From Yuukianura sp. NJ FZ-2021 (taxonomy: Eukaryota), in contig CM102285.1 of assembly GCA_046563655.1 (NCBI GenBank), positions 1,426,001 to 1,490,000 on the forward strand: a stretch of DNA of 64,000 nucleotides, in the 5' to 3' direction. Below are positions 1-64,000 of this stretch, piece after piece. Both the position numbers and the translations under genes were made by a program. How positions within the stretch are numbered: position 1 is the first letter of the stretch; every line of letters begins with the position of its first letter. The notes under the pieces are model-generated. The model was not told the DNA's origin, did no database searches, and was given only the letters and a program-made list of their open reading frames with translations.

Positions 1-10509: not shown

Positions 10510-13070
10510 TTAGAAAGTTCCCTCAGGATGACGCTCCACAATCATTCCCACTGCCTGCAAATTACAACAAAAAAAATGTCAGGTTGTTTCATGAATTACT
10601 TCATGGTAATCAGGTAATCACTACTACTGTTAATCATCCCGGCGTCTTTGATAAATATTACTTAAGTACTAAAACATTTTTAAAAATGTATGAGCTTTCG
10701 TGTACTACCGCGCGTACCACTACATCTTTGGCAACGGCGGCCCTGAGAGCCTCATTTTTATAATTTTGCACAGTTTCGATGTAGCTGGATCCCAGAAACA
10801 TAGCTGTTCCGGAGAACAGCGATAGGGAATGAGCTCTCAGTCATTTGTGCTTAATTCAATGAGCAATCAACACTAATCAATTCAATTAATTAATGCCTTT
10901 GGAATCAATCAATGCGTTTCGTTTTACCTGTCCACCAGCAGCACATGCAGCGATGAGAGCAAATTGTTTGTTTTCTTGAATAAGGCGATTCGCACTGTGG
11001 CTCACGAGTCGGACACCTCAAACAAAAAAAAATGGAAAGATTTTAGCATGCATCTTTATGGAAATAGAAGAGTTCAAACTGTGACGACTCTTTTTGGCGA
11101 TGTTTATACCAGTCGCTCCAAACGGATGTCCAATGGACAACGATCCTCCCCAGTTGTTCAGTTTGTCAATTGGCACAGCACCAAACTTTCCACCTCGCTT
11201 CATGTGATTTTTGCAGAAGTAGTCGCTGTCAAGAGCCTTAAGATTGGCAAGAACTTGACCCTGAAAAAGCCAAGGTCAAGGTCAACTCAAACGGCATAAC
11301 AGATAAGAACTTTCTTTTTTCAATGGGACTTACAGCAAAGGCTTCATGAATTTCCCACACTCCGATGTCATTAGCAGTGAGTCCAGCTTTCTCAAGAATC
11401 AGTGGGATGACATAGGCGGGGCTGAAAGAAATTCCAAAAATACTTAAACCATAGTCATGTGTATCTCATGAAATTTTGAAAACTCAAACATTTTTTCCCG
11501 CCAATTCTTACCCGAGAAGCAATTCATCCTTGGGATCTTGCGCGACGTAAAGGAAGTTCCGCAAGTAGGCTTTTGGTTTCCAGCCTCGTTCCTTAGCTTT
11601 TTCCTGCGTAGTGACCAAGCAGGCGGAAGCTCCGTCAGTCTGAAGGAACCAGTTTAAAATGAAACGATAGAGAAATACTGGCAGTGTTTAGATTTTCAAT
11701 AAGCATGAGAATTGTTTCAAAGCGATGACAAGTAACACTTACAAGAAAACTGGCATTGGCTGCTGTGACGGTGCCATGTGGTTTGATAAAAGCTGGTTTG
11801 AGTTTACTCATTTGCTCCATCGAGGAAACCCGGATCCCGTTGTCCTTGTCAACAACATTTTTGGCTCCAGGAACTATTTAGAACAGAGAAACATAAAAAA
11901 CTGTCGTTGTGGAATCGATTTTGAAATTAATTAGTTTTGAATGCAACTGGAATTTTGTTGGATTTACCGGCAACTGGTATAACGTCCTTCAAAAATCCTT
12001 TTTCCTGAGCCTTCTTAGCGTTCGTGTGGGAACGGATTGCGAATTCATCTTGCTCCTGTCGGCTAATGTTGAAGGCTGCGGCTAGTCGATCACCTGAGTG
12101 TCCCATGATCTCACCCGTAGAAAATTCGGCAATCCCTGGAAGCTGTCAAAACAAAAATGTCGTTAGTTAATTTTCATATACAATTACTTTAATCCATTCG
12201 TTAAGAAGATTCGGTTGCACCTCGGGAGCAAAGTAGTCTGGACGGAGTTGAGTCAGAAGACCGAGCATCTGCCCAGTGGTCTTTGCACGGTTGGCCTTCA
12301 GCAGAAGACTTCTCATTTTTCGTGAATGACGAATCGGAGCATCGCTGAGGAACTCTACTCCTCCGGCAATACACTTGTCATAAGTTCCAGATGCGATGAG
12401 ACCAATGCCTATGAACCAAAGTATGACAATTACTACTCACGAAATTAGTTAAGGTCAAGTGGTAGGTCTAAACTCTAGACTAACAGTCTGTAATGGCAAC
12501 ATTAGAAGAGATGCAAGCCATAGTCACGGTATTGGCTGGTGTTTTGTTTGAATATCCAGCTCCAAGTGCAGCTTCACGTGCCACGTTGGCAGTTTTCACT
12601 TCCTGAATCACAGTTCCCATTACGATGTAATCAATTTCGTCTTTGCTAAGTCCAGTCTTGTCCGCCAAGCCCCTTTAAAGATATTAAATAGAAATAGACG
12701 TACGATCCAATTACTAATTGATTTACTCACTTACAATAAGGCGTAACGAGCCAGATCATGTGGCATTAGTTTCTGGAAGTCAGTGCCGGACTGTAGAAAT
12801 GGCGTCCGAACTCCATCGACGAATACGACATCTTTTCCGCCCGGCCTCGAAAGCTTTGACTGGGCACTTCCGCTAGCTAAGGATTGAGCTGTAATAAATA
12901 AACAAGGACACAAATCAGACACGTCTTCAACAGTCATCCACCATCAACAATCAACCATCTTGACTAACAATTAATCATCAATCATTAACTGCTTGTCTTA
13001 TACCTGAAGAGTGGAATAGACGGGCTCTTCCAAGTTCAATCGGTCCACGGAGAACTTTGCTGACCAACAT
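10510..13070 (-). CDS. HADHB: Mitochondrial trifunctional enzyme subunit beta (long-chain 3-ketoacyl-CoA thiolase), multi-exon
   Basis: Transit-like [39 protein letters not shown] (catalytic Cys); [46 protein letters not shown]. Last exon 10554-10510 reads [14 protein letters not shown]. Confidence 0.95.
10684..10850 (-). ncRNA. Candidate intronic box H/ACA snoRNA/scaRNA in the last HADHB intron
   Basis: Host-sense strand shows hairpin 1 (GCACA/TGTGC, TCCC/GGGA, GCTGTTC/GAACAGC), a hinge with ANANNA (AAATTA or ATAAAA), hairpin 2 (ATGAG-CT/AGCTCAT, GCCGC/GCGGT, TGCCA/TGGTA), then ACA+TTT. It is a GC-richer island in an intron longer than the other HADHB introns. Confidence 0.5.
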
Positions 13071-14078
13071 TTTTTAGCCTTGTCTCAGAAACTGATTAAA
13101 CTGAAACTAATTAAAATTGCAGAAAACAGCTGACACGACCTTTAGGAATTTGGAAACAAATACCTAGATGATGAATTAAATAGACCAGACAATATTATTG
13201 TTGAATGTAATTACCAGACAGTGTTGATTTCGAATGTCGAGCGAGGTCGAATTCTTTTTCTTTGTTTTTGTTACTCCACGGCCGACGACAGAACAACCAG
13301 CACACTCGGTTGTCTGTCTGTACGTCAAAAGTTGAAATGATATGAAGTGATTTTCGCGGCGAAAGTCCAATGTCCAATTCCGTTCCGAGTCCAAATTCCA
13401 TTGGAAGTTCCAATTAAGTTCAGTCAGTCTACGACGTACATGATAAGTATGCCTTAAAAGAACTTCGTAAAGGGCAAAAACATGTGAACTTCTTTTATTA
13501 AACATTTTAAGTACTTTTGCGAAAATTCTAACGAAAGTTGTTCAGGGTAATTACTTATCATATAAGGGGAATATTTTTGGGAACATATTTGACTCTGTAA
13601 TTTTTATCACAGACTGACTAATAAACTACTTTCTGACATCCCAATCTTCTTATCATACCAATGTTTCTTACGTTACGTTTCTTACGGAGTTTTTCCAAAA
13701 ACACGTAGTTCCACGAACCTTGAGACATCTTTGCTTTGTACCTGTAGAGTGGAACGCACAAGGATCAAATGTTGTAAAGACAATTAAAAGTTAATTAATT
13801 TTTCGTTTTAAATCAAAGTCGATCAAGTCGTTGTTTATGAAGCGTAGTTAAAAAGAAACACGTGAAGGTCAAATAAGTGGTTGACCTTGCTGGTGAATGT
13901 GGAGTTTTATGTCCTATTCAAATCGTTAACAATGGAGATTCAAATACTGACGTTTAAGACAAATACATAGAATGTACATTAGCAAGATAATAAGACAGGT
14001 GAACTCCCTCTAGATTAATCTTTGTAGCGAGAACGGTTGTACTTAGCTGGTTCAGGGACTGAGAGAACCGGTTGAAAA

Positions 14079-16625
14079 ATGGGGCATTCCTTTCTCGTTT
14101 TTATCGTTGTATTGGTAGTGGTTTCTGTTGCAAGCGGCGATCTATTTATACTGCAAAACCGTTTGCCCAGCGAGAGTAGAGAGAAAGCTGGGAAGACCAG
14201 GTTCATTTTTAAGGTAAATGACCCGGAGCGTATCAAAGAGGCAGATCAGTTGATCAGAGAAGGCAGAACTGTACCCAGCAGGGCTAAAATGGTGATTGGT
14301 ATAATTTGCAAAACTAAAGCGTCCTACAACCCTGACTGGAGTTTCCATTTTGGTACGTTAATGTCTCTTGTATTCTTGTATTTCAATATTAATACATACT
14401 TAAGAAAGTTATAAATAAACCGTTGTAAACGTCGTACTTAAGCTAAGGAAACGAAAGGAAGCTAGAGTGCATGACCCGGAAATTGTGTACTTTCGGTAAA
14501 ACCAGACCCGTACTAATCACCCCCAGGCTATGATAAACTGATTTGCGAAAACAGATTGCAAATCGAACAGTGGTTTCAGCGGTATAGTTATAGTGCAGAC
14601 AGACAGACAGACAGAGAGGCTCGGGGGAAAACTGAAAGTAGGTTATACTTTCCCGAGTAGGACGAGTACCCCATTTTGCAAATTCTAACGCCTGTATCTC
14701 TGGAACCGTCGATCAAAGGTCAAGGTCACCTTTACAAAAGTTGTTCACCACAATGAGATAAACAACAAATTTTTTCGATTTCCGTCAACAAATTTTGATC
14801 AAGTTAAAATTTCAAATCTTCCTGAGAATTAGGAGTTCGTCACCAGGTCAACTTTTTAGACCTTCCTGAGAATTAGGAGTTCGTCACCAAGTCACAATAT
14901 TAGACCTTCCTGAGAATTAGGAGTTCGTCACCAAGTCAAATTTCAGAGCTTCTTCAGAATTAGGAGTTCGTCACCAAGTCAAAATTTTAGACCTTCCTGA
15001 GAATTAGGAGATCGTCACCATATCAAAATTTCAGAGCTTCATCAGAATTAGGAGTTCGTCACCAAGTCAAAATTCTAGACATTGATGAGAATTAGGAGTT
15101 CGTCACCAAGTCAAAGTTTAAGACATTCCTGAGAATTAGGAGTTCGTCACTAAGTAAAAATTTTAGAGATTCATGAGAATTAGGAGTTCGTCACCAAGTC
15201 AAAATTTTAGCTTTTCCTGAGAATTAGGAGTTCGTCACCAAGTCCAAATTTTAGCTTTTCCTAAGAATTAGGAGTTCGTCACCAAGTCAAAATTTTAGAG
15301 CTTCCTGAGAATTAGGAGTTCATCACTAAGGACGGCTGTATATCCAGTGGAAGAAATGTACGAAATCGAAGGTTCTTCGGGATGTCAACTAATTGAATAC
15401 AAATAGCTTAAAAATGAAAATACTATGCAAAAACAACGTGAATATCGTTTTAAATAAGTTTTAAATAATTAACTAATTTTAACGGCGAAAGAAAAGCTTT
15501 TTGATGTCATTTTGTAGGTTAGGTTAGGTAATGTTTTCGAATTTCGCGCTAAATTTTTGATTTCTTCCATCCACTAATAATAGTTTCGTCCATTTCTGGT
15601 ACATTTCTTCCAGTGTATACCCAGTGGAAGTGGCAATTAAGCCACCGGTCGTTCAAGAATCCACCCACACTGCTAAAAACACTACCGTAGTTCACTTATG
15701 GCAACATATGTAGGATACCCTGCGTAATATTATGTTTTCCGTTGGTTACTTCAATATTTTATGAGATAATAAACTTGTGGCGATTGGTCAGCAAGTCCCC
15801 ACTGCCAATCGCCAGATGGAGAGTGTACGAAGTGGCCCGTGTCTCACTCCCATCACATACACCAGTTCCCTTCCTTTGACAAGCCAGATCGAACCGGTAG
15901 CTCAATTGGTAGAGAGCATCTTCCCGGATTGAAGAGGTGTGGGTTCGAGTCCCACTCGGTTCCTTTATTTTTTCTGGCTTGTCCTTTGTTTCCCCTTTTA
16001 TCCCTCCCCCAGTCCTCACATATGGTGCCGAAAGACGGTTGTTCCGAGCCGTCGGAGGACTTCGGGGGCGGGGTGGTGTGGCGATTGGTCAGCAAGTCCC
16101 CACTGCCAATCGCCAGATGGAGAGTGTACGAAGTGGCCCGTGTCTCACTCCCATCACATACACCAGTTCCCTTCCTTTGACAAGCCAGATCGAACCGGTA
16201 GCTCAATTGGTAAAGAGAGCATCTTCCCGGATTGAAGAGGTGTGGGTTCGAGTCCCACTCGGTTCTTTATTTTTTCTGGCTTGTCCTTTGTTTCCCCTTT
16301 ATCCCTCTCCCTAGTCCTCACAAACTGTCCTCAACGTCCAACATAAGTTTAAACCTGACGAAATGAAAATCGATTTGTGAAAAGCAGATAAGCTAATTTA
16401 CGGTTCCATCGGTGAAATTCGTAGGAGACAATAAATGGTCATACATTTATTGTATTTTTAGATCCGGATACTATTCATTTTGCGGACGCGATGATAGAAG
16501 TATGTGATGCAAGCCCGGAATATTTGGAGGAACATTTAAAGGAAGCTGGCGGTTCCTTCCTACCTCAGAATAGGTGGTGCCCATGGGGGGCTTACTTTTT
16601 GGGCCGTTTGAACACTACAACATAA
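14079..16625 (+). CDS. Secreted BP74-N / CaM-BP15-like small protein, 2 exons (14079-14352, 16462-16625)
   Basis: Signal peptide, then [78 protein letters not shown]. The phase-1 GT-AG join is in frame. Motifs YNPxWSxH, IEVCDA, GGxFLP and WCPW recall the actinobacterial/Dictyostelium family (recognised from memory). Confidence 0.8.
14590..15330. mobile_element. Probable DINE-1/Helentron-type non-autonomous element (boundaries uncertain)
   Basis: (CAGA)n microsatellite at ~14596-14615, short inverted repeat ctcggg..aaa/tttcccgag, tatctctggaacc and acaaaagttgtt blocks, then an internal tandem array. This architecture is typical of such elements. Confidence 0.4.
14817..15330. repeat. 44-bp minisatellite, 12 copies
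   Basis: Consensus ~cctgagaattaggagttcgtcaccaagtcaaaattttagacctt. Units start at 14821, 14865, 14909, 14952, 14996, 15040, 15084, 15128, 15172, 15216, 15260 and 15304. Confidence 0.95.
15345..15615. mobile_element. Putative MITE, ~270 bp
   Basis: Terminal inverted repeats cagtggaagaaatgtac / gtacatttcttccagtg (16/17 match), AT-rich non-coding interior, TA at the right flank. Confidence 0.55.
15891..15963 (+). tRNA. tRNA-like cloverleaf inside the 5' LTR (nominal anticodon GGA; probably not a decoding tRNA)
   Basis: Acceptor GAACCGG/TCGGTTC; D arm GCTC/GAGC with A box TAGCTCAATTGG; anticodon stem TCTTC/GAAGA with loop CCGGATT (atypical C33/U37); T arm GTGGG-TTCGAGT-CCCAC (B box); followed by TTTATTTTTT. 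Confidence 0.8.
16192..16266 (+). tRNA. tRNA-like cloverleaf inside the 3' LTR
   Basis: Same as the 5' copy, with 2 extra A in the D loop; followed by an oligo-T tract. Confidence 0.8.
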
Positions 16626-16942
16626 AACTAGCAATAAATACAGTAAACTTAAATCAACAATTGAGTAATTATTTATAAACCATTGTCAATGCCAACACCA
16701 TATGAAAGTAGCGAAATGAACATGAAGGCTTATTTGTAACTCTCGGACGGATGGACACACACGTTCGGAAACATAATGTACCTAACTGCATTCGTTGCTG
16801 AATAACTCCAGTAATTAAAATGGATTTATTGAATATTGGAAATGTGCTTTTGGTAATTACGTTTGAGGTTGCGGAAAAACTAATTGGAAGTTAGCGATTG
16901 TGAATGATTTAGGTACAATGTACACTCTACACGGAAGTATAG

Positions 16943-18598
16943 TTAAAGAACTGTGCAAGTGTCCTTTGCACATCGTTTGCATCCTTCTAGGACTACAGCT
17001 AAAGCGTCAATAAGTCCATGGCCGAAGGAGTAGTTCGGGAATCGATGTTCGTTATTGCCGTAGCCATCACATTCAGAGTCGGTTCCAGTAAAAGTCAGGT
17101 TCTGAGTCGCAGTTGCAGCCAGAATTTTCTTCACGAGCTCAAAATCAAACTGTCCGTCACAAGTTGACTTTAACAGTGCCACTACTCCAGCGACATGTGG
17201 ACATGCCATTGACGTCCCAGACATGACTTCGTAGTGCTCATCGTGTCCAATTCCTGCCGAAACCACATCGACTCCAGGAGCAGCGATGTCCGGTTTATGT
17301 TCATCCATCATAGTAGGAGGGTCCCCTGGAACTAAACGCTGCAATTTTATCATCCGGAGCGGTGGCTGCGACGGAAATAACTCCAGCCAATGAGTCTGCC
17401 GGAGACGCAATAGTTCCACATCTCGGACCGAAGTTGCCAGCCGCGAAAATGGGGATGATATTTGCCATACGCCAGGCACGTATAGTGGCGTCAAAGAATG
17501 TTAGCCCTGCAATCGGGGATCCCCACGAGTTGCTACAATTTAAATAAAGGTTTTATTCATGTTGAGGTTTTAAGTAAACACCTCTAATTCGTAATGCACT
17601 CTCGGTTTTAAGTATTACCTCACTACTTGTGGTGCTTTGGAACAATCGAAGGTGGTTCCATTGTAATCGTGAGGACAAACCATGAATTGACCGCATTCGA
17701 GTAGTGATGACTCCGATCCACCAAATTGACTGAGGCCTCTGCATGCAATCCATTTGGCGGCAGGAGCAACGCCTATTCCAAACCTAAATAAAATTAAGGT
17801 ATATCAAAAAAGTTTCACGTTTTCAGATTCCTTCATAAATCCTTTATTCACTTAAATTAGACAAAAAGTAAATTCGGCTATATACCCTCCAGCGATTGTT
17901 CCAGTTACGTGAGTTCCATGTCCCACAGGATCAATGGGCTCCTTACTGCCAGAAATGGGATCATACCACGAGTATGAGTCACCACGGTAGCTTTCTCTGA
18001 TAGCTGCATGCTTGAACATAACACCCGTGTCAATGATTCCCACAGTCACTCCTTGACCTGTCCCAGCAATAGCCCATGCCTCTTTGACCTTGATTCTCTC
18101 AATGCCCCAGACATTGTCGCCCACCTTCCAGTCTGCCGGAGTACTTGCAACAGGAATGTTCAACGGAATCGTGATTTCCTCATGGATTTCCTCCACTTCC
18201 TCCATTTCTGCCAGTCGAGCGATGATGGAAGCATCAGCAGACTCAATGTAAAGTTGGTTTGAAATCCACAGGGATTTGATCTTGAACGAGGTCAAGTTGT
18301 GGGACTCGAGCAGAGAGAGAGCGGCTGCCTGTGATCGCTTGGCGTGTGATGTTAGGGTCCTGTATACCTCCATTGCGGCGACGCCATGTTGGTCGTGCTG
18401 TTTTCTGTTATGCGCAAGAGTCGAGAGGACTCCATTCGTGTTCTCAAAGGAAACCAAGACATGGACCCTGCCGCTGACTTTCAGCGCCTGCTCAATTCCT
18501 GGATCAACTTTACTTTGTAACTCGATGCCGAGCGAAGAATTAAACACCATTCCCAAGATTAGTAAACAGAAAATCGACTTCATTTTGAAAAATTCCAT
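16943..18598 (-). CDS. Secreted S8 subtilisin-like protease (bacillopeptidase F-like), 3 exons, with an apparent frameshift near 17303 (pseudogene or sequence error)
   Basis: Signal peptide and propeptide; VGIIDTG (Asp), GHGTHVTG (His), GIGVAPAAKWIAC, SNSWG, FAAGN, FSSRGP; then KPDIAAPG and SGTSMACPHVAG (Ser) in the +1 frame after TGA at 17303-17301. Confidence 0.9.
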
Positions 18599-19388
18599 TC
18601 TACGTTTTTTTTTGTTCTTTTTTTCAATTCTTGTTAAAATTGTGTTTTACAGAGTGAGACACCACTGTTTGATTTTTTGTCAGATACTGGTAGGGAATTA
18701 TATAGGTGACAAATTGTGACATCCCCATGTTCACCCAGGGTCGAAGTTATAAAAATGAAAAATTCAGAAAAGTTATGACAAGATATAAAACACCAAATTC
18801 AGAAAATTTGTTGAAAAAAGTAGGTTAAGCGGTGTGGAAATCTACTTGTTTTATAGACTCGATTGATGCAAACTTGTTGCATTTCCAGGCAGTTTGAGTT
18901 CGAAATTTGGAAAATGAGAAATTGCGAATTCTGGGTAATCTATAAAAAATTTCTTTTTACTACGGATTGCAATAAAACACTTTGTATTGAGGGTCATTTG
19001 AAACGTTAAACATTTTACACGTCAGCCAAACGCTCAAGTTTTTCCTGTTAATGCTAATCATTTAAACTGGAAATATTTTTGAAGGTTTGTATGTTGTAAT
19101 ATCCTGACACCTTTTCGAAAAAAATAGGAAACGTTGCAATAATAAGATAATTTTAGTTGTTTTTTAAACTAAGCTACGTGGATTTCCACTTTTCAGTATT
19201 TCAGTTATTCTTTTACGCTAAAATTTTGACATGACCTACTTTTAAAAAATTTAAAACACTGTCAATGACATCAATTGGAATTACTTACGATATAACTTTT
19301 TTAAATTTATTTAACATACGGAAATAAAATGTTTCTTATACATATTGTCTAAAATTAATTCGGGATTAGGGTCTTCAGAACAAAAAGA

Positions 19389-20318
19389 TTACCGCTGAAA
19401 CTTAGTATTTCTTGGATCCATTCTGGCACGTTTGCCTTTCTTCGATTTCGGATGAAGTTGTTTTGTTTGTTTCTGTTTTCCACCATGCTTCACAAATGAT
19501 TTTGACTTTGAGTCGCCAGTATCGCTTGCACCGGAAGCACCAGCCCTGGCTAACCGATTTTTAGCACGAGACTTTTTGTTTTTCTGTTTATATCTTTGGG
19601 AAGCCTTGTATGTTTTACTCTGTTGAAGTAATTGGTTCGTTGTGCGTTTTAGCATGGACTTGACATTGGTGTTTGGTGGTAGCTGAGGTTGTAGAGTTTC
19701 TGGTGACTCGATGTCGACATCCGAATCTTCATCAGAGTCAAACGGTGTCAATTTTTTGTGAATATCATCAAGGGAACTAACAGTGACAGTCTTGGATCCG
19801 ATAATAAAAGATTCTGATTTCAGTTTCCGTTCATCTTCTAAATCTCCTTGAGTGAAACCAATGATCTTCTCTACTTCGGGCAGAATTGAATGGGAGCTGG
19901 AGACTCTACCGACAGATTTCTTTGCCTTCAAGGAACCAATACGTTAGACTTCAACATCTATTAATTATACAACGTTTTCTCCTGTACCTCTGCTCGTATC
20001 CGCTGCTTTTCCAGGGCTAATCGTTTCTCCAGTTTGGATTTGTAAAATGCTTTCTTCTGCAACTTCCGTTTATGAAATCCGGACAGAAATTCCCTAGAAA
20101 GTAGCGATCAGAACATTGTAATATTCATGTCATTAATGTCATTAATTTAATCGATTCATTACTATTTACTAACTACAAATATGATTTCACAAAGATTCAA
20201 ATTATTGTATAAAATCTACAAATACAAGACCCAGAACGTACTTTCTAGCCTCGTCGTCGAACTTGATTTCCAACTGTTTCGGTTTCTTCTTGAAATTGAC
20301 ATTATACTTCTTCTTCAT
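19389..20318 (-). CDS. NOL12: Nucleolar protein 12 / Rrp17 homolog, 3 exons
   Basis: MKKKYNVNFKKKPKQLEIKFDDEARK|EFLSGFHKRKLQKK contains the FD..R..FL.GFHKRK signature; TVTVSSL motif and a basic tail. Confidence 0.85.
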
Positions 20319-20651
20319 CGTTATAAATTGTAATTATAAATCAATTAATTGAGGAAAATTAAAATATCGTAATTCGTACTTTACTAGAAAAACAGCAGAG
20401 TAGTTAAAACTAAAAAACAAACCAACAACATGTGTTTTCTGATTTGAATGAAAAGTTTCCCGCGTTTAAAAAAATTAAGCGTCATCGTCCCGCTTATGAG
20501 TACGACTTCTTTTTAATACAAAAAGTCGAATTTTGTTCAAAAAATCATCGTTTTAATCATTTAACGAATTTCATTCCGTTTAACATTCATTATAATTTAC
20601 GGATTTTGTAATCTTCGAATGAGATTTTTCAAATTTAGGATTTTCTGGCCC

Positions 20652-21194
20652 TCAATGACCCAAGTGATGCACAGCACTTGGATGACCTTGACCTCGCTCC
20701 TCAAGCAAAAGCGGTTCTTCGAATCCTTGGCCAGAACCGCTTGACCTCTTAGTGGCCAAGGCAGAACGCAGTTCCATGTTCTCAGCAACGGCTTGAGCAA
20801 GCTAATTAACAACTCTAATTAATTCAAAAACTGAATTCGAAATTTCCCTCCTGCGCATGCGTCTACCTTGTCATGAGTTTCCGTCAGTTCCTTCTTGAGT
20901 GCTTCCAGTTCAGCCTTCATTGGACACACCCAGAGACAGATTTTCCATGAAAAACGCAACCGGATTGGCTGGTTTGACTGGATTTTCGTACAGTGCAACC
21001 AATCCACGTGTCAAAGCATCCAGAGTGCCCGTGGTCTCCAAGTAGTCACGAAACTCTTTACGTTTCAGACGAAGCGCTTCCTAAAATTTCGATATTTCAG
21101 AATTTCAAAATTTCATTTTTTTTTAATTTTCCCAAAACTGAAATCCAACCTTCATCTCATGGTTGACCGACTCTGCATTCGCTCCAGAAGCCAT
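20652..21194 (-). CDS. MYCBP: c-Myc-binding protein (AMY-1) homolog, 3 exons, with an apparent frameshift near 20912
   Basis: MASGANAESVNHEMK|EALRLKRKEFRDYLETTGTLDALTRGLVALYENPVKPANPVAFF matches the MYCBP core. The coiled coil ELEALKKELTETHDK|LAQAVAENMELR lies in the +1 frame after TGA at 20912-20910. Confidence 0.8.
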
Positions 21195-21562
21195 TTTTGA
21201 ATTTTTGTGTCAATTTGGTCCAACTTTCAACAAGTCTGCTACAAAATCCACAAAATTTCAAGTTCGCGCGTCTGCGCAAGGTACAAACCAAAAGTGTACG
21301 AGAAAAAGAATTGTTTTTGGAAAATATTTTCAGATGAAAGGGCATTGCCATGACATTTTTTAAAATTTCAAAAGAAAAAATTAAGGTAGGGCTGTTTGTA
21401 CGTTAGGTTAGTTCAGATTGCTGGTTGTAACTGGTTTAAGTATTTTAAGTATTTTTAAGAGGTTTTGGTGAGATAACCTAACGCAGGGTTAAGTGTTAGG
21501 CTAGAAAGATAACCTAAAATGCCAAACGTGTGTTACAAAAGGAACAATTTAAAAAAGTTTAT

Positions 21563-23798
21563 TCAAATCAAAAGAAATTTGTATCTCCGTCGCTGTTCGT
21601 CGTCTTCTGGAAGAGTTGACAGCCATTTTCTAATCGCTGTGACACTAATACAAGTAATTACTATTAATCCACCAACGGCACTGAAAATTTAAAAACAAAA
21701 ATTAAAATTTTGAAACTATAAAAAAAAAAGTTAATATAATTCATAAACCATTATTTCCAAAAACCCTGTTCATACCTTAAAGCGTCCGGTACAACCCCGA
21801 GGAATATAAATTGAAGCAAAAATGCTGAAAAGAGAGGAAAAACATAAAATTAGGTAATTTAAAAAAAAATTTTGCAGAAACTGTTCAAAAAATTTTATAG
21901 TTGTTATTGTTTTCATCAAAATTTAAATTTTCCCACTTACCAAAAACAACATCGCAGGAACGAAGCAACGAAACCGGTCCAGCCTTAGACAAAAAAAATT
22001 GAAAAAAAAATATTTTTAGCAGAAACAAATGAAACAGTCGTTAAATTTCAAGACTGCCAAGAAAAGAGCCAAGGAAAATTGAAAAACTTTCAAAATTTCC
22101 CGCTTTTTCTAAAAATGGGCCAATGACCTTGACCTTACCTGTTCCATTCTGAGTGCCATGATGATTGACATTTGACCGAAGAATGACAAGGACATCAGAG
22201 CAATAATCAGAAGCGTCTCAATTGTGCCAACAGGGCATTGGAACACCGAAAAAATTTCTGTCAGCACAAATGCTTGAACGACTCCAATGAAACCGAAAAC
22301 GAGCGTCATCAACGAAAAATCGACTCTTCGAATTTTCCGCGTAATAATTACAATCAATGCAGAGCAAATCAATGATCCCGTTGCAAGTCCAATTCCAATC
22401 TGCCAAGTACACAAGTTAAAAATTTCAAAACAAGTATTCTGTGCTGGAACGCATACGCACTAAAAGGCGCGAATTTGTTTGAAATTTAAAAGTGTAGCAT
22501 TACGTTTTGTTTGATTGTTGAATATTTTCCTTTACCAAATTCCGCGTGTCAAAGTTTTCTTGTCCAGTGAGGAACGGAGGGCGTGTCATGACCAAAACGC
22601 CAACAAAAGTTGCAATTGCAGCCAAATTTGGGATGACGCCCGACTTTTCTCCGAGACAAAAGTGAGCCATTACGGTAACGAGTACTGGCGTTGCATAGGT
22701 TATTACAGACGCATCACCTATCGTTAAGTACTCCAGTGAGTAGTACCGTAAAATCACTGAACTTGCTCCAAGCAGACCACGAATCTAAAACAACGTCAAA
22801 ACGATCGGTAAAATACAGAAAAAGTCGTTGGAACACTAAAAGGCCGGGCGAAACACTTCTAAAAAAGTTGAAATCACGAAATTCTCACGAAGCAAAAAAT
22901 GAAACTTTAAATAACGTTAGAAAAGTAGGATTGTTTTGGGCAAAGAACTTCAAAAAGCACGAAAATTTCTGAAAATTTAAGTTTCCATTGTATTAAATTA
23001 GTTATGTTAAGATTAGGTTAATTTTTATTGAAATTTTTTTTTGACTCACCACAAGTCCGAAAATGGTCCACCACTTCTCTGCATCGGTTTTGGATGAACC
23101 GAAACCAATTGGCCAAACTGTTGCAAAAATTGAACTTTGTTTCGTCTTCTTTTTGTGTCGTTCTACGAGTATGAGCAGTGGAATTGAAGGGAGCATGACG
23201 CCAAGGTAGCGCCAAAACGACGCACTGTACGAGTGGAATCCATACTCCGGCCCATTCAAAACTTTCACGATTAGAACCTGTGGCGGAAAATTCAAAATTC
23301 AAAATTTCGAAATCGTTTTCAAAATTCATGACCGCGTTTCTAAAAATTCATGACCAGCGTTTTCTTCAGTCTAAAAATCCTGAGCGCAAGTTTTCTTTTA
23401 AATTCTCGACTGACAAATTCTCTTGCGTAAAAATTCTTTGGCGCGATAATTTTTAGTTAAAAGTCGGCCATGACCGCGAAAACAAGATTGTAAACAAAAA
23501 GCACAAGCGGAAATTTTCAAAATGCCAAAAATAGAAAAGTGCGTACGTTGATTGACAGGAATAGGCTTGCGATAAGTGTGAGGATGAGGCCAGTGTATTT
23601 CCTTATTGAGGTAGGGATCCAGACCAAGTTGAGGCTGAAATCTTCCGCTTCCTTTTCTACTTTATCTTGTTGTTTTGTTTTTGCTGGTTCCTTGAAATGG
23701 TCAAAAGTGTCGTTGTTGTTGAGTACACCAGTGGAGTTTCCAAGGTTTTCTTCTTCTACTGAAACTATCGTCGTTGTGGAATTGGAGTTCCTGTCCAT
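21563..23798 (-). CDS. SLC35G1: SLC35G1-like EamA/DMT transporter, multi-exon
   Basis: Hydrophobic exons: GLILTLIASLFLS, IRGLLGASSVILRYYSLEYLTIGDASVITYATPVLVTVMAHFCLGEK, GQMSIIMALRMEQ|AGPVSLLRSCDVVF; ends ...IRKWLSTLPEDDEQRRRYKFLLI*. Confidence 0.85.
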
Positions 23799-25000
23799 TT
23801 CAATCCGTTCAAAAGCTCAGCTAATCGTCGACTGACACTTGATAATCCAAAGACCACTGATCTCTCGTCATCTTCTAACTCTGTTTGAACAGGGTTCAGT
23901 AACAGCCGGAACGATACGGAACGAAGTACCGGTTCGTACCGCTCACTGATTCAAAGAAATATTCACTATGCCCACCATTACGCTACTACAGAATTTCAAA
24001 AATCTCTATAAATGTTGAATTAGTGTTGTGTTTTGTTTTTGAAATTTTGAAAATTGGATATTAACCATTTTGAAAAATAGCATGTGCAGGAAATTTGAAA
24101 ACCATTGTCTGGAATTTTGAAACTCTCATGTTGTAGAACCTTTGGAAGATTTTGAACCTCGTTCTTGAATTTTAAAAATCGTGCTTGCAATTGTGAATGA
24201 GAAATTGCTAGCCTATTTTGGGAATAGGATACATTTTAAATTTCTAAAAGATTAAATTAGAACATCCTAGAATTTAAAAAATCTATGCAAGGAAGTTGTA
24301 AAAATTGGAAATAATTCTTACAACTTTGAAAATTGCATTCTAAATTGCAGAAATCGCTTACAATACTTGTAAAATTTGAAAATCGTGTTATTCGAAACAT
24401 AAAAGAATAATCAAAAAATTACATTTTTGATGCCTTTCTTGTTTCAAAGTGCCGTTTCGAAATTCGTTTCGTTCCGGAACGGAACGACTATTCGTGAACC
24501 ATGGTCAAGTTCAAGTTTTTGGGTGTCTTAGCACGGGGCAATGTCGCAGTAGATCCTTGTTTTTCACTGCTAATTGAAAAAAGTGGGCACATTAAGACAG
24601 TAATAAATTTTTTAAACAAATTTCCCATTCCCTATCCCAACATGTGGCTATATGCTGTGAAACATCTTCAGGTTAAATTCGTCATCCGCACTAATTAAAA
24701 TGCAAAGGTGGTTTTTAAAAAACAATGTGGTATGACAAAACTCGTTTTTATCCATTGTTCTCGACATTCAATAATTTTTGAGGAAATTCACATCACAATT
24801 AAAGTTGTTTCAATGCTAAGTGCACTTGGCAACTAATTTTTTTGTCAACATTCAACTGGTTTTATCCGGTAAAATCTCATTCTAAGTTGAACAATGGATT
24901 TCCAATTGACCACCGTCACTGCTTCCATTAATCATCAATCATGAACTCAATTGAATTATAGGCACTCGTGCGCAATTGAGATTTTAAAAAACTTCCATCT

Positions 25001-25120
25001 GGTTGCCAGGACAACTGGTGCTGTACTGCTGTGGTTGCCAGGACAACTGGTGCTATACTGCTGTGGTTGCCAGGACAACTGGCGCTATACTGTTGTGGTT
25101 GCTATGGCAACTGGTGCTAC
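25001..25120. repeat. 32-bp tandem repeat, ~3.7 copies, each containing an X-box-like palindrome
   Basis: ggttgccaggacaactggtgct(g/a)tactgctgt-like units start at 25001, 25033 and 25065; the variant ggttgctatggcaac starts at 25097. Confidence 0.85.
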
Positions 25121-26273
25121 AATGCCAATACTCATGTAGTTGCTACACTGCCTGGTGCTACCCTGCCAATTCTCATCCATGGTAGACTGCCTGGTGCCAT
25201 CCTCATCCACTGCCAATGTCAGCAGTTGACTAATTTCATAATCTCAATAAACAAATTTCACAACAACATTAATTAAAGTTGGGGGCGGGGCTAACTAAAT
25301 TTAAGCTTAAGGAAGCTTAGTGTGTGTTGTTTACTGCGTCTATGATTAACTGAGGAGATGGGGTCATGACCCCGTCGATATGTAGTGCTATGTAAGATAA
25401 ATTCTTCTCGCATGGTGATGTAACCAACTTGAATTAATAATTTTCGGGAATGATGAAAGAGTAATTAAGTTTGTTTGGCTCAAAATAAATAACGCAACTA
25501 CTTTTGCTAGATGTGCGCATGCAAACACAACGTGCAGTTGGCGTCACATGGTCAAAAATTATGTGAAACTCCACTTTTAATACATAATGAACTAAAATTT
25601 ATTTTTCTTTGTAAAAAAGAAAGAAGCTAACATGTAATTAGCAACGCTCCAATTTCTTTTAATTCCGGTGCTATACCGGTCAGCAACAAAGCTGGAGTAC
25701 ATAAAAAATCTGAAGTGAAGTGACGCTAGACTGCCAAACTTGACATTTTCTTCTTTTGTTTGCTTCTCGTGGAACACGCAAAAGACACGACATAATACAA
25801 GTCCGACTTCAGCAAATAACAACCAAACACACGCCAAATGCATTTGTAGTGCTCATGTGCAGGACAGCATGACAGTTTCCATGACTTTCAAAGTAATTCA
25901 TTTTTATACGCTTTGACTTACAAGAACTACCGAATTTGAATCTTCCCGCTGCGGTTTTTTTAAACCGCAATTCCATATCTCATCGTTCGTAATTCTTAAC
26001 AAGCTTAGTTGCGGTTTCGACAATTAAAAATTTCTAAACGGGATGCACTGTACACTCTTTCAAGAAGTTGAATTCAAAATTACTCAACTGCCGGTAGAAG
26101 AATTTACAGGAGCAGCGCTATCAAAAAAAAAACTTAAAATTTTACTCATATTTCATAGATTTTTTTTGTAAAATACAACTTTTGTAAGTCATTATTACAA
26201 TACTTTAGCAGACACACAAAAATCGTGCCACTCTTTAAAGAATTTACATTCGGTGAGTATAATTAGTGTTGAG

Positions 26274-27207
26274 ATGAAGGTAGAAAGTCAGTTTTTGTTC
26301 ACATGGTTTTCGGTGGCTCTGATTGGTCTGGTGGTTCTGGCGGGTAAATTTGAAGTGGCCAATGCAGTGACCCAGCTCAGTTCGCGTTTTCCAGCACTAA
26401 TGCTTGCATACAAAGTTGAAGTGGCTCCGGGTAAAGAAGATTGCTACTTCCAGTACATCATGGGTGGCAGTATCCTTTATGTGGAATTCCAAGTTATCAA
26501 GGGGGGAGATTTAAAAATGGGATTTCAAGTTAAGGAGCCAAACGGAACAATTATAATGCCATATGCATGGAAGAAGGAAAACAGATACCAAACAGATAAG
26601 GCGATGGATGGCAACTACATGCTATGTGTAGACAACAGACCGTCTAAATTTGTCACCAAAGTGGCATTTATCTACCTACATAGTTTTTAGTAAGAACAAT
26701 TTAAATATAATATTAATATATATTAATCAAATAATAATAATTTCCAATAACGGGTTATGTTTTATTTTAGTTCTGAAGATTCCACACAGTATCTTACCGA
26801 ACTCGCAGAAATTGAAAAAACCGTTGGCAACTTTTCACAAACCGTAACAAGTAAGCGTTTGTTAGGTCAAATGTTGACAGGTCAAAGGTCATTGTGGAAT
26901 ATTTTTGTTGACAGCGGTCGATACGAACTTGGGTCATGTCCGTAATCTCTTGTACCATTCGAGGGCATATGAAGGGCGTGACTACGCCGCTGCCAAGGGA
27001 ACCAACTCCTATGTCAACTTTTGGTCCATGGCCCAATGTCTCGTCATCATCGTCGTCGGTGCGCTTCAAATTTTCTTCATTCGGAGATTGTTTGATCCGC
27101 CAGAAACTGTTTCAAGAAAGGTTCACGTGTATTCTGCGTCTGCGCACAAACCTAAACCTGCACCGAGAGTCCAAGGGGAACACAACAATTATAAACATAT
27201 GACGTAA
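26274..27207 (+). CDS. p24/emp24 (TMED) GOLD-domain protein, gamma-like, 3 exons
   Basis: Signal peptide; VEVAPGKEDCYFQ, EFQVIKGGDL, GNYMLCVDNR, RAYEGRD, VNFWSMAQ-TM-QIFFIRRLF. Introns 26690-26770 and 26851-~26914. Confidence 0.9.
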
Positions 27208-29649
27208 CTTAAGTTTTATGCAAGTCAGAATAAACGATTCAATTTTGAAAATTGGCCCCAAAATTAAAGTTTATAGATGACTAGAATAAATTCAAGACTT
27301 TTGTTTTTCTGATTCCTCACTAGATGGCCACAACGGCGCAAAAATTTTCTTTATGTGAAATTGATTTCAAAACATAGTTTTTCCGTGTTGCTACTGCTGT
27401 ATACAGCTACTTGATTTTGGAATTGAAAAAAAAATGCAAAAGAATTTATTTTGATTTTGAATGAAACCAGAAATTTATTGTTACTTTAACTATTTTTTTC
27501 AAATCGTTAATCGAAATTTCTAAAGTACTAGGAATTAATAAAAAGAATTCAAAACGAGTGAAATTCTTTGAGAGAAAGTTTTTTGTTCGAACTTTCCTTC
27601 GATAGATGGTGCGAAACACGCTGTGTGAAAATTGAGGAAGTTTATACTTAGACATGCATTTTGAACAACAAAATCCAAAAAACAGTTTTTTTTTTGAATC
27701 TCTGAAACCGGCGGGTACATTTTTTCAAAATGTTTCCAGGCCTGTTCTGCTTAAGCTCCTATTTGACATTTGTGTGACACGAGAATTGATGTCCCTTTTC
27801 AAGTTAAAATGAATCCTAACAGTATAAATAGGCTTTTGACACATGTGGACTTATGCTCCAATGGGATTACAGACTTACAGTTCCCGCCGATTTTCAAAAT
27901 GCTCAAACAGAACAAGAACGGCAGCCAAAAAGCGTTAGGGAGGTTTGAAAAGAGAATCCGATTTTTCCCACCCGGGATTTTCAAATTTCAATAACTTTTT
28001 TTGAATAGTGCCACCAACGGACTACGGAAACTAAATCTTTAATCCTGTTAAATACATCACACCTCTCAGTAATCGCATCTAGAGGACCCTTCAAGGGCCC
28101 TCCTATTCAACAATACTCATATAAGTCTAACCTAACCCTAACGGAACTTAACCAACTTAACCATGACGCTTAATACCACCGACGAAACACAGTTCGCAAC
28201 AACAAACGTTGCAAATATTTGTTGCTTTTTTTACAAAAAATAAATTTTAAGGGCCCCCTTCAAATTTTTTTTTTGCAAAAAATATGTGCGGTTACTTATT
28301 CTTCAAAATACAAATATCGCAATGATGAGTTTCCATGTCTTTTATGTACCCTTGAAGGGCCCTTTGGATTAGGTTTATGTTCAGTTGGAAACGTAGGGGG
28401 ACTTGAAAAAAGATTTTGAAGTCAGATGTGACAAATGAGGAGGACCAGGTAATCAGATTAAGGGACCTTCTGGTTTCGCTTTTCAAAATTTTCAAAAGAA
28501 ATCAAAAAAAGAGTGCAAACAACGGAAGCCCTTAAGGGTCTCCTCCTCTGCCAATAATCCAACCTCACACGAATTTCCACTTTTTTTTTAAATGTCCCGC
28601 TTTTTGTAAAACTACGCTGAGAAACAGGATTTTTGAAAATTGCAAACACACCTGAGACTAAGGATTAACTTGCGATGCTAACTGTGTAGATCAACATAAC
28701 AAAAGCTAGAGCGAATTCACATTAGTCAAAAAAATAGGTTAACAAAAATGTAAATTTGAGGGACCAGGGCCCTTAAGTCTCCCTACAAACTCTGCGAAGG
28801 ACTTTAGACAATGGGAAAAGGGGTCTCCTTTTTCGGCTAATGTTTGAATTTGAGGCTTCCCGCACAAAAACATTGTTGGTTTTGAGGTCCATTTTGGAGC
28901 AGATGAGACAGGAGAGAATGAATTATGAGCCCTTAATGTGACTGATTAGTTTGACCCCTTTGCTTGGTTTGGTGCCCTTCAAGTACCCCCTGAAGTCCCC
29001 CCCCCACAAACACATTGGTTTTTGGTTGAAAACAGGACAGATGTGGGCACATTCCGAGCTTTATGTTGATTACTTAAAGTGCGAGTGGTGGTAAATGATT
29101 TAGGGTGGCGCATAACTCTAAATTTTCAAAATTTGAATTTTGGTGCTAATCATCTACAGGGTCAAAGTCTTTGAGGAATTTAAATTATCGGAATTAGAAG
29201 GTCAAAGTTTTTCGAAAATTTAAATTTCCGCGTAGATTGAATACAAAAGTGGTTTTCTCACGGTCCAGATATTTCAAATTTGAAAAGTTAATCTTGCATT
29301 TTTGAATTTTCTTTTTCTAAAGTCGAGCAGAAGACCGTGAAAACTTCCGTTCCGTTCAACAGTTGTATTGGGCCTTAAATCTTTCAATTTTCAGAAAAAT
29401 TGTAAAGGAAGTCTCTTTTTTGTCAAAAATATTTCAATTGAAAACGACTTTATTTTCCCTCGGAAAAGATTAAGTGACAGTGGAAGCCAAAACCAAAAAT
29501 AGGGACCCTTCATTTTTTGACTTTCCCATTCAATCTCCAATCTGCTCTTCCACAAATTCCTAAGTTCCTCACAAACGCGAGTGAGGAACCCTTGAATTGT
29601 GCTGCGTTTAATTCGCTCCAAATAGCGAAAGCTACTTTACGCGTCGGTA

Positions 29650-29715
29650 CTGTCTGTCTGTACGTCTGTCTGCCCGTCTCTCTGTCTTCCTACTGCCTGT
29701 CTGTCCGTCCGTCTA
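29650..29715. repeat. (CTGT/CCGT)n microsatellite, possibly a DINE-like relic
   Basis: ctgtctgtctgtacgtctgtctg...ctgtccgtccgtct. Confidence 0.55.
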
Positions 29716-32700
29716 CTTATTTCGGAAACGATCAGCATGGCTTCGTTTTCACTATTAAACACCGAATAACCCGACATTGTCATCATTTCCAGTGTTAAGG
29801 GAAACTGCTTCAGGGTCAAAGGTCAAGGTCAACCTGTTTCATCGCCTGGAACAACTGGAAATGCCCTTTACATAAAAATGGCACAAATGTTCTCCACGGT
29901 GCACTGTGAACTGTGATCCGCCCGTGTTGGTCTTCGCTACTTGCTTATGCTTGGTTTTGCTTCAATTCTGTGTCATTCCAAGGAAATGGAAGAAGAGCAC
30001 TTAGTGTCACTGTGTCCACCTCATGCTGTGCCATTCTGATGGGGGACCCTTCATAATGTCTCGAAGGGTCCCCCCGGGAGGACTCCTAAAGATCGTTTCT
30101 CACATATTGATTACAATAGAGGGACGGATGGACATGGTCAGAACTGACCTGACCTCACACCTTGGAGAAAACAACTTGATTCGTGTCAATATTTGGAGGA
30201 AGGCAGAAATGCTATGAAGTACAATAGGGAGCCCTTAAAAGGGTCCCTCCAAAACTAACATTCATTCACACTTTGTGGAACATTATTACAAAGGTTAAGG
30301 GATGACCAAAGACTTCTGGTTTTCAAAAGTTGAAACATTTTGAAAAAAATGTTTCACTTTAGAAAATGAAACTGAATTGAAACCAAAACCTCGGTTTTTG
30401 GGAGTGGAAAAGTGAAACTGAAAAGAAAAGGAGGGAAATTTCGAAATTTGAAAAGAAAGTAACAATGAGCGAGGCGGATGGAGGGTGGACAGTATTTTTG
30501 GAAAAACTGAAAATAAACAGATCCATTTGCCAAAAAATGATGAATTATGGATTAACAATGGAAATGTTAGTTTGAACTGAGCAGTTGTTTGCGCAGCTGG
30601 TTTGCTGTGGTTTAGTCATGGTCACTGCGCAGGTCACTTTCTGTTCATACCTTGTCTATTAAGCTTTATTCTGAGGTGACGAAGCCGAAATGTCAATGTC
30701 AATCATTCTTAACCTTGTTTTTGTCGGGCGGAGGTGTGAACCGGAACGACCACGCGGCTTTTTCAAAATTTGAAAAATTTCAAATTTGCCCCCGCTCTTC
30801 ACACCTGTTAAAATCTTGTTCAAACATTTCCAATTTTTGACACTTTAGAATTCGTTCTACATGGCACATTAAAGTGCTGTAAAGAGAGGCGGTTTTTTTC
30901 AAAATTTAAAAATTTCCGCGCTTTACGAGCGAGGCGTAATTTCAACCAGGAACTTTGCATTTAAAATTTCATCGTGCACATTTAATTTAATACCAAGGTA
31001 TCGCTCAACATTTTTTTCAAGTAATTTTTGAAAATTTTTTAGTTTTCTAATTTTTTTTTGTTGATGAGTCCTTGTTTCCTGATTTTTTATTTCAGTTTTG
31101 AATGTTATCCGCCTGATTTCTACAAAACCTGCAGAAAATTTTGTGATTGGTGGAGAAAATTGCTAAAAGGACAGTTAATTGAAAATTTACGGTAACGTTG
31201 TACAGCTTGAACTAAAGAAAAATGTGGAGGGTAGTGCAGTGTTTGTTACGTAAATTATGTGAGGGCGTGGCGGTTTAATTTTGAGATAAGATGACAGTTT
31301 GAGTGGAGGTAGGTGAGACTATGAGGGCAGAAGTGCTACAAAACCAGTTTCAGTTTTATTATGTTTTTTAAACACGTTCAAATAAAAAGCACCAAAGTCA
31401 AAGTTCACTTATGTCCATGGACAATGCTAAGGTGAACAGTGTCCCATGTAGTGTTAAATGCCCCAGACACAGGTGGAGGCCTAATAAACTTTGAGTGCTT
31501 TTGTTAGTCATTTCAAAGTCATAGTTACTCCCTCCATTTCTCCCGAATTTTCTGTCCCAAACAATCTTAAGAAATTAATCAACACTTCCAACATAAGTTA
31601 CATTTCATGAGTGGGGTAAACTTCATCTGAGATGCTAAAATCTCACTTCGCCCCAACTCCGAATGTCATATTAAAAATCTTGGTGGGAGAATCAAAAAAA
31701 TTTTTTTTTTTGGTATATCTAGGAAAGGCTGTAAAAATTTACTCTTTAGTTATTTCAAGTTAACTCGACTTCGAAATTTTCTGTTTCACAAATTTTGAAA
31801 TTTCTGCAAATTTCACAATTCTGGGTGTTGCATTTTTTAACATTTTAAAATCTTCTACCAGTTTCCGAAATATTGGATGTGTTTGAAAAATAGTCTACTG
31901 GTATTTTTCAATACAGTTTTCCGTTTCGGTGGTAAAAATCGACTAAAACTCAGAGCGACTTTGATTAAAACTGAGAATTGCATGAGACTAAATGAACTGT
32001 GTTGTAGTTTGACGCCATAATTTTGAAAATTTATTTCAAAATTATTTAAAATGAGAACTTTTACATCCAAGTGACTTGATGTACAAAACTTGTAAAGTTA
32101 GTCTAAGTGTCAACAAATTGTAAAACCTCAGCAGGAGGGAATTTAAAAAAAAAAAAAAAAGGGAAATGTAAAACGTGTGAGTTTGACGTGGTTGAAGAAA
32201 TAAACGTAAATTTTCAACTTTTGAAATTTCCTTGTTCCTTTTAAAGTTCCCTGTAATTTCAGAGAATTAAGGAAAATAAAAGACCAAGCATTCTCCTAAA
32301 GACCAAGCCATCATCAGTCATCACCTCCTTCCGTCCAGTCTAAACCTAATCTTAGCCTAACTTGAAACGAATGCTATAAGTTAGGTTTTAGCGGTGGTGA
32401 AAGGTAGAGAAAACGAGGGTAGTAATTATGTAATACAATATACAAAATGGTCAGAACTTCATTACCGTTTGAACCTACAAAGGCATGAGAAAGCATGAGC
32501 GCCACTGAGAAAATGTTTCAAATTTTTCAAATTTTCCCGCCTTTTTAGTTTTAATGTCCAACACTACAGTGATTTGCAATAAGTTGAAAATTGTAGTGAT
32601 TTTTATAACCAGGCGGAACAGAAAACGGAGTTGATGAAATGGAAGGCGTGTTAAAAACACGCACAAAAAAAAGGTTCAAAAATTTTTGAAAACTTTTTTC

Positions 32701-32810
32701 AAAACTTTTAGGAAATTCTACAAATTCGAGCATACAGTTTTTTGCTTCAAGCATCAAGCTAGAAAAAAATTTGCAAAAATTTAAAGTATGTCAATTTAAT
32801 GTTTAAGATA

Positions 32811-32889
32811 GTTTACGTGTTTTTACGTGTTTTACGTATTTTTACGTGTTCGACGTGTTTTACGTATTTTTTACGTGTTTTACTTGTGT
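32811..32889. repeat. ~10-bp TTTACGTGT minisatellite, ~8 copies
   Basis: Directly visible tandem tttacgt(g/a)t units. Confidence 0.85.
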
Positions 32890-35800
32890 AAGTGACCATT
32901 TAGAGATGTAAAAATTGGAAGAAATTTCATTTGCTATGAACAACTCATGCTTCTTGCATAGAAATGGACCTCATTGGAGTCATTTTCGAAAAAGAAGTGT
33001 AAATTATTTCAAAATTTTTGTAATATCTGTGTAGTCTTCTGTTGAAAAATGTGCGCCTAATTTATGAAGCGTCCATGTGAAGGTTTTTTGATGTTCATAA
33101 GTAAAAGTCATAACACTTTAGCGGGAAAAATATTCATAAACATAATGGTAATACACTAATAATCCAAGTGTAATTACATGTCTACTCTCCCTTTAACAGC
33201 AGTCGATAAAACACCCACCATTTTCAAAAGTTACTACACTTAACTACACTTGAAACACAACAAGAGCATGAAAAAAACACATCTCAAAACACTTCAAAAC
33301 TCAAAATTTCATGACTTTCAAACTTAAACAGAAAAGTTTTCAAGCGAAGATGAACATTTTTTGGCGGTTTTCCAACATTCACCTTTGTGTTTCAAATTAA
33401 CACAGCTTTTACGTTAGGTAATATTTTATGCTCTATTTTCAAAAATATACTTTTTGGTGGAAAAATTTGAATAAATAAACTTTGTGGTGAATACGCAGCA
33501 TTTTTAAAAATTTGTTAAAGTTTTACCGGGGAACATTTGAATATAGTGTGATATTTTCAAAAAATTTGAATATTTTGCCGGGAAAATGTTAATTTTACGA
33601 GTTTTTTTTTTTAGTTTTGATTGTAAAGCTTTTTTTAATTAAAGAGATTTTGAGGGAGGAGCGAAATTTGAATGATAAATTTTGGCGCCGTTTACAACTT
33701 TTGGTCCGCCATGAAAGTTTTGGCTAATTTCCTCTTCACTTTTAGCTTCTTCGCAGCCATTACTTTTCTGCTTTTTCAAATTTGAAATTGTAAAAGCGCG
33801 GGTAATAATTTTTACGACGAAGAAGGCTATAAAGGAGCATAAGTCTGTCAATAAAGTGAAAATGATAATAGGCGTATCATAGTTAAGGAAATATACTGAG
33901 GTTGATGAGGGGAAGATAATAGTGCAGTTTAAATTTTCAAGTGGCCCCGGGAAAATCTAACATTTCAAAAAAACGGCGGGAAAATTTAAAATCCTGCTCC
34001 TGTGATTACTCCACTCTTTTGGAGCCCTTAAGTATGTTGTATACTTTATTTTCATTAGGGTTAAAAGGGTACCCTTAAGGGTCAGCCCACAAACCCCTCC
34101 CTTAAGTACCCCCTGGCCCTTAAGACTTAAGACAAATGGTGGACCAATTAAAATAGCTGTGGAGACGGTTGCAGGAGCAACTCTGTGACTAAAAGTGTGA
34201 CATTTGACTCCGGACGGCGCCGCGCCAACGTTCAAATTTGAACTTTTTTGAAATTCTTTTTTGTTTTTTGAAATTTCGAAATGTTAAGGTACCCTTATTT
34301 TCGTGTCCACTGACTCTTGGTTGACTGCCTCCTAAGGAGGACGGATAGAGTGTCACATCAATTCCTAAAATATGGCGGTCGAGGCGCCAGGATATGATAC
34401 TTCAAAATTTGAAATTTCGAAAAAAAAAAAAAAATTCCCGCCACTGTCGTCTCGGCCAACGACATGCTTCAGCTAGTGCAGAAGCAAAGCCCAAATATTG
34501 CTAAATATAAAATTTCAGCAATATTTTTGGTGAGACAACAAAATTCGTACAAAAGTTGTTTTTTCTTGCTTTTTTGAAAAGTCGGAGTTATGACAAAACC
34601 TCTTACGCCATTTGTACAAATGGTTGCTATAGCAACCTTGGTTTTAGGTTAGGTTTGACTAATTGTTGATGTTGAAATAAAATACTCATTGTTTTGTTAG
34701 GTTAGGGCAGTAAATGTTAGGCTAACCTCACAGTTTCTGGTGTTCGAATATCTTTTTCTAACAAAATATGACACATGTAAAAATGTCTCATGTCTTACAC
34801 TTTTTCTAAACATGGAAAAGGCTCCAAAGTTTAAATTTTGTACTTCCCGCTGCGGACGACACATGTCTCGCCTCTGTCATGCTGAGCTTATGCTTCCAGA
34901 AAGTTAAGGGGTCCCTTGAAACCTAATCCCTTGGTGTGAATGGAGTAATTAGGTGTCCACTGTAATAGAATGCATGGTTAGGAACAGTGACATCCCAAAC
35001 TGACACCAGACTAACCTAACATAAACATAACTTTTTCAATTTCAAAGTTCCCTCCATTCAAAATTCAAACAAAAGTTAGGCTAACGAACTTTTAGGTTAA
35101 CCTAACTTACCTAGCCTAACATTTTTACTTTCTCCTCCATTTCCAGTTGTTTTGGACTTTTTGTCACCCCGAGGGAGCTTCAGGGTTTCCGGTGTCCTTC
35201 AGCCTGGCGCCTGCGAGTGATTTATTAATCCTCCGTTTCTTGGCTCCCAGTTTTTCAAAAAGGCTGGGGGTACTTAGACCAGTACCCTTAAAACAAAAAG
35301 GGGCCCTTGAAGGGGACATCTATCAATAGACAAAATCGTAATCGCGTCTCCGTCAACCAAAGAACAAAAGAAACTCTAAAATTTTTAAGTCCCCAAACGA
35401 GACTTTTTTCTGGTTTCTAAAAATTGGTAAAATCCATTAAGGTCAAAATGGGGTAACATGACCGATGTCCAGGCGGGTCAGGTTCCAATCCGACTTAAAT
35501 TTTGGCGCCAAACGTCTCAAATAGCCCCCGTCACTAAATTTACACGATTTTCCAAAAATTTGGTGCTACTCTACTGTGAAGAAACACTCATCTGTGTAAA
35601 ATATCGATTTAATGTATTTCTATCAAATTTTTGTTTTTATTTTGAAAAGCGCGGTTTTTCAATTCCATCGAAATCGGTATTTCTGTCCACCGCAATTAAT
35701 TTTGTGGACACAAATCGACTTTGCTTGTTTTCGAATTTTCTTGTTCAGTCATTGGAAAAAGGGAAGTGATAAAGCTTGGCGGACATTTTGAAAGTTTGTT

Positions 35801-38800
35801 TCTCCCGCCTAATCTTATCCATACGGAACTTCTACTGGAAGTTAAGTTTTAGTGTACAACAGTTCCCCTTGTTGCCTAATGTATCGATCCCACTGATTCA
35901 TAAATAAGGAAATAGCGTGTTAAGTTCCCCCGAGCCTAATTTACACCTTTTACAAAAAGTCTAACTTCTTGTCTCAACTTTTCAAACAGTTCAAATGGAA
36001 AGCATTTGTTTACAAAAGGTCAAATCCAAACATCACAAGAAAATAAAACAAAACTTCAGAAAAGAAATTTAATGGGCCGTGAGCACAGAAATAAACAGGC
36101 AATTTAGAAAAATTTGTCTGGACAGACGAAAAAAGATGAAAAACGTTAGAAATTAATTTTTAGAAAGTCGAGTAACAAGTTGAAACAGCGGTTTGATTTT
36201 TTTTCTCAATTCGCCCCGAGAACGTTTTTCGAATTTGGCATTTTTCTCAAACTTTCTCTCTTCTTTGTCTACCTGACTTTTTCTCACATTGCCCCAAATG
36301 CAAATCGACAAATTTTCTTTCACCAACTTTCCCTGTTCTTTGTTCATTCAACGCAATAGAATGCAACCAAAACTCAAAATTTTGAAAAAAGTTAGGCGGT
36401 AAAAAATTTACGCTTTTGAAAATTGTTGACTTTTTCAGAAAGTAGTAAAAATTTACTTCAAAATGGAAACTGGTTTAAGTGGTTTCAAATGTTAAATGTT
36501 TGGCTCGTCGTAAATGTAAATGAAGGTGGTAAAACAATCGTTTGAGTAAGTCCTTGAAGTTACCACATAAAAATTCAAACGTAAATTAATTAACTTAACT
36601 ACATTTATAGTCTATACGTTTTAGTTGGTTACATTGTCGTTTTTGGGATCGTTGTTTACTATCAAAAATTGTTTCCCAACCTGCATGTAAGTTACAATTG
36701 GAAGCAATGTGCGATTTTTTAAAACGATAAATCTTGACTTGTCACCTAATTGTTAATTGCGACGTGACAACTGAAGTGACAACTTTTTTTTTGCAGATCA
36801 GCTGTTTTTGTCAACATTTAAAGATGTCCCAATTACTGCTCATTTTCATCGTCTCTCCTGTGTTTACACTTCTCACGTAAACTTGAACTTGTTTTTGTTA
36901 CGTTAAATATTAATCTGAAAGTCTTAATGCATGTCTCTCTGTGTGTCCTTGTCACTCCTTGCTAGAACTCAGACGATGTCAACTGTGTGTCATCCATCGT
37001 TATTTTAATTTGACCCATGTCGTCTTCTACTTGACAATTATTCGAAAAGAGGTAAGAAAGTCTAACATGGCTTAGAAGATAAACCACAAACCACTTCACA
37101 TACTTTCTTAACTTGAATTTTTTGGTTGTTCTTGTTAGTTTCCTTGGACTAATGGAAGAATCATGTCCACCGGATAGTCTAGTCGTTAGATAATTTCGTG
37201 GATAATAGACATCTTTTACAACACTACTTCAACAACTGCAGTTTCTTAACATATCCAGTTCTTCTGGAAGACATAACAAGAGGGAAACAAAAGAATTCGA
37301 GAGCTAACGTGATCAGGTGATTAACAATCAACAAGCCCAAACTAATCAACTACCTAAACCTAAAAAAATGTTAACCTAACAGTGCCAGTTACTTGTTCGC
37401 AGCACGGTTTCATGACCGTTAGACTGTGGACATGGGGAGAGACTATGATGATGGATTTGGGAAGACCACACTGCTCCTTCTGGGTAACGATTCATCAAAT
37501 ACCTAATGAGAATGGTATCCAAGTACCGTGAAAATCCTACCGAAATACCGTCTCTGGGTACTTGACCTCTTTATGATCACATTATTTTCACGTCTAGTGC
37601 GCAGGAACACTGTATGCTCGAGAGCTCCGATGTAACATTACATGATGGTGGTGCCAAAGTTCAAAGTCATGCTACAGAGCAATTTGTGTCTCAGCAGGTG
37701 AAAGTAAATAGGTACGGAATGACGATGTAACTTTCTTCAAAAACCGTGGGTTGTTTAGGCATGAACACCGTGGATTGATATCAACGAAACACGGACAGAT
37801 TGTAACCTATACGATGTTTTTAAGAAACGTTACATCATAACATTCAAACTTACATTTATTTATGTTAACTTGGATAAAACTAACAAAAACTGTTGGTCGT
37901 TGCAGGTTGTATTATACATAAGAGTTATTAGCGACATTGGGATGTGGAAGACTGAGACTGTACCGTTACAAAAGCTGATTGGATTGAACGTAAAGAAGGT
38001 ATGTAAGCTCGTGCATAATGTAAAGTATAAGGGAAAACATAACCTAGATTTTTTGTTTCGTCTGGATTCGGGTATAATTGACATGAAGTGGGCGTGGTCG
38101 CTTTAATTATTACCACAGATGGGCGTGTGGACGTGGAAATGTCTTATTATGTGTCAGGGTGTCCTGTAAATTTGCGTAATTTAACACGTACAAGAGAAGG
38201 GCGGTAAGTGGACATGCGCTTTTGAAAAAAAAAACGAGCTTCTTAGGGAAAATTTGAAATTTTCTTCCGCCTTGAAATTCTACTCGATAATTAAACTGGA
38301 AACAATACAAAGGATTTTCAATGCTTCCGATTTAAAAAAGTCGAAGTTCTTTTTTCCAAAAACTTGAGTCTCGTTTTTTTTTTAAATCAGATATACACTG
38401 TGTCCCAAAATGGAAGTCCTTGATGCTGATGAACTTGAACAGAAGGAAAAGTGATTGTAGGAGTTGATTAAACCGGGAAGGTGTTAAAATCTAATCTTGG
38501 CGCCAAAATTCAATTTAAAACAAAACTGTCAGAAGCTTTAACTGCACATGCTCAGGTGCCTTGAAAATTAAATGCAGCTCAGAAGAAGTTGTATTTTATG
38601 GGTTAGATTTTTATACAGATTGGAATTGAGAGCTCTCTTTTTTTTTCTACGTTGGTAACAATGACATTATTCTTCTTTTTTCGTTTTTTCTTCCTTTTTC
38701 AAATTTCCCCTCCTTTTTTCCTTGAATGGTTTCAATGCAATTCCATTCATTTGCCGCCCTTTTCTTGCCAATTGAGATCCACTCCCATCTTCCCATTTAT

Positions 38801-41800
38801 TTAATTCTTCCTTGTGTTGTTTTCTGTGTGGAAAAGACAATGAAGAAAGAGTGTAGGAAACAGATACGGTCATAAATCTACGCCCCGCGAAACATAACGT
38901 GATAATGCAAATGAACGTTTTTATACCCCCCCCCCACTCTTTTTTTAGGGGGGGGGATGAAAAAGTTTGTATTTACCCGCTCCCGGTCCCGGGAGTTTTT
39001 CCCTCAACCCACCCCCTCCCTCCGGTGCAGATTGAATGGGGGAGGGGGTGGGGAGGAGAGGAAATTAAAAGAAGCAATTCACTTCGGCCCTGAAACTTTT
39101 TTTTTTCTTTTTTTCCCGCCTTTAATTTACGAGCTAAATAAAACTTTCAAATCCTCTGAAAGGCGGGTCTTTTTTGGATTTCAAAAATTTGCGCCCAAAA
39201 CAATGGATATTTTTCCATTTAATTGCCACCCTCTCAAAAGTTTAGGCTAAAACAAATCTTTGTTCATGAAACTCAAATTTGGCGGGAAAAAAGGCTTGAA
39301 CATTTGTAGTTTTGATTTATTTTTGGCGGGGTAATAAGCTACAGACATGTCGATTAGCAGAAAACGGTGGGTGGCGCACAACTCTAATTTTTTTTCTTGG
39401 TTTCATATTTTTGCTATTGTTTATTTCATAATTTCTGTTCTTTGTTCTCGTTTGAAATTTTTTTTTGAAAAAAGTTAAACATGGAAAAGGTGGTTTAAAC
39501 ATTTTAGGGAAAAGAACAAAAAATAATGTGCGAGTTAATTACTCCTTTTGTTTTGTACGTCTGCAGCAGTAAGTTTTTGAATTCTCATGCACAAGATGCA
39601 TTTAATTTAAATTTTACCGCCTTACGATAGTTACGCGCCCGGGTAATGACGCACATTTTGAAAATGGTTTGAAAATAATCCAGAGCAGCAGCGTTTTATG
39701 CCTAAAGAGCAGCGTTTTGAGTAATAAATGCAACGATTTTCATGTTCTCGTTTTGAAATTGAGTAGAGTTAAGGCGGCAGCGGGAATTTCAGTCCCGGGA
39801 AATTCAAACTTTTTTTTGAAATCTCCCAGACTGAGACTCCTGGCACCCGGACTCATGTTTTACTCAACTTTATCGTCGTAAACATAACCGTTTCAAGTAC
39901 ATAGGTTTAACGTACGTATTTTCCCGCCAGAATTCATGCACTAAAAATCATAACAATAAAGACAATTACAAGTGCTTTTAGGACTAAAACAATAGAAAAT
40001 GAACTTACAAGTTTATTGACCTTTGAGATTGACCTAGCAAGACTCTCTGAGAGTTAATGGTCACGTTTTTTTAGGTACGCATGCGTGGTAGTGTAATAAA
40101 AATGAAAGCGGTACACTTTTGAATTTTTTTTTGGCGGGAGAATGCTGTTTGCTTTCACTTTTTACAAAGTGCTTTCCTTTATCCACAAACACTTTCACTT
40201 TGAGTCAGTCTAGAACATGGAAACAGGATTTTGATATGCTTTCTTGTCGATCTCGTTATTTGCCAGAGATTTACATGCGGAATCTAGGTTTGGAGTTTTG
40301 AAAATATTTTGTTGAACATCGAGTATACAAACTCGTTGTGTTCAGGTTTTCCGGGAAAGTTTAAACTTTCCCGCGGAGAAAGTTGTTTTTCTAAAGCTTT
40401 CCCTGGAGAGACTTTGAAGATGTCTGTGAATACTGTGAAACTGGTTCTGTTCTAAAAACAGGATCTTTGGTTTTTATTTTCAAAGGGAAAATGGATTCCC
40501 AATTGTTTACATTTGTTGAACAAAAGCCTTTCATCCGATGCAACTTTTTTTTGCTTTTTGAAAAGGGGACTTTTTTCGCGCGTTTTTTGCCAATGGATAA
40601 AACGTTTTGGCCGGCTATAATAGCACGAATGCGCTAACTGGGAAATAGGCTGATTGTGACTGTAGCTGTGCTACTTTTTGCTACTTGTGTATAGTAGATT
40701 TTAATTCCAGAATTACTGGAATTGACTTACAGTAGTTTCTTTTTTGTTAATTGTAAGGTTTTTGTACAAAACAACTTCTGTTTGGTGGTTAAGTTAATGT
40801 GGTTTGGGAATTGGTTCTGACATAGTAAGTTTATCTACAACGTGATTAAAAAGCGACATGTGTATTTGTGTCGGCCTTTTTTGATGTGGAATCCATTAGT
40901 GAAGTTGTCATTCGATAAGGTTTGTTGGATAAAAGTAGTACTTTCCAAGTTTATACTGAAGAGTATTAAGTGGAGGACTCCATACTTGGAGTATATTTGC
41001 AAACTGATAGCATAATAACAACTGCCGCCATCTTGTTTACACAACGCAGTGACGTCGATCGTACTCAAATTCGTGTCACGACGTTTTTTTTACTCCGCGC
41101 TAACTACTACGGTGACACGTCCAACTCCAAATTGTATTTTACGTGGCAATCCTCATTTTTTGTTTTATGCAGCACAACCTCTCTATTGTTGTGTAAATTG
41201 TTGAATGTCACAAACTCTCTATTAATTTGTAGCATGTGATATGGTTTGTTTACCTTTTTGAATTTTTCAGGCGGGAAAATTTTTAATTCTTATGAAAACA
41301 CGAGGAAGAAAAATTCAATTGGGAACTTAGAAGATCAGAAAGATCAAGATCAGGTTAGGTGAATGGAAAACAAATGGCATACACATTAAGAACAAATTTT
41401 AATTGTTAATTTATTTGCAATTTTAGGTAAGAAGAATCGTTTTTATGTTTTTGAACAAGGAGGACGAGTGGAACAGGACATAGGGAGTGACATTGACGAG
41501 GACACGATGAGTGACATGAACGGTAGGTGCACATTCCGGTTCTGATCAAATCGTACAGATTAATCGTAATGAATTTGTGATTCATTTGCACTAAACTGTC
41601 GTCTTTCTAAACAGGTGACGAGAAGAAAGAAGGAACTGTGGAGGTGATAGATAAGGAAGAGCCAGAAGTGGTTGTCTATTGTGTTCGTCAGGAGATGACA
41701 TGGTCCTTGGTCATAGTCCCACCTAACTAGACTTGTCTTCATTGTTACCTTTACGAGTCTAGTTGACATGTTGGAGTGAGGATTGTGACGAGCTGGAGAC

Positions 41801-42531
41801 AATGGAGGCTGATCCTGATGCTAGATGCTGAGAGTGAGGTAATTAATGCGAGTCCTTTTAATTTAAGTGGCATAAAGAGGGAAATCATGTTCGGTGTGTG
41901 TATTTCAGTGCTTGGGGATTAGCATAATCCAATGGCTGATAGGACACGATGTTGGACAAGCCCCAAGACAAACTACGAACAAGTGAGTTCGTGGTCCTAC
42001 CAATCCAAGAGCAGGATCCACCCAATTGGGTTCCAAATCGGGTCAAAAAGGAGGACCAACTCACCCTCCCCGTCTCCCAGAACGAAGTTTCGTACTTACT
42101 ACAACGTTAGGTTTCGCAGCTTTACTGTGTGGACTGAAGTGCTGGCACTCCAACGATATGGCTAGCATGTACGAAACAACTAGGGCTCACCAAGGATACC
42201 CAGCATGGCTCAAGTCAACACAACGTGCTCAAGGATACGCTCTGTTCCGTCCGTCCAGTGCATCTCTACGCTCACACCTGAGCAGTCAACAACAATAGCC
42301 AACAGTACTTACTAAGACCACACGCTCCTAATTATCATAATCGTCATCATCAACAGCACTACTTACAAGAGGTATACCGTAACCAACTTACATTCTAGTG
42401 CTGTACTTTGAACATCAGTGAAAGTGTGTTACTAATTGACAACTTCCCCTTCCTCTTTTAACACAGTGCAAGAACACGATAGAACACGGTGTCCTTATTG
42501 TTAATGAGTGTCACTCACTTATTACTACACG

Positions 42532-45500
42532 ATGTCATACTTTGCCTACTCCCCAACTCCTGCCTACAACAATTCAAGTGCTAATCATCAGGTAAGGCCA
42601 AAACAACAATCTTAAGACAATGTGTCACTACACATAAACAATGATAGTCAATGTGTCGAGACAAGGATGGTCATAATGTGTCACTGTGACAACGATGTCA
42701 CTTTGGACAGGGGCGGTGGTGGGAGCAAGTATCTTCGTATAATCAAATTAATACTTGATAGAGCTCAATGCTACACCTTTTGCGTGTCCAATGTTTTTGT
42801 GTGACACATTGTCTTTGATTATACTCATTATGCTTTTGCAGTGTCTAAAGTGGTCATTTTCATTTTCATTTTGAGTGAGTGTGACAAAGTCGATACCTAA
42901 ATGGTGTCATTGTCACTTTAAGTGGTGAGAGAGACACACTTTGGAGCTAATTGTGATTAGGAGCTCTTTTATTCATTATACGCTGCACTGGCAACTGTAA
43001 GTTAAACTTTTAGACTTGATTGATTCTCCTTTTTTTGGAGTTACACTTTCTAAATCCAGTTTTCAGTTTTCGATACACTCAACTCACTTTTTGATTACTC
43101 AAAAATTCAGGAGTAGGTGGAACGAATTTTCCAAAATTACAGAAATTGATCCGACGACCCACACACATAGACTAATCCAAAATTAAGCGTCGTAATTACG
43201 AAGCGTTGAGCATAATTCGAGCCCTAATTTTCAAAAAACCGCGATTTTTTAAAACTGACTCTTTTTTATAAAGCTAACGTTATTTCTGGTGTAAAATGCA
43301 ACGTAAAGCTAACGTTTTTGGTTGTTATTTTTGCAGATTCTGGGGTCACCGACATCTTCTTCGGGCGGAATGAGTGGGTCAACGTCTCCAAGTGGAATTA
43401 CTACAAATAGTAACCATAGCAACAACGCCTCTTCGTCCTCCCCACCAGCACAAACTTGTTGCGAAGGCGGACGTCCCCTGGTCACCGACCCCATCACAGG
43501 TCAACCTGTCTGCTCATGTCAATATGACCCGACTAGGCTAACACTGTCGTCGTATCCACGTTTAGCCGCTGCCTATGGCTCAAGTCCTTACGTCCCTGCG
43601 ACGGACCAAAATCCGTATCCGTCACTCGAGTCATCTGCCTTCTACTCACCTCTGGTAAGAAAACGATTTCGGTTTTGAAATTTTCGTTTTGGCGGAAATC
43701 AATTATTCAGAAGGAGTAAAGCTTTCTCTCGTGTCACGGTGTTGAGTCACAGCACGAGGGGAGCTTTTATGATGTATGGACTGAAAATGTATGAAAATAC
43801 GGAAATGCTATTTTGGAGTAGTCGTGAGTTCGATTCCTACTGGCGGTGGCGGAACTAGACGAGGTCACTTTTGAAAAAGTTACATTGTTTAGTTGGTCGA
43901 GGTCACTCAATTATTCAACTAGTTCCATCATCCACTGTTCTTCTTGTCATCATATTGGTTTTGTGTAGTTTTTGAATTTTGGTTTTAAAAATATGTTTAT
44001 GTTGCTTTTCCTGTCCATCTTCCAAGACACGACGTCCTAATGAATTTTTGATGAAGGTCTGACTATGCGCCATTCCGAAGTGTCCCAAAGTCCCTTCAAA
44101 GTCTTTCAACGCGGTCACGACTTGTGACATGACAAAGGCTCAGACGACCAAATGTGGCGCACGGTCATTTGGACAAACTAAAAATGTTAGGATAGACTAA
44201 CTTTTGCTTTGGCGACGGTCATTAGGCTTAAGTTTTTGTTTTGTCAAAGGTCAAAAGAGGCTAAAACCAAAAATAGAAAAGTCATTTGTGTTTTAGTCTC
44301 CTCGTTTGGCGACTAAAACTCATGTTTTCCCAATATTTTTCAATTTTCTTCTTCAGTTTTTCGATGTTTAATTTTCAGTTTTCCACGGCTTCATTTGCCG
44401 ATTTTTTTATTTATTTTCACGTTTCGTTTTCCTTTTCCCCGTTTCATTTCCCGATTTCGGGGTTTTTTTTTTTTCACTTTTCAGTTTTTCTGCGATTACG
44501 TTTTCATCGCTACATTTTCAAATTCGCTCTTTAATTTTGTTCGAGTTTTCAGTTTTCAATTTTTCGCATTTCGGATTTAGACTTTTCAGTTTCAATTTTC
44601 AAGAAAAAAAGCGAGGCCACCAGAAATTGCACAAGTTGTAGAATTTAATTAAAGATTTTCGCCTATGCTTAGCTCCTTGTTGAGTTTTTTTTTTCAAATG
44701 ACTCATAAAAAGCTAAAAAGAATTTTGGAATAGAAAATGAAAGGTAACGGAAACAAGTTTTCAAACAATTTGCATTGTAAACGTATTTTTGAATGAGATG
44801 GAGACGTGGGGAGTTTCTATAGACTCTACAGTTGTTATTGGATTTCTGTTTTTCGAAATGGAAATTTTGTGTTTTTTGAAAAGTGGATTCTCGAGGTGTT
44901 GGATTGATTAAAAATGATCAAAAGGAGCGGAACATTTCAATCTCGTAAAAATTCATTAAGTTCTTAGGGTAAATTAAATGATCGATCTTTTTGTCGTGTT
45001 CTTTTCGTATTGGTTTTTAAGTTTCCATTTAAAATTTAACATTTGTTAGATTATCCATGTTTTCTCTGTTTTCTTGTTTTTCTGGAAGTTTAGCGTACAA
45101 CTGATAAGCACTTTTTGACAAGGACTAAAAACTGAAAAGTTTTTCTTGGAAAATAGTTTTTTAAACCTTCTGGAAAAGTATGTCCGGGTGATCGATTCCC
45201 GGTTCATGTTTGTTTTAAAATTGAAAAAAGGCGTTTTCGACTAAAGCAGGGACGGAGGGAGATGAATTTGTTAAAAGTGGCGGTGGTCTGTGTGACATTC
45301 CGTTTTGGTCAATGACAGAGATGGACTAGGGGGTGGGACCTGAAACATAAGTTAACATTTTTTGAAAAAAGTTCAAAAAAATGTTTTCTTTGAGAATTTT
45401 GCGTTTAAGGGCTCTCGGTGTCATTATGGAGGTTAATTATGAGTCCGATTAGGCTAGGTTGAGTGACAGGAGGCACTTAAGGGAACTTAAGGTTGGTCCG

Positions 45501-48500
45501 GATGCTGGACAGGTCAGGACCCTTCAGGTAGACACTTCGGAGGAACCTTGTTTGAGACAGAAACAAGACAGTCTCGGACCGCCCTGCTTGTCTTTGTTCA
45601 CTGAGGTATTATTATTATTACAAAGTGTGAAATGAGGTGGACAGAATGAAGGAGGGAAATCCAAACAAAAACTTTTCAAAAAGAAGATTTACTTTTCAAT
45701 TTTTCGGTTTTCAAAACACTACAACAAAAGTTTTTGAACTACCACCGAAAAACCAACAAAAAAAGAAGAGATCGAAAAAAGGGTTCGAAAAAAGAAAATC
45801 CGGGCAAAACAAAAAAATCGGGAGAAAATGAAATGAAAATCGAGAAAAAAGAAAAAAATCGGGAAAAAAAGAAACCAAAATCAGAGAGAAAGAAAAAAAT
45901 CGGGAAAAAGGTGAGAAAAATCCGCTGAAAAGGATGGAAAAAGAAGATGTGGAGGTTTAACTTTTGTTAATTATTGGCGGTTTTAGAAAAATTTTCACAA
46001 TTTTCTTATCTTTTGCTTGGGGATTTTCAAAAATTCAAAGATTTGATTAGTTCCCGCCGATTTTTGGGCGACTTAATAAGGTTAGAGGTTAACTTAATTT
46101 AGGTTAGCCTATGTTTTTTGCCTCTTTTTTATGATGAAGAAGAGAGATGATTTGTTAGGCGAGGTGAGACAGTGAATCTGTTGGAAAGCGTCAGACCTCA
46201 TGAGTAGTTTGAATCAAGTACAGAAATTTATTCTTGTTGAAGCTACGGTAGAGATTCCTATCATTTTGTATTTTTTTAAACTTCAGCGCTCCAGCATCTT
46301 AAAAATGTTTTTGGTCCATTGTTTTATAAATTTTTGTTTGTTGTTTTTGACAGGGTGGGGCCTACGCCGGGTTGAAAGAAGGGAGCGGAACTGGCGACGT
46401 CTCATGCTGGCCAAACCCTGGGAGTCTTCAGTCAGGCTACTATCCCTACGACCCTACGTTTGCAGCAGCCTACGGGTCAGTGCTTGAGTTTGATTTTGTG
46501 TAGACGTAGGATCGAATCCTGCAGTCCCCCTGCCTCCTCGGATTATGACCACATAGGGCCTGACATTGAACGGACGCTCCCCATGTTACTGACTTTCCAA
46601 ATTAGATTAGTGGTGAGACTTTGTTTTCCTCGTGTGCTTTCGCTTGGCAGCGATGAAGCGTAAGTTGAAAGTCAAGTTGAATGGAGGAGCGTCGAAGAAG
46701 TTTGTTGGCCTAACTGATTTATTATGACAAGGTCCAATCCCCCTTTTAACTCCCTCGTCATCATTATTGGAGCCTTCCAGAACTTTTGGAACTTTGGAAA
46801 CTGTGTGGGAGAAGGAGAGAGATCGGAGTAATTCAATTATATGAGGCACATACTAAATTAGACAAGACTTGAAGGAAACCTGGCCCTCATTAATGCAACT
46901 GCCCACAAACATAAATTTTCCAAAGTACAAACCAACTCCCAATCCAAATTTTTTCAAGGGCCCTTCCCTTGGCTAAGGCAGTGGAACGCAGGACTTAAGG
47001 GCTCTCTGCTTTTCGGCAGGAAGGAGCATGAAAAAACTGAATTTTTTGAAAAAATTTCACTCCTGAAAAAATTCTGTCCAATTTTTTTTAGTTTTTGGTT
47101 CACCAGCTTTCACTTTTTTTTTACCGAAGCACCAAAACATAGCAAAAAGTTTTTTGTACAAAAAGCAAAAATTTCACCAAAAAAAAATTGCAGAATTTTT
47201 TACATCTGTGGAAGCAGTAGAAGTCTGATTTCAAATTTGTTATGGTTAACGTGTGCAAGCCCAAAGCGGGCAGAATTTAAATGTCGCTCTAAGGGGAAAG
47301 AAATTTTGAAATAGCGGAAAGCTTTTTGCAAATGAGACAAAAATTTTCAAAAAGATTTCCGGAATTTTGAATTTTGTGGTTTAGCAGTAGCACTTTTGGT
47401 TTTGATTTCAAATTTCAAACGTTATGAAATAGCAAAATTTTTGAGACGGGAAGTTCTCATAATGTCAAATTTTGAAGTGCCGAGTTTTCGTACAAAAGCG
47501 AGGGAATGTTACTAGGTTCGAAAAGTTTTGAAAAAAAAATGAAACACATTTTGGACGTCTTTCACTCAGCATGAAATTCCCGGGGTTTTCAAAAAAAATT
47601 TTTTTTTGTGAAACATGAAAAGTTTCTTGTTGAATTGAATGTAAAAGGCGTGTAGGAACCAATGGGGCTTTGAGTCATTTTGAAAACCCTTTGCTGTTCA
47701 ATTGACTTCCTCTTGGTCATAGAAATAGTTTCAGTTTTTTATGGGTTTTGGGCCATTGTCGAAATATTTTGTGTATTGTGTGAAGCGTGACTTTTTTGAA
47801 AGTAATAACTCCTGCTTTTTCAAAAAAGTAGGGTTGACACATGTCCTGGGATGGACAAGCTTCCGTTTTTGTTAGAAAGTGAAAGGAGTGATTGAAATGG
47901 GCAATTGTTAATTTTGGTTTGAAAAAGTGAAAGTGATGGAGAGTGTGAGTGTCCATAAGATTAAGTGGAGAGTGTAGTGAAAGTATTGGGTGGGGAAATG
48001 GGCAAAAGTGGATTCGGAAATGGGTGGTTTTGACTCTTAGGAAGTTCGTTCCCCAGAAAAACCAAAGTCCTTAATCGTTATTTCTATGAGATCAATTCCA
48101 TTAAACTACTTTGGCAGAAAGAGAACATCCCAAACGATAATAAAATGGAATGATTTTGGATTGGATTCGGAAACGCCCGGGAAAACGGGACTGGGATTTC
48201 AGAAAAAAAGTTTTACTAAAAGTTGGAGGGTTATCGGCAGTTTTCGTAGAAAAACTGGGGAAAATGTGCATTTTGAAAAACGAAAATGCAGTTTTAGGAT
48301 TTACAGGAGCACTGGCACAGCAGGGAAGGCGCTGTTACAGCACAAAAATTTAAAAGCGAAAAAGAGTTACGCCGTTTTTGGGCGAGAATTTTTGTCGAAA
48401 TTTTGATTTTGAAACAAACCCAACCAAGCATGCCTTGCCAAATTTGCCTTTTTTTTTAACAAAAAATAGAATAAAACTTCAAACAAATGCGTTTTTCAAT

Positions 48501-51500
48501 CATTTTTTATGAAACGAGTCAATACAAAACGGTTGAAGAAATAAAGCGCGAAAATTTTCTCAAAAGGAAAATGTTTTTTTAGTACAAACCGTTTTTAAAA
48601 CGTTATTTTTAATGCGAAGCGTTTTTGAAACGTTTATTTTGTTGTTGTAAAATACTCCGTTGCTTTTATATGGAAAATTTCACCAAAAATTGTGTGTTTT
48701 TGCAGCGTTTTGAGGAATATTTGACGATATAGCGTTTTACGAATTTTGAAATTTGGGCAGTTTTTGAATAATTGGCGAAAATTGGTTTTTGTGTTTTATT
48801 TGGCAATTAGGATGAATCGATGTAGGAATTTTACGTGTCGTGTTTTAATTATATGGAGAGAGGGAAAATTTGAAATCGATATGAGTTTTACATTTACAGA
48901 AAGTAAGACACGGCATACATAGTAAAACAGAAAGTAGTTTTTGTACTGTGTTTGAAAATTGGGAAATTTTGAGATTAATTTTTGAATTTGAGAGTACGAG
49001 GGCTGTGTATGATGTTTAAAGTGAAAGAAGAAGTTATTTAGAGTGTGTAAAAGCATGGAGGTCAATATTTGAGTAAATGTATTTAACATGATTATGTCCT
49101 TGCTAATTGCATTTTCTCCAAATATTGTACTAAAAGCGTATAATTTTTGGTACTCACACGAAGTTGTTAGGTTAATGTAACCGGTGGGGGTCCTTTACCG
49201 TTAGGCTAACGTAATCATGTAGGTTAAGCTAAGGTGGGCAGAAGAGTGTTGAGTGGTTTGATGGAAGAGTGGAGGTGATGGTGTTAATTAATTTAAAGCC
49301 CTAATTAACTCACCTTCTTCCTATAATTAGAAAAGTGAGCAAAGGAGCTGCTCTGTCAACTATCTATCAAATTACTCATCTTTTTCCTGCGCAGCGAACT
49401 TTGGTTCGTTGGGCGCAGACGAACCGAAACGAATTAAGGCTGTGAATGTATAACATTCAGATTATTGTTGCACATTTTTGCAAGTGCATAGAGGAATTTT
49501 GGCAAGTTTTATACAAAGTTTCAAATTTTGGGTTCAAGAAAAAAAGTGGTTTCGTTTTTTGAAAAAAGAACTACAGTTTTTTTTCTAAAGTTGTACACTG
49601 TGGAAGACGAATTTCGATTTTATCACTGTGCAAAAATATAAAAAATGACAATGCGGTTTTTTTTTCCTCTTTAATTTTTTTTTTTTCGCTTTGAATTTCT
49701 ATTTGGGCGTTCGAATTTGCAAATTTTTTCTTCTCGATTATTTTTGTGGTGTTTTTAAGCATTAGTTTTTGCAGTGGAGTTTTTTTAACCGTAGTTTTTT
49801 AGCGTAAAAAATGACGAATTGACGAAACACAAATGCTAGTGGACTACAAGAACAATGGAATGATTTGGAAAACGCACAAAGGACAAGGATGAAGGAAATT
49901 TGCAATGTAGACGATGTTTTGACATGGAAAAGGAAGTGTAATCAAAGATTTACATAAGGAAAGAGTTAATTGATATTAAAATATTTACATTTGTCACACA
50001 AGACAAAAAAAACGAGAAAAATGGGCTTTTTTACTTGTGGTTTACTAATGTCAACAAGGTGACTTTGTCAAATTTGAAAATGGAATGGGAAGGACATTTT
50101 TAAATAATTCAGCAACAAAAGTTGCAAAAAACGCAAAGGCAAAGAAAAAGCAAAGACAAAATTTGTCTTTGCTTTGTTTGCAGGTTGTCAATGGATTAAT
50201 GTCAAGGGAAATCTTGAAATCTTTGCAAATTGCAAATTTGAGACGAAGATTCAGGTTATCCAACCTAGAGCAAGAAAAGTACATGTGATTTTGAAAATGG
50301 TGGGCCAAAAACGTCGAGACTTTTTGAGTGAAAATTGTAACTTGAAACCCAGAGTGTAACCTTGTAACGGCAGTGGAATTTAATGAGTCTTGTAGATTTG
50401 TTAGTGTGATTAACTAACTATTGAGAGTGGCAAAAGCATCAGTAGATTGTACTTGCCAGTAGTGCAAGCACTTTCCTGACATTAATCACATCCGTTAATC
50501 TGAACTTTTAGTGAGTGGTGATTCAAAAGCGTAAAGAAATGGATTAATTGTAATTTTTTTGAATGTGAGGGTTTGTCGGATTTTGATCTTTTCAAGCCTG
50601 TTTTTGCTAAGATTTTAATTTTTTTTTTGTTGCTTTTGTTACAGATATGGAGGAGGCTACGATTTGGCTGCGCGGAGGAAGAATGCTACGAGAGAGTCTA
50701 CGGCGACGCTGAAGGCGTGGCTCAACGAGCACAAGAAGAATCCGTATCCGACCAAAGGCGAGAAGATCATGTTGGCAATCATAACAAAAATGACTTTGAC
50801 GCAAGTTTCGACGTGGTTTGCAAATGCACGGCGCAGGTTGAAGAAGGAAAACAAAATGACGTGGGAACCCAAGAATAAGACGGACGATGACGACGAAGAT
50901 TTGAAAGACGATGATGGTAAAGTTTACTTAAAGTTTATTTTTACAACGGTAGAGTAAGACAAAATTAGTCGCGCCAATAACGCGAACAACTTCCGTAGTA
51001 GTAGGAGCGAAAGAATTCTCGAATATCCAAAGGCGCGAATATTTCATTTTCAGTAATTCAAAATTCGAAAGTTATTTTAGGGATGAAACTTTTTTAAGTT
51101 TTTTTTTAATTTCAAATTTTAGTGGAGTAACGGCTTTTGTTTACGCGCCAAAAGCGCGAAAAGTTGATGAGAAAATGTGAAGAGGGGGAGAAATTGTGAA
51201 TTTTGTGAAGTTTGTGATGATGATGAAGGGCTTTGAGAGAGATTCATTTTCTCCCGGGAGATGTTTGTTGAGGAGCCCTTTGGTGACCCCTTCCCTTTTT
51301 AATGTTGAAGGGACTTAAGGGATTTCTGTTTTTCTGTTGAAGGGTTGAGAAGAAGAGATTTTTGTTACATTTCAAGTTAATCCTTGTGTGAGTCACAAAA
51401 TATTAGGGAGCATGAGAGGAGTTGGTGTTGTGGAAACTGAAGTGTAAATCCCTTTTAATCAAAATCCAAACACTTAATTGCTAAGAGTATAACCTAACGG

Positions 51501-64000: not shown

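Follow-up and report, generated by a model that had tools for sequence, protein, structure and literature searches.

The locus described here lies in a 64-kb window (the whole stretch of DNA analysed, 64,000 nucleotides), which contains a 100-N gap at positions 5876-5975 and is thus part of a scaffolded draft. On the forward strand, to which all features below belong, an element of 547 bp occupies positions 15776-16322. By direct reading, script and alignment it consists of a 5' LTR of 245 bp (15776-16020), an interior of 56 bp (16021-16076) and a 3' LTR of 246 bp (16077-16322). The 5' LTR begins with TGTGG and ends with CACA, and the element is flanked by two copies of AACT (15772-15775 and 16323-16326, direct reading and script), a target site duplication (TSD) of 4 bp. 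The interior starts with TA, followed 2 nt past the 5' LTR by the primer-binding site (PBS) TGGTGCCGAAA at 16023-16033, and it ends with the polypurine tract (PPT) GGGGGCGGGGTGG, 13 nt at 16064-16076, which abuts the 3' LTR. In direct reading 11 of the 13 bases of the PPT are purines, and a script counted 17 purines among the 23 bases of the wider stretch 16054-16076. The interior is non-coding, and the five open frames crossing the element matched no Pfam family. A preliminary description of this DNA had proposed a complete miniature LTR element with TG..CA termini, a PBS, a PPT and an AACT duplication, all of which were read at the positions given here. Its statement that the LTRs differ by a few small changes agrees with the alignment, in which mean column identity was 98 % and one substitution and four small indels were counted by eye. 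A blastn search of the 64 kb found one copy of the element in the window.

The site was also found in its empty state. Two public runs (X1 and X2) derive from one sample of an organism, A, which is near-identical to the source organism; a further run (X4) derives from an organism B, and another (X5) is a sediment metatranscriptome. Contigs of X1 and X2 join position 15770 to 16322, skipping 551 bases (547 of the element plus 4) and retaining one AACT, and at the joint 5 letters fit either side. One of the X2 contigs, 372 letters long, extends 225 letters leftward and 143 letters rightward from the joint. The depth of the empty-site contigs was 73 in X1 and 71.1 in X2, compared to flank depths of 73 and 60.3, respectively. 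Since the empty site, with a single AACT, is present in independent reads, the element is more than a chance arrangement.

LTR copies at other places were evident as well, as LTR-matching contigs ran into unlike flanks in both organisms A and B. The summed word depth over the LTRs was approximately 5,000-16,000, compared to 60-73 over the right flank, a value which is not a copy number. A contig of 1,699 letters in X4 contained a complete LTR, which differed by 20 letters and 4 gaps and had non-element sequence on both sides. The junctions between LTR, interior and LTR were borne out by a 98-letter contig in X4, identical to 15991-16088 (0 other letters in 98), and by X5 (4 other letters in 274). 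In X5, three contigs fell on a 2.8-kb stretch; two matched the element, and the single-copy flanks had none. This signal was not counted as expression, because DNA carry-over from a multicopy repeat is possible, and the X5 contigs are unstranded and, being contigs, cannot show RNA ends. An empty-site allele and LTR copies in other flanks, whose absence would have spoken against the preliminary description, were thus found, and its view of a young insertion is supported by the near-identical LTRs and by the existence of filled and empty alleles. Two metagenome matches to a pattern spanning the LTR end and the PBS (L001 and L002) lay in bacterial-looking coding sequence and were rejected as copies of the element; they are chance matches, since blastn similarity to the element stopped at the 19-mer. 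Two patterns searched in prokaryote contigs and two in viral contigs, collections with few or no animal genomes, gave no matches each.

The direct repeats are spaced 301 bp apart, as would also be expected if a segment of about 300 bp carrying a SINE or a tRNA pseudogene had been duplicated in tandem and the PBS, PPT and TSD were coincidental. We consider it hardly conceivable that no retroelement is present, as the repeats end exactly in TG..CA, with an 11-nt complement of tRNA-Phe after the first and a purine run before the second, the empty-site contigs lack the whole unit plus exactly one AACT, and the LTR occurs also in other flanks and with a different interior. It is also very improbable that the filled site arose during assembly, by misplacement of a repeat at a locus that is truly empty. 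The scaffolding of the draft across the 100-N gap would suit such an error, as would the empty state of X1 and X2 at full flank depth and the result that no contig in four runs bridged flank and LTR at this locus. However, contigs drop rare variants and so show presence, not absence; a misjoin would not make a perfect 4-bp target duplication with exact TG and CA termini, and the junctions within the element recur in the X4 and X5 contigs.

Both LTRs contain a tRNA-like unit; that of the 5' LTR spans 15891-15963, and that of the 3' LTR, which has two extra A in the D loop, spans 16192-16266. The two units were reported by ARAGORN and by Rfam, where they scored 46.2 and 43.2 bits, respectively, with RF00005 (gathering score 29); they were the only Rfam matches in the whole 64 kb. 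Weak reverse-strand matches to the Rfam family 'Plastid-ycf2' (23.6 and 22.4 bits, gathering score 65.7) were rejected, as they reflect the tRNA-like fold in mirror image. The A box TAGCTCAATTGG (15898-15909) and the B box GGTTCGAGTCC (15942-15952) of the 5' unit were located by direct reading and script, box A in the form TAGCT..TGG and box B containing GGTTC. A run of six T (T6), resembling a Pol III terminator, was found by script 5 bases past the unit in the 5' LTR (15968-15973), and its counterpart in the 3' LTR (16270-16275) is the putative 3' end of the element RNA. Between the 5' T6 and the PBS there is a further run of four T (T4) at 15996-15999. When folded alone, each unit gave a cloverleaf as its minimum free energy (MFE) structure, with an acceptor stem of 7 bp (including one G.U pair), a D stem of 4 bp, an anticodon stem of 5 bp and a T stem of 5 bp, although the stability of the cloverleaf alone was not above that of shuffled sequences (z -1.0 and -1.5).

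The anticodon loop CCGGATT is non-canonical because positions 33 and 37 are occupied by C and T, respectively. ARAGORN labelled the unit 'Ser (gga)', which conflicts with its variable region of 3 nt, as a long variable arm is characteristic of eukaryotic tRNA-Ser. Based on the loop and on this conflict, a functional tRNA gene was rejected. The tRNA-like cassette claimed earlier for each LTR is thus real, and so is the combination of an odd anticodon loop with four fully paired stems. As decoding features have been lost, but the boxes, the T run and all four stems have not, the cassette seems to have been kept for some role, and selection may have acted on the promoter or the fold rather than on decoding, as had been suggested.

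Further structures surround the cassette. At the 5' end of the LTR (15778-15814) there is a hairpin with a perfect inverted repeat of 10 bp (15778-15787 and 15805-15814); its fold z was -3.8, with 0 of 200 shuffles equally stable. A second inverted repeat, perfect over 11 bp, forms a putative clamp, the 5' arm of which lies upstream of the tRNA-like unit (15878-15888) and the 3' arm of which starts at the last T of the T6 (15973-15983). The clamp encloses the unit together with its terminator; its fold z was -3.1, with 0 of 200 shuffles as stable, and when the LTR was shuffled 2000 times, an inverted repeat of at least 11 appeared in 4 cases. In the interior, a hairpin of 7 pairs follows the PBS (16034-16053, MFE fold).

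The PBS TGGTGCCGAAA is identical to the first 11 bases of oligonucleotides that are complementary to the tRNA-Phe 3' end in Drosophila and human, so that the assignment to tRNA-Phe made in the preliminary description holds for 11 of 11 bases; the match is limited to these 11 nt and the sequences diverge beyond. A second, commoner interior variant (depth 639.7 in X2) begins with TGGCGCCCGA, which equals the first 10 bases of a human tRNA-Lys primer. Compared by eye, this Lys-type interior and that of the element in the window were identical at 22 of 32 positions. Four of the 10 differences lie in the PBS, four form two double-sided changes, also read by eye, which preserve the hairpin after the PBS, and two fall in the loop of the hairpin. 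To judge from sequence comparison, this pattern looks like that of a working variant rather than of decay.

The element is very probably a complete and recently inserted non-autonomous LTR retroelement (TRIM, terminal-repeat retrotransposon in miniature) of the Helenus/TRIMp3 kind, placed there by structure. Helenus denotes TRIMp3 elements with tRNA-derived sequence in their LTRs; membership of the group rests on structure, and it reportedly arose more than once (Kojima 2024, PMC10886601). As in Helenus, the paired LTRs contain a tRNA-like unit with the boxes TRGCY..YGG and GGTTC which is unlikely to decode, the short non-coding interior has a PBS and a PPT, the length of 547 bp falls within the reported 311-1263 bp, and differing PBS types occur within one genome (PMC10886601). 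Animal Helenus elements have 4-bp TSDs and relatives with a Gypsy-type PBS (PMC10886601), and the AACT duplication, confirmed by the empty site which skips 547+4 bases, is likewise of 4 bp. Because each defining feature that was testable was found, the Helenus assignment of the preliminary description is right, and the element belongs to this published group and is not a new kind.

There are differences, too. The host is absent from the species in Table 1 of the Helenus paper, in which Arthropoda are represented by chalcidoid and cynipid wasps only, and the primers given there for animal Helenus are Lys, Leu, Trp, Arg, His, Ile, Pro, Glu and Ser, unlike the Phe-type PBS found here (PMC10886601). 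The main text of that paper contains no occurrence of 'tRNA-Phe', 'inverted repeat' or 'hairpin', and in the literature searched nothing on Helenus, TRIMp3 or a collembolan TRIM was found outside Kojima (2024) and the papers citing it. Thus, relative to the main text and Table 1 of Kojima (2024), the unlisted host, the Phe-type PBS, the 11-bp clamp and the hairpin kept across subfamilies appear to be new.

Other known elements share parts of this organization. Ordinary TRIMs (TRIMp2) are similarly miniature, with TG..CA LTRs, a PBS, a PPT and reliance on an autonomous helper, but they lack a small-RNA gene cassette in the LTR. The tRNA-derived SINEs (SINE2) share with the element a tRNA-like head, including A and B boxes, and the loss of decoding features. 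SINEs are, however, without LTRs, PBS and PPT and are copied by LINE machinery. The element has an LTR pair, a PBS, a PPT and a fixed 4-bp TSD, and a tRNA-derived SINE in the form of a single unit was rejected. In Cassandra, as described in PMC10886601, each LTR likewise includes a small-RNA gene with promoter and terminator for Pol III, and the Cassandra RNA is said to begin in the cassette of the 5' LTR and to finish in that of the 3' LTR. Unlike the present element with its tRNA-like unit, Cassandra is a plant element and carries 5S sequence, and its reported terminal redundancy is 18 bp compared to the approximately 85 nt proposed here. Ajax, a nemertean TRIM with a partial 5S promoter, follows the same TRIMp3 logic, but has only a 5S fragment, 5-bp TSDs and a tRNA-Leu PBS (PMC10886601). 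No 5S family was among the five Rfam matches with E up to 1 in 15000-17200, and membership of Cassandra or Ajax was rejected for want of 5S-derived LTR sequence.

The explanation which we favour, with some reservation, is that of a TRIM of the Helenus kind which is copied in trans and whose RNA comes from the Pol III cassette of the LTR. For its copying, the non-coding element would depend on an autonomous LTR element at another locus, which would provide reverse transcriptase and integrase. The first DNA strand would be primed by host tRNA-Phe annealed to the 11-nt PBS and the second by the PPT, and integration would duplicate 4 bp of the target. The helper may be Gypsy-like, as suggested earlier; in the window, none of the 191 open frames of at least 70 aa contained reverse transcriptase, integrase, gag or aspartic-protease families. 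The tRNA-like unit would act both as an internal Pol III promoter with its A and B boxes and T6 stop, and as the R region of the LTR. Transcription would start at approximately 15880-15891 in the 5' LTR, pass the 5' T6 and the T4 and stop at 16270-16275. The product would be an uncapped RNA, approximately 385-395 nt long, with the same stretch of about 85 nt at either end, and the LTR would be divided into a U3 of about 115 nt, an R of about 85 nt and a U5 of about 45 nt, boundaries which are provisional as drawn. That Pol III drives the genomic RNA is predicted at slightly better than an even chance. To our knowledge, no one has yet shown such a mechanism, in which an LTR element is transcribed from a cassette with its own terminator.

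Counting against this prediction, the 5' T6, directly behind the unit, and the T4 should stop most Pol III ahead of the PBS; as both precede the PBS, the proposed genomic RNA needs leaky termination. It is conceivable, though we rate it as rather unlikely, that the tRNA-like unit is a passenger, i.e. a tRNA-derived SINE which landed in the LTR of a TRIM transcribed by Pol II. Pol III would then yield only an RNA of about 85 nt ending at the first T6, and the RNA that is copied would come from Pol II acting in U3 or from read-through of a neighbouring gene. The position of the T runs fits this possibility, and the 5' arm of the clamp, upstream of the unit, would fit a start site further upstream. 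In addition, at least 36 contigs of X1 and 32 of X2 share with the element only 16222-16275, i.e. the 3' half of the tRNA-like unit and the T run, joined to a different tRNA-like 5' half, which indicates that this genome also has another family of tRNA-like repeats, a possible donor of the unit. The Helenus paper itself proposes that such elements arose when a SINE inserted into an LTR, and calls the Pol III function unproven (PMC10886601). The intact boxes, stems and T run, retained despite the loss of decoding, speak against a mere passenger, and 547 bp fits the Pol III-limited size range given for these groups (PMC10886601).

A more far-reaching form of the Pol III explanation, to which we give little credence at present, is that the structure of the LTR has evolved around the cassette as R, that the clamp forms only in RNA which has read through the T6, and that the family is retargeting its primer from Lys to Phe. 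The clamp would enclose the cloverleaf in read-through RNA, while short terminated transcripts would remain unclamped, and it would shield leader and trailer from tRNA-end processing or aid first-strand transfer. The retargeting would have involved four changes in 11 nt, with compensatory changes keeping the hairpin after the PBS. If true, this would be a Pol III retroelement that is actively evolving, in a springtail-like arthropod lineage where none is known.

The placement of the host is based on a SCAI protein encoded in the window, which had at most 51 % identity to any database entry. In three SCAI trees the window sequence stood next to either one or both of the springtails. In two of these trees SH-aLRT was 98 and 95, in the third the window and springtail sequences were neighbours at the root of the drawing, and long-branch warnings applied to all three. 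For a frame of 561 aa at 8437-10119 no homologue was found. The host is thus probably arthropod-like, and the new host lineage considered in the preliminary description is likely, given the SCAI identity and since none of the Helenus hosts listed in Table 1 of PMC10886601 is close.

If the host placement holds, the patchy arthropod range of the group extends beyond parasitoid wasps. Elements of the Helenus type lead to false predictions of tRNA genes and scatter Pol III promoters through genomes. The present copy is clean and apparently young, with near-identical LTRs, filled and empty alleles and a sister subfamily using another primer, and it provides a practical entry point for studies of RNA ends, terminator read-through and the helper element.

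Positions 15776-16322 hold an LTR element that lacks coding capacity, has a tRNA-primer site and a PPT, and duplicated 4 bp of target on insertion. Direct reading of 15500-16600, together with a script, placed the 5' LTR (245 bp, TGTGGCGATT...AGTCCTCACA) at 15776-16020, a 56-bp interior at 16021-16076 and the 3' LTR (246 bp, with the same termini) at 16077-16322, between AACT copies at 15772-15775 and 16323-16326. The interior, as read directly, opens with TA, followed by the PBS TGGTGCCGAAA at 16023-16033 and a hairpin, and closes with the purine run GGGGGCGGGGTGG at 16064-16076, directly next to the 3' LTR. The anatomy given in the preliminary description, i.e. an LTR pair, a short interior with PBS and PPT and an AACT TSD, was exact. 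A repeat finder recovered the LTRs as direct repeats spaced 301-303 bp, and their mean column identity was 98% (MAFFT). In our own reading of the alignment, a single substitution and four small indels separate them: the 3' copy has two additional A in its D loop, and the other three indels are one C following the acceptor stem, one T within a T run and one T close to the end. When the element was compared with the window by blastn only the self-match was obtained, with no second copy.

Logan contigs of four public runs were aligned to 14800-17600 at 85% likeness, giving 872 and 724 records for X1 and X2 (runs of one sample, organism A), 225 for X4 (organism B) and 3 for X5 (a sediment metatranscriptome). 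An empty-site allele, named as a check in the preliminary description, was found in X1 and X2, where a contig joins 15770 to 16322 (5 letters fit either side) and skips 551 bases, the 547-bp element and one AACT. Its depth (73 and 71.1, respectively) was similar to that of the single-copy right flank (73 and 60.3), and per contig 0-7 flank letters differed from those of the window. None of the contigs listed for the four runs bridged flank and LTR at this locus, and the filled allele is thus known from the window's assembly only.

The insertion is absent from another read set, and its family is multicopy and uses at least two types of primer. Many LTR contigs extend into unlike sequence, and the summed word depth over the LTRs was approximately 5,000-16,000, a value which, according to the tool, is not a copy number. 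In X4, the complete LTR found in a 1,699-letter contig (20 other letters, 4 gaps) is flanked on each side by sequence foreign to the element, a pattern that would fit a solo LTR, and a 98-letter contig identical to 15991-16088 spans LTR end, interior and LTR start. Joints going back from 16322 to 16053 are the product expected of LTR-interior-LTR in a de Bruijn graph, and were not taken for tandem arrays. X5 contained a 332-letter contig on the 15815-16136 stretch (4 differences in 274 letters) and an identical 78-letter contig across LTR-interior-LTR; it had no single-copy flank contigs, and its element signal is indistinguishable from DNA carry-over.

The 16322 to 16053 joints carry a different interior, at a depth of 639.7 in X2 and 9.7 in X4. 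The first bases of this variant, TGGCGCCCGA, are identical to bases 1-10 of a published 3' primer for human tRNA-Lys. The window PBS coincides with bases 1-11 of oligos that are complementary to tRNA-Phe(GAA) of Drosophila and to human tRNA-Phe, as given in one published passage for each species, and this identity supports the tRNA-Phe PBS proposed earlier. Compared by eye, the two interiors are identical at 22 of 32 positions. Four of the ten differences are in the PBS, four form two double-sided changes in the stem after it (C-G to A-T and G-C to T.G), and two are in the stem loop. The stem is present in the MFE fold of the window interior, with an ordinary energy (z -0.6). The Lys-type interior may be a working variant with a retargeted primer rather than a decayed copy, a reading we treat as a lead since it draws on two or three sequences aligned by eye.

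ARAGORN predicted two tRNAs in the 64 kb, both inside the LTRs (15891-15963 and 16192-16266). Their Rfam tRNA scores, 46.2 and 43.2 bits, exceed the gathering score (29), and the window had no other gathering-level Rfam match. The MFE fold of each isolated unit is a cloverleaf whose acceptor stem has 7 bp (one G.U), D stem 4 bp, anticodon stem 5 bp (7-nt loop) and T stem 5 bp; folded alone, the units were no more stable than shuffles (z -1.0 and -1.5). Box A (15898-15909) and box B (15942-15952) match the motifs TRGCY, YGG and GGTTC reported as conserved in Helenus, a published group of TRIMs. T6 runs were located by script at 15968-15973 and 16270-16275, 5 bases past the unit. In the anticodon loop, CCGGATT, positions 33 and 37 are C and T, and the variable region has just 3 nt. 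As tRNA-Ser carries a long variable arm, the ARAGORN label 'Ser (gga)' is at odds with the body of the unit. Based on the loop, the short variable region and the misfit of the label, the unit does not qualify as a functional tRNA.

The unit and its terminator are enclosed by an 11-bp perfect inverted repeat, absent from the preliminary description. An inverted-repeat search placed the arms of this clamp at 15878-15888 (GACAAGCCAGA) and 15973-15983 (TCTGGCTTGTC, whose first base is the last T of T6). Segments including the arms (115-116 nt, both LTRs) had energies of -40.8 and -41.5 kcal/mol (z -3.1 each), with 0 of 200 shuffles as stable, and in the MFE structure of the 3' LTR the clamp closes an intact cloverleaf. 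At the extreme 5' end of the LTR lies another perfect inverted repeat, with 10-bp arms (15778-15787 / 15805-15814, z -3.8). Among 2000 mononucleotide LTR shuffles made by script, an inverted repeat of at least 11 bp occurred in 4 and of at least 10 bp in 31. The clamp can form only in RNA already past the terminator. Shielding from tRNA-end processing, aiding strand transfer, or no role at all are speculations as to its function.

The element would be copied in trans by an autonomous LTR element, called Gypsy-like by analogy with the animal Helenus families, whose PBS regions are described as resembling Gypsy elements only (PMC10886601). No helper was found in the window, where 0 of 191 open frames matched an RT, IN, gag or PR family. 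Cassandra LTRs are reported to hold Pol III promoters and terminators (PMC7215508), and the introduction of PMC10886601 describes Cassandra RNA as extending from the 5' LTR 5S to the 3' LTR 5S with an 18-bp redundancy; the same paper declares the Pol III function of Helenus unproven. In the window element, Pol III, with R formed by the tRNA-like unit, would start at approximately 15880-15891 in the 5' LTR, read through the 5' T6 and the T4 at 15996-15999, and stop at 16270-16275 in the 3' LTR. This read-through requirement is the main weakness of the Pol III model, and in its main rival the cassette is a passenger and the template comes from Pol II or read-through transcription.

Helenus was defined as TRIMs of 311-1263 bp with tRNA-derived LTR sequence, PBS and PPT, the animal families having 4-bp TSDs (Kojima 2024, PMC10886601). 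The tRNA-like unit in the LTRs, the PBS, the PPT and the 4-bp TSD support the Helenus-kind interpretation made earlier, and the element is a further member of this established kind. Its Phe-type PBS differs from the animal primers listed in that paper (Lys, Leu, Trp, Arg, His, Ile, Pro, Glu and Ser), among which Phe does not appear. The later literature found merely cited Helenus.

At least 36 contigs in X1, at least 32 in X2 and some in X4 match solely 16222-16275 (and 15921-15973). What they have in common is the 3' half of the tRNA-like unit with the T run; 5' of it they carry another tRNA-like half (…TAGCTCAATGGTTAGAGC); in most of them A replaces G at 16240 (73, 70 and 28 in X1, X2 and X4, respectively). 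The different 5' half indicates a separate, related tRNA-like repeat family in the genome, which is a possible donor of the LTR cassette and fits the origin by SINE insertion into an LTR proposed for Helenus in PMC10886601.

The element is flanked on the left by a 44-bp satellite and a very high-copy inverted-repeat element, and on the right by a subtilase gene, whose 3' end faces it. The satellite (14800-15330, approximately 12 copies, 86% matches) lies directly left of the element, and related units are plentiful in reads of organisms A and B. The short repeat at 15330-15740, with 26-nt inverted arms (15336-15361 / 15599-15624, 85% complementary), looks MITE-like; its summed read depth reaches 81,296, compared to 73 for the single-copy flank, many joints skip 31-185 of its internal bases, and the TRIM is approximately 35 bp beyond it. 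The subtilase (Peptidase_S8) gene, at 16946-18646 on the minus strand in at least three frame pieces, is approximately 620 bp from the TRIM. All 39 relatives found at E ≤1e-8 were bacterial-type S8, bacillopeptidase F, AprX or unnamed metagenome proteins, none of them animal-named, and the gene was possibly acquired horizontally. Wax-ester synthase / DGAT catalytic and C-terminal domains are encoded at 60963-62391 (minus strand); this family is known mainly in bacteria and plants, and the gene may be another candidate of foreign origin. A 561-aa open frame at 8437-10119 (minus strand) had no Pfam family and no homologue at E ≤1e-5; it contains 15/45-bp and 27-bp tandem repeats and lies where the window is richest in GC (0.454).

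The window contains animal-type genes, namely SCAI (exons at 4981-7515, minus strand), thiolase, emp24 and TALE homeobox. A 100-N gap at 5876-5975 in the SCAI region shows that the window derives from a scaffolded draft assembly. The SCAI exon search gave 245 proteins at E ≤1e-10, none above 51% identity; the top matches were from ticks, copepods, horseshoe crab and Daphnia, and no hymenopteran SCAI was among the 120 matches listed of the 245. Three trees were made from two concatenated SCAI exons, each flagged with a long-branch warning. The window adjoined one or both of the springtails, Allacma and Orchesella (SH-aLRT 98 and 95), and in the third tree the window and the springtails were neighbours at the drawing root. 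Given these matches and the long-branch warnings, the host is best described as arthropod-like, possibly a springtail. The only arthropod hosts of Helenus reported in PMC10886601 are chalcidoid and cynipid wasps, and the present host, outside those in its Table 1, is probably new. Young, polymorphic and open to experiment, the element is a moderately interesting case in what is probably a new host.
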